The notes under the pieces were generated by a model. It was not told the origin of the DNA. It ran no database searches and saw only the letters and a program-made list of their open reading frames with translations. A stretch of DNA of 64,000 nt from Bacteroidaceae bacterium (GTDB lineage: Bacteria; Bacteroidota; Bacteroidia; Bacteroidales; Bacteroidaceae). The position numbers and the translations under genes were made by a program. Location of the stretch: positions 12,144 to 76,143 of the forward strand of contig CAAGGT010000154.1 of the NCBI GenBank assembly GCA_900769465.1, read 5' to 3'. This document shows, in pieces, positions 1-64,000 of the stretch; positions within the stretch are counted from its first letter, which is position 1, and every line of letters starts with the position of its first letter.

Positions 1-323
1 GCACCGTTAATATCAACAGCCACGCTATCAAAAGCTAAAGGATTCACAACCATAGCCGCATTGCCGGTATATGTTATCCCCACCATTTGTGGTAGCACTG
101 CATATTTTATGCTGTCAATATCAGCAATGGCAAGTTGCTCCCGGCGATAGGTATCAAAGGCAATAATAACAAGTTCCTTGGCATCATCAAAGAATATGCT
201 ATCTACGCGTTCCTGCGCAATACACTTCACCTCACCGTTTTTCATGTGGAAGCGCACATCCTTGTCGGCAAAAGCAGACAGCACCGACAATGTAAATATA
301 ATAGAAAGCAATGTCTTTTTCAT
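1..323 (-). CDS. secreted hypothetical protein, N-terminal part only (ORF runs off the left window edge)
   Basis: My own reverse-complement translation from the ATG at 323-321 gives MKKTLLSIIFTLSVLSAFADKDVRFHMKNGEVKCIAQERVDSIFFDD... and stays open to base 1. The N-terminus is signal-peptide-like. The start overlaps the upstream stop as ATGA (320-323). It is absent from the ORF track because there is no stop inside the window. Confidence 0.55.
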   Translation of the reverse strand, partial: MKKTLLSIIFTLSVLSAFADKDVRFHMKNGEVKCIAQERVDSIFFDDAKELVIIAFDTYRREQLAIADIDSIKYAVLPQMVGITYTGNAAMVVNPLAFDSVAVDING

Positions 324-790
324 CGGTTCAGAATTTTATAGGTACAACCATTCAACTTTAGAACATACACTCCCATCGGCAATGTTTTCATATTATATGA
401 CAATTCACCGGAACATATATCATCAAGTACCTGCTTGCCGTCGCAACTACATAACCGCACTGCGACCGGCACCTCGCAACTGACACGTAGCACTCCATCA
501 TCTATTGCAAAAACAGCACAAGAGGAGACCGTCACAACATCTGTACCCATCTCGGCCTCACTCTCACCAAAAACGACACAATCAATCCAATCCGTATTCC
601 ACTCCATAGCAGAACCATCCTTCAGATCAACAAGCATCGCACCATTATAGAATGTGATACGCCTTATATTTTTAAGAGATGCGCTTGACGTAGCATTAGA
701 GGTCATTATAACCAAATCCTTATCCGGAAAGGCTGCAATAGACAGGTGTACTACGTTGATAAAAAACAAAAATAAAAATAACCGTTTCAT
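320..790 (-). CDS. small secreted protein with probable T9SS (Por) C-terminal sorting domain
   Basis: ORF track 320..796 uses a TTG start. I prefer the ATG at 790 (MKRLFLFLFFINVVHLSIAAF, a signal peptide). The C-terminal ~65 aa (...VAVRLCSCDGKQVLDDICSGELSYNMKTLPMGVYVLKLNGCTYKILNR) fits the usual type-A T9SS CTD pattern (LP.GVY.vKl...K.l at the extreme C-terminus). Confidence 0.6.
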   Translation of the reverse strand: MKRLFLFLFFINVVHLSIAAFPDKDLVIMTSNATSSASLKNIRRITFYNGAMLVDLKDGSAMEWNTDWIDCVVFGESEAEMGTDVVTVSSCAVFAIDDGVLRVSCEVPVAVRLCSCDGKQVLDDICSGELSYNMKTLPMGVYVLKLNGCTYKILNR

Positions 791-917
791 AAACAAATGA
801 TTAATTCCGAAACGAAAGTATCATTTAAAAGAACGGCCTTATGTTAACGAGTGTTAAATATAAAAATATATTATACAAACTGCAGGTTTTTAAAAACTAA
901 ACAGCACATAAAGAACA

Positions 918-944
918 GCCCCGGGGATTATTAATCTCCGGGGC
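918..944 (-). terminator. hairpin downstream of the RND pump gene
   Basis: GCCCCGGGGA-ttattaa-TCTCCGGGGC stem-loop lies 24 nt past the stop of the 968..4048 gene. The flanking T-run on the minus strand is weak. Confidence 0.35.
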
Positions 945-967
945 AAAGATTTATATATAACTCTAAT

Positions 968-3900
968 TTACACCCAACCCTTGCGAACTACCCAACGATA
1001 TACCGCAGGTACTACAAAGATGTTGAGCAGTGTAGATGACAGCAAGCCGCCAAGTACAACCACAGCCATTGGGCTCTGTATCTCGTTACCCGACGCCGAA
1101 CCGTTGACAATCATCGGTACAAGTGCCAGAGCAGATGTGAAGGCTGTCATTAGAATAGGAGTCAACCTGTCGGCTGAACCGGCTATTATCACCTCGTCAA
1201 GCGCAATACCTTCACCTCTTAAGTGCTGATAACGCGACACAAGCAGAATTCCGTTGCGAGTAGCTATACCAAAGAGAGTTATAAGACCAATGATTGCAGG
1301 GATACTCATTACAGCCGATGTAAAGTATGTTGCAAGCACACCGCCAATCAAAGCCAAAGGCAGGTTCAGCAACACCACAGTCGACAGCAGCATACTCTTG
1401 AACTCAGTGTATAGCAGCACAAACACCACAAGTATTGCCACAAGCGTGGTGAGCCACAGGGTGCGCGATGCCGAATCGGCACTCTCGAACTGGCCGCCAT
1501 ACTCAAGGCGGTAGCCCTCGGCAAGTTGCAGTTCCTTCTCAAGATGCGCCTCGACACGCTCAACCGTTCCTGCCACATCGCCACTTGCAATGTTTGCCGA
1601 GACAACGACCTTGCGCTGCACATTCTCGCGGCTTATGCTGCCCGGACCGCCCACCGACACCACATCGGCCACAGATTCAAGCGGCACCTTGCCCTCGGGT
1701 GTATCTATAAGCGCCTGCTTTACACCGTCAATGCTCTCGGTATAGTCCTTGTTGAGTCTCAAGACAAGGTCGAAACTACGTTCCTCTTCATATATGCTGC
1801 CAACGACCTTGCCGGGGAAAGCTGCCTCTACAAAGGCATTGAACTCGCCCATAGTGATTCCGAAATGGGCCATCTTCTCACGATTTGCACGTATCTGGAT
1901 TTGAGGAATCTCAACCTGCTGCTCCACATTCACATCCACGACCTCGGGGAAGGCCTTCAAGAGTTCCTGTATCTCCACCCCCTTGCGGAAAAGGGTACTC
2001 AAATCGGGGCCGAATATCTTTATTGCAAGGTCGGCCTGTGTACCCGATACCATATGGTCAATGCGGTGTTCAAGTGGCTGTCCCACAGATGTCACCACGC
2101 CGGGAACCTTTGAAAGGCGCTCACGCACATCGGCCACGAATTCGGCTTTGCTGCGCCCGTCAAGTTTGAAGTTCACGTCAATCTCGGCACCGTTGGATGT
2201 CTGGGAATGCTCATCAAGCTCGCCACGTCCTGTGCGGCGCGCCGTACTTGTCACCTCGGGAATCTGCAGCAGTTCTTTCTCAATGACAGCACCCAACCTG
2301 TTACTCTCCTCGAGCGACACACCCGGACGGGAAACAGCCGATATTGTCAAGGCGCTCTCGTTGAATTCAGGCAGGAAGCTGCGACCCATTTGCGTAAACA
2401 GCAGCATACAGCCCACAAAGAGCGCCACCACACAGCCCACCACCAAGCGCGTGTGCCCTACCACCCAGACGAGAGCCCTGCTGTAACCAGCTATCAGCCA
2501 TCGGTCAACCCAGGTCTGCTTCTCGTTGCGGGCAAGATACCTGTCACCCGCAAGCATCACCTTGCAAAGCAGCGGAGTAACCGTCATTGCCACAACAAGT
2601 GACATCACAAGAGCAATCAGATAGGCCAATCCAAGTGGCTTGAGCATACGTCCTTCAAGGCCGCTCAAGAAGAAGAGCGGAGTGAAGGTGACCATAATTA
2701 TAAGTGTAGCGTGGATGATTGAGGCGCGTATCTCCGACGATGCCTCAAAAACAATCTGCAGCACCGGACGACGTTCCCCGACCGGCAGACGATGGTTCTC
2801 TTTCAGTCGTTTGTACACATTCTCGACATCAATGATGGCATCATCCACAAGCGAGCCTATCGCAATACACATACCGCCAAGAGTCATTGTGTTTATGTCC
2901 ATCCCCAACAGGTATAGTACAATTACCGTACCCAAAAGCGACAATGGAATGGCAAACAGCGAGATTACCGTAGTGCGGAAACTTGTCAGGAAAAGGAATA
3001 GTACCAATATCACACATATTGCACCCTCAATCAGCGAACGACCCACATTGTTCACCGATGACTGTATGTAGTCGGCCTGACGGAATATCCTTGTATCCAC
3101 CGTAACATCTTCGGGGAGCGACTTCTGTATTCCTACCAGGTTGCGTTCTATGTTCTGCGTTACCTCGAGAGTGTTGATTCCCGGTTGCTTGGAGATTGAG
3201 AGAATAACCGCCGGTGTTCCATTCTGCGCCGCATAACCCTGTTTCACTGCGGGAGCAACCACAACATCGGCAACATCGGCAACCCTCACTGCGGCATCAC
3301 CGTTCATCTTCACCAATGTGCTTCCAAGTTCACCGACATCGCTTGAACGTCCCATTCCTCGCAAGTTATACTCGTTGCCATAGTCACGCACCACGCCGGC
3401 ACCAATGTTCACGCTCATTGCAGCCACAGCATCCTCAAGCTCATCCATAGCCACGCCATACATATCCATCTTTACAGGGTCGGCAAGCACCTGGTACTGT
3501 TTGTAGTCACCGCCGATTATCGTTACATTGGACACGCCGCCTGTAGCAAGCACAGCAGGCTTGACAATCCACTCGGCCAGTGTGCGGAGTTCCATCATTG
3601 ATGTACTGTCGGCCTGCATACCCACGAACATTATCTCACCCATTACACTCGACTGAGGAGCCAACATAGGCACAACACCCTCGGGCAATTGTCCGGTGAG
3701 AAGTCCCATCTTCTCACTGATAATCTGGCGCGCCCTGTATATGTCCATACCCCAGTCAAACTCTACCCACACGAACGAGAACCCCTGCGACGACGACGAA
3801 CGCACACGTCTCACATTGGTTGCTCCGTTCACAGCCGTCTCAATGGGGAACGTGACAAGGCGCTCAACCTCCTCGGGAGCCATATTGTGTGCATCAGTGA

Positions 3901-4048
3901 GTATAACAACCGTCGGCATTGTCAGGTCGGGGAACACATCAACCTCGATATTCTTTGCCGAGTATGTACCGCCAATCACCACAAGCACAACCGCCAGCAT
4001 AACCAGCAGCCGGTTGTTCAAAGAGAATTTTATTATCCTGTTCAACAT
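968..4048 (-). CDS. heavy-metal efflux RND transporter permease (CusA/CzcA family)
   Basis: ~1026 aa, 12-TM RND architecture. The start MLNRIIKFSLNNRLLVMLAVVLVVIGG is typical of the HME-RND (CusA/CzcA) family. I chose the ATG at 4048, which sits 13 nt after the adaptor stop, rather than the overlapping track start at 4090. Confidence 0.9.
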   Translation of the reverse strand: MLNRIIKFSLNNRLLVMLAVVLVVIGGTYSAKNIEVDVFPDLTMPTVVILTDAHNMAPEEVERLVTFPIETAVNGATNVRRVRSSSSQGFSFVWVEFDWGMDIYRARQIISEKMGLLTGQLPEGVVPMLAPQSSVMGEIMFVGMQADSTSMMELRTLAEWIVKPAVLATGGVSNVTIIGGDYKQYQVLADPVKMDMYGVAMDELEDAVAAMSVNIGAGVVRDYGNEYNLRGMGRSSDVGELGSTLVKMNGDAAVRVADVADVVVAPAVKQGYAAQNGTPAVILSISKQPGINTLEVTQNIERNLVGIQKSLPEDVTVDTRIFRQADYIQSSVNNVGRSLIEGAICVILVLFLFLTSFRTTVISLFAIPLSLLGTVIVLYLLGMDINTMTLGGMCIAIGSLVDDAIIDVENVYKRLKENHRLPVGERRPVLQIVFEASSEIRASIIHATLIIMVTFTPLFFLSGLEGRMLKPLGLAYLIALVMSLVVAMTVTPLLCKVMLAGDRYLARNEKQTWVDRWLIAGYSRALVWVVGHTRLVVGCVVALFVGCMLLFTQMGRSFLPEFNESALTISAVSRPGVSLEESNRLGAVIEKELLQIPEVTSTARRTGRGELDEHSQTSNGAEIDVNFKLDGRSKAEFVADVRERLSKVPGVVTSVGQPLEHRIDHMVSGTQADLAIKIFGPDLSTLFRKGVEIQELLKAFPEVVDVNVEQQVEIPQIQIRANREKMAHFGITMGEFNAFVEAAFPGKVVGSIYEEERSFDLVLRLNKDYTESIDGVKQALIDTPEGKVPLESVADVVSVGGPGSISRENVQRKVVVSANIASGDVAGTVERVEAHLEKELQLAEGYRLEYGGQFESADSASRTLWLTTLVAILVVFVLLYTEFKSMLLSTVVLLNLPLALIGGVLATYFTSAVMSIPAIIGLITLFGIATRNGILLVSRYQHLRGEGIALDEVIIAGSADRLTPILMTAFTSALALVPMIVNGSASGNEIQSPMAVVVLGGLLSSTLLNIFVVPAVYRWVVRKGWV

Positions 4049-4061
4049 AACGATGCCCTGA

Positions 4062-5645
4062 TTAATGTACGTGACCGGCGTGAGGGTCAAGTGCCGCAGC
4101 CCCCTGCGACAGTTTCAGAATCACACCACCCTTGCTGACAATGCGCTCACCCGGCACAACACCCTCCAGCAGCTGCACGTTACGGCCATCTGTAGCCCCC
4201 ACCTTTACGCTGCGCTTTTCAAAAGAGACTGGATTATTCTGCACAAACACGAACATATTGCCCATCTCCTCAACAAGCGCCGTGCGTGGAACGCTCACAT
4301 AATGGGCAGCCTCATCAACCGACGAGAGATACAGAGTGACAATGCTGCCGGCAACAACACCCGGCAACGCCGCGCAGGATACCGTAACAGGCAACATATT
4401 GCAATTGTTGGCCACGCTGCCCACAACCGTCACTCCGCCAAGTTCATCGGCGTTGTAGACATTACCCAGAGCAGTCTCTATATTCACCGTCGCCACATTC
4501 TGCAACATTGCAGCAAAGCGCACGGGCAATTCGGCAACAAGATTCACTCCACCACCACGCTGCACAACGGCAAGCGGTGTGCCCGGCTCCACATAATCAC
4601 CATTGTCAACAAGCAATGTCGCTATATACCCGTCCATAGATGATTTCAACGTCACCTTTCCGGCACCGAAGTTGCGTTTCATACTTGCAAAGCGCGCCTC
4701 GGCCTGACGATATGCAGCCTCGGCTGCCTGATATTCACGTTCCGACACTATCTTGTCAATGAACAGATGTTTCTTTCGTTCAAAATCGGCCTTCGCAAGT
4801 TCATAATTGCTTTCAGCCTCGGCAAACTTGACCGCAGCGTCGTTGTCGGTAACGTCGCCACCCTCGAGATTGAAAAGCGGTCTGTCGGCCGTCACCTGCA
4901 TACCGGCAAGCACATTACCGGCGAACTGCACCTTGCCGCTTGTCGTAGCCACTATTGTAGTGAAGTCTCCCGGCTGTGCCTCGGCTCTTGCAGCCACCTT
5001 AACTGCGCCTGCGAAATTGCTCTCTGCCGCAATCTCTGTTGCAAAATCCACCTTCCAGCTCTGCTCCTTGGCAAATGCCACGTCGCCACTCTTGCCCGGC
5101 GTCTCTGCGCCATGCCCGGGATGCGGGGCGTGGCTATGGCTGTGAGCATCGTGGTTGTGCCCATCGTGCGCATGTGAATGCGAGTGTCCATCATGTGAGT
5201 GTGAATGTCCATCGTGCGAGTGTACGTCAGCGTGTCCGCCACAGCACTCTGTCACGCATACATCAAAATGCGCTGTCTCCTCGCCAACGGTAACATAAAG
5301 CATCCCGTCGCCGGCAGCTTCGGGTGTCAGTTCAAAATGGAACATACCATCGGCTTGGGCATCAGACGTTGCAGTGTGGCTCTTGCCACCCGCCCGCAAC
5401 AACACATCAGCCTTACCGGCCCCGAAAGGCTTGAAGTCGGCCAAATCAGTAACATAGAGAGTAATGCAGGCCTTTTTGCCCACCTCGAGCCCCTCGTGTT
5501 GCATGAAAAGTTCTGCATTGTGCGTGTATGCAGTATAGCTGTGCATATGCACGTGTTCCTCATGTACATCGGCACTCTTGTGGTTGTGTGGGGCACAACT
5601 GCACATAACCGCAGCAGCTATCAGAGTGAAAAATATCTTCTTCAT
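4062..5645 (-). CDS. efflux RND periplasmic adaptor (CusB/CzcB-like) with N-terminal His-rich extension; lipoprotein
   Basis: Start chosen at the ATG at 5645 (MKKIFFTLIAAAVMCSC, a lipobox). The C-terminal ~370 aa have the membrane-fusion-protein pattern (coiled-coil hairpin AEAESNYELAKADFERKKHLF...EAAYRQAEARF plus barrel domains). The N-terminal ~170 aa carry GGHADVHSHDGHSHSHDGHSHSHAHDGHNHDAHSHSHAPHPGHG. Confidence 0.85.
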   Translation of the reverse strand: MKKIFFTLIAAAVMCSCAPHNHKSADVHEEHVHMHSYTAYTHNAELFMQHEGLEVGKKACITLYVTDLADFKPFGAGKADVLLRAGGKSHTATSDAQADGMFHFELTPEAAGDGMLYVTVGEETAHFDVCVTECCGGHADVHSHDGHSHSHDGHSHSHAHDGHNHDAHSHSHAPHPGHGAETPGKSGDVAFAKEQSWKVDFATEIAAESNFAGAVKVAARAEAQPGDFTTIVATTSGKVQFAGNVLAGMQVTADRPLFNLEGGDVTDNDAAVKFAEAESNYELAKADFERKKHLFIDKIVSEREYQAAEAAYRQAEARFASMKRNFGAGKVTLKSSMDGYIATLLVDNGDYVEPGTPLAVVQRGGGVNLVAELPVRFAAMLQNVATVNIETALGNVYNADELGGVTVVGSVANNCNMLPVTVSCAALPGVVAGSIVTLYLSSVDEAAHYVSVPRTALVEEMGNMFVFVQNNPVSFEKRSVKVGATDGRNVQLLEGVVPGERIVSKGGVILKLSQGAAALDPHAGHVH

Positions 5646-5692
5646 AGTAATTCGTTTTTGTAAACCAGATAGGGAATCAACGATTCCTTGTG

Positions 5693-6616
5693 TCACTTTA
5701 TATAATTCTCGGCCCACTCCTTGTCAATATAGTTCTCAATGAGAGTGCAGGCGTGAGCGCTGAAATCCAAACCATTGGATATTACAGCATTCCATTCTGC
5801 GACAGCGAGTTGCGACAGTTTATCGCGTGTCACCTCACCCTTGACAAGGCCATACAGCACACCGGCATTGAAGTTGTCACCTGCTCCCACCGTACTCACC
5901 ACCTCTACCTGCGGTACGGGGTATGTTGCCACTGCGCCACGTGTAAAGAGCTTGACATCGCCGCTTCCATTGGTGAAGATAAAGTTGCGGCAATAGAATT
6001 TTATCTTCTCGTTATATATCTTCTCGGCATCGGTCATCTCATAGAGATATCTGAAATCATCGGCCGAACCACGTACGATATCGGCAAGTTCAAGATTCTC
6101 AATCAGCGCCTCGGCAAGCTTGATGCGCTCGGTAACGTGGTTCTTCCTGAAGTTTATATCATAGAAAAGCACCGCGCCCTGTTCGTGGGCATACTCCAGA
6201 AAGGCCTTCGTCTTGTTGCGCAGCACAGGATTCAGCACAAAGTATGAGCCATAGACAACAATATCCCCCTCCTTCACCACAGGAAACTCCACCTCGAGAC
6301 GGTTGTTGGGATAATCCTTGTAGAAAAGATATTCCGCATCATTGTTCGCGTTAAGGAAGGCGAGCGCCAACGGCGACTTGCCACCCGAGAAACAGCACAC
6401 TGCCGACGAACCCACATTGTTGTTGCGCAGATGCTCCAGAATTATGTTGCCGATGCGGTCGTCGCCCACCTCACTGATGAATTCCACAGGCACGCCGCAC
6501 CTTCCCAAAGAGATTATACAATTATAGACCGAGCCACCGGGCACAGCCTTCACAGGGGAGTCGTTCTTGAACAATATATCAAAAACAGTTTCTCCTATAC
6601 CAATTACTTTCGCCAT
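5693..6616 (-). CDS. PfkB-family carbohydrate kinase (fructokinase-like)
   Basis: 307 aa. N-terminal GIGETVFDI...PGGSVYN and C-terminal GAGDNFNAG motifs are characteristic of the ribokinase/PfkB family. Confidence 0.8.
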   Translation of the reverse strand: MAKVIGIGETVFDILFKNDSPVKAVPGGSVYNCIISLGRCGVPVEFISEVGDDRIGNIILEHLRNNNVGSSAVCCFSGGKSPLALAFLNANNDAEYLFYKDYPNNRLEVEFPVVKEGDIVVYGSYFVLNPVLRNKTKAFLEYAHEQGAVLFYDINFRKNHVTERIKLAEALIENLELADIVRGSADDFRYLYEMTDAEKIYNEKIKFYCRNFIFTNGSGDVKLFTRGAVATYPVPQVEVVSTVGAGDNFNAGVLYGLVKGEVTRDKLSQLAVAEWNAVISNGLDFSAHACTLIENYIDKEWAENYIK

Positions 6617-6629
6617 TTTTTCCTAGTTC

Positions 6630-7163
6630 CTACTTTATTAATTCCTCAAGTTCGGCAATACTGTTTGCCACAACCAGACATTTATCCATACCGCCACGCA
6701 CAAAACCCGCCTGCGACATCTCTTCCAACGTGGCATAGAGAGAGTCCCAATAACCATTCACATTGAACAGTACCACACGCTTTGTGTGATAACCTATCGT
6801 GGCTGCAGCCATAACGTGGAAAATCTCATCAAGAGTACCCACTCCACCCGGCAATGCCACCAGGACATCACTGCGCTCAAGCATAATGTCCTTGCGTTCG
6901 CTCAGGTTACGGCAACCCACAAGCTCGTCGGGCAATGCACTCACCCGGTCACGTTCCACAAGAATATCGGGCACCACACCAACTATGCGTGCCCCGGCAA
7001 GCTTTGCTGCCTTTGCAGTGGCCTCCATAAGGCCGAAACGCGCACCGCCATACACTAGCACGGCACCGATACGGCCAAGCATGGCTCCCACCTGAGCCGC
7101 TGCCTCAAAATAACCCGGAGCGATATTATCCGACGCGGCACAAAAAACTGCAACCTTCCTCAT
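6630..7163 (-). CDS. LOG family / TIGR00730-type Rossmann-fold nucleotide-binding protein
   Basis: 177 aa with the PGGVGTLDE motif and VYGGARFGLMEA, the signature of LOG/lysine-decarboxylase-like proteins. Confidence 0.8.
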   Translation of the reverse strand: MRKVAVFCAASDNIAPGYFEAAAQVGAMLGRIGAVLVYGGARFGLMEATAKAAKLAGARIVGVVPDILVERDRVSALPDELVGCRNLSERKDIMLERSDVLVALPGGVGTLDEIFHVMAAATIGYHTKRVVLFNVNGYWDSLYATLEEMSQAGFVRGGMDKCLVVANSIAELEELIK

Positions 7164-7170
7164 AATATAC

Positions 7171-9012
7171 TTACAATGTCTGCATATCGTTAAGGCGTTT
7201 GTACACGCCGTTCAACCTGATAAGTTCATCGTGCTTTCCGCGCTCCACAATCTCGCCGTCGCGCATTACACAAATCTCGTCGGCATTCTTTATTGTAGAC
7301 AAACGGTGTGCAATGGCAATGGTGGTACGTGTCTTCATCAGGCGCTCAAGAGCCTCATGCACCAGGCGCTCACTCTCTGTGTCAAGAGCCGATGTCGCCT
7401 CGTCAAGAATAAGTATGGGCGGATTCTTGAGGATTGCACGCGCAATGCTTATCCTCTGTCGCTGACCGCCCGAGAGCAGACAGCCCCTGTCACCCACATT
7501 GGTATCATAACCTTTCTCTGTCGCCATAATGAAATCGTGGGCATTGGCAATCTTTGCAGCCTCCACCACCTGTTCCATTGTAGCATTCTCCACGCCAAAG
7601 GTAATATTGTTGTAGAACGTATCATTGAACAGGATAGCCTCCTGGTTCACATTGCCTATGAGCGCACGTAGCGATTTCACCTTCATATCCTTCACGTTCA
7701 CGCCGTCAATGGTTATCTCGCCCTGCTCAACATCGTAGTAACGGGGTACAAGGTCCACCATTGTCGACTTTCCGCTGCCCGACTGTCCCACAAGCGCAAC
7801 AGTCTTGCCCTTCTCAATCTTCAGATTTATATTCTTGAGTACATCACGCTCCCCGTCGTACGAGAATGTGAGATTCCTGTACTCGATACACTCTTTCACA
7901 TCGGCCGGCTCCACGCCCTTTTCACCGTCGACAATGGGATTCTCGGCCTGGAGAATGGCATCGACACGTTCCATTGAAGCCAGACCGCGGGGAATGGTGT
8001 AGGAAGCTTTTGAAAGTTCCTTCAACGGATTGATGATACTATAGAGTATTGTGAGATAGTAGATGAACGCAGCAGCCGAGATGGGCGAGTTCTCGCTCAA
8101 GATGAGCGTTCCGCCAAACCACAACACCAGCACAATGATACCCGTTCCCAGGAATTCGCTCATGGGATGCGCCAATGCCTGTCGCGTGGTGACGCGCATC
8201 ACGGCATTACGCAACTCGTTGCAGCACCTCTTGAAACGGTCGGACATCTTCTTCTCGGCAACGAACGCCTTTATTATGCGCAAACCGCCTATCGACTCGT
8301 CCATCTGCGATGTCGTTTCACCGAACCTCTGCTGCACCAGAAGCGACTTTGCCTTGAGCTTGCGGCCAATTGTACCCATCACCCATCCGAGCAAAGGCAT
8401 CACCAGAATGGTGAAAAGAGTAAGTTCCCAGCTCACATATATCAGCGTCACAAAATATATCACGATAAAGATAGGGTTCTTTATGAGCATATCCAGCGAA
8501 GTCACAATGGAATTCTCCACCTCAATCACATCACCCGTCATACGCGCAATAATATCACCCTTTTTCTCTTTTGAGAAGAACCCCAAAGGCAACGACACCA
8601 GTTTGTCATACATCATGGTGCGCAAATCGCGTACAATACCCGTACGCAACGGTATTATGGCCGCCGATGATGCAAAGTAGCTGGCAGTCTTGAGCAGTGT
8701 CATCAATATCAGGAACACTCCAAGCAACAACAGCATTGACGGTGCGCCGTAGTCAGCCACAAAGTCATTCATAAAGTATTGCAGGTTGTTCATCATCACA
8801 TCCTTCGCATTTCCCGAATCCATCGCGCCCCACTCAATGAAATCCACCTCCACAGGCTCCGCAACCTTGAACAATATCTGCAGTATAGGTATCAGCACCA
8901 TAAAAGAGAACACATTCAGCACCGCCGACAACAGTGTAAAAGCTACCGACAGCACCAGGTATTTCCTGTAAGGGGGGACAAACCTTTTCAGTACTTTAAA
9001 GAATTCCTTCAT
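7171..9012 (-). CDS. ABC transporter, fused permease/ATPase exporter (MsbA-like)
   Basis: 613 aa. N-terminal multi-TM domain followed by an NBD with Walker A GQSGSGKST, signature LSGGQRQR and Walker B ILILDEATSALD. Confidence 0.9.
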   Translation of the reverse strand: MKEFFKVLKRFVPPYRKYLVLSVAFTLLSAVLNVFSFMVLIPILQILFKVAEPVEVDFIEWGAMDSGNAKDVMMNNLQYFMNDFVADYGAPSMLLLLGVFLILMTLLKTASYFASSAAIIPLRTGIVRDLRTMMYDKLVSLPLGFFSKEKKGDIIARMTGDVIEVENSIVTSLDMLIKNPIFIVIYFVTLIYVSWELTLFTILVMPLLGWVMGTIGRKLKAKSLLVQQRFGETTSQMDESIGGLRIIKAFVAEKKMSDRFKRCCNELRNAVMRVTTRQALAHPMSEFLGTGIIVLVLWFGGTLILSENSPISAAAFIYYLTILYSIINPLKELSKASYTIPRGLASMERVDAILQAENPIVDGEKGVEPADVKECIEYRNLTFSYDGERDVLKNINLKIEKGKTVALVGQSGSGKSTMVDLVPRYYDVEQGEITIDGVNVKDMKVKSLRALIGNVNQEAILFNDTFYNNITFGVENATMEQVVEAAKIANAHDFIMATEKGYDTNVGDRGCLLSGGQRQRISIARAILKNPPILILDEATSALDTESERLVHEALERLMKTRTTIAIAHRLSTIKNADEICVMRDGEIVERGKHDELIRLNGVYKRLNDMQTL

Positions 9013-9037
9013 ATAAGAGCGTTTTTATTTACTTTCG

Positions 9038-9064
9038 CAAAGGTACAAAATCTTGGCAAAGGTA
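9038..9064 (-). promoter_or_regulatory. two tandem TAccTTTG (-7 type) boxes upstream of the ABC exporter
   Basis: The plus strand shows gcaaaggtac twice (9037-9046 and 9056-9065), which is GTACCTTTGC on the minus strand. This matches the Bacteroidota -7 consensus TAnnTTTG. The proximal box is ~26 nt from the ATG at 9012. Confidence 0.4.
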
Positions 9065-9235
9065 CGCTTTTTTATTATTAAATATACTATTAGTTCAATA
9101 TTTAACACTGCATGTGCCAAAAATGGCCTGACATTGAAAGCACACATCCAGCAAAACACGCCACTGCTATTGCCTGTTTTGCAAAAAACGACTACTTTTA
9201 CGGCCGTAAAACAGAGGCAGAGAAAAGTTCGACAA

Positions 9236-9613
9236 ATGGGAAGGAAAAAATTTTCACAAAAGGAATATGACGTCATACGCAAATTGCTGAACAGCAAGAT
9301 GCGCGGCAACCGTTCACAACAGAAGATGGTACGTCACACACTGCGCACGGTTTTTGAGTTCAATATTTCAGATTTCAACATACAGGGCAAGGCCTTTGGG
9401 CCGACCGACCTCGACGAGTGCCTGCGCCGTGGCCGCATACACGTACTTGACGATGCCACAATTGAAGCAATGAAGCTGCGCCATGCCGAGAAGAAACTGC
9501 ACGACGAAGCCATACAGCAGGCCGAGGCTATTGCCGACGGCGAAGCCGTTGACTGGCAGAAAGTTCTGGAGGAGTGGAACGAATACTACAAGAACAACCC
9601 GGAGGAGGCTTAA
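9236..9613 (+). CDS. hypothetical protein (basic N-terminus, acidic C-terminus)
   Basis: Start chosen at the ATG at 9236 (MGRKKFSQKEYDVIRKLLNSKMRG...). The track start at 9053 would read through the divergent promoter region. I recognised no family. Confidence 0.5.
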   Translation: MGRKKFSQKEYDVIRKLLNSKMRGNRSQQKMVRHTLRTVFEFNISDFNIQGKAFGPTDLDECLRRGRIHVLDDATIEAMKLRHAEKKLHDEAIQQAEAIADGEAVDWQKVLEEWNEYYKNNPEEA

Positions 9614-9753
9614 AGGTGAAAGCGGAAAACGGGAACCTGCTTTAACATTTTACTGCGGCAACGCGAACGAGCGTTGCTTGCGACGACTGAACCTTTAGGT
9701 TTACAAAGGAGTGCGACAAGGTCGCCTCAAAGCCAAGGTTCAAGCGCACAGAT

Positions 9754-9796
9754 AAACTAAAAACGGGAAGGTGAATCACCTTTCCGTTTTTAGTTT
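9754..9796. terminator. bidirectional intrinsic terminator between convergent genes
   Basis: Near-perfect ~20-bp stem AAACTAAAAACGGGAAGGTGA / TCACCTTTCCGTTTTTAGTTT, with an A-run on one side and a T-run on the other. Confidence 0.7.
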
Positions 9797-9833
9797 CAAC
9801 CTTTCAGATTTCACCTTTCACTTTTCGGCTCGC

Positions 9834-10370
9834 CTAAACCAGTCCCAATTTCTTTGCGAATTCCCAAATGACCATCCCTGCCGTAACCGACACGTTCAGC
9901 GAATGTTTGGTACCGAATTGGGGAATCTCTATTGCGCCGTCCGACGCATCAACCACAACCTGTTGAACGCCCTTCACCTCGTTGCCCATGACAACCGCAT
10001 AGCGTTCTCCTGCAACAGTTTCAAAATCCTGCAGAGCAATGCTTCCCTCGCACTGTTCTATAGAGAATATCCTGTAACCGTCGGCGCGCAAGGCTGCAAC
10101 AGCATCCATCGTAGACTCGAAATACTGCCACTCCACAACATCCTCGGCACCAAGCGCCGTCTTGTGTATTTCGGCACTGGGAGGTGTTGCCGTTATACCG
10201 CACAACAGAATGCGCTCCACACGGAATGCATCGCCGGTGCGGAACACCGAGCCCACATTATGCAGGCTGCGCACATTGTCAAGCACAACCACCAACGGCA
10301 GTTTCTCGGCAAGGGCAAACGCATTGCGGTCAATGCGCCCCATCTCTGTCACAAGTTTCTTTCTGTTCAT
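9834..10370 (-). CDS. TrmH/SpoU-family RNA 2'-O-methyltransferase
   Basis: 178 aa. LVVVLDNVRSLHNVGSVFRTGDAF and the C-terminal IPQFGTKHSLNVSVTAGMVIWE are SpoU methylase motifs. The start overlaps the upstream stop (ATGA). Confidence 0.8.
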   Translation of the reverse strand: MNRKKLVTEMGRIDRNAFALAEKLPLVVVLDNVRSLHNVGSVFRTGDAFRVERILLCGITATPPSAEIHKTALGAEDVVEWQYFESTMDAVAALRADGYRIFSIEQCEGSIALQDFETVAGERYAVVMGNEVKGVQQVVVDASDGAIEIPQFGTKHSLNVSVTAGMVIWEFAKKLGLV

Positions 10371-11854
10371 AGATATCTGCTCCAGTCAATTTTACGCATA
10401 TCACCTTCGCGCTCATACGCTGTGTTAAGCGCAAGGGCAGCCGCCACATTGTGCGACACGTGGCCGTTCTTCGCAATCTTCAGATAGTCCCACAGCAGGT
10501 TACGGTAATCGGGATGCGCACAGTTCTCAATCAGCAGACGGGCACGCTCGTCGGGCCCTTTGCCGCGCAGGTCGGCAACACCCCACTCCGTTGCCACAAC
10601 ACGCACATCGTGTTCGGTGTGGTCGGCATGGGTAACCATTGGCACGATAGAGCTAATGGCACCGCCCTTTTGTGTCGATGGACACATGAATATCGAGATA
10701 TAGGCATTGCGTGCAAAATCACCCGAACCGCCAATGCCGTTCATCAGGCGTGTACCGCCAATATGCGATGAGTTCACACAACCATACAGGTCTACCGCAA
10801 TGGCAGTATTCATTGCTACAAGACCAAGACGACGGATTACCTCGGGGTGGTTCGATATCTCTGACGGGCGCAGGATGAGCCTGTCGCGGAAGAAATCGAG
10901 ATTGTTATACACGTGCTGCAGACACTCCTGGCTCAACGACAGCGAGCAGGTACTGCCGGCATTCACACGTCCTTTCTCCATGAGCCCGATGACCGAATCC
11001 TGCAACACCTCGGAATAGAGGTCGAGCGGTGGCAGTTCCGCACTATCTTCGAGCGCCTTGAGGACTGCATTGGCCACGTTGCCGATGCCGCTCTGTATGG
11101 GCAATCCCGTTGCAGGGATTATTCCTCGCCTCATATCATTGATGATGAATTCCACCACATTCTCGCCAATCTTCCTTGTCACAGGGTCCAGTTCCTTGAA
11201 CACCACCTGTTCGTTGGGCAGACACACCTCTACAATGCCCACCACCTTCTTGGGGTCCACCTGGACATACGGTTTTCCAATCCTGTCCGAAGCCTTGTAG
11301 ATAGGTATCTCTGTGCGATAAGGCGGGTCTTTGGGTTCATACACATCATGCAGTCCCATAGTGCGATGGAACGTATTGCGTTCTATAATTATCCTGTCGG
11401 CAAGATTGGCCACTGTCTGTCCAATGCCACCGGCTGTAGTGAGATACACCTTTCCGTCGGGGGTTATATCAATAGCCTCAAGGATTGCCACATCCACCTT
11501 TCCAAGATAGCCATAACGCAAATCCTGTGCCATTAGAGAGAGATGAAGGTCGGCATATTCAATCTCCTTGTTGTTTATGGCATCCCTCACTGTAGAGTTG
11601 GATATGAACGGTGCCCTGAAATTAAGCGCTTTGGCGCGGGTGAGGGCTCCATCGATAGCATCACCCGTAGATGCGCCCGTGAACAGATTTATCTTGAATG
11701 GCTTGCCCGCAGCGTGAGCCTCCTCGGCACGCTTGGCAACCTCGGGGAGTACCGTCTTCGGTGTTCCCGAAAGGGTAAAACCGCTTATACCCACGCCGTC
11801 GCCGTTGTTTATGTAACAGGCGGCCTCGGCTGCTGTAAGAATAGGATAACTCAT
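10367..11854 (-). CDS. acetyl-CoA hydrolase/transferase family protein (succinate CoA-transferase-like)
   Basis: 495 aa. The overall pattern is that of the acetyl-CoA hydrolase/transferase family (N-terminal ...GDGVGISGFT..., C-terminal GIGGSGDFARNA). Confidence 0.8.
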   Translation of the reverse strand: MSYPILTAAEAACYINNGDGVGISGFTLSGTPKTVLPEVAKRAEEAHAAGKPFKINLFTGASTGDAIDGALTRAKALNFRAPFISNSTVRDAINNKEIEYADLHLSLMAQDLRYGYLGKVDVAILEAIDITPDGKVYLTTAGGIGQTVANLADRIIIERNTFHRTMGLHDVYEPKDPPYRTEIPIYKASDRIGKPYVQVDPKKVVGIVEVCLPNEQVVFKELDPVTRKIGENVVEFIINDMRRGIIPATGLPIQSGIGNVANAVLKALEDSAELPPLDLYSEVLQDSVIGLMEKGRVNAGSTCSLSLSQECLQHVYNNLDFFRDRLILRPSEISNHPEVIRRLGLVAMNTAIAVDLYGCVNSSHIGGTRLMNGIGGSGDFARNAYISIFMCPSTQKGGAISSIVPMVTHADHTEHDVRVVATEWGVADLRGKGPDERARLLIENCAHPDYRNLLWDYLKIAKNGHVSHNVAAALALNTAYEREGDMRKIDWSRYL

Positions 11855-11881
11855 AATTGTCGTATGTTTATCGTTTGTCTA

Positions 11882-12259
11882 TCAATATTTTCTGGTAAAA
11901 ATCTCGGAATACAGGAATGCACGCTTAGCCTCGGACTTGCTGCTTAATTTCACCAGGCGCTCCCGACCATCCGGCCCTTCGCCCTTCTTTTCGGGAGCGT
12001 CATATGCATCACCCCTTCCTGCCGTGTGCGCAGCACACTTGTCCTTGGCAGTACCCCCCGCGACCTGGTGAGGGGTGGCTTGTGTTGCCGGCGGCACAGG
12101 ATAAACATACTCCTGTCCATCCTCCAACACCTCTATGGGGGGAAAACTCTCACCAAAGACCCGCCCGCCATCATCACCCGGGGTTGTCCGCAGGCTCTTT
12201 ACAACATACACCACGGCATATATTGCGCCAATCACCAAAATAGAAACCAGTGAAACCAT
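11882..12259 (-). CDS. hypothetical membrane-anchored protein
   Basis: 125 aa. One N-terminal TM helix (MVSLVSILVIGAIYAVVYVV), then a Pro/Gly-rich low-complexity region. Packed between the thioesterase and the CoA-transferase. Confidence 0.5.
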   Translation of the reverse strand: MVSLVSILVIGAIYAVVYVVKSLRTTPGDDGGRVFGESFPPIEVLEDGQEYVYPVPPATQATPHQVAGGTAKDKCAAHTAGRGDAYDAPEKKGEGPDGRERLVKLSSKSEAKRAFLYSEIFTRKY

Positions 12260-12272
12260 ATCCAGTCAATTT

Positions 12273-12722
12273 TTATTCACAGACACCTTGCGCCACACCG
12301 GCAGCATTCACAGCCTGAACCTCCCGGAATCTCTCGAGCATATCATCAAACACCTCACCACGTGTCAGGCGGCCATTCTTCAGGCATATTATATCAAGCT
12401 CTCCCTTCAGTACCAAAGCGCCGTCGGCAAGGTTGTATATATCCTGCAGGAAAACAAGCTTCGCACCTTTGCGTTGCGTGTTTATGCACACCACGAACCT
12501 GTCGCCGCCGCGCAGTGGACGCTTGTATTCCAGAGTTATCTTCGAGACCATCAAGTCCACTCCCAGGGTATGCATCTGTGAAAAGCTGCCGCCTATATAC
12601 TCAAGGAATTCGTGACGGGCGTGTTCAAGATAGTGCTGATAGTTGGCGTTGTTCACCACGCCCTGCACGTCGCACTCATAGTCACGCACTTTCATTTCAA
12701 GCCTGTAGATGTAGTTTTCCAT
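12273..12722 (-). CDS. acyl-CoA thioesterase, 4HBT/YbgC-like hot-dog fold
   Basis: 149 aa. YRLEMKVRDYECDVQGVVNNANYQHYLEHARHEFL is the typical YbgC/FadM-type N-terminal motif (catalytic Asp in ECD). Confidence 0.8.
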   Translation of the reverse strand: MENYIYRLEMKVRDYECDVQGVVNNANYQHYLEHARHEFLEYIGGSFSQMHTLGVDLMVSKITLEYKRPLRGGDRFVVCINTQRKGAKLVFLQDIYNLADGALVLKGELDIICLKNGRLTRGEVFDDMLERFREVQAVNAAGVAQGVCE

Positions 12723-12815
12723 AAAAACAAGACATTATCTTTCGCGAAGATACAACAATAAAACAATTAAAGCAGATTTTAAGATATTTTATAGATATTA
12801 TTTGCTATTTTTGCA

Positions 12816-15800
12816 ATGATGGAACAGATGGAAGCGAAGGAAATACAGAATATCTACGCGGCTCACCCGGGGGTTGATGCCCTGATGCAGTTGCGCGAGG
12901 AGGGGGGCAGGAAACGTGTTCACCTCGAGGGTCTGTTGGGCAGTTCGGCCGCTATGACGTTATGCGGCCTCAAGCAGCGCGCCCCCGAGCAGACAATGCT
13001 CATTGTGATGAACGATGCCGAAGAGGCCGGTTATTTCTACCACGATATGATGCAAATGACCGGGGACAGTAACATCCTGTTCTTTCCCTCATCGTTCCGC
13101 AGGGCAATGAAATATGGACAGGAGGACGATGCCAACCGCATCCTGCGCACCGAGGTGATGAGCCGCCTCTCCAACCGTCGCCGCAAGGAGGGACTTGTCA
13201 TTGTCACACATCCCGATGCCCTTGCCGAGAAGGTCGTTTCACAACAGCATCTCGAGGACAAGACACTCACAATAGCCGTAGGCGACAACATAAGCCGCGA
13301 CAGTGTCGAGAAAAAACTGTCCGCACTCAAGTTCAAGGAGGTCACCTACGTCTACGAACCCGGAGAGTTCGCCGTACGTGGCAGCCTCATCGATATTTTC
13401 TCCTTTTCATCGGAATATCCCTACCGCATAGACTTCTTTGGCGACGAGGTCGAGAGCATCAGGACATTCACCGTCGAGGACCAGCTCTCCAAGGAGCGTA
13501 CGGGCGAGGCCACCATTGTCCCCAAGCTCACCGGTAGCCAGGCTGTTGCAATAACAGAGTTCCTGCCCAAGAACGCCATACTGGTAACAAAAGAGATCAC
13601 ATTCGTAAAGGGTTGCATAGACAAACTCAACAACGAGGGATTTACCCTGCAGGCAAGACTATCCGACGAGGCCCTGCCCCAAATGCCGGAGCTAATGACT
13701 GCCGACGAGCTTGAGCGCTATGCCAGGAACACCAGACATTGGGAGCTGCGCGCACAATCAAACGGCAACTGCACCAAAGTAACATTCGACACATCGTTGC
13801 AGCAACTGTTCCACAAGGACTTTGACCTTGTGAACTGGAACTTCAAGCACCTCATCGATAGTGGCTACAGGCTCTTGCTCCTCACAGACGATATGCACCA
13901 GGCCGAGCGTCTGAAGGCAATTTTTGAGGAGCGTGGCGACAACATACCCTTTACCCCGATAGGGCGCACCATACACCAGGGATTCTGCGACAACACATTG
14001 AAAATAGCCCTTTTCACCGACCACCAGCTCTTCGGTCGCTTCCATAATTTCCGTCTGCGCAGCGAACGTGCCCGCAACGGCAAGGCCGCACTCACAATCA
14101 AGGAACTCAAGGAGTTCGGCATAGGTGATTACATAGTACACATTGACCACGGCATTGGCAAGTTCGGCGGCCTGGTGCGCATTCCCAACGGCGGAGTGAC
14201 ACAGGAGGCCATCAAGCTCATATACAGGAACGACGACGTTGTGTTCGTGTCAATCCATAACCTGCACAAGATTTCAAAATACAGGGGCAAGGAGGGCGAT
14301 GCGCCACAGGTGAACAAACTCGGCACCGGTGCATGGGAGAGGATGAAGGAACGCACCAAGAACAAGATTAAGGACATAGCCCGCGACCTCATCAAGCTCT
14401 ACTCACAGCGCTACAAGGAGGAGGGTTTTGCCTTCTCGCCCGACAGCTATCTGCAGAACGAACTCGAGGCAAGCTTCATCTACGAGGATACCCCCGACCA
14501 GTTCAAGGCTACCAATGAGGTCAAGCAGGACATGGAGCGCAAGCGCCCCATGGACCGTCTCATATGCGGCGACGTGGGATTCGGAAAAACCGAAGTGGCA
14601 ATACGCGCAGCCTTCAAGGCCGCAACCGACGGCAAACAGGTGGCCGTTCTTGTGCCCACCACCGTGCTTGCCTACCAGCACTACCTCACTTTCAAGGAAC
14701 GCCTTAAGGATTTCCCCTGCAACGTGCAGTACCTGAGCCGCGCCCGCAATGCCTCAACCACCAAGAAGGTTCTCGAGGAGATAAAGGAAGGCAAGGTCGA
14801 CATCGTAATAGGCACACACAAGCTCACAAGCAAAGAGGTCAAGTTCAAGGACTTGGGACTGCTCATCATTGACGAGGAGCAGAAGTTCGGCGTTGCCGTC
14901 AAGGAGAAGCTGCGCCAGTTCAAGGTGAATGTCGACACCCTTACAATGACCGCCACCCCCATCCCACGCACCCTGCAGTTCTCCATTATGGGAGCGCGCG
15001 ACCTCTCCATCATACAGACACCGCCTCCCAACCGTTACCCCATCCACACCGAAATACACAATTTCGATGCAGAGATAATAAAGGAAGCCATCAGCTTTGA
15101 GTTGAGCCGTAACGGACAGGTATTCCTCATCACCAACAGGATATCGGGAATGGAAGAACTGGCCAATATGATAAGGCGACACGTCCCCGATGCACGCGTG
15201 TGCATAGGACACGGACAGATGGAGCCCGCCGAGCTTGAGAAAAGACTTTATGAATTCATCAACCACGACCACGATGTACTCATTGCCACCTCCATTGTCG
15301 AGAACGGCATAGACATCCCCAATGTCAACACAATCATCATCAATCAGGCGCAGAACTTCGGACTCAGCGATCTGCACCAGATGCGTGGCCGCGTAGGACG
15401 TGGCAAACGCAAGGCATTCTGCTATATGCTCACCCCACCGCGTGAGAGCCTGAACACCGATGCGCGCCGCCGCCTCGAAGCCATAGAGAGTTTCAGCGAG
15501 CTTGGCAGCGGAATGAGCATTGCAATGCAGGACCTCGACATACGTGGCGCAGGCAACCTTTTGGGTGCCGAACAGAGCGGCTTCATTGCCGACCTGGGCT
15601 ACGAGGCCTATCAAAAGATTCTTGCCGAAGCTGTCAGGGAACTCAAGGAGGATGAGTTTGCCGATATTCTGATGCGGGAGGAGAGTGAAAGCGCAGCCGA
15701 CAACTATGTGAAGGAGTGTTTTGTAGAGAGCGACCTTGAGCTGCTGTTCCCCGCCCTTTATGTACCGGACAGCAACGAACGTATACTGCTTTACCGCGAA

Positions 15801-16205
15801 CTCGATTCGCTCACAGACAGCAGGGAGATAGAAGCCTTCAGGGCAAGGATGAAAGACCGTTTCGGCACCATTCCTCAGGAGGGCGAAGAGCTTATCAGAG
15901 TAGTCACAATGCGCCACGAGGCACAAAAATTGGGCATTGAGAAGATATACCTCAAAGGAGGCAAGATGAATCTTTTCCTTGTAGACACACGCAACGAGCG
16001 TTACTACACCGGTGAACTCTTTGGCAGCATAATGAGTTACATCCCCACCAGCCAATTCAACTGCAAGGTACGCGAGGGCGACGGACGCTGCATAATCACC
16101 GTTGAAAACGTGAAAAATGTAGAAACAGCGCTTGCTTTCATTGAGGAAATACAACGACACGCCAATATCTCAAGACAAACAACCGACAACAATTGGAACC
16201 ATTAA
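12816..16205 (+). CDS. mfd: transcription-repair coupling factor
   Basis: 1129 aa. Superfamily-2 helicase motifs GDVGFGKTEVA and IIDEEQKFG, a CarD-like segment (DYIVHIDHGIGKFGG) and a TRCF C-terminal domain. Confidence 0.95.
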   Translation: MMEQMEAKEIQNIYAAHPGVDALMQLREEGGRKRVHLEGLLGSSAAMTLCGLKQRAPEQTMLIVMNDAEEAGYFYHDMMQMTGDSNILFFPSSFRRAMKYGQEDDANRILRTEVMSRLSNRRRKEGLVIVTHPDALAEKVVSQQHLEDKTLTIAVGDNISRDSVEKKLSALKFKEVTYVYEPGEFAVRGSLIDIFSFSSEYPYRIDFFGDEVESIRTFTVEDQLSKERTGEATIVPKLTGSQAVAITEFLPKNAILVTKEITFVKGCIDKLNNEGFTLQARLSDEALPQMPELMTADELERYARNTRHWELRAQSNGNCTKVTFDTSLQQLFHKDFDLVNWNFKHLIDSGYRLLLLTDDMHQAERLKAIFEERGDNIPFTPIGRTIHQGFCDNTLKIALFTDHQLFGRFHNFRLRSERARNGKAALTIKELKEFGIGDYIVHIDHGIGKFGGLVRIPNGGVTQEAIKLIYRNDDVVFVSIHNLHKISKYRGKEGDAPQVNKLGTGAWERMKERTKNKIKDIARDLIKLYSQRYKEEGFAFSPDSYLQNELEASFIYEDTPDQFKATNEVKQDMERKRPMDRLICGDVGFGKTEVAIRAAFKAATDGKQVAVLVPTTVLAYQHYLTFKERLKDFPCNVQYLSRARNASTTKKVLEEIKEGKVDIVIGTHKLTSKEVKFKDLGLLIIDEEQKFGVAVKEKLRQFKVNVDTLTMTATPIPRTLQFSIMGARDLSIIQTPPPNRYPIHTEIHNFDAEIIKEAISFELSRNGQVFLITNRISGMEELANMIRRHVPDARVCIGHGQMEPAELEKRLYEFINHDHDVLIATSIVENGIDIPNVNTIIINQAQNFGLSDLHQMRGRVGRGKRKAFCYMLTPPRESLNTDARRRLEAIESFSELGSGMSIAMQDLDIRGAGNLLGAEQSGFIADLGYEAYQKILAEAVRELKEDEFADILMREESESAADNYVKECFVESDLELLFPALYVPDSNERILLYRELDSLTDSREIEAFRARMKDRFGTIPQEGEELIRVVTMRHEAQKLGIEKIYLKGGKMNLFLVDTRNERYYTGELFGSIMSYIPTSQFNCKVREGDGRCIITVENVKNVETALAFIEEIQRHANISRQTTDNNWNH

Positions 16206-16218
16206 AACAATATAAATT

Positions 16219-17625
16219 ATGAGAAAGACAAGACTACTAGGCTGCATTGCGGCGGCCCTGCTGCTGTCGACCGGAGCCGCAGCGCAGAACAACGGCGGCA
16301 TCGACTCGCAGATGCTCAAGGAACTGAGCGACAGCTACAAACCCACTACGGCCGAGAAGGCACTCCAGAACATCCTGCTTTCGCAGCCAATCAAAGGACT
16401 GGCATTGAACCAGGAGAACCTCAACGAGCTTGACACCTATTTCAGCCACAGCGTGCCATCAAAAGGCATCACAAACCAGAAGTCATCGGGCCGTTGCTGG
16501 TTGTTCACCGGCCTCAACGTAATGCGCGCAAAGATGATAGCAAGCGAGAACCTCGGTGCATTCGAGTTCTCACAGGTGTACAACTTCTTTTTCGACCAGC
16601 TGGAGAAATCGAACCTTTTCCTGCAGGGTATCATCGACACACGCAAGAAACCCATCGACGACCGCACTGTGGAGTGGCTCCTGAAGCACCCACTCAGCGA
16701 CGGCGGCACATTCACCGGCGTTGCCGACCTTGTTGCAAAATATGGCGTTGTACCCAAAGGCGTGATGAAGGAGACCTACACCAGTGACAACACAAGCGCA
16801 TTCTCATCCATCCTCACACGCAAACTGCGTGAATTCGCCATCGAGCTTCGCAAGGATCACGAGAGTGGCGCAAAGGAGAAAGAGCTGCAGATTATGAAGA
16901 AGGAGCAGTTGAAGATAGTCTACAAGATGCTTGCCAATGTATACGGCGTTCCCCCGACCGAATTTTTGTGGGCACCAAAGGATGCAAACGGCAAATACCG
17001 CGAAGAACCACAGATATACACCCCCAAAGCATTCTACGAAAAATATGTAAACATAAACATGCAGGACGACTATGTGATGTTCATGAACGACCCTGCACGT
17101 CCATACTGGAAGAGCTATGAGATTGAGTACGACCGCCACCTCTACGACGGACACAACTGGCTCTATATCAACCTCCCCATCGAGGAAATCAAGGCAATGG
17201 CCATTGCATCAATCAAGGACAGCACAATGATGTACTTCTCGTGCGACGTTGGCAAGTACCTCAACTCGGAGCGCGGAACACTTGACCTCAACAACTTCAA
17301 ATACGAGGAGCTCTTTGGCGTTGAGTTCGGGATGGACAAGCGCGAGCGCATTATGTCGTTCGACAGCGGTTCATCACACGCAATGACACTGATGGCCGTA
17401 GACCTTGACAAGGAGGGCAACCCCAAGAAGTGGCAGGTCGAGAACAGCTGGGGCGCGCAGTCGGGCTTCAACGGCACACTCATCATGACCGACGAGTGGT
17501 TCAACGAGTATATGTTCCGCCTTGTGGTTGACAAGAAATATGTACCCGAGAACATTCTCAAGATTCTTGACGAGAAACCCACAATGCTCCCCGCTTGGGA
17601 CCCGATGTTCACACCCGAGGAATAG
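16219..17625 (+). CDS. pepC: C1-family aminopeptidase C / bleomycin hydrolase-like cysteine peptidase, with signal peptide
   Basis: 468 aa. Catalytic-Cys context QKSSGRCWLFTGLN and C-terminal HAMTLMAV...ENSWG (His/Asn region). The N-terminus MRKTRLLGCIAAALLLSTGAAAQ looks like a signal peptide. Confidence 0.85.
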   Translation: MRKTRLLGCIAAALLLSTGAAAQNNGGIDSQMLKELSDSYKPTTAEKALQNILLSQPIKGLALNQENLNELDTYFSHSVPSKGITNQKSSGRCWLFTGLNVMRAKMIASENLGAFEFSQVYNFFFDQLEKSNLFLQGIIDTRKKPIDDRTVEWLLKHPLSDGGTFTGVADLVAKYGVVPKGVMKETYTSDNTSAFSSILTRKLREFAIELRKDHESGAKEKELQIMKKEQLKIVYKMLANVYGVPPTEFLWAPKDANGKYREEPQIYTPKAFYEKYVNINMQDDYVMFMNDPARPYWKSYEIEYDRHLYDGHNWLYINLPIEEIKAMAIASIKDSTMMYFSCDVGKYLNSERGTLDLNNFKYEELFGVEFGMDKRERIMSFDSGSSHAMTLMAVDLDKEGNPKKWQVENSWGAQSGFNGTLIMTDEWFNEYMFRLVVDKKYVPENILKILDEKPTMLPAWDPMFTPEE

Positions 17626-17647
17626 ACAAAGCATAATGCAATACAAT

Positions 17648-17678
17648 AAAAAGCTGCCTTAACGGGCAGCTTTTTATT
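17648..17678 (+). terminator. intrinsic terminator after pepC-like gene
   Basis: AAAAAGCTGCC-ttaac-GGGCAGCTTTTT followed by ATT. Confidence 0.7.
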
Positions 17679-17793
17679 GTTAAAACCGATAACACTATTC
17701 GTTATTAACAATAAATCAACAGGCATTTACTACAAAAAAGAAAATACTTTTGCAACCGGAAAATAAAAACACGAAAAACAACGATATACAGAT

Positions 17794-19131
17794 ATGACAC
17801 ACAACTACAGTTTCAAGAGCATGGTCAAGAAATATGTGAACAGCAGTGCTGTTCTCATAGTATGTACCATTTTTGCTCTTATTTTTGCAAACTCACCGCT
17901 GAAAGATGAATTCTTCAGTTTCTGGAATCAGGAGGTTTGCCTTTCAATTGGAGAATTCAACCTCTTCAGCCACAACGGCCATCCAATGACACTCATACAG
18001 GTGATCAACGATTTTCTGATGGCAATTTTCTTCCTTTCAGTGGGCCTTGAAATCAAACGCGAGATACTTGTGGGCGAGCTCTCATCTGCCAAGAAAGCAA
18101 TGTTGCCAATCATTGGCGCGTGTGGCGGTATGCTCATTCCAGTACTCTTCTTTTGGCTCACTTGCCCCAACAACCCCGACATGATGCGCGGCGTAGCCAT
18201 CCCGATGGCAACGGACATTGCATTCTCGCTGGGTGTGCTCTCAATCTTTGACAAGAGAGTCCCCATTGGCCTTAAGATTTTCCTTGCAGCACTTGCCGTA
18301 GCCGATGACCTCGGCGGTATCATTGTAATCGCACTTTTCTATTCATCAACGATAGACCTCAATTACCTGATGCTTGCCGGTGCGTGTGTAGCACTCCTCA
18401 TCATCGGTAACAACAGGAAGATAATGTCGAAGAACTTCTACCTTGTAACAGGCCTTGTGCTTTGGTACTTTATGCTCAACTCGGGCATCCACTCAACCAT
18501 AGCCGGTGTCATTGTGGCGTTCTGCACACCCGGTTCACTGCGCAAGGGAGCCACACGTTACATTGAACGCATTAAGGAGAACATAAATACCTTCAACGAG
18601 GTTCACACTGTAGGCAAGCACCACACCGCAATACTCACAAACGAAGAGATACACAAGCTAAAGAGTATCGAGTCGGCTGCCGACAAATTAATCAGCCCGT
18701 TGCAGGAGTTCGAGGACAGCCTGCACAACATCATCGGTTATTTCATCATTCCGCTGTTTGCCTTTGCCAATGTAGGCATCGACCTCTCGGCAATGAGCAT
18801 AGGAAGCATCTTCAGCGGCATCGGACTCTCTGTAATCATTGGTCTTGTGGCCGGTAAATTCATCGGAGTGTTCTCATTCTCGTGGATAGCAATAAAACTG
18901 GGCGTTGTACAGCTTCCACAGGGAGCCGATTGGAAATCATTTGCATCGGTGTGTATGCTTTGCGGCATTGGCCTCACCGTATCAATCTTCATTGCCGACC
19001 TTTCATACGCAGCGCTGGGCAGCGGAGTCTCACTCCTTTCCGAAGCGAAACTCGGTATCCTGTGCGGTTCGCTCCTTTCCGCAATCATCGGTTGCCTGTT
19101 GCTGAACCGTTTCCTGCCCAAAGAGGCGTAA
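17794..19131 (+). CDS. nhaA: Na+/H+ antiporter NhaA
   Basis: 445 aa polytopic protein. FFLSVGLEIKREILVGELS and ATDIAFSLGVL / LAVADDLGGIIVIALFY are conserved NhaA segments. Confidence 0.9.
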   Translation: MTHNYSFKSMVKKYVNSSAVLIVCTIFALIFANSPLKDEFFSFWNQEVCLSIGEFNLFSHNGHPMTLIQVINDFLMAIFFLSVGLEIKREILVGELSSAKKAMLPIIGACGGMLIPVLFFWLTCPNNPDMMRGVAIPMATDIAFSLGVLSIFDKRVPIGLKIFLAALAVADDLGGIIVIALFYSSTIDLNYLMLAGACVALLIIGNNRKIMSKNFYLVTGLVLWYFMLNSGIHSTIAGVIVAFCTPGSLRKGATRYIERIKENINTFNEVHTVGKHHTAILTNEEIHKLKSIESAADKLISPLQEFEDSLHNIIGYFIIPLFAFANVGIDLSAMSIGSIFSGIGLSVIIGLVAGKFIGVFSFSWIAIKLGVVQLPQGADWKSFASVCMLCGIGLTVSIFIADLSYAALGSGVSLLSEAKLGILCGSLLSAIIGCLLLNRFLPKEA

Positions 19132-19146
19132 ATTGTACTCTCAATA

Positions 19147-19185
19147 AATTACGTGGCCGTTCCTGATTGGTACGGCCACGTAATT
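19147..19185. terminator. bidirectional terminator between nhaA and the M28 peptidase gene
   Basis: 14-bp perfect inverted repeat AATTACGTGGCCGT ... ACGGCCACGTAATT between convergent stops. Confidence 0.7.
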
Positions 19186-19190
19186 ATATC

Positions 19191-20108
19191 TTAATACCGT
19201 TCATTGGCCAAGCGCATCACACACAAGAAAGCGGCGCGGGTGATGTCGGTCATCTTCTCATAATCAATCTTGTCGGCCGTGTCCGACGGGAGATGATAAT
19301 CGGGGTGTCCCTCGGTGTGATACCAGACAATGGGAATTCCGTTCTTTGCAAAGTATGCATTGTCGCTACCGCCGGTGGGGTTCTCCCACGCACGATAATC
19401 GGGAACAAAGGAGAAATGGCGGACAGCCATATCCTCTTTCAGCCAGTCACCGAAAACGGGGTGCGACGCCGTGTAGAAGTAGGTAAGATGTTTTGGATTA
19501 TCGACCGGGCCACGGCCTATCATATCAAAGTTCATGTAGACCGAAATATCCGACAAAAAGGAACAATTCTCAACAAAATGGCGTGAGCCTAGCAGGCCCA
19601 TCTCCTCACCATCCCAAAAAGCGAATATGATGCCACGCTCGGGCTTTTCGCCTGTCGCCTTTACGGCTCTCGCAATCTGCAACACCGCCGACACGCCCGA
19701 GGCATTGTCATCGGCACCGTTGTAGCAGCTGTCGCCATCTATTGCCACGCCAATACCCACGTGGTCGTAATGCGCCCCCACGACAACGTACTCCTTGCTC
19801 TTGCCCGGTATTACGGCAAGTATATTGTTCATCGAGCAGCCATCGACCGTGAACGGTTGCAGATAGCCGTCTCTGTCAGAAGGTTTGATACCCCACTGCT
19901 TGAGCAGGGAGACTATATACTCTGCCGCCTTGCGGCCACCCTCTTCACCGGCATCACGCCCCTGCAAGGAGTCGGAAGCCAGTGTTTCCACAAAAATATG
20001 CGCATCGCGTGTTAGAATTGTGCTGTATCCGCGCTCTATATGTTTTTGAGAGAACAGGGCGAGCGGGAAGAGCAGCAAGACTGTAAGCGTAATTGTTAAT
20101 CTTGACAT
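19191..20108 (-). CDS. M28-family metallopeptidase (secreted)
   Basis: Start chosen at the ATG at 20108 (MSRLTITLTVLLLFPLALFSQ, a signal peptide). Metal-ligand motifs GAHYDHVG, DDNASG, FWDGEEMGLLGS and HLPSDT. A TActTTTG -7 box (plus-strand caaaagta, 20133-20140) lies just upstream. Confidence 0.85.
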   Translation of the reverse strand: MSRLTITLTVLLLFPLALFSQKHIERGYSTILTRDAHIFVETLASDSLQGRDAGEEGGRKAAEYIVSLLKQWGIKPSDRDGYLQPFTVDGCSMNNILAVIPGKSKEYVVVGAHYDHVGIGVAIDGDSCYNGADDNASGVSAVLQIARAVKATGEKPERGIIFAFWDGEEMGLLGSRHFVENCSFLSDISVYMNFDMIGRGPVDNPKHLTYFYTASHPVFGDWLKEDMAVRHFSFVPDYRAWENPTGGSDNAYFAKNGIPIVWYHTEGHPDYHLPSDTADKIDYEKMTDITRAAFLCVMRLANERY

Positions 20109-20324
20109 AGCGGAAAGTGGTTTTACTTTTCGCAAAAGTAGTTTTTTTGGAAGAACAATGCAACAGCGGCAACAGAAAATGCGATGTAGCGCCCCACTGC
20201 CGGCACACAATGCAAAAAGAGGAATTAATACACTAGACATCAGCACTATAGAGTACACAAACCGCACACAGGAGCATTCTTAACAACCTGTTGAAAACTT
20301 TATTATATTTTTCTTTTGAAAAAA

Positions 20325-20354
20325 GTGGGGAATTGTGGGGAATTGTGTAATTTT
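20325..20354 (+). promoter_or_regulatory. candidate MraZ operator: 10-bp-period direct repeats GTGGGGAATT GTGGGGAATT GTGTAATTTT overlapping a TAatTTTG -7 box
   Basis: The repeats are read directly at 20325-20354, 31 nt upstream of the mraZ ATG. The third repeat overlaps TAATTTTG (20348-20355). Confidence 0.5.
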
Positions 20355-20384
20355 GGAACGAATATTCTATATTCCCTAAAAAGT

Positions 20385-20849
20385 ATGCGTTTCATTGGTA
20401 ACATAGAGGCAAAGAGCGACAGCAAAGGAAGGGTGTTCCTGCCTGCCTGCTTCCGTCGTATCCTGCAAGAAGCAGGGTGTGCGAAGGTCATGCTCCGCAA
20501 GGATGTATACCAGGACTGCCTTGTACTCTACCCCGAAAAGAGCTGGAACGAGCAGCTTGACCTGCTACGCAGCCGCCTTGACCGCTGGAATGCCGCACAC
20601 CAGATGATATTCCGCCAGTTCGTAGCCGACGTAGAGGAATTGAGCATTGACAGCAACGGCCGCATACTGTTGCCCAAGCGATATATGGCAATGGCGGACA
20701 TTGTCCAGGAGGTGCGTTTCATTGGAATGGATGACACCATTGAAATTTGGGCAAAAGAGAAGCTGGAGAAGCCGTTTATGACCCCGGCCGACTTTGGACG
20801 TGAGCTTGAAAAGATAATGACTGCAGAGAAAGGAGGATGCAATGAATAA
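20385..20849 (+). CDS. mraZ: division/cell wall cluster transcriptional regulator MraZ
   Basis: Start chosen at the ATG at 20385 (MRFIGNIEAKSDSKGRVFLPACFRR). Second SpoVT/AbrB-like half at DSNGRILLPKRYM. First gene of the dcw cluster. Confidence 0.9.
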   Translation: MRFIGNIEAKSDSKGRVFLPACFRRILQEAGCAKVMLRKDVYQDCLVLYPEKSWNEQLDLLRSRLDRWNAAHQMIFRQFVADVEELSIDSNGRILLPKRYMAMADIVQEVRFIGMDDTIEIWAKEKLEKPFMTPADFGRELEKIMTAEKGGCNE

Positions 20850-21759
20850 CCCCGATGTTTACCACACCCCGGTATTGCTCAAGGAGAGCGTTGACGGAAT
20901 GGAGATTGCCAAAAGCGACACCTGTATTGACGTGACATTCGGTGGCGGCGGGCACTCGCGCGAGATACTTTCGCGTCTGGGTGCAAGAGGGCACCTCTAC
21001 AGTTTTGACCAAGATGCCGATGCTGAGCAGAACGCCCCCAACGACAAGCGTTTCACCTTTGTGCGCGGCAATTTCAGGTTCATATACAATTTCATGCGCT
21101 ATCACAATGCCACAAAGGTGGATGCCATATTGGCCGACCTGGGCGTGTCGGGACATCACTTCGACGATGAGACACGCGGATTCTCGTTCCGCTTTAATGC
21201 CGACCTTGATATGCGCATGAACAAGCGCGGTGGCGAGACGGCAGCCGACCTTCTGAACCGTGCCACTGAAGAGGAGCTGACAAGAATCTTCAAGTTCTAT
21301 GGTGAGCTCAACTGCGCGCGCAAGCTCTCGGCAAGGATTGTAAAGGCAAGAGAGGTTAGCCCAATAAAGCGTGTGAACGAGCTTATAGAGATAGCAAAGC
21401 CATTCTGCCCTCCACAGCGCGAGAAGAAGGAGATGGCAAAGATTTTCCAGGCACTGCGCATTGAGATAAACAAAGAGGTAGAGGCACTGCAGGAGATGCT
21501 CACAGGAGCAAAAGACCTGCTCAAACCCGGCGGCAGACTGGTGGTGATTACATACCATTCTATAGAAGACCGCATTGTAAAGAACTTTATGAAGAGCGGG
21601 AACTTCGAGGGCAAGGTTGAGAAGGATTTCTTCGGCAACACGACATCGCCGTTTGACATGAAGAAGGTAATTGTTCCGACCGACGAGGAACAGGAGCGTA
21701 ATCCACGTTCACGCAGTGCAAAATTAAGGATTGCCATAAAGAAGGAGGCTCTACAATGA
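20842..21759 (+). CDS. rsmH: 16S rRNA (cytosine1402-N4)-methyltransferase
   Basis: 305 aa. HTPVLLKESV, VDVTFGGGGHS, DLGVSGHHFD and ITYHSIEDRIVK motifs. Overlaps the mraZ end. Confidence 0.95.
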   Translation: MNNPDVYHTPVLLKESVDGMEIAKSDTCIDVTFGGGGHSREILSRLGARGHLYSFDQDADAEQNAPNDKRFTFVRGNFRFIYNFMRYHNATKVDAILADLGVSGHHFDDETRGFSFRFNADLDMRMNKRGGETAADLLNRATEEELTRIFKFYGELNCARKLSARIVKAREVSPIKRVNELIEIAKPFCPPQREKKEMAKIFQALRIEINKEVEALQEMLTGAKDLLKPGGRLVVITYHSIEDRIVKNFMKSGNFEGKVEKDFFGNTTSPFDMKKVIVPTDEEQERNPRSRSAKLRIAIKKEALQ

Positions 21760-22100
21760 ACAACACAAAGAAGAAAAAACGCAGGGAAGGAATATTCAAC
21801 TACCTGATGGGCGGCCGCATATTCACAAGTGACATATTCACCAAGAACGCGATGCTCATGGGACTGATAGTTGTGTACAGTTTCCTTTATGTGAGCAACC
21901 GCTACCAGCACGAACAGGAGATTGTGAAGATATACAGGCTCACCAAAAGAAAGAACGAGATAAGAAACAACCTGTTGACCTTGAAGAGCGAGTTTGCATA
22001 CCAGTGCAGGCTGTCAGAGATAGAGAAACTTTTGACCGACAAAGGGAGTGAGTTCCAGACAATGACCACCCCACCTTATATAATAGATAAAAACGATTGA
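21756..22100 (+). CDS. ftsL: FtsL-like cell division protein
   Basis: 114 aa. Basic N-terminus, one TM helix (AMLMGLIVVYSFLYV), then a coiled-coil-like segment. Lies between rsmH and ftsI, with an ATGA overlap with rsmH. Confidence 0.7.
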   Translation: MNNTKKKKRREGIFNYLMGGRIFTSDIFTKNAMLMGLIVVYSFLYVSNRYQHEQEIVKIYRLTKRKNEIRNNLLTLKSEFAYQCRLSEIEKLLTDKGSEFQTMTTPPYIIDKND

Positions 22101-22102
22101 AA

Positions 22103-24388
22103 ATGTTCAAATTCCGCACCGATGTAGTCCTACGCTTCAATCTGCTGGTGATATTCCTGTTCACTACGGTGGGCATAATTATCATTGGCAAGGCTGCCAT
22201 AATCATGTTCATTGAGCGCGACGACTGGAACAAAATAAAGGAGAAGAACATAAAACACAATGTCCCCATTGAGGCACACAGGGGAAACATCCTGGCCGAT
22301 GACGGGGGGCTGATCGTGAGCACCCTGCCACGATACAGGATGCTGTTTGACTTTGAATACATAAACCCGCACAACAAGGAGGACGAAAGAGCAATCAACG
22401 CCAAGAGGGACTCTATCTGGGACCGACACCTGAAGGAACTATGCGCGGGACTCAATGACATTCTGCCGGGCACAAGTGCAAAGGAGCTTGAAGAGAGGTT
22501 CAGGACAGGACTGACACCAAACAGGAACGGAAGGAAAAGAGGCGGTTTCCAGCCATACAGAGGCGGTATTTCATATTCACAGTTCCGCAAGATAAAGGAG
22601 CTGCCCATAATAAACCTGGGCAAGAAATACAGCGGCTGTTACACGCAGGAGATTATTGAGCGCAAGAACATTCTGGGCAATACAGGAAACAGCACGTTCG
22701 GCATTGTGCGCAGTGCCGAGATTGACGGTAAGAAAGTGGACGAGGTCAATGGCCTTGAGAAGAAATACAACGAATTCCTGAAGGGTGAGCCAGGCTCGGG
22801 AACAAAGGCAAAAATGAGGGGAAAGTACATTCTGCGCGAGGAGAAGCAACCCATAAACGGATATGATGTGCAGACAACCCTCAACACGCAGATGCTCGAC
22901 ATCTGCCACAATGCCCTTGAGAGAGTGTTGAGGGAGAAGCACCTTGCCGCCGGATGGGCGATACTCATGGAGACAAAGAGCGGCGACATAAAGGCCATAG
23001 TGAACCTGGCGCGCAACGTAAAGAGCAACGGCAGGGTTGAATACATTGACACCATAGGCAACATAAAGTACAACCAGACAGCAAACCACGCCCTGTGCGA
23101 CCTCAACGAGCCGGGCTCTATATTCAAGACGGTTGCACTAACGGCCATGCTTGCCGACGGCAAACTCACGACAAAGGATTCGGTTATCGCATACCCGTCG
23201 ATGATGTACAATTTCAACGGGCACAGGATACACGACGAGATGTACCGCGACAATGGCACAGGAAAGTACAGCATGACCGATGCGATGATGTACTCATCGA
23301 ACATAAGCATGGTGCAGTTCATCAAAAAGGCCTACTCGAAGGACCCCGCAGAGTACACCGCCACATTGCAGAGATTCGGTCTCACGCAGAACTACAACAT
23401 CACCGACAACGAGGCGACACCATACCTTACGTTGCCCGGCACAAAGAAGTGGAACGGCTATAGCCTGAACTCAATGTCCTATGGATATGCAGTGGGAATG
23501 ACAGCTATAAACATGGTTTCGTTCTACAACACCATTGCAAACGGCGGCAAGCAGATGAAGCCGCGCCTTGTAAAGGCTATCCTCGACAATGGCGACGTTA
23601 TTGAGGAGTACCCCACCGAGGTCATCAACGAGCATCTTTTCTCCAAAGAGGTTGCCGACACAATGACAGGTATGTTGACACAGGTGGTGAACGGCTTGAG
23701 CATAGTGGCAAACAAGAGTGACTGGAGATACGGCAAACGCGACGGAACAGGAAAGGCTGCACACTCCGACATGATGACAATTGCGGGAAAGACAGGTACA
23801 GCAAAGGCGTATGACGGCAACAAGAAACTGATGAGTTTCTGCGGTTTCTTCCCGGCCGAAGCACCCGAGTACACGCTGATTGTACAGATGATGTACGACT
23901 ATGAGATTGACCCCAGGGAAAAGCAGGACAAGGACAGGAATACATATGGCGGCGGAAGCACATCGGCCATCGCATTCAAGGAGATTGCCGAGAAGATTAT
24001 GATTGAGAAATACCTTTGTCCCATAGAGAAAGCCATAGATGACAGCACCCCTTCAAAGCCAAGAATAAAGAGAGGAAATATTGACGAGGGGGCTTTTCTC
24101 CTTTCGAGCATAGGCACCCCCGACAGCCTGCTCAAGACCGAGAAGGACGGGATGTGGGACGATATAAGACACGACAGGCAGGGCGAGCCGCTGATATCGG
24201 CAAGGGAAATAGGCACAAAGAGCGTGCCCGACGTCGAAGGTATGGGAGCAAAGGATGCCATATACCTAATGCAGAAGTGTGGCCTGAACGTGAAGATAAA
24301 GGGATATGGTACCGTGAAGAGCCAGAGCATACCGGCAGGCCGACACGCCATCAAGGGCGACACCGTGAGACTCTCACTAATGCCATAG
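22103..24388 (+). CDS. ftsI: penicillin-binding protein (FtsI/PBP3 class B transpeptidase) with C-terminal PASTA domain
   Basis: ATG at 22103 (the track uses TTG at 22097). Motifs SxxK (GSIFKTV), SxN (YSSN) and KTG (GKTGTA). The last ~65 aa (VPDVEGMGAKDAIYLMQKCGLNVKIKGYGTVKSQSIPAGRHAIKGDTVRLSL) look like a PASTA domain. Confidence 0.92.
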   Translation: MFKFRTDVVLRFNLLVIFLFTTVGIIIIGKAAIIMFIERDDWNKIKEKNIKHNVPIEAHRGNILADDGGLIVSTLPRYRMLFDFEYINPHNKEDERAINAKRDSIWDRHLKELCAGLNDILPGTSAKELEERFRTGLTPNRNGRKRGGFQPYRGGISYSQFRKIKELPIINLGKKYSGCYTQEIIERKNILGNTGNSTFGIVRSAEIDGKKVDEVNGLEKKYNEFLKGEPGSGTKAKMRGKYILREEKQPINGYDVQTTLNTQMLDICHNALERVLREKHLAAGWAILMETKSGDIKAIVNLARNVKSNGRVEYIDTIGNIKYNQTANHALCDLNEPGSIFKTVALTAMLADGKLTTKDSVIAYPSMMYNFNGHRIHDEMYRDNGTGKYSMTDAMMYSSNISMVQFIKKAYSKDPAEYTATLQRFGLTQNYNITDNEATPYLTLPGTKKWNGYSLNSMSYGYAVGMTAINMVSFYNTIANGGKQMKPRLVKAILDNGDVIEEYPTEVINEHLFSKEVADTMTGMLTQVVNGLSIVANKSDWRYGKRDGTGKAAHSDMMTIAGKTGTAKAYDGNKKLMSFCGFFPAEAPEYTLIVQMMYDYEIDPREKQDKDRNTYGGGSTSAIAFKEIAEKIMIEKYLCPIEKAIDDSTPSKPRIKRGNIDEGAFLLSSIGTPDSLLKTEKDGMWDDIRHDRQGEPLISAREIGTKSVPDVEGMGAKDAIYLMQKCGLNVKIKGYGTVKSQSIPAGRHAIKGDTVRLSLMP

Positions 24389-24424
24389 GAGATATTGTAG
24401 AACAAACAAAGGAATATATAGGTA

Positions 24425-25879
24425 ATGAAACTGAGCGAACTGTTAAGAGAGACACAATGCACCAGAATGGTTCTCCCGAAAGAGGAGGTCGACATTCAGG
24501 GAATAAACATCGATTCACGCCTTGTACAGAAAGGAGACCTGTTCATAGCTGTAAAAGGAACGCAGACCGACGGACATCAATACATTGCTGCCGCCGAAGA
24601 GAAGGGCGCGGTTGCAATAGTGTGCGAAAAGACTCCCGACAGGCTGTCGCCGAACGTTGCGTATATTACATTCCCCAACGTGCAGAGCATCACCGGCAAG
24701 CTCGCCACCACATTCTACGGCAACCCGTCGCAGAAATTGAAACTGGTGGGCGTAACAGGAACAAACGGCAAGACAACCATTGCCACACTGCTCTATGAGC
24801 TGTTCCGCAGAATGGGACACCGTTGCGGCCTGTTGTCGACAGTGTGCAATTACATCGATGGCGTTGCACACCCATCGACACACACCACCCCCGATGCCAT
24901 CTCGCTCAACAGGATGCTTGCACAGATGGTTGATGCCGGTTGTGAATATGCATTCATGGAGGTGAGTTCACACGCTCTTGCACAGGAGCGCACAGGCGGA
25001 CTTGAGTTCGCAGGAGGTATCTTCACAAACCTCACCCGCGACCATATGGACTACCACGAGAACATGGAGAACTACCTGAAGGCCAAGAAGAGTTTCTTTG
25101 ACAATCTCCAGCGCCACGCTTTCGCAATCACCAACCTCGACGACAAGAACGGCCCGGTGATGGTGCAGAACTGCCGATGCGACATAAAGAACTACTCTAC
25201 ACGCACCATTTGCGACTACAGGGCAAGGCTCATTGAGACTCACCTTGACGGTATGTTGCTTGAATTCAACAACCGCGAATTCACCACATTGCTCACAGGA
25301 CGTTTCAACATCAGCAACCTGCTTGCGATATACGGTGCCGCAATAGAGTTAGGCAAGGACCCCGAGGAAGTGCTATGCATAATGAGTACACTGAAACCGG
25401 TATCGGGACGTTTTGAAGCACTCCACTCACCCGAAGGATTCTCGGCGATAGTGGACTACGCCCACACTCCCGATGCGATAAAGAATGTATTGGGCACAGT
25501 GAACGACGTACTCCGCGGCAAGGGCAGCATCATCACCGTAGTGGGTGCCGGCGGCAACCGCGACAAAGGAAAACGCCCGATGATGGCGGCCGAGGCGGCA
25601 AAAGCCAGCGGCAGGGTGATACTGACATCGGACAACCCGCGCAACGAGGACCCGCAGGAGATTATAAACGATATGCTTGCCGGCCTCAACGACGAACAGC
25701 GCAAAAAGACCATAGCCATTGTTGACCGCAAGGAGGCGATAAGAACAGCCTGTGCCCTTGCACAGAAAGGCGACGTGGTAGTTGTTGCAGGCAAGGGACA
25801 CGAGAACTATCAGGAGATACAGGGTGTCAAGCACCATTTCGACGACAAGGAAGTTTTGAATGAAATCTTTAACCGATAA
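24425..25879 (+). CDS. murE: UDP-N-acetylmuramoyl-L-alanyl-D-glutamate--2,6-diaminopimelate ligase
   Basis: 484 aa. [11 protein letters not shown]-loop, the DNPR motif ([11 protein letters not shown]) and Mur ligase domain order. Confidence 0.93.
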
Positions 25880-25885
25880 GACTAT

Positions 25886-27145
25886 ATGCTGTACTATATA
25901 TTTGACATTCTTGAAAAGATGAACCTGCCTGGTGCGAGACTGATGAACTATACATCGTTCCGCGCACTGCTCACAATTGTGATATCACTGCTGGTTTCGG
26001 CCTGGTTCGGCAGCTACCTGATAAAGTTCTTCAAGAAGAAACAGATAACCGAGAATCTGCGCGAATATGACAAGAACAACCTGAAAGCCGGAGTGCCTAC
26101 AATGGGTGGTCTGATAATAATAATAGCCATACTGGTTCCCTGTCTGCTTATAGGACGTCTTGACAACGTGTATATGCTGCTGTTGATAATAACCACCGTT
26201 TGGTTGGGTATTCTGGGCTTTGCCGATGACTATATTAAGACATTCAAAAAGAACAAGGACGGCATCCCCGGCAAGGTAAAGATCATTGCACAGGTGGGAC
26301 TGGGATTTGTCATTGGACTGACACTCTATTTGAGCCCGCAGGCCGTGATGCGCGAAAACATTGTAATCGAGAACAGCAACAGAACCGAGATTGTGCAGCA
26401 CAGGACAAAGTCGGAGAAGCTGAACAAGACTACCATCCCGTTCATAAAGAACCACAACCTCGACTACAGCGAGGTGATGTCGTTCTGCGGCAAGTACAAG
26501 GACGAAGCCGGATGGGTGCTGTTTGTCATTGTGACCATTCTTGTCGTTACGGCTGTATCGAACGGCGCAAACCTGAACGACGGCATGGACGGCATGCTTG
26601 CAGGAAATGCAGCCATCATAGGTGTGACGCTTGCCGTGCTGGCCTATGTATCGAGTCACGTCGACTGGGCCGAATACCTGAACATAATGTTCTTGCCGGG
26701 CATTGAGGAGGTGGTGATATTCACATTTGCGTTCATTGGTGCGCTGATTGGCTTCCTTTGGTACAATGCCTTCCCGGCACAGGTGTTTATGGGAGATACC
26801 GGCAGCCTTACGATTGGCGGTATAATAGCCGTAATAGCCATTCTCATACATAAGGAGATTCTGCTTGTGCTGTTGTGCGGCATATTCGTGGCCGAGAACC
26901 TGTCGGTTATGGCACAGGTAGCATATTTCAAGCGAGGGAAACGCAAGGGTGTGAAGCAGAGGCTGTTCCGCCGCGCTCCATTGCACCATCACTACAACAT
27001 GGCAGAGGAGAAACTCGACAAGGAATGCAAGTATGTGTTCAAGGGTCCCGAAAGGCCATTGCACGAGGCCAAGGTGACACTGCGCTTCTGGATTGTGACA
27101 ATTGTTATGGCGGTCATCACCCTTATGACTTTGAAGATAAGATAA
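25886..27145 (+). CDS. mraY: phospho-N-acetylmuramoyl-pentapeptide transferase
   Basis: 419 aa polytopic. NLNDGMDG, FMGDTGSLTIGG and APLHHHY motifs. Confidence 0.95.
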   Translation: MLYYIFDILEKMNLPGARLMNYTSFRALLTIVISLLVSAWFGSYLIKFFKKKQITENLREYDKNNLKAGVPTMGGLIIIIAILVPCLLIGRLDNVYMLLLIITTVWLGILGFADDYIKTFKKNKDGIPGKVKIIAQVGLGFVIGLTLYLSPQAVMRENIVIENSNRTEIVQHRTKSEKLNKTTIPFIKNHNLDYSEVMSFCGKYKDEAGWVLFVIVTILVVTAVSNGANLNDGMDGMLAGNAAIIGVTLAVLAYVSSHVDWAEYLNIMFLPGIEEVVIFTFAFIGALIGFLWYNAFPAQVFMGDTGSLTIGGIIAVIAILIHKEILLVLLCGIFVAENLSVMAQVAYFKRGKRKGVKQRLFRRAPLHHHYNMAEEKLDKECKYVFKGPERPLHEAKVTLRFWIVTIVMAVITLMTLKIR

Positions 27146-28476
27146 TGGAAAAGAGAATAGTTATATTAGGAGGAGGCGAGAGCGGATGCGGAGCTGCTGT
27201 TTTAGCCAAGAAACTGGGATTTGACGTATTCCTGTCTGATTTCGGGCGAATTGCAGACAAGTACAAGCAGATGCTTGACGAGCAGGAGATTCCCTGGGAG
27301 GAGGGAGGCCACACAAAGGAACTTATACTCAACGCCGGCGAGGTGATCAAGAGCCCGGGTATTCCGAACGAGGCACCCATAGTGGTGCAGATAAAGAATG
27401 CCGGTATACCCATCATCTCTGAAATTGAATTTGCAGGACGTTACACAAGAGCGAAGATGGTATGTATCACCGGTAGCAACGGCAAAACGACTACCACCTC
27501 ACTGATATATCACATATTCCGCGAAGCGGGCCTCGACGTGGGCCTGGCAGGCAACATAGGCAACAGCCTTGCATTGCAGGTAGCACAGGGCGACAGGGAC
27601 TATTACATTGTGGAACTCAGCAGTTTCCAGCTCGACAATATGTACGAGTTCAGGGCAAACGTGGCTGTACTCCTGAACATAACCCCCGACCACCTCGACC
27701 GCTACGGATACAACATGCAGAACTACGTGGATGCCAAGCTGCGCATCCTGCAGAACCAGCAGTCCGACGATGCTTTTGTATACTGGAACGACGACCCCAT
27801 AATAAAGAAGGAGCTTTCCAAATACCGCCACGGCAAGCTCTACCCGTTTGCCGAGGAAAAACGCGAAGGGAATGCGGCATACACACACGAGGAGAAGCTT
27901 GTGTTCACAGAGCCCACACCGTTCAACATGGAACTTGAGGAACTGTCGCTCACAGGCAAGCACAACCTCTACAACTCAATGGCCGCGGGTATATCGGCTA
28001 ATGTAGCCGGCATACGCAAGGAAACCATACGCGAGGCGTTGAGTACCTTTGCGGGTGTTGAGCACAGGCTCGAGAAAGTGGCTACGATTGACGGTGTCGA
28101 GTACATCAACGATTCAAAGGCCACAAACGTAAACAGCTGCTGGTATGCACTGCAGAGTATGAAGAAAAAGACCATACTGATATTGGGTGGCAAGGACAAG
28201 GGCAATGACTACAACGAGATTGCCGAGCTTGTGAAGAACAGATGCTCGGGACTGGTGTTCCTGGGTGCCGACAACAGCAAGCTGCTGGAGTTCTTCAGGG
28301 AGTACGGACTGCCCATTGCCGACACACACAGCATGGAGGAGTGCGTTGAGGAGGCACGCCGCATGGCAAAGAGCGGCGAGGCCGTACTGTTGAGCCCCTG
28401 CTGTGCAAGCTTCGACCTATTCAAGAGCTACGAGGACAGGGGAAGACAGTTCAAGAATCTGGTACATAAACTATAA
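27145..28476 (+). CDS. murD: UDP-N-acetylmuramoylalanine--D-glutamate ligase
   Basis: Start chosen at the ATG at 27145 (MEKRIVILGGGESGCGAA), overlapping the mraY stop as TAATG. ITGSNGKTTT P-loop. The track start at 26875 lies inside mraY. Confidence 0.93.
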   Translation: MEKRIVILGGGESGCGAAVLAKKLGFDVFLSDFGRIADKYKQMLDEQEIPWEEGGHTKELILNAGEVIKSPGIPNEAPIVVQIKNAGIPIISEIEFAGRYTRAKMVCITGSNGKTTTTSLIYHIFREAGLDVGLAGNIGNSLALQVAQGDRDYYIVELSSFQLDNMYEFRANVAVLLNITPDHLDRYGYNMQNYVDAKLRILQNQQSDDAFVYWNDDPIIKKELSKYRHGKLYPFAEEKREGNAAYTHEEKLVFTEPTPFNMELEELSLTGKHNLYNSMAAGISANVAGIRKETIREALSTFAGVEHRLEKVATIDGVEYINDSKATNVNSCWYALQSMKKKTILILGGKDKGNDYNEIAELVKNRCSGLVFLGADNSKLLEFFREYGLPIADTHSMEECVEEARRMAKSGEAVLLSPCCASFDLFKSYEDRGRQFKNLVHKL

Positions 28477-28481
28477 GCAGA

Positions 28482-29684
28482 ATGGGAGGAGACAAGTTAA
28501 AACGCATACTGTTCAAAGGTGACAAGGTGATATGGATTGTCTTCATCAGCCTTTGTGCCATTTCGTGGGTTGAGGTATTCAGCGCCACGAGCCGCCAGAC
28601 GTACACAAGCGGCAACTATTGGAGCCCCATCATAAAGCACACCTGCTTCCTCATAGGCGGCATATTCGTGGCGTGGTTCATACACAACCTGAAAGCACAA
28701 TGGATTGACAAGTGCAGCAAGTTCATATACTGGGCCGGAATCGTAGGACTCATATGGGCACAGGTGGCAGGCGCCAACCTGAACGGCAGCGCACGCTGGA
28801 TTAGTGTCTTTGGAATAACGTTCCAGCCTATGGAGATTGCAAAGATGGGACTGGTGATGATGACGGCAAGGATACTTGCCAGACACCAGGACGAGGAGGG
28901 GACTGACAAACAGGCTTTCTGGGAGATTGTAAAATACAGCGTTGTGCCTATAGCCTTAATTCTCAAGGAGAACCTGTCGTCGGCATTCCTGTTGACGGCA
29001 ACCATTTACCTTATGATGTTCATTGGCAGGGTACCAAAGAAACAGCTCCTGGTAACGCTTGGCGTGGGTATCGCGGCAATGGCTTTGGGACTGGCGGCAA
29101 TACTGATGACTCCGGAGAGTTTCAAGCACAACGGTTCATTCGGCAGCAAGGTCATAACATGGAAACACCGCATCATCGATGCTCTTGACTCAAGCCCTGT
29201 TACGGCAGAGGAGTATGATGAGAATGACAATGAACAGAGGACATACTCGCACATTGCCGTTGCATCGAGCCACATCATCGGTTGCGGCCCAGGCAATTCA
29301 ATACAGCGCGACTTTATCCCACACGCATACTCGGACTACATCTTTGCTGTCATAATTGAGGAGCTTGGGCTATTGGGCGCAGTTGTCGTGATGCTGCTGT
29401 ACCTGACGTTGTTGTATACCTGTGGAAAAATTGCAAAGAAATGCGACGACCCATACACCGCATTCCTGTCAATGGGCATAGGAATGATTATTGTTACGCA
29501 GGCGCTGCTGCATATGTATATATCGGTGGGCAATTTTGTGACCGGACAGCCATTGCCGCTGATGAGCCAGGGTGGAACATCATTCATCATCAACAGCGTG
29601 TACATAGGCTTCATCCTGTGCATAAGCCGCTATGCAGCACCGTCGAACGAGAAGAGGAGAACAACACAGGAAACTATTGTATAA
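28482..29684 (+). CDS. ftsW: SEDS-family peptidoglycan glycosyltransferase FtsW
   Basis: 400 aa polytopic. FQPMEIAKM and GQPLPLMSQGGTSFI motifs. Correct position in the dcw cluster. Confidence 0.9.
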   Translation: MGGDKLKRILFKGDKVIWIVFISLCAISWVEVFSATSRQTYTSGNYWSPIIKHTCFLIGGIFVAWFIHNLKAQWIDKCSKFIYWAGIVGLIWAQVAGANLNGSARWISVFGITFQPMEIAKMGLVMMTARILARHQDEEGTDKQAFWEIVKYSVVPIALILKENLSSAFLLTATIYLMMFIGRVPKKQLLVTLGVGIAAMALGLAAILMTPESFKHNGSFGSKVITWKHRIIDALDSSPVTAEEYDENDNEQRTYSHIAVASSHIIGCGPGNSIQRDFIPHAYSDYIFAVIIEELGLLGAVVVMLLYLTLLYTCGKIAKKCDDPYTAFLSMGIGMIIVTQALLHMYISVGNFVTGQPLPLMSQGGTSFIINSVYIGFILCISRYAAPSNEKRRTTQETIV

Positions 29685-29704
29685 AACCACAAAACTTTGT
29701 GTTT

Positions 29705-30838
29705 ATGAAAAAGGAGTATAGAATAATCATCAGCGGAGGAGGCACCGGAGGACACATCTTTCCGGCCCTGTCCATTGCCGATGCCATTAAGGCAAAAATG
29801 CCCGAGGCGAAGATTCTGTTCGTTGGAGCGGACAACAGGATGGAGATGCAGAGAGTACCCGAAGCAGGATATGACATTGTGGGATTGCCCATTGCCGGCT
29901 TTGACCGCAAGAACCTGCTCAAGAACATCAAAGTGGTGTGGAAAATTCTCAAGAGCCAGCGCATGGCAAGGAGAATCATCAAGGATTTTGCGCCACAGGC
30001 GGCGGTAGGTGTCGGCGGATATGCCAGCGGCCCCACATTGAAGATGGCCGCAAGCATGGGCATACCTACACTCATACAGGAGCAGAACTCATACGCGGGC
30101 GTAACGAACAAGATTCTCTCGAAACAGGCAAAGATGATTTGCGTGGCATATGACGGGATGGAGCGTTTCTTCCCGGCCGACAAGATAAAGTTCACAGGCA
30201 ACCCGGTGCGCAAGAATCTGCTTGAGATGCGTGCGAACCGCGAGGTGGCAATGAAGGCAATGAACCTCGACAGCAACAGGAAGTGTGTACTCATTGTCGG
30301 TGGCAGCCTGGGTGCGCGCAGCATAAACGAAGGCATTATGGCAAGCATTGGGCAGATAAAGGAGAACAAGGATATACAGTTCATCTGGCAGACAGGAAAG
30401 CTCTACTTCGAAGAGATGAAGAGAAGGGCCGATGAGGCCGGGAAGCCCGAGAACCTGACAATTACTGATTTCGTATCCAACATGGGTGACGCTTTGAGCG
30501 CGGCCGACCTTGTGGTATCACGTGCCGGCGCAGGCTCAATATCGGAATTCGCCCTGCTTGGAAAGGCTGTCATTCTGGTACCATCGCCCAATGTATCGGA
30601 AGACCACCAGACAAAGAACGCCATGGCACTTGTTGATAAGGATGCCGCAATATATGTTGCCGATGCGAACGTGAAGGAAGAACTCATTGCAAAGGCTGTG
30701 GAGACAGTAAATGACGGAGCGAAGATTGCACAGCTCGAGAAAAACATCGTTAAGATGGGCAAGCCCAATGCTGCAAGCGAGATTGCCGATGAGGTGCTGC
30801 TGCTTGCCGAGGCGTATATGAAGAACGGGAAAAAGTGA
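29705..30838 (+). CDS. murG: undecaprenyldiphospho-muramoylpentapeptide beta-N-acetylglucosaminyltransferase
   Basis: Start chosen at the ATG at 29705 (MKKEYRIIISGGGTGGHIFPALSIA). The track start at 29441 lies inside ftsW. Confidence 0.93.
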   Translation: MKKEYRIIISGGGTGGHIFPALSIADAIKAKMPEAKILFVGADNRMEMQRVPEAGYDIVGLPIAGFDRKNLLKNIKVVWKILKSQRMARRIIKDFAPQAAVGVGGYASGPTLKMAASMGIPTLIQEQNSYAGVTNKILSKQAKMICVAYDGMERFFPADKIKFTGNPVRKNLLEMRANREVAMKAMNLDSNRKCVLIVGGSLGARSINEGIMASIGQIKENKDIQFIWQTGKLYFEEMKRRADEAGKPENLTITDFVSNMGDALSAADLVVSRAGAGSISEFALLGKAVILVPSPNVSEDHQTKNAMALVDKDAAIYVADANVKEELIAKAVETVNDGAKIAQLEKNIVKMGKPNAASEIADEVLLLAEAYMKNGKK

Positions 30839-30850
30839 TTTGTAGGAGAA

Positions 30851-32233
30851 ATGGAACTGAAGGATATTAAATCGGTATATTTTCTGGGTGCCGGCGGCAT
30901 TGGCATGAGCGCACTGGTGAGATATTTTCTGCGTGAAGGGAAATTCGTGGGCGGATATGACCGCACACCAAGCGAACTCACCGACAAACTCATTGAGGAG
31001 GGCGCACTGCTCCACTTTGAGGAAAACACAGACCTTGTCCCGGCCGAGTGCAAGGACCCGGCATCGACACTTGTCGTGTACACCCCCGCAATACCGGCCG
31101 ACCACAAGGAGTGGAGCCTGTTCAGGGATGGTGGATTCACCATCAAGAAGAGAGCCGAGGTGCTTGGCATAATCACAAAAGGGAAACGTGGCGTATGCGC
31201 TGCCGGAACACACGGCAAGACAACCACTTCTACAATGACCGCGCACCTGTTGCGCTGTTCGGCTGTGGATTGTGCGGCGTTCCTGGGCGGTATATCAAAG
31301 AACTACGGGAGCAACCTGCTCACAACGGACAAGAGTGACCTCGTGGTCATTGAAGCCGACGAGTATGACCGCTCGTTCCTGCATCTGCAACCATACGTGG
31401 CGACAATAACATCGGCCGACCCAGACCATCTGGACATATATGGCAACAAGGAGAACTACCTTGAGGCATTCGCGCAGTTCACCGAGAGGATACGCGAGGA
31501 CGGATTCCTTATTATACACGAGGGGCTCGAGGTGAAGCCACGCACAAAAGCAGGGGTAAAGGTCTATACATACGGCCGCGGAGAGGGTGATTTCCACGCA
31601 GAGAACATACGCATCGGTGGTGGCAGGATCATATTCGACTATGTGTCGCCGTGGCAAAGGGTTGAGGATGTGGAACTGGGCGTACCAATGAGCATAAACA
31701 TTGAAAACGGCATAGCATCAATGGCTATGGCTGAGATTTGTGGCGCTACGGCAGAGGAGCTTAAAGAGGGTATGAAAAGCTTTGCCGGTGCAGAACGCCG
31801 GTTCGATTTCCACATAAAGGAGGAGAACCTGGTACTCATAAGCGACTATGCCCACCACCCCGACGAGGTGCGTGCCTGCGCAAGGTCAATAAAGGAGCTG
31901 TACAGCGACAAGAAGGTGACGGTGCTTTTCCAGCCCCACCTCTTCAGCCGCACTGCCGACTTTTACAAGGAGTTTGCCGAGAGCCTGTCGCTGTTTGACA
32001 AGGTGATATTGGTTGACATATATCCCGCAAGGGAGAAACCAATCCCGGGTGTCACAAGCAAGCTCATATATGACCACCTCGAAGCCGGAGTGGAGAAGGA
32101 TATGTGTAGCCGTGCCGGCGTGTTGGAGTGTGTTGAAAAGGAGAAGAACGGGATTGAGATTCTTGTATCACTGGGAGCAGGAGATATTGAGAACGAAATT
32201 GCAGAGATTAAAAGGATTTTGAAGAACAGATAA
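30851..32233 (+). CDS. murC: UDP-N-acetylmuramate--L-alanine ligase
   Basis: 460 aa. GAGGIGMSAL and AAGTHGKTTTS motifs. Confidence 0.93.
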   Translation: MELKDIKSVYFLGAGGIGMSALVRYFLREGKFVGGYDRTPSELTDKLIEEGALLHFEENTDLVPAECKDPASTLVVYTPAIPADHKEWSLFRDGGFTIKKRAEVLGIITKGKRGVCAAGTHGKTTTSTMTAHLLRCSAVDCAAFLGGISKNYGSNLLTTDKSDLVVIEADEYDRSFLHLQPYVATITSADPDHLDIYGNKENYLEAFAQFTERIREDGFLIIHEGLEVKPRTKAGVKVYTYGRGEGDFHAENIRIGGGRIIFDYVSPWQRVEDVELGVPMSINIENGIASMAMAEICGATAEELKEGMKSFAGAERRFDFHIKEENLVLISDYAHHPDEVRACARSIKELYSDKKVTVLFQPHLFSRTADFYKEFAESLSLFDKVILVDIYPAREKPIPGVTSKLIYDHLEAGVEKDMCSRAGVLECVEKEKNGIEILVSLGAGDIENEIAEIKRILKNR

Positions 32234-32967
32234 TGCTGAAGAAGATTCTGAAATATATCTTAGCCATAGCTATACTGTGCTATCTGGCCTTTGCCTTTGT
32301 CATAGTCCCATTGCAGAAGGACAATGACAGTTGCAGGGGTGTGGCCATACAGATAACCAACAACAGGTTGGGCACCATCAGCAACGATGACATTGTGGAT
32401 ATGCTCAGGGATGGCGAGCTTTATCCCGAGGGTGAAAACTTCGACAGCATCAGCTGCAGCAGAATTGAAGAGTACATAAAGACTCTGTCATTGATAAAGG
32501 AGTGCCAGGTATACAAGACTAACGGGAAAAAGATAAGGATTGATGTCATTTGCCGCGAACCGGTGCTAAAGGTCTTTGACAAGACCGGAGCGACATATTA
32601 TGTGGATGTTGAAGGGCAGAAGATTGACGACATAAAAAGACCGTTGCTGCTGCCGGTAGCATCGGGGGAGATTGATGACAGCATGATAGGCAAGGAACTG
32701 AAGAACATTGTACTGGCCATTGAGAAAGCCCCCTTCTGGATAGCACAGATTGAACAGATATATTTCAACGACAGGAAGGAAGCCATTATCACTCCCAGAA
32801 TGGGTGACCACACAATTGAACTCGGAAGCACAAAGGATATCGACAAGAAACTTGAGAGCATAGAAGCGTTCTACTTTAAAGGACTGAACACTGTCGGATG
32901 GGACAAATACAGCAAACTGAATATAAAGATCAGCAACAAAGTCATTTGCACAAAAAGGGAAAAATAG
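32233..32967 (+). CDS. ftsQ: FtsQ-like cell division protein
   Basis: 244 aa. N-terminal TM helix (ILAIAILCYLAFAFVIV), then a POTRA-like region. Lies between murC and ftsA, with a TAATG overlap with murC. Confidence 0.7.
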   Translation: MLKKILKYILAIAILCYLAFAFVIVPLQKDNDSCRGVAIQITNNRLGTISNDDIVDMLRDGELYPEGENFDSISCSRIEEYIKTLSLIKECQVYKTNGKKIRIDVICREPVLKVFDKTGATYYVDVEGQKIDDIKRPLLLPVASGEIDDSMIGKELKNIVLAIEKAPFWIAQIEQIYFNDRKEAIITPRMGDHTIELGSTKDIDKKLESIEAFYFKGLNTVGWDKYSKLNIKISNKVICTKREK

Positions 32968-32969
32968 AT

Positions 32970-34418
32970 ATGGGAAATACCTATTACATTGTAGCCATAG
33001 AGGTCAGCTCCTCAAAGATTTCGGGAGCAGTGGGAATAGAGACCACAGAGGGTATGAGAATACTGTCCACCGCAAGCATTGAGGTTGACGGTTTCGTCTC
33101 AAAAGGCATAGTACGCAATGTCGACAAGACAAGCGAGGCGATAACAAGCATCATCAATATGCTTGAGAACGACCTGAAGGATGTCGTCATAAAAAAGGCG
33201 TACATCTCATTTGCCGGACTCAGTGTACACAGCATCAAGTCAAAGGTGAGCCGTGGATTCGGTGAATACATAAAGATTACACAGGATATCATCGATGGCA
33301 TGGAGTGCGAGAACAAGGAGACATTCCAGACACCCGACGGCTACAAGAGACTGCAGGTTGACACGCAGGAGTACCGTTTCGAGGGCAACGTGGACTACAA
33401 CCCCATTGGCGCACCCACACAGTTCATTGAGTGCAACTACCTGAACATCCTGATGAAGGAGCAGTTCTACAAGCAACTGTGCGACAGCTTCAAACAGGCC
33501 GACATTGAGATTGAGGAGTGCATATGCGCCGCCCGCCTCGATGCCGACATCCTGCTCTCGAGCGACCTGCGCCGCAATGGTTGCGCACTTGTAAATATCG
33601 GAGCTGAGACAACGACAATATCCATTTACTGCAACGACAAGCCAAAGATGCTCACCGTTCTGCCGCTTGGCAGCAACAACATCACACGCGACCTCACAGC
33701 AGAACGCATATCGTATGCACAGGCCGAGGAGATCAAGATTATACGCGGTTATAAATCTGCGGGCAGCGAGAGCGACGGCATTGACAGCGTGACGGTAGAC
33801 AACATCATCAATGCCCGTATGGGAGAGATTTTGAAGAATGTACGCTACCAGATTGAGGAGTCTGGCGAGAGAGTGCAGCACATTGTATTCACCGGCGGCG
33901 GTTCAAAGTTGAAAAATCTGAAACTGCTGTTTGAAGAGTACCTGCCCAACTTCAGCACCGACATAAAGCCCGAACCACAGCTAAACCTCATAAGCGAAAG
34001 CGGAATAAACGTGAACGGAGTAATCACCACCGCACTCTACGGTCTCTTGAAACAGGGCAAGGCAAACTGCTGCGAAGACCTACTCTCCCCCGCACAACAA
34101 GCTGCACAACAGAACGGGCAACTCTTCTTTGCAGATGAAACAATGGAAGAGATTGAGGAGCGGATTGATGACCGCAAGACAGAAGAGGAGGACTTGAAAG
34201 CCAAAGAAGAAGAGGAAAGACTGAAAAAAGAGGAAGAAAAGAAGAAAAAGGAGGAAGAGAAAAAGAGGCGAGAGGAAGAAAAGAGAAGAAAGAGGGAGGA
34301 AAAGAGAAGTGGATGGGGCCGCAATATCGGCAACCTGTTCCAGGAGTGGTTGACCAACGTGACGACAGACCCCGAAGAAGAGAACAACAGTGAAGAACAA
34401 AAGGACGAGGACAAATAA
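32970..34418 (+). CDS. ftsA: cell division protein FtsA with long Lys/Glu-rich C-terminal linker
   Basis: Start chosen at the ATG at 32970 (MGNTYYIVAIEVSSSKISGAVG). Actin/HSP70-fold pattern (GAETTTISIY, FTGGGSKLKNL). KE-rich tail, then the amphipathic segment WGRNIGNLFQEWL. Confidence 0.9.
   Translation: MGNTYYIVAIEVSSSKISGAVGIETTEGMRILSTASIEVDGFVSKGIVRNVDKTSEAITSIINMLENDLKDVVIKKAYISFAGLSVHSIKSKVSRGFGEYIKITQDIIDGMECENKETFQTPDGYKRLQVDTQEYRFEGNVDYNPIGAPTQFIECNYLNILMKEQFYKQLCDSFKQADIEIEECICAARLDADILLSSDLRRNGCALVNIGAETTTISIYCNDKPKMLTVLPLGSNNITRDLTAERISYAQAEEIKIIRGYKSAGSESDGIDSVTVDNIINARMGEILKNVRYQIEESGERVQHIVFTGGGSKLKNLKLLFEEYLPNFSTDIKPEPQLNLISESGINVNGVITTALYGLLKQGKANCCEDLLSPAQQAAQQNGQLFFADETMEEIEERIDDRKTEEEDLKAKEEEERLKKEEEKKKKEEEKKRREEEKRRKREEKRSGWGRNIGNLFQEWLTNVTTDPEEENNSEEQKDEDK
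34203..34309 (+). repeat. polypurine low-complexity tract (encodes the FtsA K/E-rich linker)
   Basis: ~107 nt with only 3 pyrimidines by my count. Pure-purine runs of 46 nt (34223-34268) and 40 nt (34270-34309). Confidence 0.8.
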
Positions 34419-34431
34419 ATGATACAAGAGT

Positions 34432-35802
34432 ATGGAAATTAAAGAACCAGTAAGACAGAACTTGCCATTTGCAATACCGACAGATGCGCCAAGAATAATA
34501 AAGGTCATTGGTGTGGGAGGCGGTGGCAGCAACGCCGTACAGAATATGTACCGAAAAGGCATACACAATGTATCATTTGCGGTATGTAACACCGACCTGC
34601 AGGCAATGCAGAACTCACCGATACCAAAGAAGGTGCAGCTGGGCCTTGAGATAACCGAAGGACTTGGTGCCGGCAACGACCCCGAGGTAGCACGCAAGGC
34701 TGCCGAGGAGAGCCGCGAGGAGATTGAGAAACTCTTCAACGACGGTACAAAGATGGCATTCATCACAGCCGGTATGGGTGGTGGAACAGGAACAGGCGCC
34801 GCACCGGTTGTTGCCGAGATTGCACGCAACAAGGGTATATTGACCGTGGGTATCGTGACCATCCCGTTCAAGTTCGAGATGGCTGGAAAAATCAAACAGG
34901 CGCTGCGTGGTGTCATCGAGATATCGAAGCACGTTGATGCCCTGCTTGTCATCAACAACCAGCGACTCATTGACATGTTCCCCAAGATATCGGTTTCCGA
35001 GGGGTTCAAGAAGGTGGACGAAGTGCTTACCACTGCAACAAAGAGTATTGCCGAGATAATCACAGCACGCGGAGATATTAACCTTGACTTCCGCGACGTG
35101 AAGAAGATTCTGAAGAACGGTGGCGTAGCCATAATGAGCTATGGCATTGAGAGCGGAGAGAAGCGCGTGGAACGTGCCTTCTACAAAGCGCTCCACTCAC
35201 CACTGCTCAACAACAACGACATACACAAGTCGAAAAAGATTCTTTTCAACATTTACGAGAACCCCAATACCCCTATTCTCGTTGAAGAGATGGGCGAGGT
35301 AAATACCTTTATGTCGCAATTCACGAATGAGAACATTGAGGTTATCTGGGGTTACAGCAAGGACAACAGCCTTGAAGATGGCCAAGTGAAGGTAACCGTG
35401 CTTGCATCGGGCTTCGGAATGAAGAATATCCCAGACATGGAGCCCGAGGTGAAAGCCATTGAGCTTGAAGAGAAGGTGCTTACACAACAGGAACAGGCAA
35501 GGATTGACAAGGAGAACGAGAAGCTTGACCAGATGGCGAGCGTCCTGTACAAGCCCGACTACAAGATGTACATCTTCAAAGGCGACGAGATGTACAACGA
35601 GGAGTTCCTTGCAGCACTTGACAACTCACCCACATACCGCCGAACCGCACAGGACCTGGAGAGGATGGTTGCCATCTTGGGCAATGAGAGCATCAGCTGT
35701 TTGCCCGACGAGGAGATGAATGACAACAGCACAGACGTGCAGGATGAAGATGATGACGAGGAGAGCCTCGGCAACACCGTCTTTCACAACGAGTTTGAAT
35801 GA
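34432..35802 (+). CDS. ftsZ: cell division GTPase FtsZ
   Basis: 456 aa. GVGGGGSNAV and the tubulin signature GGGTGTGAAPV. Long variable acidic C-terminal region. Confidence 0.97.
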   Translation: MEIKEPVRQNLPFAIPTDAPRIIKVIGVGGGGSNAVQNMYRKGIHNVSFAVCNTDLQAMQNSPIPKKVQLGLEITEGLGAGNDPEVARKAAEESREEIEKLFNDGTKMAFITAGMGGGTGTGAAPVVAEIARNKGILTVGIVTIPFKFEMAGKIKQALRGVIEISKHVDALLVINNQRLIDMFPKISVSEGFKKVDEVLTTATKSIAEIITARGDINLDFRDVKKILKNGGVAIMSYGIESGEKRVERAFYKALHSPLLNNNDIHKSKKILFNIYENPNTPILVEEMGEVNTFMSQFTNENIEVIWGYSKDNSLEDGQVKVTVLASGFGMKNIPDMEPEVKAIELEEKVLTQQEQARIDKENEKLDQMASVLYKPDYKMYIFKGDEMYNEEFLAALDNSPTYRRTAQDLERMVAILGNESISCLPDEEMNDNSTDVQDEDDDEESLGNTVFHNEFE

Positions 35803-35836
35803 ATGAAAAGAATATAAACCACCAAAAAGGAATATT

Positions 35837-36289
35837 ATGGATTTGTTTGACATTATCAGCAACGATATCAAGGAGGCGATGAAAGCCAAAGACAAGATCG
35901 CACTTGACACACTGCGTAACATAAAAAAAGTTCTTCTGGAGGCAAAGACCGCACCGGGAGCCGGCGACACCGTAAGTGACGACACCGCAATAAAAATCAT
36001 ACAGAAACTGGTGAAACAGGGCAAGGAATCGGCCGAGCTTTACCAGAGCCAGAACCGTCCCGAACTTGCACAGGAGGAGCTTGCGCAGGTTGAGGTCATG
36101 TCAAAGTACCTACCAAAGCAGATGAGCGAGAAAGAGGTGACTGCTGTACTAAAGGAGATAATTGCACAGGTGGGAGCGACAGGTCCGCAGGAGATGGGCA
36201 AGGTTATGGGAGTTGCCACAAAGCAGCTTGCAGGCAAGGCTGAAGGAAAGACCATATCGGCCATTGTAAGACAATTGTTGGCTAATTAA
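35837..36289 (+). CDS. GatB/YqeY domain-containing protein
   Basis: 150 aa. DIKEAMKAKDK..L.TLRNIK and the KYLPKQMSEKEV...GKVMG pattern typical of YqeY. Confidence 0.85.
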   Translation: MDLFDIISNDIKEAMKAKDKIALDTLRNIKKVLLEAKTAPGAGDTVSDDTAIKIIQKLVKQGKESAELYQSQNRPELAQEELAQVEVMSKYLPKQMSEKEVTAVLKEIIAQVGATGPQEMGKVMGVATKQLAGKAEGKTISAIVRQLLAN

Positions 36290-37011
36290 TCGAACAGTTC
36301 GCGCAGGACAGCTGCCGATTTCAGTTCCGGGAATTCAGGAATATGCAGTCGGTAATAGAGAGAAAGGGTTGCGAGGTATTCACCTCGCAACTTTCTGTTT
36401 AATGAAAGCTGATGCATTGTATCATATCCTGTACGCAGCAATCCCACGAAAAAGAGAGCGGAATCGGACGGCAGGAAATTAGGGTGCGCGGGATGCTCAC
36501 TCACGGCACAACCCTGTACAAGATCAAAATGACAACCCGGCGCATAGCCTTCGAGGTTGGGATATATACCCAGGAAACGCAACAGCTGCACCATGAAGAC
36601 AAGATGAAAGTCGGCATATCCCCGTTCTAGATTGTCAAAGAGCGTGAACGAACGCTCCAGAAATGCAAAGAGGGAAGCGTCGCTGCCATCCTCGCGCAAG
36701 GAATACGTCAGCAACTCTGCAAGATAGAGCGCAATGGATGATTTTACTACATCGTTGGGGATTGAGGAGTAGATAAGGCTTGGCTGCACATCGCCGATGC
36801 GCGAAAGGTTGCTCCCGACCTTTACATTGGCGGTGAACGAAAGCATTGACAGCGGTTGGAACAGGACACTGCGCACCCTGCCGCGCTTGCTGTGCGACAC
36901 CGGCACAAGGAACGACATCCTGCCGCGTTGCGCGGTATACACGTCGGCTATCATAAGCCCGTCGTTATACTTGAGTGTACGCAAAACAATACCTTCAAAT
37001 TTCTCTATCAT
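36286..37011 (-). CDS. recO: DNA repair protein RecO
   Basis: 241 aa. N-terminal OB-fold pattern (GIVLRTLKYNDGLMIADVYT..GRMSFLV) typical of RecO. Its stop overlaps the yqeY-like stop (TTAA). Confidence 0.8.
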   Translation of the reverse strand: MIEKFEGIVLRTLKYNDGLMIADVYTAQRGRMSFLVPVSHSKRGRVRSVLFQPLSMLSFTANVKVGSNLSRIGDVQPSLIYSSIPNDVVKSSIALYLAELLTYSLREDGSDASLFAFLERSFTLFDNLERGYADFHLVFMVQLLRFLGIYPNLEGYAPGCHFDLVQGCAVSEHPAHPNFLPSDSALFFVGLLRTGYDTMHQLSLNRKLRGEYLATLSLYYRLHIPEFPELKSAAVLRELFD

Positions 37012-37063
37012 ATAACTACGACAATAAATTACAAGGCAAAACTATAAAAAATTCCTCAAATTG

Positions 37064-37094
37064 TTTGCCAATTCAAAAAAAGGTTTTACCTTTG
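37064..37094 (+). promoter_or_regulatory. Bacteroidota-type promoter (TTTG-N19-TAccTTTG) upstream of tRNA-Glu
   Basis: TTTG at 37064-37067 and TACCTTTG at 37087-37094, with a 19-nt spacer. Confidence 0.55.
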
Positions 37095-37156
37095 CACTCG
37101 CTTTTGACCCCTAAAAGGTCGGAGCCCAATCCTCAAAAGGGATTTCATCCAAGGAT

Positions 37157-37228
37157 GGCCCATTCGTCTATCGGCTAGGACGCAAGATTTTCATTCTTGA
37201 AAGAGGGGTTCGATTCCCCTATGGGCTA
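37157..37228 (+). tRNA. tRNA-Glu (anticodon UUC)
   Basis: Hand-folded cloverleaf. Acceptor GGCCCAT/ATGGGCT, anticodon stem CAAGA/TCTTG with loop TT-TTC-AT, T-arm GGGGTTCGATTCCCC, discriminator A. Confidence 0.9.
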
Positions 37229-37257
37229 CAATTAAAACTAAAAACATTATTAAAGAG

Positions 37258-37512
37258 ATGGCAAATCACAAATCATCACTTAAGAGAATCAGACAAACAG
37301 AAAAGAGAAATCTTTTGAACCGTTATTTGGGTAAGAATATGCGTTCTGCAGTTCGTGGCTTGCGCGCTATCAACGACAAGAACGAAGCTTTGGCAAAGTT
37401 CCCCGAGGTACAGAAGATGCTTGACAGAATGGCTAAGCGTGGTCTCATCCACAAGAACAAGGCTGCAAACCTCAAGTCAGGTCTTTGCGCTAAAATTGCA
37501 AAATTAGCCTAA
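37258..37512 (+). CDS. rpsT: 30S ribosomal protein S20
   Basis: 84 aa. [22 protein letters not shown] is the canonical S20 N-terminus. Confidence 0.95.
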
Positions 37513-37535
37513 TTTTTTAACAAATATATTTACCT

Positions 37536-37569
37536 GCGAAAAGGCTGGATTTTCATCCAGCCTTTTCGC
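37536..37569 (+). terminator. intrinsic terminator after rpsT
   Basis: GCGAAAAGGCTGGAT-tttc-ATCCAGCCTTTTCGC perfect 15-bp stem. Confidence 0.7.
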
Positions 37570-37691
37570 CTTTACGCTTATTCAAAGTACCCAAGCATAA
37601 TTCTATCAAGTTTGGGACTCACCTGTAAAGTCTGGGGGAGCTGTCTATTAATGTCCCCTATAGTGGCTGAACCGCACATTTCGGAGAGAGA

Positions 37692-38246
37692 ATGACTACA
37701 CCTCCAGCCGACTACAGTGTGCTGGAACAGAGCGCAAACAACTACAACAATGCCGGCGGCGAATGTGACGGCATCATGCTCCACTATGCCGATGAGAATT
37801 TCACATTCAGAAAGGGAGCAAACCGTTTCTACGTATATTTCACTGACAAACCTAACCAACCTGGACGCGACTACAGATGGTCTGTTTTGTCAGTGGACAA
37901 ACAATCAGAGCACTACAACTGGGATGCCTCAAAGGGTGTCATCTACACAGTATTCAGCGATGAGTATTCATCACCTGAAAATTGGACAGACTGGGGATAC
38001 AATGAAAACCCATACCTCTTCTCGGAATACACAGGCGGTACAATCTTGACCACAGGCAGCGATTTCGACATCAACCTTGACGAGCTGCCCATAACAGGCG
38101 CCATCACACAATCGTTTGTATTCACATTCAATATAACACCGGACCTGGTTGCCGGCAACGAATACGACGTTGTGATAACCATCTACTACCCCGACGGTTC
38201 AATTGCATCAGTACACAGATATGAAAATATCAAATTCATAAATTAA
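37692..38246 (+). CDS. hypothetical protein, no signal peptide (orphan or possible gene remnant)
   Basis: 184-aa ORF with its own downstream terminator. An in-frame TGA sits 7 codons upstream of the ATG. I recognised no family, and the composition (Y/N/D/T-rich) resembles a beta-rich extracellular domain. Confidence 0.45.
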   Translation: MTTPPADYSVLEQSANNYNNAGGECDGIMLHYADENFTFRKGANRFYVYFTDKPNQPGRDYRWSVLSVDKQSEHYNWDASKGVIYTVFSDEYSSPENWTDWGYNENPYLFSEYTGGTILTTGSDFDINLDELPITGAITQSFVFTFNITPDLVAGNEYDVVITIYYPDGSIASVHRYENIKFIN

Positions 38247-38273
38247 CGGCAAGAACGCCATACAAAAAACACA

Positions 38274-38301
38274 AAATGCCGGTCAGTTGACCGGCATTTT
38301 T
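38274..38301 (+). terminator. intrinsic terminator after the orphan ORF
   Basis: AAAATGCCGGTCA-g-TTGACCGGCATTTTT. Confidence 0.7.
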
Positions 38302-38468
38302 CATTCTGAGCAGACAGAAGACAGTCATCTTTTCCGGCACAAGAAGCGAGCAGCGGATCAGATAGAAAAAGCAGAGGGAAAGCAAGGCGCAAGATGTGAA
38401 TATTTAGCAAAATACGCTTGCATAATAGACCGTTTTTTGTTAACTTTGTTCGGTTATATTGGTAATAA

Positions 38469-40436
<1,968 letters not shown>

Positions 40437-40441
40437 ATAAA

Positions 40442-40480
40442 CAGGAGAATCAAGCCACAAGGCTTGATTCTCCTGTTTTT
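40442..40480 (+). terminator. intrinsic terminator after gyrB
   Basis: CAGGAGAATCAAGCC-acaa-GGCTTGATTCTCCTG followed by TTTTT. Confidence 0.8.
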
Positions 40481-40495
40481 ATACTTGTTTACGGT

Positions 40496-41599
40496 TCACA
40501 CTTTAAGGAACACCTTCGTCCTGTACAGGAAATAGAGGAAAACCCAACAGACCAGCATATAACAGCACCAATAACCCAGTGTCTGACAGTCGGCCGGCAG
40601 CAGCTTGAGCGCACCGCCAAAGAGCGTACCGACAGGCTTCTTGAAATCAAGGAATTGCTGTGCAAGATATATGGTTATAGAATTCATTCCAATGACACGC
40701 AACGGGAACACCAGACTGCGCAATCCCATCACATCGACCACAAGATAGAAGAATGCGAAAAGGGACAACGACCACCCGGCCGCACAGCACACGAAAGAGC
40801 TGCTCCACAGATTCTTGTTGATGGGGAAAACAAAATCCCACGCATAACCGACAGCAAGCAACAGGAGTGCAGCCAAAAGCATACAGCCCACCTTTCTGTA
40901 GCCCCCCGAAACCCGTGATGAACGCACGAACTCACCGGTAAATATACCACACAGCGCTGTCACCACAGCCGGCAAAGTGGATAGAATACCCTCGGGGTCA
41001 TGTATCCCATTGTGCAGCACTCCCGGCAGCAGACAACGGTCGACATAACCGACAATGCAACCGTCTATGGAGAGGGACGATGCACCGGCGGGAGCATCGG
41101 GTGCAGCCACAAGTGCCAACAGCGCCCAATAGCCAAGCAATATGACAACTGAGAGAACAGCCAACAGCCTGCGCTCCAGCCATACATATAGCAATGAGGC
41201 TATCATCCAGGCCAAACCTATACGCCCAAGTACACTCGCATAACGCAGGTTTTCAAAATCGAACTGCAACAGGCCGTTGTATAGAATACCCAAGAAAATC
41301 AGTATCAGGGCACGTTTCACAACCCTCATAGAGATTTCAATCCTTGATTTTCCGAGCGACAATTGCTTTGCATTTGAAAAAGGAAACGATACACCCGCAA
41401 GAAAAAGGAAAAGGGGAAATATCAGATCATAGAATGTAAACCCGTCCCATGCAGAGTGCCCCATCTGCTCACCAACAAATTTCAGATCAGGAAAAAGTGA
41501 TGCAAGAGATATAAGCACAACCTCGCCACCCATAATGAATGACATATCAAAACCACGCAAAGCATCGAGCGAGTAGAGACGTTTATCTTTTTCTTTCAT
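40496..41599 (-). CDS. membrane acyltransferase-like protein (DUF5009 / heparan-alpha-glucosaminide N-acetyltransferase-like)
   Basis: 367 aa, ~10 TM segments. The N-terminal RLYSLDALRGFDM motif is typical of this family. Confidence 0.65.
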   Translation of the reverse strand: MKEKDKRLYSLDALRGFDMSFIMGGEVVLISLASLFPDLKFVGEQMGHSAWDGFTFYDLIFPLFLFLAGVSFPFSNAKQLSLGKSRIEISMRVVKRALILIFLGILYNGLLQFDFENLRYASVLGRIGLAWMIASLLYVWLERRLLAVLSVVILLGYWALLALVAAPDAPAGASSLSIDGCIVGYVDRCLLPGVLHNGIHDPEGILSTLPAVVTALCGIFTGEFVRSSRVSGGYRKVGCMLLAALLLLAVGYAWDFVFPINKNLWSSSFVCCAAGWSLSLFAFFYLVVDVMGLRSLVFPLRVIGMNSITIYLAQQFLDFKKPVGTLFGGALKLLPADCQTLGYWCCYMLVCWVFLYFLYRTKVFLKV

Positions 41600-41603
41600 A
41601 CAA

Positions 41604-42239
41604 TCATTTGATTATCAAATCATCTACAATAACTTTAGGAACACAATGCACGCCATCCTTGCGGTAATAGGAATGGTCCTCGTCGGCTCTTATATCTACA
41701 AGTTTTATCCTTTCGGCACTCTTTCCGACAGCAAGCACTAGCAACGGGACGTATGGCAGGGCAAGGGCATCCACAAGCGCATCAGCATCAAAATCCATTA
41801 TACACAATCCGTTAAGCCCCAACTCCACAGCCTGTAGCAACATACTCTGCGCCGAAATACCGAGGTCGACATATGTACTTTTGCGAGGTTCTATTGTTGA
41901 GCAGACAACAATAAAGGCATTTGGTTCGTACCCCTTGGCCGGCAAATGAAGTTCCCGGAGAGCGGCACCCATTCTGACACAGGCGAGAACCTTTTGAGCC
42001 TCATCGGATGCTACAAGCCTGAAACGCAACGGCTGACGATTACGAGCAGAAGCCAACTTGCCGTTCACTGCGACAATGCGGCGCAGCTGGTCGGCACGCA
42101 CCATATAAGATGCATCATACCCCCTTGTGCTACGGTTCTTCACAAGCAGAGCCGACAGCCCGTCTTTTTTCACACTTGACGAAGCTGCCGAATTGGAACG
42201 GTATTGTTCCATCCTCTTTTCCAAATAGTTGTCGGCCAT
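41604..42239 (-). CDS. nitroreductase family protein
   Basis: 211 aa. MADNYLEKRMEQYR and RSTRGYD resemble the Bacteroidales nitroreductase-fold proteins. Confidence 0.7.
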   Translation of the reverse strand: MADNYLEKRMEQYRSNSAASSSVKKDGLSALLVKNRSTRGYDASYMVRADQLRRIVAVNGKLASARNRQPLRFRLVASDEAQKVLACVRMGAALRELHLPAKGYEPNAFIVVCSTIEPRKSTYVDLGISAQSMLLQAVELGLNGLCIMDFDADALVDALALPYVPLLVLAVGKSAERIKLVDIRADEDHSYYRKDGVHCVPKVIVDDLIIK

Positions 42240-42255
42240 AAAAACTGGTTATTTA

Positions 42256-42286
42256 AAACAAAAAAAGAACTCCAAAGGAGTTCTTT
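42256..42286 (-). terminator. intrinsic terminator after tRNA-Cys
   Basis: AAAGAACTCC-aaa-GGAGTTCTTT, followed on the minus strand by a T-run (plus-strand A-run, 42259-42266). Confidence 0.7.
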
Positions 42287-42287
42287 G

Positions 42288-42359
42288 AGGTACCTGGCGG
42301 ATTCGAACCGCCGTACATGGTTTTGCAGACCACTGACTAAGCCACTCATCCAAGGTACC
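42288..42359 (-). tRNA. tRNA-Cys (anticodon GCA)
   Basis: Reverse complement GGTACCTTGGATGAGTGGCTTAGTCAGTGGTCTGCAAAACCATGTACGGCGGTTCGAATCCGCCAGGTACCT. Acceptor GGTACCT/AGGTACC, anticodon loop CT-GCA-AA, T-arm GGCGGTTCGAATCCGCC, discriminator U. Confidence 0.9.
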
Positions 42360-42393
42360 GGAAACTTTTGCGACCAAGCGCTTTAAGCGATGA

Positions 42394-42424
42394 CAAAGGT
42401 AAGACATTTTTTGTGAAGAACAAA
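42394..42424 (-). promoter_or_regulatory. Bacteroidota-type promoter (TTTG-N19-TAccTTTG) for tRNA-Cys
   Basis: On the minus strand, TTTG is plus-strand caaa at 42421-42424 and TACCTTTG is plus-strand caaaggta at 42394-42401. The spacer is 19 nt. Confidence 0.5.
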
Positions 42425-42530
42425 CAATGGAGGCCATTTTTTAACCTTTTATATGACATTTCACCAATTATTTTATCCGCAAAGGCCATTTTTATACTTT
42501 TATATCCTATCTTCGCGACAAAATGAAACA

Positions 42531-43844
42531 ATGATATACAAGGTCCAGAGATATATTGACGGGAACGGACTACTGAAACAGGGTGACAAGGTTCTCGTTG
42601 CAATCAGCGGAGGAGCAGATTCCGTCGCACTCCTTGTCGTGCTTTGCAGACTCGGCTACAGATGCGAAGCCATACATTGTAATTTCCATCTCCGCGACGA
42701 GGAGAGTAACCGAGACGAACAATTCACAAAAGAGCTGTGCAACAGATTGGGTGTCGGACTGCATACCATACACTTTGACACAAAAGAGTATGCCAAGCAG
42801 AAAGGCATCTCCATTGAAATGGCCGCTCGCGAACAACGCTATACCGCATTCGAGGAGTATAGGGCCTCGACAGGCGCACAGGCCATTGCCGTGGCCCATC
42901 ATCGCGATGATTCGGCAGAGACACTGCTCTTGAACCTGACACGCGGAACCGGAATAAAAGGATTGAGAGGCATACAGCCCAGGAACGGATATATCATCCG
43001 CCCGTTGCTTTGTGTGGGGCGCGATGAAATCATCGATTACATCAAGTGGCGTGGCGAATCATATGTCACAGACAGCACCAATCTCACCTGCGACTACACA
43101 CGCAACAAAATAAGACTGGAGATTATTCCCAGACTTGCCGAAATCAACCCGTCAATACTGACTGCACTTTCAGCAACGGCACGGCGTATAAGCGAGGCCG
43201 AGAAGATATACCGCAACGCCATTGAAGAAGCCATCAAACGCGTGAAAAAGGGGGACGAGATAAGCATAGAGGCCCTTGAAAAGGAGATTTCACCCTCGAC
43301 ACTATTACACGAAATACTCTCGCCACTGGGTTTCAACAGCTCGCAGATTGAGGATATATCGGGAGCAACAGGATGCGAAGGTGCAAGGCAGTTCCACACC
43401 CGGGAATGGAGTGTTGTCAAAGACAGGATGAAACTTATCATCACCCCCCGGCAGAACGCTCTGCAAGAGAGCATATTATTACCACGCGAAGGCTCTGTTG
43501 AAACAGTATATGGTGTCCTGAATATTACCGAAACTGCATTCGACGGCAACGTACCCAAACAACGCAACATCGCAAGCCTCGATGCAGACAAGCTACATAT
43601 GCCGCTCACGTTGCGGCAAACCCGTCAGGGAGACCGCTTTGCCCCATTTGGAATGAAGGGTACCAAACTTGTGAGCGACTACCTCACAGACCGCAAGAAA
43701 AGCCTCATTGAAAAGCAGGCACAGCTCGTTGTAACCGATGCAAAAGGTGAAATACTGTGGGTGGTAGGCGAACGTCCTGCCACGAATTGCTGCATCAACG
43801 GAAAGACAAATAAGATTCTTCGGCTTGTGTGGGAGAGGAAATGA
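42531..43844 (+). CDS. tilS: tRNA(Ile)-lysidine synthetase
   Basis: Start chosen at the ATG at 42531 (MIYKVQRYIDGNGLL). PP-loop VAISGGADS. The C-terminal LRQTRQGDRFAPFGM segment is typical of TilS. Confidence 0.9.
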   Translation: MIYKVQRYIDGNGLLKQGDKVLVAISGGADSVALLVVLCRLGYRCEAIHCNFHLRDEESNRDEQFTKELCNRLGVGLHTIHFDTKEYAKQKGISIEMAAREQRYTAFEEYRASTGAQAIAVAHHRDDSAETLLLNLTRGTGIKGLRGIQPRNGYIIRPLLCVGRDEIIDYIKWRGESYVTDSTNLTCDYTRNKIRLEIIPRLAEINPSILTALSATARRISEAEKIYRNAIEEAIKRVKKGDEISIEALEKEISPSTLLHEILSPLGFNSSQIEDISGATGCEGARQFHTREWSVVKDRMKLIITPRQNALQESILLPREGSVETVYGVLNITETAFDGNVPKQRNIASLDADKLHMPLTLRQTRQGDRFAPFGMKGTKLVSDYLTDRKKSLIEKQAQLVVTDAKGEILWVVGERPATNCCINGKTNKILRLVWERK

Positions 43845-45500
43845 TTATTTCCTCACATCCTTGAGTGCCTCAATGGCATCATCGAATTCCTGTTCGGCTG
43901 CCATATTCCACAACTTGATTGCCTTGTCGCGATTCTTGTCAACCCCCTGGCCGTAGTAATAACATATTCCAAGATCATACTGTGCAGCAGCGTGTCCCTT
44001 CTTTGCAGCCTTCTCATACCACTCGACCGCCTTTGTATAATCCTGCGGAACAAATCCCCCTTTATTATAGTACATCGTACCCATAAGATATTGGGCGTTT
44101 ACATTATCCTGCCCGGCCGATTTCTCACACCACTTGGCAGCAGTAGCCTTGTCCTCTTCAACGCCATGCCCCAAATAGTAACACTGGGCAAGATTATATT
44201 GCGCATCGGCATCACCGGCCTCGGCACCTTGAGTATACCATTTTACAGCCTCTACATAATCCACCTCACCTACAAGCCCAAGATAATGGTAATTGCCAAC
44301 CTTGTTATAAGCCGGAACAAATCCCATATCAGCAGCCTTGCTGTATCTTTCAAAAGCGATTCTCATGTTCATCTCCTCGGCATATTCAGACACTGAATAT
44401 TCAGCAAGACAATATATTGCCTCGGCACAGCCAAGTTCTGCAGCCTTGTTGTAAAGCGCCATAGCCCTGTTATAATCAGAAACCGCTCCATCGCCCCAAT
44501 AGTAACAGCCGGCCAATTGGCACATAGCATCGGGGTCACCACTCTTTGCAGCCTTGGCATACCACTCGGCAGCCTTATAGTGGTCCTCCTTGACTCCGAC
44601 ACCCGAATAATAACAACCGGCAAGGATGTATTGGGCATCGATGTGTCCTTGAAGCGCAGCTTTCTCGTACCACATTACAGCCTGTACCGTATCCTTTGCC
44701 ACTCCGGTACCTTTGCAATAACTTTCGGCAAGAGCAAACTGTGCCTTTGCATTTCCCTGAGTTGCCGATTTCTTCAGCCACACGACAGCCTTGTCATAAT
44801 CCTGGGCAATGCCATCACCATAAGCATAGGACATAGCCACATTGTATTGGGCCGAATCCAATCCCTGCTCTGCAGCCTTCAGATACCAATAAAAGGCCTC
44901 ATCACTGCTTTGTGCAACGCCTATACCATAGAAGAAACAATCACCGACCTCGTTCCAAGCAATAGGATATCCTTTTTCGGCTGCACGGTACAAGTAGCCG
45001 AAAGCCTTTACGGAATCTATTCCGACACCCTTGCCCAACTTGTAACAAACACCCAGATTGGTCATTGCAATCACATTTCCCTGTTCTGCGGCAAGCATAT
45101 ACCATTTTGCAGCCTCATCGACATCGGGCTTTACACCATAACCCTTGTGGTAACAGTTGCCAATGTTGCACTGCGCCATATCATTGCCCTGTGCAGCCGA
45201 TTTCCTGAACCATGACAATGCCTTGTTATAGTTCTGCCCGACACCCTTGCCCGAGACATAGCACGCACCAAGATTACACTGGGCAAAAGCATCACCTTTC
45301 TTGGCGGCACTCTTCCACAGTTTGACAGCATCGGTGTAATTGCCGGCATTGTATGCATCAAGGCCGTTGAGATACTCTTCAGAGCGCAGCGTATCTGCCT
45401 TTTGCGGCACGTTGCAAAAGATGGAAGAGGCTGTAGCAGAGTGTGAAAGAAGCAGACACATGGCTACAAGCAACAGGTTCAGTATGGGTAACTTTCTCAT
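43845..45500 (-). CDS. secreted Sel1-repeat (SLR) protein, 13 repeats
   Basis: ATG at 45500 (MRKLPILNLLLVAMCLLLSHSATASS); the track uses GTG at 45509. I counted 13 consecutive ~36-aa units of the form A..W..KAA.QG...AQ..LG.CY..G.GV..D...A..W. Confidence 0.85.
   Translation of the reverse strand: MRKLPILNLLLVAMCLLLSHSATASSIFCNVPQKADTLRSEEYLNGLDAYNAGNYTDAVKLWKSAAKKGDAFAQCNLGACYVSGKGVGQNYNKALSWFRKSAAQGNDMAQCNIGNCYHKGYGVKPDVDEAAKWYMLAAEQGNVIAMTNLGVCYKLGKGVGIDSVKAFGYLYRAAEKGYPIAWNEVGDCFFYGIGVAQSSDEAFYWYLKAAEQGLDSAQYNVAMSYAYGDGIAQDYDKAVVWLKKSATQGNAKAQFALAESYCKGTGVAKDTVQAVMWYEKAALQGHIDAQYILAGCYYSGVGVKEDHYKAAEWYAKAAKSGDPDAMCQLAGCYYWGDGAVSDYNRAMALYNKAAELGCAEAIYCLAEYSVSEYAEEMNMRIAFERYSKAADMGFVPAYNKVGNYHYLGLVGEVDYVEAVKWYTQGAEAGDADAQYNLAQCYYLGHGVEEDKATAAKWCEKSAGQDNVNAQYLMGTMYYNKGGFVPQDYTKAVEWYEKAAKKGHAAAQYDLGICYYYGQGVDKNRDKAIKLWNMAAEQEFDDAIEALKDVRK
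43905..45341 (-). repeat. tandem array of 13 diverged Sel1-like coding repeats (~108 nt period)
   Basis: The repeats are visible at protein level (KKGDAFAQCNLG, AQGNDMAQCNIG, EQGNVIAMTNLG ... KKGHAAAQYDLG). The DNA copies are diverged. Confidence 0.6.
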
Positions 45501-45505
45501 TACAT

Positions 45506-47185
45506 TCACTCTTCAAGTTGTTTCAAAACAGTTCCGGCATCGGGGTGTCCCAACTCCATGGCCCTCTCCAGGCTAGAACGCGCGTTTTCTTTTTCGCCCT
45601 TCTGTACATACATACGGCCGAGCAGATAATAGACATCGGGGGCCTGCGGTGCGAGTGTCTCGGCCTCTTTCAAGGTGCGGATACCCTCATCAAAAAGTTT
45701 TACACGATAACACAACACACCCTTTTCAATCTGATAGGCAACATTGTGGGGGGCCAAAGATATTGCGGTGTCGATATCATTCAGTGCCTGACGGTACATT
45801 TTGGCACCCAGTTCAGACTGCTCACGAAGATAATAGAACTCGGCTCCCAGAGTGCCGGCCATTATCTCCTCGTACCTGTTATAATCGAAAACAGCATCGC
45901 GGTACTTTCCTGCAGCAGCATTCACCAGGGCTCGGGTGAGTATATAGGGAGCATATGATTTTACAAGCATAGGATCGTAACAAGCCACAGCGCTGTCAAG
46001 CATTGCCACAGACTTTTCATAGTTCTCCACCGCTCTGTAACACTGCGATGCCTTTGCAAAAACATCGGCACTTCGCATATCGGTTGCCGCAAGCTGTTCA
46101 TAACATACTGCTGCAGCAGCAAAATCTCCTTTTGAACACAGGATTTCGGCCTTGCCGTTTATAAAAAGCGACTGACCATCGGCAGCGATAGCCTTGTCAA
46201 TCTCCGAAATCGCATTTGCAAACGAGAGCATCGGGTGTGAAACGGAATCGCCACTTAAAAGTATTGTATTTATAGTCTTGGCCTTTCCAAAATGCACCTC
46301 GGCAGGGTTAGGGGCAAGCTTGAATGCCTTGTTCCATGATTGTTCAGCCGCATTGAGATCACAAAGAATGACAGCCTCATATTCAGCCCTAGAGACATAA
46401 CCCTCATAAGAATCGGGATACTGTGCAATGAAATCGTCAATGACATCCCTGTACGAGATGCTGTCACCCACAATCGTCTGCATATATAGGCAAGACAATG
46501 CATCTTCCTTAACCTGCGGCAATGCTGTGCGTATACCCATTGAAGGATAATATCCTCTACCATATACAGGAACAGATACATTGAGCAACGAAAGCACCGA
46601 TGCCCCAATAGCATAGCTGTTTACCGTATCACCGGCTGCTGCCGGTTGCATGAGCGCCACCAATTCACCCTTGCCGTCAACAAGGGGCAGAGCCAGGAAA
46701 CGTTGCTCCATGGGCTTTGCCAGGGTATAATATGCACAGGAGTATATGGAATCGACCCGCTCTACAACTGCAGATTCCGTTATGCCATCCTTGCCGACGG
46801 CATAACCCAATACATAGAGACTCTCACCTGCCTCTACAGGTATTGGAGAGACATTCAGATGCTTCAGTTTCTTGTCGGCAGCAACACGCACCTTTATGCA
46901 GTCAAAGACATCGTTTACACCGACAATTCTATTGACCGGACGTGCAACACCTTTATTGTCAATGACAACGGCACTGTCTGCACCTACAAAAAGCGAGCGC
47001 GACGAGAGCAGTTCACCACCACCGACAAAAACAGCCGCTCCATTATGCAGCATAACGCCCTGCTTGTAGGTTACAATACTTGCAACGGCCTGATGGGCCT
47101 TCCCTACACTCTTAGGCAACTTGTCGGCGAAAGCAGCCACGACCGCCAAACAAAGAACACAGAAAACAAATCCTCTTCTACCCAT
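45506..47185 (-). CDS. secreted TPR-repeat protein with N-terminal trypsin-fold-like (apparently non-catalytic) domain
   Basis: 559 aa. Signal peptide MGRRGFVFCVLCLAVVAAFA. Residues ~30-200 align by eye to an HtrA/trypsin-like fold but lack the His and GxSGG motifs. The C-terminal ~330 aa are TPR-like helical repeats. Confidence 0.65.
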   Translation of the reverse strand: MGRRGFVFCVLCLAVVAAFADKLPKSVGKAHQAVASIVTYKQGVMLHNGAAVFVGGGELLSSRSLFVGADSAVVIDNKGVARPVNRIVGVNDVFDCIKVRVAADKKLKHLNVSPIPVEAGESLYVLGYAVGKDGITESAVVERVDSIYSCAYYTLAKPMEQRFLALPLVDGKGELVALMQPAAAGDTVNSYAIGASVLSLLNVSVPVYGRGYYPSMGIRTALPQVKEDALSCLYMQTIVGDSISYRDVIDDFIAQYPDSYEGYVSRAEYEAVILCDLNAAEQSWNKAFKLAPNPAEVHFGKAKTINTILLSGDSVSHPMLSFANAISEIDKAIAADGQSLFINGKAEILCSKGDFAAAAVCYEQLAATDMRSADVFAKASQCYRAVENYEKSVAMLDSAVACYDPMLVKSYAPYILTRALVNAAAGKYRDAVFDYNRYEEIMAGTLGAEFYYLREQSELGAKMYRQALNDIDTAISLAPHNVAYQIEKGVLCYRVKLFDEGIRTLKEAETLAPQAPDVYYLLGRMYVQKGEKENARSSLERAMELGHPDAGTVLKQLEE

Positions 47186-47190
47186 TGTTA

Positions 47191-47937
47191 TCAGTCATTC
47201 AAATGGCGCTGACGGACAGCTTCATAAAGTATAACACCTGTTGCCACAGAGACATTGAGCGACTCTATATTACCGTATTGCGGTATGGCAACCCAATCAT
47301 CGCACAAGGCGAGGTGTTCCTGTGGGATACCCTTGTCCTCGGCACCCATCACCACACATACAGGCTCATTAAAATCGGCCTGTGTATAGTTAATCTTGCC
47401 CTTTTCGGTAGCGCACACAACGCGTATGCCCGAAGCCTTCAGATATTTCAAGGTCTCGGTTATGTTCTTCTCACGACAGACCGGCAACAGATGCAACGCA
47501 CCTGCCGATGTCTTTACAGCATCGGCATTTACCGTAACACTGTTGTGGGAGGGTATTATTATCGCATCGACTCCGGCGCAGTCACACGTACGGGCTATGG
47601 AACCGAAGTTACGCACATCGGTTATACCATCGAGCAATACAAGGAATGGGGCTTTACCTTCCTCGTAAAGAGTGGGAACAAGAGTATCCACCGTTGCATA
47701 CTCCACTGCCGACATATAAGCAATGACTCCCTGGTGATTCTTGCGTGTTATGCGGTTGAGTTTCTCTACCGGCACACGCACCACCGGAATAGTGCGCCCG
47801 CGAAGGGCCGCAAACAATTCACGCGACAATTCACTCTGCAAATCGCGCTTTACCAAAATCTTGTCAACCTCCTTGCCGGCCTCAATGGCCTCCAAAACGG
47901 CGCGTACGCCGAATATCATTTCATTTGCATTTACCAT
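47191..47937 (-). CDS. rlmB: 23S rRNA (guanosine-2'-O)-methyltransferase RlmB-like (SpoU family with N-terminal substrate-binding domain)
   Basis: 248 aa. GVRAVLEAIEAG (SpoU_sub_bind) plus LLDGITDVRNFGSIARTC and IPQYGNIESLNVSVATGVILYE. Confidence 0.8.
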   Translation of the reverse strand: MVNANEMIFGVRAVLEAIEAGKEVDKILVKRDLQSELSRELFAALRGRTIPVVRVPVEKLNRITRKNHQGVIAYMSAVEYATVDTLVPTLYEEGKAPFLVLLDGITDVRNFGSIARTCDCAGVDAIIIPSHNSVTVNADAVKTSAGALHLLPVCREKNITETLKYLKASGIRVVCATEKGKINYTQADFNEPVCVVMGAEDKGIPQEHLALCDDWVAIPQYGNIESLNVSVATGVILYEAVRQRHLND

Positions 47938-47946
47938 AAGACTCTA

Positions 47947-49608
47947 TTATGATTGCGACAGCAATAGATTGGCTGCATCAATAGCCGCATCGGTGAGTAC
48001 CTCGCCACTCATCATCTGTGCTATCTCGCGCACCCTCTCCTGCTGTTCAAGTTCTACAATTTCAGTTACTGTACCTGCCGCTGTCTCCTCTTTGTGTACC
48101 TTGTAGTGGCGTGAGCCCAGAGCTGCCACCTGTGGCAAGTGAGTAATGCTCAACACCTGACGGTTACAGCATCCCATCTGCTGCATCATACGGCCCATAC
48201 GCTCAGCAAGTACACCCGACACACCGGTATCGACCTCGTCGAATATCAGCGCAGGCTGGCTGGTACCCGATGCCACAAGTGATTTGAGCGCAAGCATCAC
48301 GCGTGCCATCTCACCGCCCGAAGCTACATCGCATAGCGGTTGGGGGGTGCTGCTACTGTTGGCGGAGAAGAGGAACGTGATGACATCGCAACCGAAAGGA
48401 GTGAAGCCTTCGGTCACTCCAAAGTCCACCTCAAAGCGTATCATGGGCATACCAAGATTCACCAATATGGCAACCATCTCCTTTTGCAGATGCAGGGCAC
48501 TCGCCTTTCGCACCTTTGTCATTTCTGCAGCAACTTTGGCAAGCTCCTTGCCAAGAGCATCTATGCGGTGTTCCACAGCCTTTATATCATCATCGCCACA
48601 GACAATCCCGTCAAGACGTGCGGCAAAATCGGCATCGACAGCCAACAGTTCACCCACAGTCTCAACACGATGTTTCTTGAGCAGACCATATATCATAGCC
48701 AAGCGGCGCTCTACATACTCAAGCCTGTCGGGTGAATACTGCACGCGCCCGGCACGTTGCTCCATTTCACTGCAACAATCCTTGAGTTCAATATAACAAT
48801 TCTCCAGACGGGCCGACAACTCACCTGCCGCACCATAGTGTGACGACACGCGTGAAAGCGCATTTGCCGATTCGCGCAACGCCTGCAAAAGGCTGTTGCC
48901 CTCACCATCTATCCCGGAGCAGGCACCATACAACGCAGCCTGTATCTCCTCGGTATGTGAAAGTTCGCTCAACTCCTGCTCCAAAGACTCCAATTCACCA
49001 TCGGTCAATTTTGCAGCCAGCAGTTCCTCGTGCTGGAAGCGCAACCACTCCTCGTCGCGACGGCTGTTCTCCAGGCTCTCCTTGAGCCTCTTGAGTTCAG
49101 CATTCAATCCGCGATAGCTGTCGTAACGTTCCTTGTAATCATCAAGCAATGACTTGTTGTCCGACAGCATATCAACCACACGAAGCTGATAGTTCCTGTC
49201 GCCGAGCAACAGGTTCTGATGTTGCGAATGTATGTCGACCAGACGGGCACCAAGTTCCTTCAGCTGTGCTACCGATACCGGCGTATCGTTAACAAAAGCC
49301 CTGCTACGTCCCGAGGCTGCCACCTCGCGGCGCACTATGCACTCGCTGTCATAATCGAGGTCATTCTCCTCGAACCACCCCTGCAATGCCAAATCTGAGA
49401 TGTCGAAACACCCCTCTATCACACAACGGTCGGCACCTTCACGTATTGATTTTGCATCGGAACGTTGCCCAAGCAACACTGATATGGCACCCAGAAAGAC
49501 CGACTTTCCGTGACCGGTCTCACCCGTAATGACAGAAAAGCCTGCGGAGAAATCAACCTCCACACGCTCAATCAGTGCAAAATTACGTATCGATATATGC
49601 TTCAGCAT
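47947..49608 (-). CDS. recN: DNA repair protein RecN
   Basis: ATG at 49608 (MLKHISIRNFALIERV), overlapping the upstream stop as TGATG. Walker A GETGHGKS, long coiled coil, C-terminal SGGEMARVMLAL / IFDEVDTGVSG. Confidence 0.93.
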   Translation of the reverse strand: MLKHISIRNFALIERVEVDFSAGFSVITGETGHGKSVFLGAISVLLGQRSDAKSIREGADRCVIEGCFDISDLALQGWFEENDLDYDSECIVRREVAASGRSRAFVNDTPVSVAQLKELGARLVDIHSQHQNLLLGDRNYQLRVVDMLSDNKSLLDDYKERYDSYRGLNAELKRLKESLENSRRDEEWLRFQHEELLAAKLTDGELESLEQELSELSHTEEIQAALYGACSGIDGEGNSLLQALRESANALSRVSSHYGAAGELSARLENCYIELKDCCSEMEQRAGRVQYSPDRLEYVERRLAMIYGLLKKHRVETVGELLAVDADFAARLDGIVCGDDDIKAVEHRIDALGKELAKVAAEMTKVRKASALHLQKEMVAILVNLGMPMIRFEVDFGVTEGFTPFGCDVITFLFSANSSSTPQPLCDVASGGEMARVMLALKSLVASGTSQPALIFDEVDTGVSGVLAERMGRMMQQMGCCNRQVLSITHLPQVAALGSRHYKVHKEETAAGTVTEIVELEQQERVREIAQMMSGEVLTDAAIDAANLLLSQS

Positions 49609-51692
49609 CAATTGTTGTTTTTCATTATCTTATCCCACTCCGATGACAATGACGGATTTATATCGGACAATATCTCCACCACACTCTTCTTTTCATCGGG
49701 AGTACATTTTGAATATACATTGACAATCTCATCCACCTTGTACTCGGTGAATAGTTTTGTAAAATAGGCCATCGGGCGGTCCTCATAGGCCTTCTTCAAG
49801 AGGTCGAAGCTCTCTGTAATAGCCTTGCGCCCCTCGTCGGCATTCCTGAACATTGTATCAAGGCCAAGACGGTGATACTTGTACATCAGCTTGCGCACAG
49901 GTTCCATGGCACCGTTCATATAATCATCAATTATCGAATAGCGGTTGGTTCCGCCACTGCTGGCACGCCACCCTGCATCACCAAGATTCTGGGCATTGTT
50001 GGCAATTGTCAATGATTTGTTCAGGAATTCGCTGCCACCAAGTTCACCCATTGAATCCAGATCCATTCCCACAATGATATACACATAGAAGGCTATGACA
50101 GCTGTGAGATTATTGTCCAGATTATCCTCAACGAATTCCAGGCGGTCAAAAGGCTGATATTTGAATTTGATGCTCTTGTCCTCATACTGGAAGATTGTCG
50201 ACGAATAGGAAGCGCCATACACAGGACGCGAAGCCTGGACCATCAATGAGCAGTCGAAAGAACCATCGTTTGCATACGAATTGACCACGAATGTAAAGTT
50301 GCAGTTGATACGTTCCACCTCCTCGTACACGTTAGGAGTCCACTTACGGTCATTGATGAATGCCTTCAGCGCCTCTTCGAGCTGTGTAAAGACCTCGGTA
50401 TTCGAACCCTGCACCTTTGACGCATTGAGCGTTACATTCGCGTTCAGTTCCTCACCGGCGGCGCTTGCCGACAACGGCAACAGCAAGAACGCCAGAACAA
50501 GCAACAGTTTTGACAAATGTGCCACAATATCCTTTGCCACCTCCTTCTTGCTTTTCAGCGGAAAAGAACTCTTTCCCTGCCTGTCAATTATGGTTACCTT
50601 GTTGGTGTCACAGGCAAAGCCGGCTCCCTTGTCCTCAAGCGAGTTCAGGACAATGAAATCAAGATTCTTCTTCTCAAGCTTCAGACGGGCATTCTTCTCG
50701 GCATTGTTCGTCTCGAGCGCAAAGCCCACAAGCAATTGTCCTTCGCCCTTTACTGCGCCCAAAGAGGCCGCGATATCACTGTTTGGAGTAAGCTCAATGA
50801 ACATATCATCGGCTGTGCGCTTCATCTTCTCGGGTGCGCACTGCGCTGGACGATAGTCGGCCACTGCGGCAGAAAGCACGGCTACATCACAGCCGGGGAA
50901 CTCTTTCATTGCAGCATCATACATCTCGCGTGCCGACTCCACATCAATCCTTTTTATCCTGGGGTTCTTGCACTCCAGAGAAACAGGCCCTGCAACAAGG
51001 GTGACATCGGCACCGCGCGCCGCACACTCCTCGGCAATTGCAAACCCCATCTTGCCCGATGAGTAATTGCCAATGAAACGCACTGGGTCAATCTTTTCAT
51101 ATGTAGGCCCGGCCGTCACAAGCACTCTCTTGCCGGCCAGCGCGCTATTGCCTAAAAAAAAATCTTTGAGGCAGTCGACTATTGCAGCCGGCTCTTCCAT
51201 ACGCCCCTTGCCGCACAGATGGCTTGCAAGCTCACCCGATGCAGCCTCGACAATGTGGTTGCCATAGCTCTTCAGCAGCTCGACATTACGCTGTGTCGAG
51301 GGATGGGCATACATATCAAGGTCCATTGCCGGAGCTATGAATACAGGAGCCTTCATCGAGAGATAAGTGGTAACGAGCAGATTGTCGGCAACGCCACCGG
51401 CCATCTTGCCAAGTGTTGACGCCGTTGCCGGCGCTATGACCATGGCATCGGCCCACAGGCCCAACTCAACGTGGCTGTTCCAGTCGCCACTGTCACTCTT
51501 AAAGAAGTCACACATCACAGGACGCCCCGACAAAGTAGAGAGCGTCAGCGGGGTTATGAAATCCTTTGCAGCCGGTGTCATCACCACCTGCACGTTTGCT
51601 CCCTCCTTCACCAACAAGCGCACAAGCACAGCAGCCTTGTAGGCAGCTATACTACCGGTCACACCCAAAACGATATTCTTTCCTTTCAGCAT
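49608..51692 (-). CDS. coaBC: single 694-codon ORF joining CoaBC (about 50517..51692) to a DUF4835/PorD-like protein (about 49608..50516), with no stop codon between them
   Basis: The N-terminal ~392 aa are flavoprotein plus CTP-dependent ligase (GVTGSIAAYK; GPTYEKIDPVRFIGNYSSGKMG). The ORF then runs directly into a signal-peptide-like KLLLVLAFLLLPLSASAA and a DUF4835-like body (ELNANVTLNASKVQGSNTEVF...NDRKWT...QASRPVY...AFYVYIIVGMDLDS...NRYSI...YKYHRLGLD). In-frame candidate internal starts are GTG at 50525 and TTG at 50516. Confidence 0.8.
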   Translation of the reverse strand: MLKGKNIVLGVTGSIAAYKAAVLVRLLVKEGANVQVVMTPAAKDFITPLTLSTLSGRPVMCDFFKSDSGDWNSHVELGLWADAMVIAPATASTLGKMAGGVADNLLVTTYLSMKAPVFIAPAMDLDMYAHPSTQRNVELLKSYGNHIVEAASGELASHLCGKGRMEEPAAIVDCLKDFFLGNSALAGKRVLVTAGPTYEKIDPVRFIGNYSSGKMGFAIAEECAARGADVTLVAGPVSLECKNPRIKRIDVESAREMYDAAMKEFPGCDVAVLSAAVADYRPAQCAPEKMKRTADDMFIELTPNSDIAASLGAVKGEGQLLVGFALETNNAEKNARLKLEKKNLDFIVLNSLEDKGAGFACDTNKVTIIDRQGKSSFPLKSKKEVAKDIVAHLSKLLLVLAFLLLPLSASAAGEELNANVTLNASKVQGSNTEVFTQLEEALKAFINDRKWTPNVYEEVERINCNFTFVVNSYANDGSFDCSLMVQASRPVYGASYSSTIFQYEDKSIKFKYQPFDRLEFVEDNLDNNLTAVIAFYVYIIVGMDLDSMGELGGSEFLNKSLTIANNAQNLGDAGWRASSGGTNRYSIIDDYMNGAMEPVRKLMYKYHRLGLDTMFRNADEGRKAITESFDLLKKAYEDRPMAYFTKLFTEYKVDEIVNVYSKCTPDEKKSVVEILSDINPSLSSEWDKIMKNNN

Positions 51693-51763
51693 TCAGCCTT
51701 CTCTTTTTTCACAGTTTCACACATAGCCGCCACAGGTTTGTATAAAGCCCTGCACAGCCCTGT

Positions 51764-52531
51764 TCATTTCTTCATTCCGCGCAATTTTATGCGGGTAAGC
51801 TCCTGTTTGGTGTTCAGCGGGAATTCACCGTTCATCATCCAACCATAATACCCGGGATCACGGTCAAGCACCGCATCTACCGGCATACCCTTATACTTGC
51901 CGAAGTTGAAGACCTCCCTGCCATTGGCATCATACACAATGCGTCCTGCAAAATCCACATTGTCGGTAAAAGAGGACTCCTTGGACAACGCATCCATGTC
52001 GTTCACCATATCGGCATAATGGTCAAGCTGCGCCTTCAGAACCTCGTATGTGGCACGTGTATCTGCAAGCGCGCTGTGGGCATCCTCAAGCACCTGACCG
52101 CAATAGAACTTGTATGCGGCCGACAAGGTACGCGGTTCACGCTTGTGATAAAGCACCTGTACATCAATGGCCCTCAATCGGGACAAATCGATGTCCACCT
52201 GCGCACGCAGGAACTCCTCGGCAAGCAGGGGCAGGTCGAAACGGTTTGAGTTGAAGCCCGCCACGTCGCATCCTTCGAACTCGTTGGCAATCTCGCGCGC
52301 CACCTCCTTAAACGTTGGACAATCCTTTACATCCTCGTCATAAATACCGTGTACTGCCGAAGCGCCCTCGGGAATATGCATTCCGGGATTTATACGCCTT
52401 GTATACTCCAGTTCCCTGCCATCGGGCATCACCTTAATGTAGCATATCTCAACGATACGGTCCTTCGAGATATCCGTACCGGTTGTCTCAAGATCAAAAA
52501 ATATTATCGGCTTTACCAGATTCAGTTTCAT
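51764..52531 (-). CDS. 3'-5' exonuclease, DnaQ/DEDDh family (DNA polymerase III epsilon-like)
   Basis: ATG at 52531 (MKLNLVKPIIFFDLETTG, Exo I). NSNRFDLPLL (Exo II) and HSALADT (Exo III). Confidence 0.85.
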   Translation of the reverse strand: MKLNLVKPIIFFDLETTGTDISKDRIVEICYIKVMPDGRELEYTRRINPGMHIPEGASAVHGIYDEDVKDCPTFKEVAREIANEFEGCDVAGFNSNRFDLPLLAEEFLRAQVDIDLSRLRAIDVQVLYHKREPRTLSAAYKFYCGQVLEDAHSALADTRATYEVLKAQLDHYADMVNDMDALSKESSFTDNVDFAGRIVYDANGREVFNFGKYKGMPVDAVLDRDPGYYGWMMNGEFPLNTKQELTRIKLRGMKK

Positions 52532-52546
52532 AACCAGCAATCCTTT

Positions 52547-53671
52547 TTAATCTGTAAGCATCATTGGCATCAACAGCATCAGCAACTCCTGCTTGCCCAC
52601 CTGCTCAGCAGGAACAATGACACCGGCACGTGAAGGATCGGCGAGTTCAATCACCACATCCTGACCGGGAGTATTGTTGAGAATATCGATGAGAAACGAT
52701 GCGCGGAAACCGATATTCATTGAAGCACCGTCATAGCTGCAAGCAATACTCTCCTCGGCCGATGTAGAGAAATCTGTATCCTGTGCCGAGATGACAACCT
52801 TGTTGTCCTCGAGATGAAGCTTGACAAGACTCACCTGTGACGAGAATATAGCGACACGGCGCAATGTACTTATCAAGGCCGCACGGTCAACTGTGAGCTT
52901 GTGAGGATTGTTCTGTGGAATTACAGAGTTGTAGTTGGGATAACGTCCGTCAAAGAGGCGGCATACCAGTTTGTACTCACCCATATCAAAGATTGCAAAG
53001 CGACCATCGAACTCAATTGCCACATCCTGCTCATCTTCGCCAAGAAGATTCTTCAGGAGTGTCGCAGGCTTCTTTGGAAGAATGAATGCCGACTTTTCGG
53101 CACCGGTTACCGAATAGTCGCGGCAACGCGCGAGCTTGTGACCGTCCGAAGCAACCAATGTTATACTCTCGGGGGTGAAGTCAAAATAGACACCGCACAT
53201 GATAGGACGCAACTTGTCATCGGCTGCAGCCGCAAACAAAGAGCAGGAAATACCGTTCGAAAGCACCTTTGTGGGAACATTGATTGCCACAGCGCTCTCG
53301 CCAAGGACAGCAGCCGAAGGATACTCGTCGGCATTCTGACCTACAAGGCTGTACTTACCGTTCTGATAGTATATTGTTATTTCAAGAGTCTCTTTCTTTA
53401 CGTCAAAACGTACCGGCTGCTCCGAAATCTCCTTCAATGAGTCGATAAGGATTTTCGAAGAGATGGCAAAGCTGAAGTCCTCGGAACAATCCACAACTTC
53501 AAGCGAAGTGTTGAGTGTATTGTCGGGGTCCGAAGCTGTCAATGTGAGCTTGTTGCCCTCGAGTTCGAACAATACGCAATCCAGCACAGGAATTGTATTC
53601 TTTGAATTGATTACACGGCTGATGGTCTGCAGACGAGACGACAGCAAAGAACTTGATACTGTAAAATTCAT
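52547..53671 (-). CDS. dnaN: DNA polymerase III subunit beta (sliding clamp)
   Basis: 374 aa. MNFTVSSSLLSSRLQTISRVINSKNTIPVLDCVLFE and a three-domain length. C-terminal LLMPMML. Confidence 0.93.
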   Translation of the reverse strand: MNFTVSSSLLSSRLQTISRVINSKNTIPVLDCVLFELEGNKLTLTASDPDNTLNTSLEVVDCSEDFSFAISSKILIDSLKEISEQPVRFDVKKETLEITIYYQNGKYSLVGQNADEYPSAAVLGESAVAINVPTKVLSNGISCSLFAAAADDKLRPIMCGVYFDFTPESITLVASDGHKLARCRDYSVTGAEKSAFILPKKPATLLKNLLGEDEQDVAIEFDGRFAIFDMGEYKLVCRLFDGRYPNYNSVIPQNNPHKLTVDRAALISTLRRVAIFSSQVSLVKLHLEDNKVVISAQDTDFSTSAEESIACSYDGASMNIGFRASFLIDILNNTPGQDVVIELADPSRAGVIVPAEQVGKQELLMLLMPMMLTD

Positions 53672-53733
53672 GGTATAAAAATTTTAATTGATTTTGCACA
53701 TTAAGCCTATCGCGCTCGCGCGCGTAGTATCTA

Positions 53734-53741
53734 CAAAGATA
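53734..53741 (-). promoter_or_regulatory. TAtcTTTG -7 box upstream of dnaN
   Basis: Plus-strand caaagata at 53734-53741 is TATCTTTG on the minus strand, ~63 nt upstream of the dnaN ATG. No clean -33 TTTG was seen. Confidence 0.35.
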
Positions 53742-53833
53742 AACTAAATATATAGAAACCGATAAAAATGAAGCAAAAAAAATTGCATTTCGTGAATAAA
53801 AGAGCTATTTTCGCCCACAATTTAAAGAAAACT

Positions 53834-54202
53834 ATGGAGATTACAGGAAAAATCATCGCAGTGCTTCCCGAGAGAGGCGGCGTATCAAAGACAGGAAATG
53901 AGTGGAAAATGCAGGAATACGTACTGGAGACACACGAGCAGTTCCCGAAGAAACTTTGTTTTAACGTATTCGGTGCAGACAAGATAGCGCAGTTCAACAT
54001 TCAGGCAGGCGACGAGCTTACAGTGTCATTCGACATCAACGCACGCGAGTACAATGGCCGTTGGTACAACGATATCCGCGCTTGGAGAGTAGAGCGTGGC
54101 GCAGCTCCTGCACCGGCAGATACACCGGTCATCAATGCGCCAAAGGTTGATGTCCCCGACTTCAGCAAGGCTGCAAACGACCCCGACGACCTTCCTTTCT
54201 AA
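53834..54202 (+). CDS. DUF3127 domain-containing protein
   Basis: Start chosen at the ATG at 53834 (MEITGKIIAVLPERGGVSKTGNEWKMQEYVLETHEQFPKKLCFNVFG...). This is the pattern I associate with DUF3127 (small OB-like Bacteroidota proteins). Confidence 0.65.
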   Translation: MEITGKIIAVLPERGGVSKTGNEWKMQEYVLETHEQFPKKLCFNVFGADKIAQFNIQAGDELTVSFDINAREYNGRWYNDIRAWRVERGAAPAPADTPVINAPKVDVPDFSKAANDPDDLPF

Positions 54203-54230
54203 ACAATAGGAACCGTTGGTTTACAAACAG

Positions 54231-54258
54231 TTTAGGCGCACCATATGGTGCGCCTAAA
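54231..54258. terminator. bidirectional terminator between the DUF3127 gene and the radical SAM gene
   Basis: TTTAGGCGCACC-atat-GGTGCGCCTAAA perfect 12-bp stem with A/T-rich flanks. Confidence 0.75.
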
Positions 54259-54302
54259 TTTTATATTACATCTGACGGAGATTCTACAGCAAGAAGCTTT
54301 GT

Positions 54303-55376
54303 CTATCCCTGCCTCAGGCGTTCAAGATTGCAATGCATCAGACACTCGTTCTCGTCATACAGATGCATTCCGTTTCCAAGACAATATCGCCAGGACTTGC
54401 AGGAGGCACACTTGTCTTTCTTTGCCCAACTGCGGTCACGGAACTTTGTAAAACGCTCATTCCACACGTCCCAGAGATTATCTGTATAGATATTCCCCTG
54501 ATCGAAATTCGCCCTTATGCTAGTGCATCCCGATATCGAGCCGTCTACACGTATTCCGGCGATACCGATACCGGCCATACAGCCGAAAAAGGTATCCCTG
54601 ACCTCGGCCTCGTAGCCTCCCAGAAAGCCTTCACAGGCGTATGAACATTTTATCCGACCCTCTTTGCGGGTTGCAGCTATGAAATCCATAAGAGAACGGT
54701 ACTGCTGCGGTGCAAGCTGGAGTTTCTCATTATCCGAAGCCCTGCCGGCAGGGAAAATGGTAAATATTCTCCACGCCTTGCAACCTTCGCTTATCAAGAA
54801 CTCCTTGAAGTCATTCAGAGAATCCAGACTGTCGGGCGTAACACACGTCACGACATCATAGGGAACGCGGTTCTTGACCAGCAGACGCAACGCCCTCACA
54901 GCATTCCTGAAACTTGCAGGGTTACGCCTTATGGAGTTGTGGTACTCCTCGAAACCATCGATCGAGAGAGCCACGACACTCATTCCGGCACCCATCAACG
55001 ATGCCAGGCGCTTTTCATCGAGCAGCATTCCATTGGTGACGATACCCCACCTATATCCTCGCGAGCAGAGTTCCCTGCCCACATCCTCAAGGTCCTTTCG
55101 CAGCAAAGCCTCGCCACCGGTGATGGTGACCAGTACTTTCTTTGTATCCACATGAGGGGTAAGCGTGTCAACGGCACGCAGGAAATCCTCGGCCGACATA
55201 TCCTTGACATTGGACACGGCACGACAATCGCTGCCGCAGTGGCCGCAATTCAAGTTACAGCGCAAGGTACACTCCCAGAACAGCACCTTCAGTTCGTGTT
55301 CCTTTACCAGGTCCTTGCGCACCGAAGCGAACAGTTCCAGCGCAATACGTTTGCGGAGTGAGAGCTTACAACTCAT
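54303..55376 (-). CDS. radical SAM enzyme with C-terminal SPASM/twitch-like auxiliary Fe-S domain
   Basis: 357 aa. CX3CX2C = CNLNCGHC near the N-terminus, and a GGEALL SAM-binding motif (ITGGEALLRKD). C-terminal Cys cluster: CSYAC, FGCMAG...GSISGC, CASCKSWRYC, CLMHC. Confidence 0.85.
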   Translation of the reverse strand: MSCKLSLRKRIALELFASVRKDLVKEHELKVLFWECTLRCNLNCGHCGSDCRAVSNVKDMSAEDFLRAVDTLTPHVDTKKVLVTITGGEALLRKDLEDVGRELCSRGYRWGIVTNGMLLDEKRLASLMGAGMSVVALSIDGFEEYHNSIRRNPASFRNAVRALRLLVKNRVPYDVVTCVTPDSLDSLNDFKEFLISEGCKAWRIFTIFPAGRASDNEKLQLAPQQYRSLMDFIAATRKEGRIKCSYACEGFLGGYEAEVRDTFFGCMAGIGIAGIRVDGSISGCTSIRANFDQGNIYTDNLWDVWNERFTKFRDRSWAKKDKCASCKSWRYCLGNGMHLYDENECLMHCNLERLRQG

Positions 55377-55579
55377 TCTGCTTCTGTCGAATCCCCTTCG
55401 GGCATAGCCTCATTCTCCTCTCCCTCTACCTGCTCCTGTGCCGAACAGTGCTCGCAAAAATCCTCATACTCGTTGTATGATTCATCGTAGAAATCACCAT
55501 AGCATGCAGTCAGCATCGGCAATGACGAAAAGCCCAACAACAGGATTGAATACTTTTTCAGTTTTTTCTTGAAACTCAT
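55373..55579 (-). CDS. small acidic Cys/Tyr-rich putative lipoprotein, translationally coupled to the radical SAM gene
   Basis: 68 aa. MSFKKKLKKYSILLLGFSSLPMLTA|C has a lipobox. The mature 43 aa are CYGDFYDESYNEYEDFCEHCSAQEQVEGEENEAMPEGDSTEAE. The stop overlaps the rSAM ATG (ATGA at 55373-55376). Confidence 0.65.
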   Translation of the reverse strand: MSFKKKLKKYSILLLGFSSLPMLTACYGDFYDESYNEYEDFCEHCSAQEQVEGEENEAMPEGDSTEAE

Positions 55580-55640
55580 AACATTACAAAATTACGATAA
55601 GGTAAAAAAGAGATTCTTCCCATGCTTGCGGAAGTCTTTG

Positions 55641-55671
55641 CAAACATAGGAAGAATTTGTCTATAATCAAA
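55641..55671 (-). promoter_or_regulatory. Bacteroidota-type promoter (TTTG-N19-TAtgTTTG) for the lipoprotein-rSAM pair
   Basis: On the minus strand, TTTG is plus-strand caaa at 55668-55671 and TATGTTTG is plus-strand caaacata at 55641-55648. The spacer is 19 nt, and the leader to the ATG at 55579 is ~60 nt. Confidence 0.5.
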
Positions 55672-55696
55672 AAATATAAATAATTTTAACAAAACG

Positions 55697-57658
55697 TCAT
55701 GAGTTCATACTCAACAGGAATTCATCGTTGTCCTTGGTCCTTTCGAGCCTGTCCTTCACAAATTCCATCGCCTCAATCGGCGTCATGTCCGAAAGATACT
55801 TACGCAGTATCCACATACGGTCAAGAGTCTGGCGGTCGAGCAACAGATCATCACGACGTGTCGACGATGCAATAATGTTCACTGCTGGGAAAATACGCTT
55901 GTTTGCAAGTGAACGGTCGAGCTGAAGCTCCATGTTACCCGTACCCTTGAACTCCTCGAAGATGACCTCGTCCATCTTTGAACCGGTATCAATGAGTGCT
56001 GTCGCTATGATTGTGAGCGAACCGCCATTCTCAATGTTACGGGCTGCACCAAAGAAACGCTTGGGTTTGTGCAGTGCATTGGCATCGACACCACCCGAAA
56101 GCACCTTACCCGATGCCGGAGAGACTGTATTATAGGCACGCGCAAGACGTGTGATGGAGTCAAGGAAAATCACCACATCGTGTCCACACTCAACCATGCG
56201 CTTTGCACGCTCAAGAACAATGCCGGCAATCTTCACGTGACGCTCGGCCGGTTCATCGAATGTAGATGCAATGACCTCGGCATTCACTGAGCGTGCCATA
56301 TCGGTCACCTCCTCGGGGCGCTCATCTATGAGCAACATAATCATATAGGCCTCGGGGTGGTTTGCTGCAATGGCATTGGCAATGTCCTTAAGAAGCATTG
56401 TCTTACCCGTCTTTGGCTGGGCCACAATGAGACCGCGCTGTCCCTTGCCTATGGGCGAGAAGAGATCAACGACACGCGCCGAAAGATTATCGTAGCTACC
56501 GGTACAGAGTGTGAATTTCTCATCGGGGAACAATGGGGTGAGGTTCTCGAAAGAGACGCGGTCACGCACAAGTTCGGGCGACGAGCCGTTGATGCGGTTC
56601 ACCTTTACAAGTGGGAAATATTTCTCACCTGCCGATGCCGGACGTATTATACCCTCCACGACATCACCGGTTTTGAGACCATAGAGCTTTATCTGCGATT
56701 GTGATACATAAACATCATCGGGCGAAGCAAGATAGTTGTAGTCCGAAGAGCGCAGGAAACCATAGTTGTCGGGCATTATCTCAAGCACACCCTCAACACG
56801 CAGCACATCGGCAAAGTCATATTGCTTTGCGGCAGGCTGATGCTCCTCGGGCTGCTGTTCACGCCTTTCGTTATTGTGACGGTTCTTCTTGTCATTATTC
56901 TTCTGTCCCTTGTTGCTCTTCTCGAACTTGTCCACAAGCTCCGATGGCAACTCTCTTGAGTCTGTAGGCAGATTCTCTATAGCCACGAATGATTCACCTT
57001 CGTCAACGGGAGAAACGATGTTTTCCTGAACCGGAGCAGCCGCCTGCTCAACAGATTGCTGTTCTGCAACCTTGTTCTTGGGCTTGCGGCCACGCTTCTT
57101 TGGAGCCGGCTCACCATTCACAGGTGTCTCCGCTGCGGCCTCCACCACGGGAGTTTCCTCGGTCACAACGGTCTCGGCCGACACGTCGGCGGCATTAGCC
57201 TTTTCACTCTTTGGTTTGCGGCCACGTTTCTTTTGCTTCGAAACCTCGGGCGTAGCCTGCGGAGCGACAGCCTCAACAGCAGCCGGGGCTGCAGTCTTTT
57301 CTTCTACGACAGGCTGCACTGCAACCTTCTCGACAACCTTTACAGGTTCGTTTTCAGGTTTCTGTCTCTTTGGCTCATCCTTTTCAACCTTAACGGCCTT
57401 TTCACCGGTCGCCGTATAGACCTTGCTCGGAGCATCGGAGTGTATGCGGTTGCGACGATGCTCACGGCGAGTCATCCTGTTCTCTTCCTTCACCACAGCC
57501 GGCGCCCCACTCTTGCTGTTCTGCATAGCCTGCCCGTCAAGAATACGGTAAATCAATTCATCCCTGCCAAGCGACTTGATGCCCTTGATTCCTAAATCCT
57601 GAGCAATGGATTGCAAATCGGCAATCTCCTTGCTTCTCAATTGTTCTATATGATACAT
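55697..57658 (-). CDS. rho: transcription termination factor Rho with ~230-aa N-terminal insertion
   Basis: 653 aa. Rho_N ([14 protein letters not shown]), a low-complexity K/P/A/E/V insertion, the RNA-binding [14 protein letters not shown], Walker A AQPKTGKT and Walker [11 protein letters not shown]. Confidence 0.95.
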
Positions 57659-57872
57659 AAATCAGATGATGATGCTTGCCCAACAACAGAAGGGAAGCCC
57701 ACAATAATGAAAATCTAAAAAAAAGATATATTTACTTGATTGGAAACAGCAGGACAAAGAATGTTCTGCATTAATTGTAATGCAAAGATAACCATTTTGT
57801 TTAAAACCCGCTGTTTTTTTTATTTTTTTTTACAAAGAACGCATTTTGCCGGCAATGGGTGAGCCTGAACAA

Positions 57873-59006
57873 TCAGAACAATTCCTCGAATTTCTTGAGG
57901 ACCTCTTCAACTGTCGACATACGTGCAATGACCGTCCCCTTCTTGTTCACAAGCACTGCAGCCGGCAATGTCGCTACTCCATACGCTGCCGCAACCTCGG
58001 CGCTACCGCCCGAAGGATTGCAAAGCTGAAGCCAACTGATGGACAACTCATCAGCAAGAGCCTTGCAGACGTCGACATCACTATCGAGCGACACCCCCAC
58101 AACCTGCAACCCGCTTGCTTTGTATCTGCCATATGCCGAAGAAAGCACGGCAAGCTGTTCCTTTATACCCTCTTGCCACCCGGCCCAAAAGAGTACAAGA
58201 GTGTATCTGTCTGCAAACACGACATCAGAGAGCAACACCTTGCCGCCGCGCACATTGTCAAGCTCAAAATTCTGGAACTTTTTGCCAACTGATGTTGCCT
58301 CCATCCCTTTCTCGACCTCTTGAAGATACCTGGCTGCCATTGCTGCATCACTTGCTTCGGCCTCGACTCTCTTTTTTACGGCATCATACAACTTGCCCCT
58401 GTGTTCTACCGGCACTTTATCAAAGAACGGCAACAATTTCGCCGAAGGGACTATGCCTACCGACTGCAACAGAAAAAAGCAACCCAACGGTTCAGTGATG
58501 TTGGCCCTTATTTCATTCAAGGCATACATATCGAACACCTCGTTGGCAAACTGCACGACAGACCTGACACTGTCACGCATAGACTCTTCGACAGCCAGCA
58601 TATCAAGCGACTCTGGCTCGCACATCCTGCGCAGGTTCACAATCTTATCCTTTTCAACCATAAAGCGGTTCAGGCAATCATTGGCAGGCGTTCCACCGAC
58701 AAATGTCTCGCCTGTGAAATCGACATCGACCTCACCAGGCTCCAACACCACAAAATTACCATCTATGACCTGCTGCGATGAGATGAAACATACCGGACGA
58801 AGGGTATCGGAAAGTACAAGGCTGAACTTGCCGTTCCTGACAATAGCCGAGTCAATTGGGGACAATATGTCATCGACCGGTGTCACATAAAGAACCATAC
58901 CGTCGGGGGCCGAATAGTAACGACCATTTATCGTACAAGCATTCTCGTCCTTGGAACAAGAAAGGAAAAGAGACGACAACAGCAGAAGATGGAATAACTT
59001 TTTCAT
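57873..59006 (-). CDS. TlpA/thioredoxin-fold lipoprotein lacking the CXXC active site (DUF4369-like N-terminal domain)
   Basis: 377 aa. Lipobox LFLSC followed by SKDEN. The C-terminal thioredoxin-like domain has FWAGWQEGIKEQ where TlpA-like proteins have FWASWCGPCRKE. Confidence 0.8.
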   Translation of the reverse strand: MKKLFHLLLLSSLFLSCSKDENACTINGRYYSAPDGMVLYVTPVDDILSPIDSAIVRNGKFSLVLSDTLRPVCFISSQQVIDGNFVVLEPGEVDVDFTGETFVGGTPANDCLNRFMVEKDKIVNLRRMCEPESLDMLAVEESMRDSVRSVVQFANEVFDMYALNEIRANITEPLGCFFLLQSVGIVPSAKLLPFFDKVPVEHRGKLYDAVKKRVEAEASDAAMAARYLQEVEKGMEATSVGKKFQNFELDNVRGGKVLLSDVVFADRYTLVLFWAGWQEGIKEQLAVLSSAYGRYKASGLQVVGVSLDSDVDVCKALADELSISWLQLCNPSGGSAEVAAAYGVATLPAAVLVNKKGTVIARMSTVEEVLKKFEELF

Positions 59007-59048
59007 TTCAAAAGGGAACGGTTATATTGGTGATGTTTTGAGAATGTT

Positions 59049-59531
59049 TCAGTTTTCCGAATCGAACCAACCGATTATTTCGGCAGGAATCTCGTTGCAA
59101 CGGACATATTTGCAAACATCACCGTTCTCGGTATCCGCAGTAAGCACCATTGACTCCTCAAACAAATTTGTCACAATATAGGAGTAGTTCCAGTCACCTG
59201 TACCGTAATCGTACTTTCCATCAAGGATATATCCCTTATATTCGTCTTTGGTGATGGAGAATCCACCCGTAAGACGGCGGGGATACATACTGTCAAATTT
59301 CTGATACATTGTAAACGTCCTCTCCCTGCGCACAAACTCAATGTAGCAGTAGAGCCCGTCGGGAAGCGGCTCACCGTTTACCTCTGCAAGTGTCCAGATA
59401 CCCGAGATGTTGTTTGGAGTAACCTCAAGCGGTTGCAGAGCATCATCTTCGTCCGGAGAACAAGCAACAACACCCGAAAGGACAAACATCAATGCCATTG
59501 TCTTCAAGAATGTCTTCATAAATATCTTCAT
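59049..59531 (-). CDS. lipocalin-like small lipoprotein
   Basis: 160 aa. Lipobox VVAC followed by SPDEDD. The GIWTLAEVNG start of the beta-barrel-like domain is typical of Bacteroidales lipocalin-like proteins. ATGA overlap with the upstream gene. Confidence 0.6.
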   Translation of the reverse strand: MKIFMKTFLKTMALMFVLSGVVACSPDEDDALQPLEVTPNNISGIWTLAEVNGEPLPDGLYCYIEFVRRERTFTMYQKFDSMYPRRLTGGFSITKDEYKGYILDGKYDYGTGDWNYSYIVTNLFEESMVLTADTENGDVCKYVRCNEIPAEIIGWFDSEN

Positions 59532-60322
59532 TTTTCTAATTTCACTTTTATAGTCCTGTCCGATATGCGGCCTCCAATGCCGTCTACAAGCACATTGAAG
59601 TGCTGTGGCGCATTATCGGGCAACATATCGCCGTTTATAACAATTACAATATCCCCTTCCTCACCTGGAGCAATCTCGCGCGGTTCTGTGAAAAGGGTGG
59701 CAAAAGAGGGCAACAGCCGCGACGTGAGGGAAAGCGGCACTGTTCCCACGTTGGCACAAGGTATGCGCTGTTGGGGAGACGTCCCGGCCTTCACGGGCTC
59801 AAAAACAATCTCTTTCCGTTTCAGTTTTAGCATCCCCATACTGCAGGGCAGATGGTTCCATTCATCCTTGTCGACAACATTCCCCAAAAGAGTGAGCTTT
59901 GCCACCGGCTCCTTGTCAGAAAAGGAGGTATAGACAAACGTGTTGGTGTCTACAGTTCCCGCACGGCGGCGAGGATTGAACCTCACCCTTACCACTCCCC
60001 GTTCTCCGGGAGCAAGCACGCTGTCGGCAATCTCAGTCACCGTACAGCCGCAATTGGTGGTTGTCCTTGTAATGTGGACCGGCCTGCCGCTTACATTGAC
60101 AAAAGGATAATCCACCGACAGGGGTGAATCGCTCTCATACATCACGCCAAAATCGCACAGCAGAGTCTCAAAACGCAAGACTGTGGCACCGCTTGCCATA
60201 ACCTGTGGGGACATGAGCGAATCCAACGCCTCGCGCGACATCAGCCTGTTCTCCTGTGCCTGCACGAGAGTGTTCCCTGCAAGCGACAGTACAAACATGA
60301 GAGCTATGATTACACGCTTCAT
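59528..60322 (-). CDS. DUF1573 domain-containing secreted protein (two Ig-like domains)
   Basis: 264 aa. Signal peptide MKRVIIALMFVLSLAGNTLVQAQ. FDFG-like motif (LCDFGVM) and NCGCTV, characteristic of DUF1573. Confidence 0.75.
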   Translation of the reverse strand: MKRVIIALMFVLSLAGNTLVQAQENRLMSREALDSLMSPQVMASGATVLRFETLLCDFGVMYESDSPLSVDYPFVNVSGRPVHITRTTTNCGCTVTEIADSVLAPGERGVVRVRFNPRRRAGTVDTNTFVYTSFSDKEPVAKLTLLGNVVDKDEWNHLPCSMGMLKLKRKEIVFEPVKAGTSPQQRIPCANVGTVPLSLTSRLLPSFATLFTEPREIAPGEEGDIVIVINGDMLPDNAPQHFNVLVDGIGGRISDRTIKVKLEK

Positions 60323-60338
60323 AGACCGCCTTTATATA

Positions 60339-62363
60339 TTACATCCAACCGTTGCTGTTGGCACCGTCACGCACGGTCACCACAATGCGGTGTACACTAT
60401 CACCAACAGTCACATCTATTGTAGTGAATCCCTCGGCAACTCCACCGACCGTCAACAGACAACCTCTTACACTTGCTACTGCGATACCACTATCGGCAGA
60501 CACCGCGCTATATGTAAGGTTCTCGCCATCGACAAAGAAACGCGCAAGGTCAATCTCTTTTGTCTCACCCGGAGCAAGGTATATGTTGGGCAGTTTCATA
60601 TCGCTTCCGGCACCACCTACAGCCCTCAACAGAGCCGCAGCATTTACCAGACGGCCCATCTTGCCCACATATCTCGACATATCGGTCTTTGTTGCAGCCG
60701 AACCCGGCGATGAGTGGTTGTAATAGGACATCTTGTCACCTGTGAAATATCTGTCAATGCCGGTAGCAGTGCTGTACACCAGGTCAACAAACTCCTCGGC
60801 GCGGAAATGACGGCGCTGCTCGACAGCATAAGAGAGGCCCAAAGCAATGACGCCCGAGACGTGAGGACAAGCCATTGATGTTCCCTCGTAGAAACCGTAT
60901 GTGGGACGTCCCTCAACAACCAATGTAGAGTATATCATACCATCATTATCGTAACTGCTGCCGGGAGTGCCATAGTAGTCACCGTCACCACCCGGAGCTG
61001 AAAGGTCTACCTCAACACCGAAGTTGGTGTAGGTCGCAGGTGTATAATCGGCAGCGACAGCACTCACCGAGATACATTTTGAATATGCACCGGGATATGC
61101 CGACATTCCGGCAAACTCGTTACCCGATGCAAAGACCACAATACCACCATCTATAACACCATTGGGTGAACCTGCGTTGTTGATAAAATAATCGATAGCC
61201 TCTTTTTCAAGCGGATAGAGAGTCTCCCACTCCTTCTCTGATGCCGGCCCCGGGGTGTATCCCTGCATTATGTTCGAATAGGCCGAATTGTAACCCCAAC
61301 TGCACTGCATTATTACAGCACCGTTGTCAGCAGCATATTTGAAAGCCTTTGCCTCCATTGCAACAGTCGAAGCATAGGCATCGTCAAAAATCTGAAGCGA
61401 CATGATTCTTACACCGCTCTTACCGGCTTCGGCATCTCCGCCAGCAATACCGGAGACACCTATGCCGTTATTGTTAACCGCGGCAATGGTTCCGGCAACG
61501 TGAGTACCGTGGCCGGTGTCGTTGGTGGATGTAGTGGATATATATCCCCTGTCGGACGCAAAGTTGTAACCGTAACGGTCGCCTTTGTATCCGTTGCCGT
61601 CATTGTCCTCGCTCGACGCATACTCCTCGTCCTCGTTTACCCAGATGTTTGCCCTGAGGTCGGGGTGTTCCCAATGTACACCCTCGTCCATAACACCCAC
61701 TATAATTGAGCTGTCACCGGTACATAGCGCCCAGGCCTCCTCGCAACCGACATCGCAACCGGCAATGGCCTTAGCCCAAGGCTGCTCAAAACCATAACCA
61801 CCCTTGTTTATATACCCCCACTGCAATGGGAGTTCGGGATCGTTGAAGAACTGGTTTGCAGCAGAGCGTGTGGCACCCGATACAAGGCTTTCCTTCGCCA
61901 CTCTGTTGTCAATGCGGTATATTCTCCTGTTACATTGCACCTTTGATATCTCACCTAGCTTGGCAAGCTCGTTTATGGCAACGGCAAGGTCCACATCCTT
62001 GTCGAAACAGACCTTGTACCACAAATGCAGTCCGGCCTCGCGTGTACGCTCCTCGTTGCGCGGGTCAACAGGGAACACTCGCTCAAAACTGTATGCACCC
62101 AGGATAGCAAGAACCTCGTCGGTCGATGGGATTCCACTGCGTGTAGACACGCCCGGAGCTACTGCGCGGGTTACAAAATAGTTGTCCAGGATTCCTGTCA
62201 TCTCGGGCGAGAACTTTATCAGCAATTCACCGTCTATGGCATCCACAGTCAATGACAGAGAGGGATCCGGCTGTTCAGGCATATCGTTCACAACATCACT
62301 CTCGTTACATGACGAGAAGGAGAAGGCCATCAGTGCCAAGTATATAAATAGTCTTGTTTTCAT
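60339..62363 (-). CDS. S8-family subtilisin-like serine peptidase lipoprotein with I9-like propeptide and C-terminal Ig-like domain
   Basis: ATG at 62363 (MKTRLFIYLALMAFSFSSC, a lipobox followed by NESD); the track uses GTG at 62369. Catalytic motifs VGVMDEGV (Asp), HGTHVAGTIAA (His), SGNE (Asn) and GTSMACPHVSG (Ser). Confidence 0.9.
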   Translation of the reverse strand: MKTRLFIYLALMAFSFSSCNESDVVNDMPEQPDPSLSLTVDAIDGELLIKFSPEMTGILDNYFVTRAVAPGVSTRSGIPSTDEVLAILGAYSFERVFPVDPRNEERTREAGLHLWYKVCFDKDVDLAVAINELAKLGEISKVQCNRRIYRIDNRVAKESLVSGATRSAANQFFNDPELPLQWGYINKGGYGFEQPWAKAIAGCDVGCEEAWALCTGDSSIIVGVMDEGVHWEHPDLRANIWVNEDEEYASSEDNDGNGYKGDRYGYNFASDRGYISTTSTNDTGHGTHVAGTIAAVNNNGIGVSGIAGGDAEAGKSGVRIMSLQIFDDAYASTVAMEAKAFKYAADNGAVIMQCSWGYNSAYSNIMQGYTPGPASEKEWETLYPLEKEAIDYFINNAGSPNGVIDGGIVVFASGNEFAGMSAYPGAYSKCISVSAVAADYTPATYTNFGVEVDLSAPGGDGDYYGTPGSSYDNDGMIYSTLVVEGRPTYGFYEGTSMACPHVSGVIALGLSYAVEQRRHFRAEEFVDLVYSTATGIDRYFTGDKMSYYNHSSPGSAATKTDMSRYVGKMGRLVNAAALLRAVGGAGSDMKLPNIYLAPGETKEIDLARFFVDGENLTYSAVSADSGIAVASVRGCLLTVGGVAEGFTTIDVTVGDSVHRIVVTVRDGANSNGWM

Positions 62364-62365
62364 AA

Positions 62366-64000
62366 TCACTCCTCTGTTAACTCATCTTTAAGTTCATATT
62401 TTTCCCTGGTACCGGGGAATACATCATAGTAGTAGTCGAATGTATTGGGTTCATTGTCAAAACGTACAGCCTCTCCTGCCGAGTTCAAACCCTTCTCCTG
62501 CTGGTTGAAGATGAGCAGATCGGGTGCCCAATCAAGGAAATGGGGGTGATAGAGCAACCAGTTGGGCAGATTACCTGTCAGGAAGTTCAGGTTAAGACGT
62601 AGCATTGTACAGTTGGGCAGAATCTTTGGGATTGCATTGTCAGCAAGATACTGGATTGTATCGCCACCCCAAGCATCCACATCCTTCTGGGTATATGCGA
62701 CAACACCCTCACTGCCAACAGTGAAATCGGGCAGTTCACCCTCGATATAACAGTTTGAAAAAGCCAATTCCTCAAGATTCTCCCACAGGAAGAGACGACG
62801 GAAAACATTGTCGATGCTTGCATTTATGTACAGACCGATGCCATCCTCATACTCACCTTTGCGGCGCAAATCGGTTGTATTCCAACGGCGTGATGCCACA
62901 AAACTCAAAGATTTCAGTTCGGGGAAGTTCTCGGGTGTGAGAATTGAAGGTATCTCGGTAAAATTGTTTGCACTCAAGTCAAGAGCTACAAGCGAGTTGC
63001 CAAGTTTCACAAAGTCATCGGGCAACGACACGATGCCATATGAGAAGAGTGTAAGATACTTCAAGTACTCAAGTTCGCAGATTTCACTGCCCAACTCAAT
63101 GTTAAGGAGCATTGTGTTCACATTACTTGATATATCCAATGACTCAAGATACTTCAAATGGCGAATCTCGGCCGGGATAGTCTCCTTTGTGTTCAAGAAG
63201 CTGTATTGTACCGCGCGCACACGGCCAACGGCAGCCTGCGGAACTTCACCGCTGACAATTTCCTTGTCACTCGCTTCCCACAGTCTCACACCATTCCAAT
63301 GCTGCATATTCTCACTAGTATCCCAAGCATCGTTCCAACAGTTCATGCGCTCATATATCATCACAAGCGCAATTGAATCGCCGGCACGGTTATCCTCAAT
63401 CTTCAAAGCGGGTTTCTGATATACCGATATCACTGCCGGTTCAACCTGTCCGGCAGCATCACCCTCGGGGATGAGTCTGATTTCGGCCATACGCTCCTGG
63501 GGCGCGGTATTCATCTTCCAATCAAAACGCAATTTGGCGTTACGTGGACGTGCGCCTTTGTCTAATTCAATTTTAACATCCTCCGCAGTGAGCCACTCCT
63601 GCTCGGCGCCAAGATGGTCAACTTCGACCGAGAATTCCACATTTGTTGTGACATTTGTCTCAAAGAAACGCTCCTCCATCTTTGCCGATGCCTCAACCCA
63701 AATCTCACAGGTATCGGGGAGTATTATCTTGCCATAGCCCATCTGTTTAACGGTCACAGCCATGACCGGCGTTGCTACAGGTGCAAAGCGCACAGATGCC
63801 GTACGCACATCACTCACAAGCGAAGAATCCACAACAACACGGCAGGCCGCATTTCCAGTTCCGCTCGCAGGCGACACCGACAGCCACGGTTCCGATACAG
63901 CCACAGTCCAACTGTCGTTGCTCTCAACAAGCACGACATCGGTACCACCCTCGGCTCCCAATGTTATCTCACTCTTGTCCAACAAAAAATAGGGCTCTTT
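62366..64000 (-). CDS. BACON-domain plus leucine-rich-repeat protein, N-terminus outside the window
   Basis: The ORF is still open at base 64000 (my translation of the last codons gives KEPYFLLDKSEITLG...). BACON-like unit (SNDSWTVAVSEPWLSVSPASGTGNAACRVVV). LRR units (LKYLESLDISSN, LVALDLSANNFTEIP, LRLNLNFLTGNLP). Confidence 0.8.
   Translation of the reverse strand, partial: KEPYFLLDKSEITLGAEGGTDVVLVESNDSWTVAVSEPWLSVSPASGTGNAACRVVVDSSLVSDVRTASVRFAPVATPVMAVTVKQMGYGKIILPDTCEIWVEASAKMEERFFETNVTTNVEFSVEVDHLGAEQEWLTAEDVKIELDKGARPRNAKLRFDWKMNTAPQERMAEIRLIPEGDAAGQVEPAVISVYQKPALKIEDNRAGDSIALVMIYERMNCWNDAWDTSENMQHWNGVRLWEASDKEIVSGEVPQAAVGRVRAVQYSFLNTKETIPAEIRHLKYLESLDISSNVNTMLLNIELGSEICELEYLKYLTLFSYGIVSLPDDFVKLGNSLVALDLSANNFTEIPSILTPENFPELKSLSFVASRRWNTTDLRRKGEYEDGIGLYINASIDNVFRRLFLWENLEELAFSNCYIEGELPDFTVGSEGVVAYTQKDVDAWGGDTIQYLADNAIPKILPNCTMLRLNLNFLTGNLPNWLLYHPHFLDWAPDLLIFNQQEKGLNSAGEAVRFDNEPNTFDYYYDVFPGTREKYELKDELTEE

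Follow-up and report, generated by a model that had tools for sequence, protein, structure and literature searches.

We have analyzed a locus at which a radical SAM/SPASM enzyme is encoded directly downstream of a lipoprotein of only 68 amino acids, within a window (the whole stretch of DNA under study) of 64 kb. The question that this locus raises is whether the small lipoprotein is the substrate of its neighbour and, if it is, where and when it is modified. The pair is a two-gene unit of the Bacteroidales rSAM/lipoprotein system, which is described by the models TIGR04133 (enzyme) and TIGR04134 (lipoprotein), both hypothetical equivalogs of NCBIfam/TIGRFAMs. The system is an orphan among radical SAM systems and is widespread in host-associated Bacteroidales. 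At E<=1e-20 the enzyme has matches in more than 5,600 protein clusters, and its carriers include Alistipes, Tidjanibacter, Porphyromonas, Muribaculaceae and Prevotellaceae. Our literature search found no report on the chemistry or phenotype of TIGR04133/TIGR04134; a single mention of 'TIGR04134' was set aside, as it appears to be a slip for a T9SS C-terminal-domain model.

The gene pair and its transcription signals

The pre-lipoprotein gene (55373..55579, minus strand; 68 aa) precedes the gene for the radical SAM/SPASM enzyme (54303..55376, minus strand; 357 aa), and ORF calls place the stop codon of the first and the start codon of the second in an overlapping ATGA. The original prediction described a two-gene unit with its own promoter and a shared bidirectional terminator, and all parts of it were recovered: both ORFs, their overlap, the promoter on the 5' side and the terminator on the 3' side. 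The signal peptide of the lipoprotein (residues 1-25; 55505..55579, minus strand), whose gene adjoins that of the TIGR04133 enzyme on the upstream side, reads MSFKKKLKKYSILLLGFSSLPMLTA and contains the family-specific LLGFS element and, just ahead of Cys26, the predicted lipobox LTA. The composition given for the mature peptide is exact (43 residues with 16 Asp/Glu, no Lys/Arg, 4 Tyr and 3 Cys), and its pI is about 4.05.

Promoters were searched for with the pattern TTTG/TAnnTTTG, because a sigma-70 consensus scan is uninformative for Bacteroidetes promoters. The 64-kb window contains four matches, where chance predicts 0.96. One of them, TTTG-N19-TANNTTTG at 55641..55671 (minus strand), is the promoter named in the original prediction and is of Bacteroidetes type, with a -33 element TTTG at 55668..55671 and a -7 element TAtgTTTG at 55641..55648. 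Related genomes have an equivalent TTTG or TTTTG at -33, and the TAnnTTTG box at -7 is kept in all five short-form genomes (the window and four relatives). The -7 element sits within the 5' arm of a conserved 17-bp hairpin followed by a U-run (55601..55656, minus strand; arms 55656..55640 and 55629..55613, U-run 55612..55601), located downstream of the rho stop codon and ahead of the lipoprotein start. Its predicted RNA fold has an energy of -24.3 kcal/mol (z = -6.5). Across the five genomes 95% of cells are paired and six pairs show compensatory double changes, a level of covariation reached by none of 500 shuffles. The hairpin is probably either the rho terminator, overlapping the promoter of the operon, or a palindromic operator. 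At the other end, a hairpin with a 14-bp stem (54229..54260, both strands) lies between the convergent radical SAM and DUF3127 genes and is terminator-like on either strand. An Rfam scan of 54100..55800 revealed no riboswitch or known RNA, its sole match being a chance-level 5.8S hit (E = 0.78). The same rho-lipoprotein-rSAM-DUF3127-dnaN synteny is carried by four related genomes.

Conservation of the pair and its small partner

A lipoprotein gene is found directly upstream of the radical SAM gene in 80 of 80 related loci, which span Rikenellaceae, Porphyromonas, Muribaculaceae, Prevotellaceae, Paludibacter, Lentimicrobium and one Chlorobiota-labelled MAG. This pairing is far beyond chance, and the co-occurrence is obligate in the loci examined. 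Coupling of the genes is tight as a rule: they are separated by a median of 3 nt and overlap in 29 of 69 pairs. Thirteen of the 80 loci have 2-4 tandem paralogous lipoproteins for a single radical SAM gene, an arrangement that resembles multi-precursor RiPP clusters. All-against-all clustering of the flanking ORFs of 81 loci identified no conserved third gene and no biosynthetic or transport genes co-occurring with the pair, and the cassette itself encodes no peptidase or transporter.

Membership of the 68-residue protein in TIGR04134, raised in the original prediction, did not hold, since the HMM (cut-off 39.8 bits) gave no match at E<=1. The partners in loci L024, L032, L036, L062 and L080 score 80-118 bits with this model and those of Alistipes and Tidjanibacter 28-30 bits. 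The window protein does match an Alistipes long form (L001) by BLASTP, with E = 7e-11, and its N-terminal 45 residues align with the Rikenellaceae partners; G16, F17, S18, P21, L23, T24, A25, C26, Y27 and Y31 are invariant in this alignment. Canonical long-form partners have about 120-170 residues and are marked by a CarboxypepD_reg-like beta-sandwich with a D[IV]DGxxNG motif, a criterion that is our own description of the long forms and not a curated definition. Domain and motif are both absent from the window protein, which ends about 17 residues past a vestigial '(E/D)QVEG' aligned to the first strand of the domain. Judged by sequence comparison, it is a truncated derivative of the TIGR04134 partner, homologous in position and at its N-terminus and lacking the beta-sandwich domain. 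It belongs to a short-form clade of seven proteins of 52-72 aa (P0001-P0007, P0001 being the window's own).

Two features unite the partners across this range of lengths. The first is in the signal peptide, where G[FLY] precedes the lipobox in 65 of 81 partners but in 2 of the 33 other lipoproteins encoded at these loci (Fisher p = 7e-10); the h-G-F element is family-specific. The second, [E/M/C]-Y-G-[T/S/M/V]-P-x-x-x-[F/Y], is the sole element of the mature region common to long and short partners. Y-G-x-P was detected in 74 of the 81 partners (shuffle mean 1.7, maximum 8 in 1000 shuffles), lies 1-54 residues downstream of the lipobox Cys, and is duplicated in L051, L034, L031/54/56, L080, L024 and L069. 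Among Rikenellaceae and in the window the Tyr-Gly stands immediately after that Cys (CYG); here it forms Cys26-Tyr27-Gly28 (55496..55504, minus strand), the candidate modification site. Its proline is replaced in the window protein (CYGDF) and lost throughout its clade (CYGDF, CYGNY, CYGPA), the motif is likewise relaxed in L005, L006, L014 and L018, and YA or YD replaces YG in two Alistipes partners. Because of the lost proline and the two partners without YG, the candidate site is less strict than most RiPP cores.

The original prediction envisaged a Cys-, Tyr- or Glu-centred crosslink or oxidation. In the mature region the conserved residue is the Tyr of Y-G, which makes a site centred on Tyr plausible. 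A crosslink through the CEHC cysteines (C..FC.HC) is unlikely, since of the seven short-form proteins only P0001 and P0002 have them and P0003-P0007 do not. A sactipeptide-like Cys crosslink was rejected on this ground. Of all cysteines in the partners, only that of the lipobox is universally conserved, although many partners also have a Cys at -1 or -2 of the Tyr (CYG, C[EM]YG).

The short ORF has a dN/dS of 0.16-0.43. Over codons 1-28, pN is 0-0.045 vs a pS of 0.33-0.74, and the frame of the ORF and its coupling are kept in five lineages although dS of the radical SAM gene reaches values above 2. These values indicate purifying selection on the ORF, strong over codons 1-28, which cover the signal peptide and the Cys-Tyr-Gly. 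The acidic tail that the original prediction singled out is poorly conserved; this part of the ORF evolves fast and contains indels.

The enzyme and its proposed action

The original prediction named the enzyme family correctly: in an HMM search the protein matches TIGR04133 with 541.6 bits (cut-off 425; E = 6.7e-163) over profile positions 1-349 of 350. Pfam identifies Radical_SAM (77.9 bits) and SPASM (36.6 bits) domains, and the name given in source records is 'radical SAM enzyme (rSAM/lipoprotein system)'. The predicted motifs are found at residues 40-47 (CNLNCGHC), 87-92 (GGEALL), 279-284 (GSISGC), 323-332 (CASCKSWRYC) and 345-349 (CLMHC). All three cysteines of the CX3CX2C radical SAM cluster motif (C40/C44/C47; 55236..55259, minus strand) are invariant among 40 family members, as are C248, C266, C284, C323, C326, C332 and C349 of the SPASM region (54330..54635, minus strand) and His338. 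In a profile alignment to anSMEcpe, Gly336 takes the position of the Aux I ligand C330, and C261 has no counterpart; the fourth ligand of Aux I may be supplied by His338.

A single-sequence AF2 model (pLDDT 45) was unusable, and a model based on the 40-sequence alignment (pLDDT 84.9) was used instead. Its top Foldseek matches are SkfB, anSME, SuiB and PqqE; the match to anSMEcpe extends over the full length with a TM of 0.69-0.71, and the profile match to anSME spans residues 39-346. The only extra element before the core of the model is a conserved N-terminal helix of 20 residues (7-26). Neither the Pfam scan nor the model contains an RRE/PqqD-like domain. Below their curated cut-offs of 500-650 bits, the NCBIfam models for AhbD (130.3), NirJ2 (123.5) and NirJ (102.1) also match, and the anSME family is absent among the best 25 NCBIfam matches. 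The best sequence match in the PDB is BlsE (E = 2e-17 with the profile), and GDGT-MAS matches as well. Sequence similarity to the small-molecule SPASM enzymes AhbD, NirJ2 and BlsE equals that to peptide maturases.

Our preferred reading, of which we are about half convinced, is that the pair forms a self-contained two-gene cassette in which a cytoplasmic, anSME-like maturase modifies the Tyr-Gly of the pre-lipoprotein before Sec export. We infer in this way a substrate, a site and an order of events; what is shown is the gene pair, the family of the enzyme, the obligate linkage, the conserved motif and the selection on the small ORF. Further support comes from the tandem lipoproteins that share one radical SAM gene, the family-specific signal-peptide element and the fold matches to SPASM enzymes that modify proteins or peptides. 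The enzyme, RRE-less and with anSME-like architecture preceded by the 20-residue helix, would bind the nascent or unfolded pre-lipoprotein, probably with the unusually conserved LLGFS...C signal peptide as a leader-like handle. Radical modification would then take place at Tyr-Gly, within Y-G-x-P in most of the family and within C-Y-G after the lipobox in Rikenellaceae and the window. Sec export of the modified precursor, lipidation of Cys26 and cleavage by signal peptidase II would follow and leave a lipid-anchored, strongly acidic peptide of 43 residues on display. The window clade would have lost the canonical beta-sandwich and retained the presumed module for recognition and modification. 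As to chemistry, our guess is that a hydrogen is abstracted from Tyr C-beta or Gly C-alpha and that the auxiliary clusters then mediate either a two-electron oxidation or a crosslink of short range. Several points weigh against this reading: the loose conservation of the candidate site, the lack of an RRE, peptidase or transporter, the similarity to small-molecule SPASM enzymes, and the chance that a long-form paralogue is encoded elsewhere in the genome. The enzyme and the mature lipoprotein also finish in different compartments, which speaks against the lipoprotein as substrate. There is a precedent for this topological puzzle, because anSME acts in the cytoplasm on sulfatases that are matured there and exported by Sec.

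It is also conceivable, if unlikely, that the lipoprotein is a functional partner: the enzyme would produce or modify a small molecule (tetrapyrrole-like, sugar-nucleotide or lipid), and the lipoprotein would bind, carry or sense the product or a related extracellular ligand. The similarities to AhbD and NirJ2 among the next-best NCBIfam matches, to BlsE and to the lipid-coupling GDGT-MAS point in this direction, as do the lack of an RRE, peptidase or transporter and the folded beta-sandwich with its D[IV]DGxxNG motif, a potential binding domain of the long forms. However, these similarities fall far under the family cut-offs (130 vs 500 bits for AhbD), and full-length fold matches favour peptide and protein modifiers. 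What long and short partners share is a linear motif in an unstructured segment and not a folded domain; the window clade has dispensed with the domain, yet its enzyme gene retains a dN/dS of 0.02-0.04. Nor do biosynthetic or transport genes co-occur with the pair.

The small ORF may instead be a truncated and functionally marginal remnant, the real substrates being long-form TIGR04134 paralogues elsewhere in the genome, a view that we consider quite improbable. It would account for the loss of the beta-sandwich and of the motif proline, the failed TIGR04134 match, and the fast-evolving tail with its indels. A short partner adjoins the radical SAM gene in 19 Porphyromonas loci, and 16 of these have a long-form paralogue just upstream, so short forms can be accessory; independent domain loss as the origin of the Porphyromonas short forms was dropped for the same reason. 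Against the remnant view, no long-form partner was found in the 64-kb window or in the flanks of the four related genomes. The short ORF has moreover kept its frame, its length (63-72 aa), its promoter and its overlap with the radical SAM gene, and codons 1-28 are under strong purifying selection.

Action at the lipobox Cys26 or its surroundings, such as a thioether or another change at Cys26 or its lipid, is very unlikely. The universal conservation of this Cys, the frequent Cys at -1 or -2 of the Tyr and the two missing anSME Aux I ligands, which leave C248, C266 and C284, would fit an open Aux I site that binds the substrate Cys, as the auxiliary cluster I of CteB reportedly does through an open coordination site. 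The invariant His338 could, however, fill the fourth Aux I position, and outside Rikenellaceae as many as 54 residues separate YGxP from the lipobox Cys, so that the two elements are separable. A thiol changed before export would also block lipidation by Lgt.

If the lipoprotein is indeed modified, it would to our knowledge be the first bacterial lipoprotein with a radical SAM enzyme dedicated to its modification, and it would also give a second example, after anSME, of radical SAM maturation ahead of Sec export. The analysis narrows the search to two elements, the short Tyr-Gly(-x-Pro) motif and an unusual signal peptide. The partner of the window clade is naturally minimised (68 aa in total, 43 aa mature) and is a handy candidate substrate for learning the reaction of the enzyme; as the 43-residue mature peptide can be synthesised, the reaction is directly testable in vitro. 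A bolder version, to which we attach little probability, is that the pair makes a 'lipo-RiPP': the signal peptide would double as leader for an RRE-less radical SAM enzyme, and X-Tyr-Gly would become a new structure; after lipidation, gut and oral Bacteroidales would present the product at their surface. The new structure could be a dehydro- or crosslinked Tyr, perhaps a chromophore or cofactor that is derived from Tyr under anaerobic conditions, and the mature peptide of the window would be its natural minimal form.

Comparison with known systems

Apart from its own family, the enzyme is most similar in sequence to AhbD/NirJ among the NCBIfam models and to BlsE in the PDB. The AhbD/NirJ scores are nevertheless a quarter of the family cut-offs, the locus has no heme or heme d1 gene context, and the TIGR04133 family differs in its obligate linkage to a lipoprotein. 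The radical SAM/SPASM maturases of RiPPs (SkfB, SuiB, PqqE, MftC, CteB and the triceptide 3-CyFE enzymes) are similar in that a candidate substrate with a short core motif is encoded next door, sometimes in tandem. Unlike these systems and RRE-dependent maturases of the sactipeptide, ranthipeptide and streptide type, the pair has no RRE/PqqD-like domain or partner, protease or ABC exporter; its 'leader' would be a Sec/lipoprotein signal peptide, the product would stay lipid-anchored, and the Tyr-Gly core is without a conserved Cys, Glu or Lys as crosslink partner. Sactipeptides and ranthipeptides differ further by their conserved core donor Cys.

With anSME (anSMEcpe, PDB 4K36-4K39) the enzyme shares its approximate size, a radical SAM core with C-terminal SPASM and the lack of an RRE, and anSME acts in the cytoplasm on a short linear motif in proteins that Sec exports only afterwards. 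Identity is only 19-20%, however, two Aux I cysteines are missing, and the conserved N-terminal helix is additional. The window partner has no (C/S)xPxR sulfatase motif, and a dedicated, adjacent candidate substrate gene takes the place of many dispersed sulfatases. A further comparison is with the TIGR04133/TIGR04134 system at large. Although the window partner departs from it in its short length, its unmatched TIGR04134 profile, the missing beta-sandwich and motif proline and a fast-evolving acidic tail, the locus preserves the order of lipoprotein and then radical SAM gene, their tight coupling, the signal peptide with LLGFS and lipobox, and the Tyr-Gly that follows.

Gene pair and its surroundings

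The original prediction described a translationally coupled unit in which a small lipoprotein would be the substrate of a radical SAM/SPASM (rSAM) enzyme. Both ORFs were found on the minus strand, the 68-aa lipoprotein gene at 55373..55579 and the 357-aa rSAM gene at 54303..55376, and they share the sequence ATGA, in which the lipoprotein stop codon overlaps the rSAM start codon. Housekeeping genes flank this cassette: rho upstream, and DUF3127, dnaN, an RNase T-like exonuclease and coaBC downstream. The last of these lies in a single 694-aa ORF (49608..51692, minus strand) that carries CoaBC (Flavoprotein and DFP domains, residues 5-369), a signal-peptide-like stretch and a complete DUF4835 domain (residues 415-689); it is either a true fusion or two same-frame genes with no stop between them and an internal start. 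The order rho-lipoprotein-rSAM-DUF3127(-dnaN) is the same in four relatives. The otherwise conserved adjacency of rho and the lipoprotein gene is broken in one short-form relative (L086:1475-2385) by two inserted ORFs of 231 and 61 aa, neither of which has a Pfam match.

The promoter and the shared bidirectional terminator claimed for the unit were both recovered. The Bacteroidetes-type pattern TTTG-N19-TAtgTTTG occurs at 55641..55671 (minus strand), one of four matches in the 64-kb window, where 0.96 would be expected. The rSAM and DUF3127 genes converge on a 14-bp hairpin at 54229..54260, which was called terminator-like on both strands. A further hairpin of 17 bp (55613..55656, minus strand), followed by a U-run (whole element 55601..55656), separates the stop codon of rho from the start of the lipoprotein gene. 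Its fold energy is -24.3 kcal/mol (z = -6.5), five genomes preserve it, 6 of its pairs showing compensatory changes, and the -7 promoter box is embedded in its 5' arm. This hairpin is probably the intrinsic terminator of rho overlapping the operon promoter, or else it may be a palindromic operator; either way, it bears on where transcription of the cassette starts and on its insulation from rho.

Lipoprotein partners

A scan of species-representative genomes gave 182 loci, of which the best 80 were retained. In the co-occurrence survey proposed with the original prediction, each of these best 80 of 182 loci has a lipoprotein gene directly preceding the rSAM gene in the same orientation. The median distance between the two genes is 3 nt and they overlap in 29 of the 69 measured pairs. 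All-against-all clustering of flanking ORFs found no other conserved neighbour, which argues that the cassette is self-contained. In 13 of the 80 loci a single rSAM gene is accompanied by a tandem array of 2-4 paralogous lipoprotein genes; arrays of motif-bearing genes were seen at L042:2026-3935, L058:2276-3992 and L080:2900-6180 and in L027, L079, L024, L069 and L051. The usual order in Porphyromonas is long form(s), an 85-aa short form and rSAM, and a long form is also present in 16 of the 19 loci whose adjacent partner is short. The 64-kb window contains no long-form paralogue. L075, a MAG labelled Chlorobiota, also has the complete cassette, its partner being a canonical long form; the system may be more widely distributed, it may have moved laterally, or the MAG may be wrongly binned or labelled. 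L062 is from Lentimicrobium.

Canonical partners (120-170 aa) consist of a lipobox signal peptide, a short linker and a CarboxypepD_reg-like beta-sandwich, to which Pfam matches are sub-threshold but consistent. The sequence D[IV]DGxxNG is strongly conserved in the second half of this domain in the long forms (L062:3567-3992, L032:3535-3981), and in many of them it is followed by GDG.WY.G. D[IV]DGxxNG may serve to bind a metal or a ligand, as would suit a rival reading in which the lipoprotein is the ligand-binding partner of a small-molecule enzyme; it is missing from the window protein.

Two elements are common to all partners, long or short: a distinctive signal peptide and a linear motif. 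The signal peptide has h-G-[FLY] a few residues ahead of the lipobox. G[FLY] is present in 65 of 81 partners versus 2 of 33 other lipoprotein-like signal peptides at the same loci, and LG[FLY] in 51 of 81 versus 1 of 33 (Fisher p = 7e-10). Conservation of these signal peptides across families (L001-L080) is unusual (…LLGF[ST]x(x)C, with a long basic n-region) and suggests a role besides export. The linear motif, [E/M/C]-Y-G-[T/S/M/V]-P-x-x-x-[F/Y], lies 1-54 residues past the lipobox Cys and occurs twice in several proteins. Of 81 partners, 74 have Y-G-x-P; shuffling gave 1.7 on average and 8 at most. Neither Y-G-x-P nor the h-G-F element survives in a few paralogues (L028:1841-2317, L055:2343-2831, L058:1743-2231). 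The motif immediately follows the lipobox in Rikenellaceae (…LTA/CYG[MTV]P…, slash at the boundary). Elsewhere its distance from the lipobox Cys reaches up to 54 residues, which counts against a chemistry centred on that Cys, the least likely of the rival readings considered.

The window's short lipoprotein

The window protein is MSFKKKLKKYSILLLGFSSLPMLTA followed by the mature part CYGDFYDESYNEYEDFCEHCSAQEQVEGEENEAMPEGDSTEAE. A recount of the 43 mature residues matched the original one exactly (16 Asp/Glu, 0 Lys/Arg, 4 Tyr and 3 Cys; pI ~4.05). The TIGR04134 model did not match the 68-aa protein even at E<=1, so that of the TIGR04133/TIGR04134 pair named in the original prediction the enzyme half stood and the lipoprotein half did not. 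The model was present in the searched library and functioning: partners in L024, L032, L036, L062 and L080 score 80-118 bits (cut-off 39.8), those of Alistipes and Tidjanibacter 28-30 bits, and a short Porphyromonas form 17 bits, over the signal peptide only. The first ~45 residues of the window protein align with Rikenellaceae partners (BLASTP to L001, E = 7e-11), with G16, F17, S18, P21, L23, T24, A25, C26, Y27 and Y31 invariant. A vestigial 'EQVEG' lines up with the beginning of the first beta-strand, but the protein ends ~17 residues beyond it and so lacks the beta-sandwich altogether.

Seven proteins of 52-72 aa (P0001-P0007, P0001 being identical to the window protein) form a short-form clade that shares the signal peptide, CYG[DNP][FYA]YD, …DF.E… and an acidic tail. 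Of these seven, only P0001 and P0002 have the two additional cysteines (CEHC); thus the C..FC.HC pattern, whose conservation the original prediction proposed to survey, is lineage-specific. A short ORF of this kind could be read as a marginal remnant, the real substrates being encoded elsewhere. Among the syntenic genomes, where dS for the rSAM gene is 0.28 to >2 and its dN/dS 0.02-0.04, the small ORF has dN/dS of 0.16-0.43, preserves its frame, length and rSAM overlap, and in codons 1-28 (signal peptide and C-Y-G) shows pN of 0-0.045 versus pS of 0.33-0.74, which marks it as a maintained coding gene, not debris.

The enzyme and its relation to known systems

On its sequence the enzyme belongs unambiguously to TIGR04133, matching the full profile at 541.6 bits (cut-off 425); the next families (AhbD, TIGR04053, GDL-motif and nif11 peptide maturases, NirJ2) reach <=130 bits. 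The predicted radical SAM and SPASM-type motifs (CNLNCGHC, GGEALL, GSISGC, CASCKSWRYC, CLMHC) are all present, with Pfam matches to Radical_SAM and SPASM. Close homologues are annotated at source as 'TIGR04133 family radical SAM/SPASM protein' or 'radical SAM enzyme (rSAM/lipoprotein system)', and the best relatives are in Alistipes and other Rikenellaceae MAGs (77% identity; up to 97% among metagenome proteins).

An AlphaFold model built with a 40-sequence alignment is confident (pLDDT 84.9, pTM 0.86). Foldseek against the PDB ranks SkfB first, then anSMEcpe (TM 0.69-0.71 on both normalisations, ~365 aligned columns), SuiB, PqqE and BlsE; the family profile likewise finds SuiB, PqqE and, over residues 39-346, anSME. 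The enzyme has no RRE domain, and adds to the anSME-like body only a conserved N-terminal helix (residues 7-26; L7, R8, L13 and L15 invariant or nearly so). In the profile alignment C266 and C284 correspond to anSMEcpe C255 and C276, and C323, C326 and C332 to C317, C320 and C326; C349 falls near C348. The position of the Aux I ligand C330 is taken by Gly336, and C261 is without an equivalent. From this cysteine set Aux II looks complete, while Aux I, if present, would have three Cys and a non-Cys ligand or open site. Also invariant in 40 homologues are C51 (CGSDC, adjoining the radical SAM cluster motif), C178, C248 and His338.

Overall, the data best fit an enzyme-substrate pair. The two genes are obligately linked, tightly coupled and unaccompanied by a third component, one enzyme has several partner paralogues at some loci, the partners share a linear motif in an unstructured segment and a signal peptide but not a folded domain, the window clade dropped the domain yet kept the motif region and enzyme under strong constraint, and the closest structural relatives of the enzyme are protein or peptide modifiers. 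The puzzle noted originally, that modification would have to precede export, has a precedent: anSME oxidizes sulfatase Cys or Ser in the cytoplasm ahead of Sec export, also in Bacteroides. Our proposal is that the enzyme would recognize the signal peptide of the pre-lipoprotein as a leader-like handle and modify the Tyr-Gly motif before export, a scheme to which we give even chances. Within the motif, conservation covers Tyr and Gly and, outside Rikenellaceae, Pro; no conserved crosslink partner was found in the lipoproteins. Our guess at the chemistry is H-abstraction at Tyr C-beta or Gly C-alpha, then oxidation or a short-range crosslink.

The TIGR04133/TIGR04134 system had already been defined bioinformatically, and no paper on it was found in the literature searched. 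As far as we found, the Y-G-x-P motif, family-specific signal peptide, tandem partner arrays, RRE absence and incomplete Aux I Cys set are apparently undescribed. To this known system the window contributes a minimal, short-only partner variant that the curated TIGR04134 model misses.
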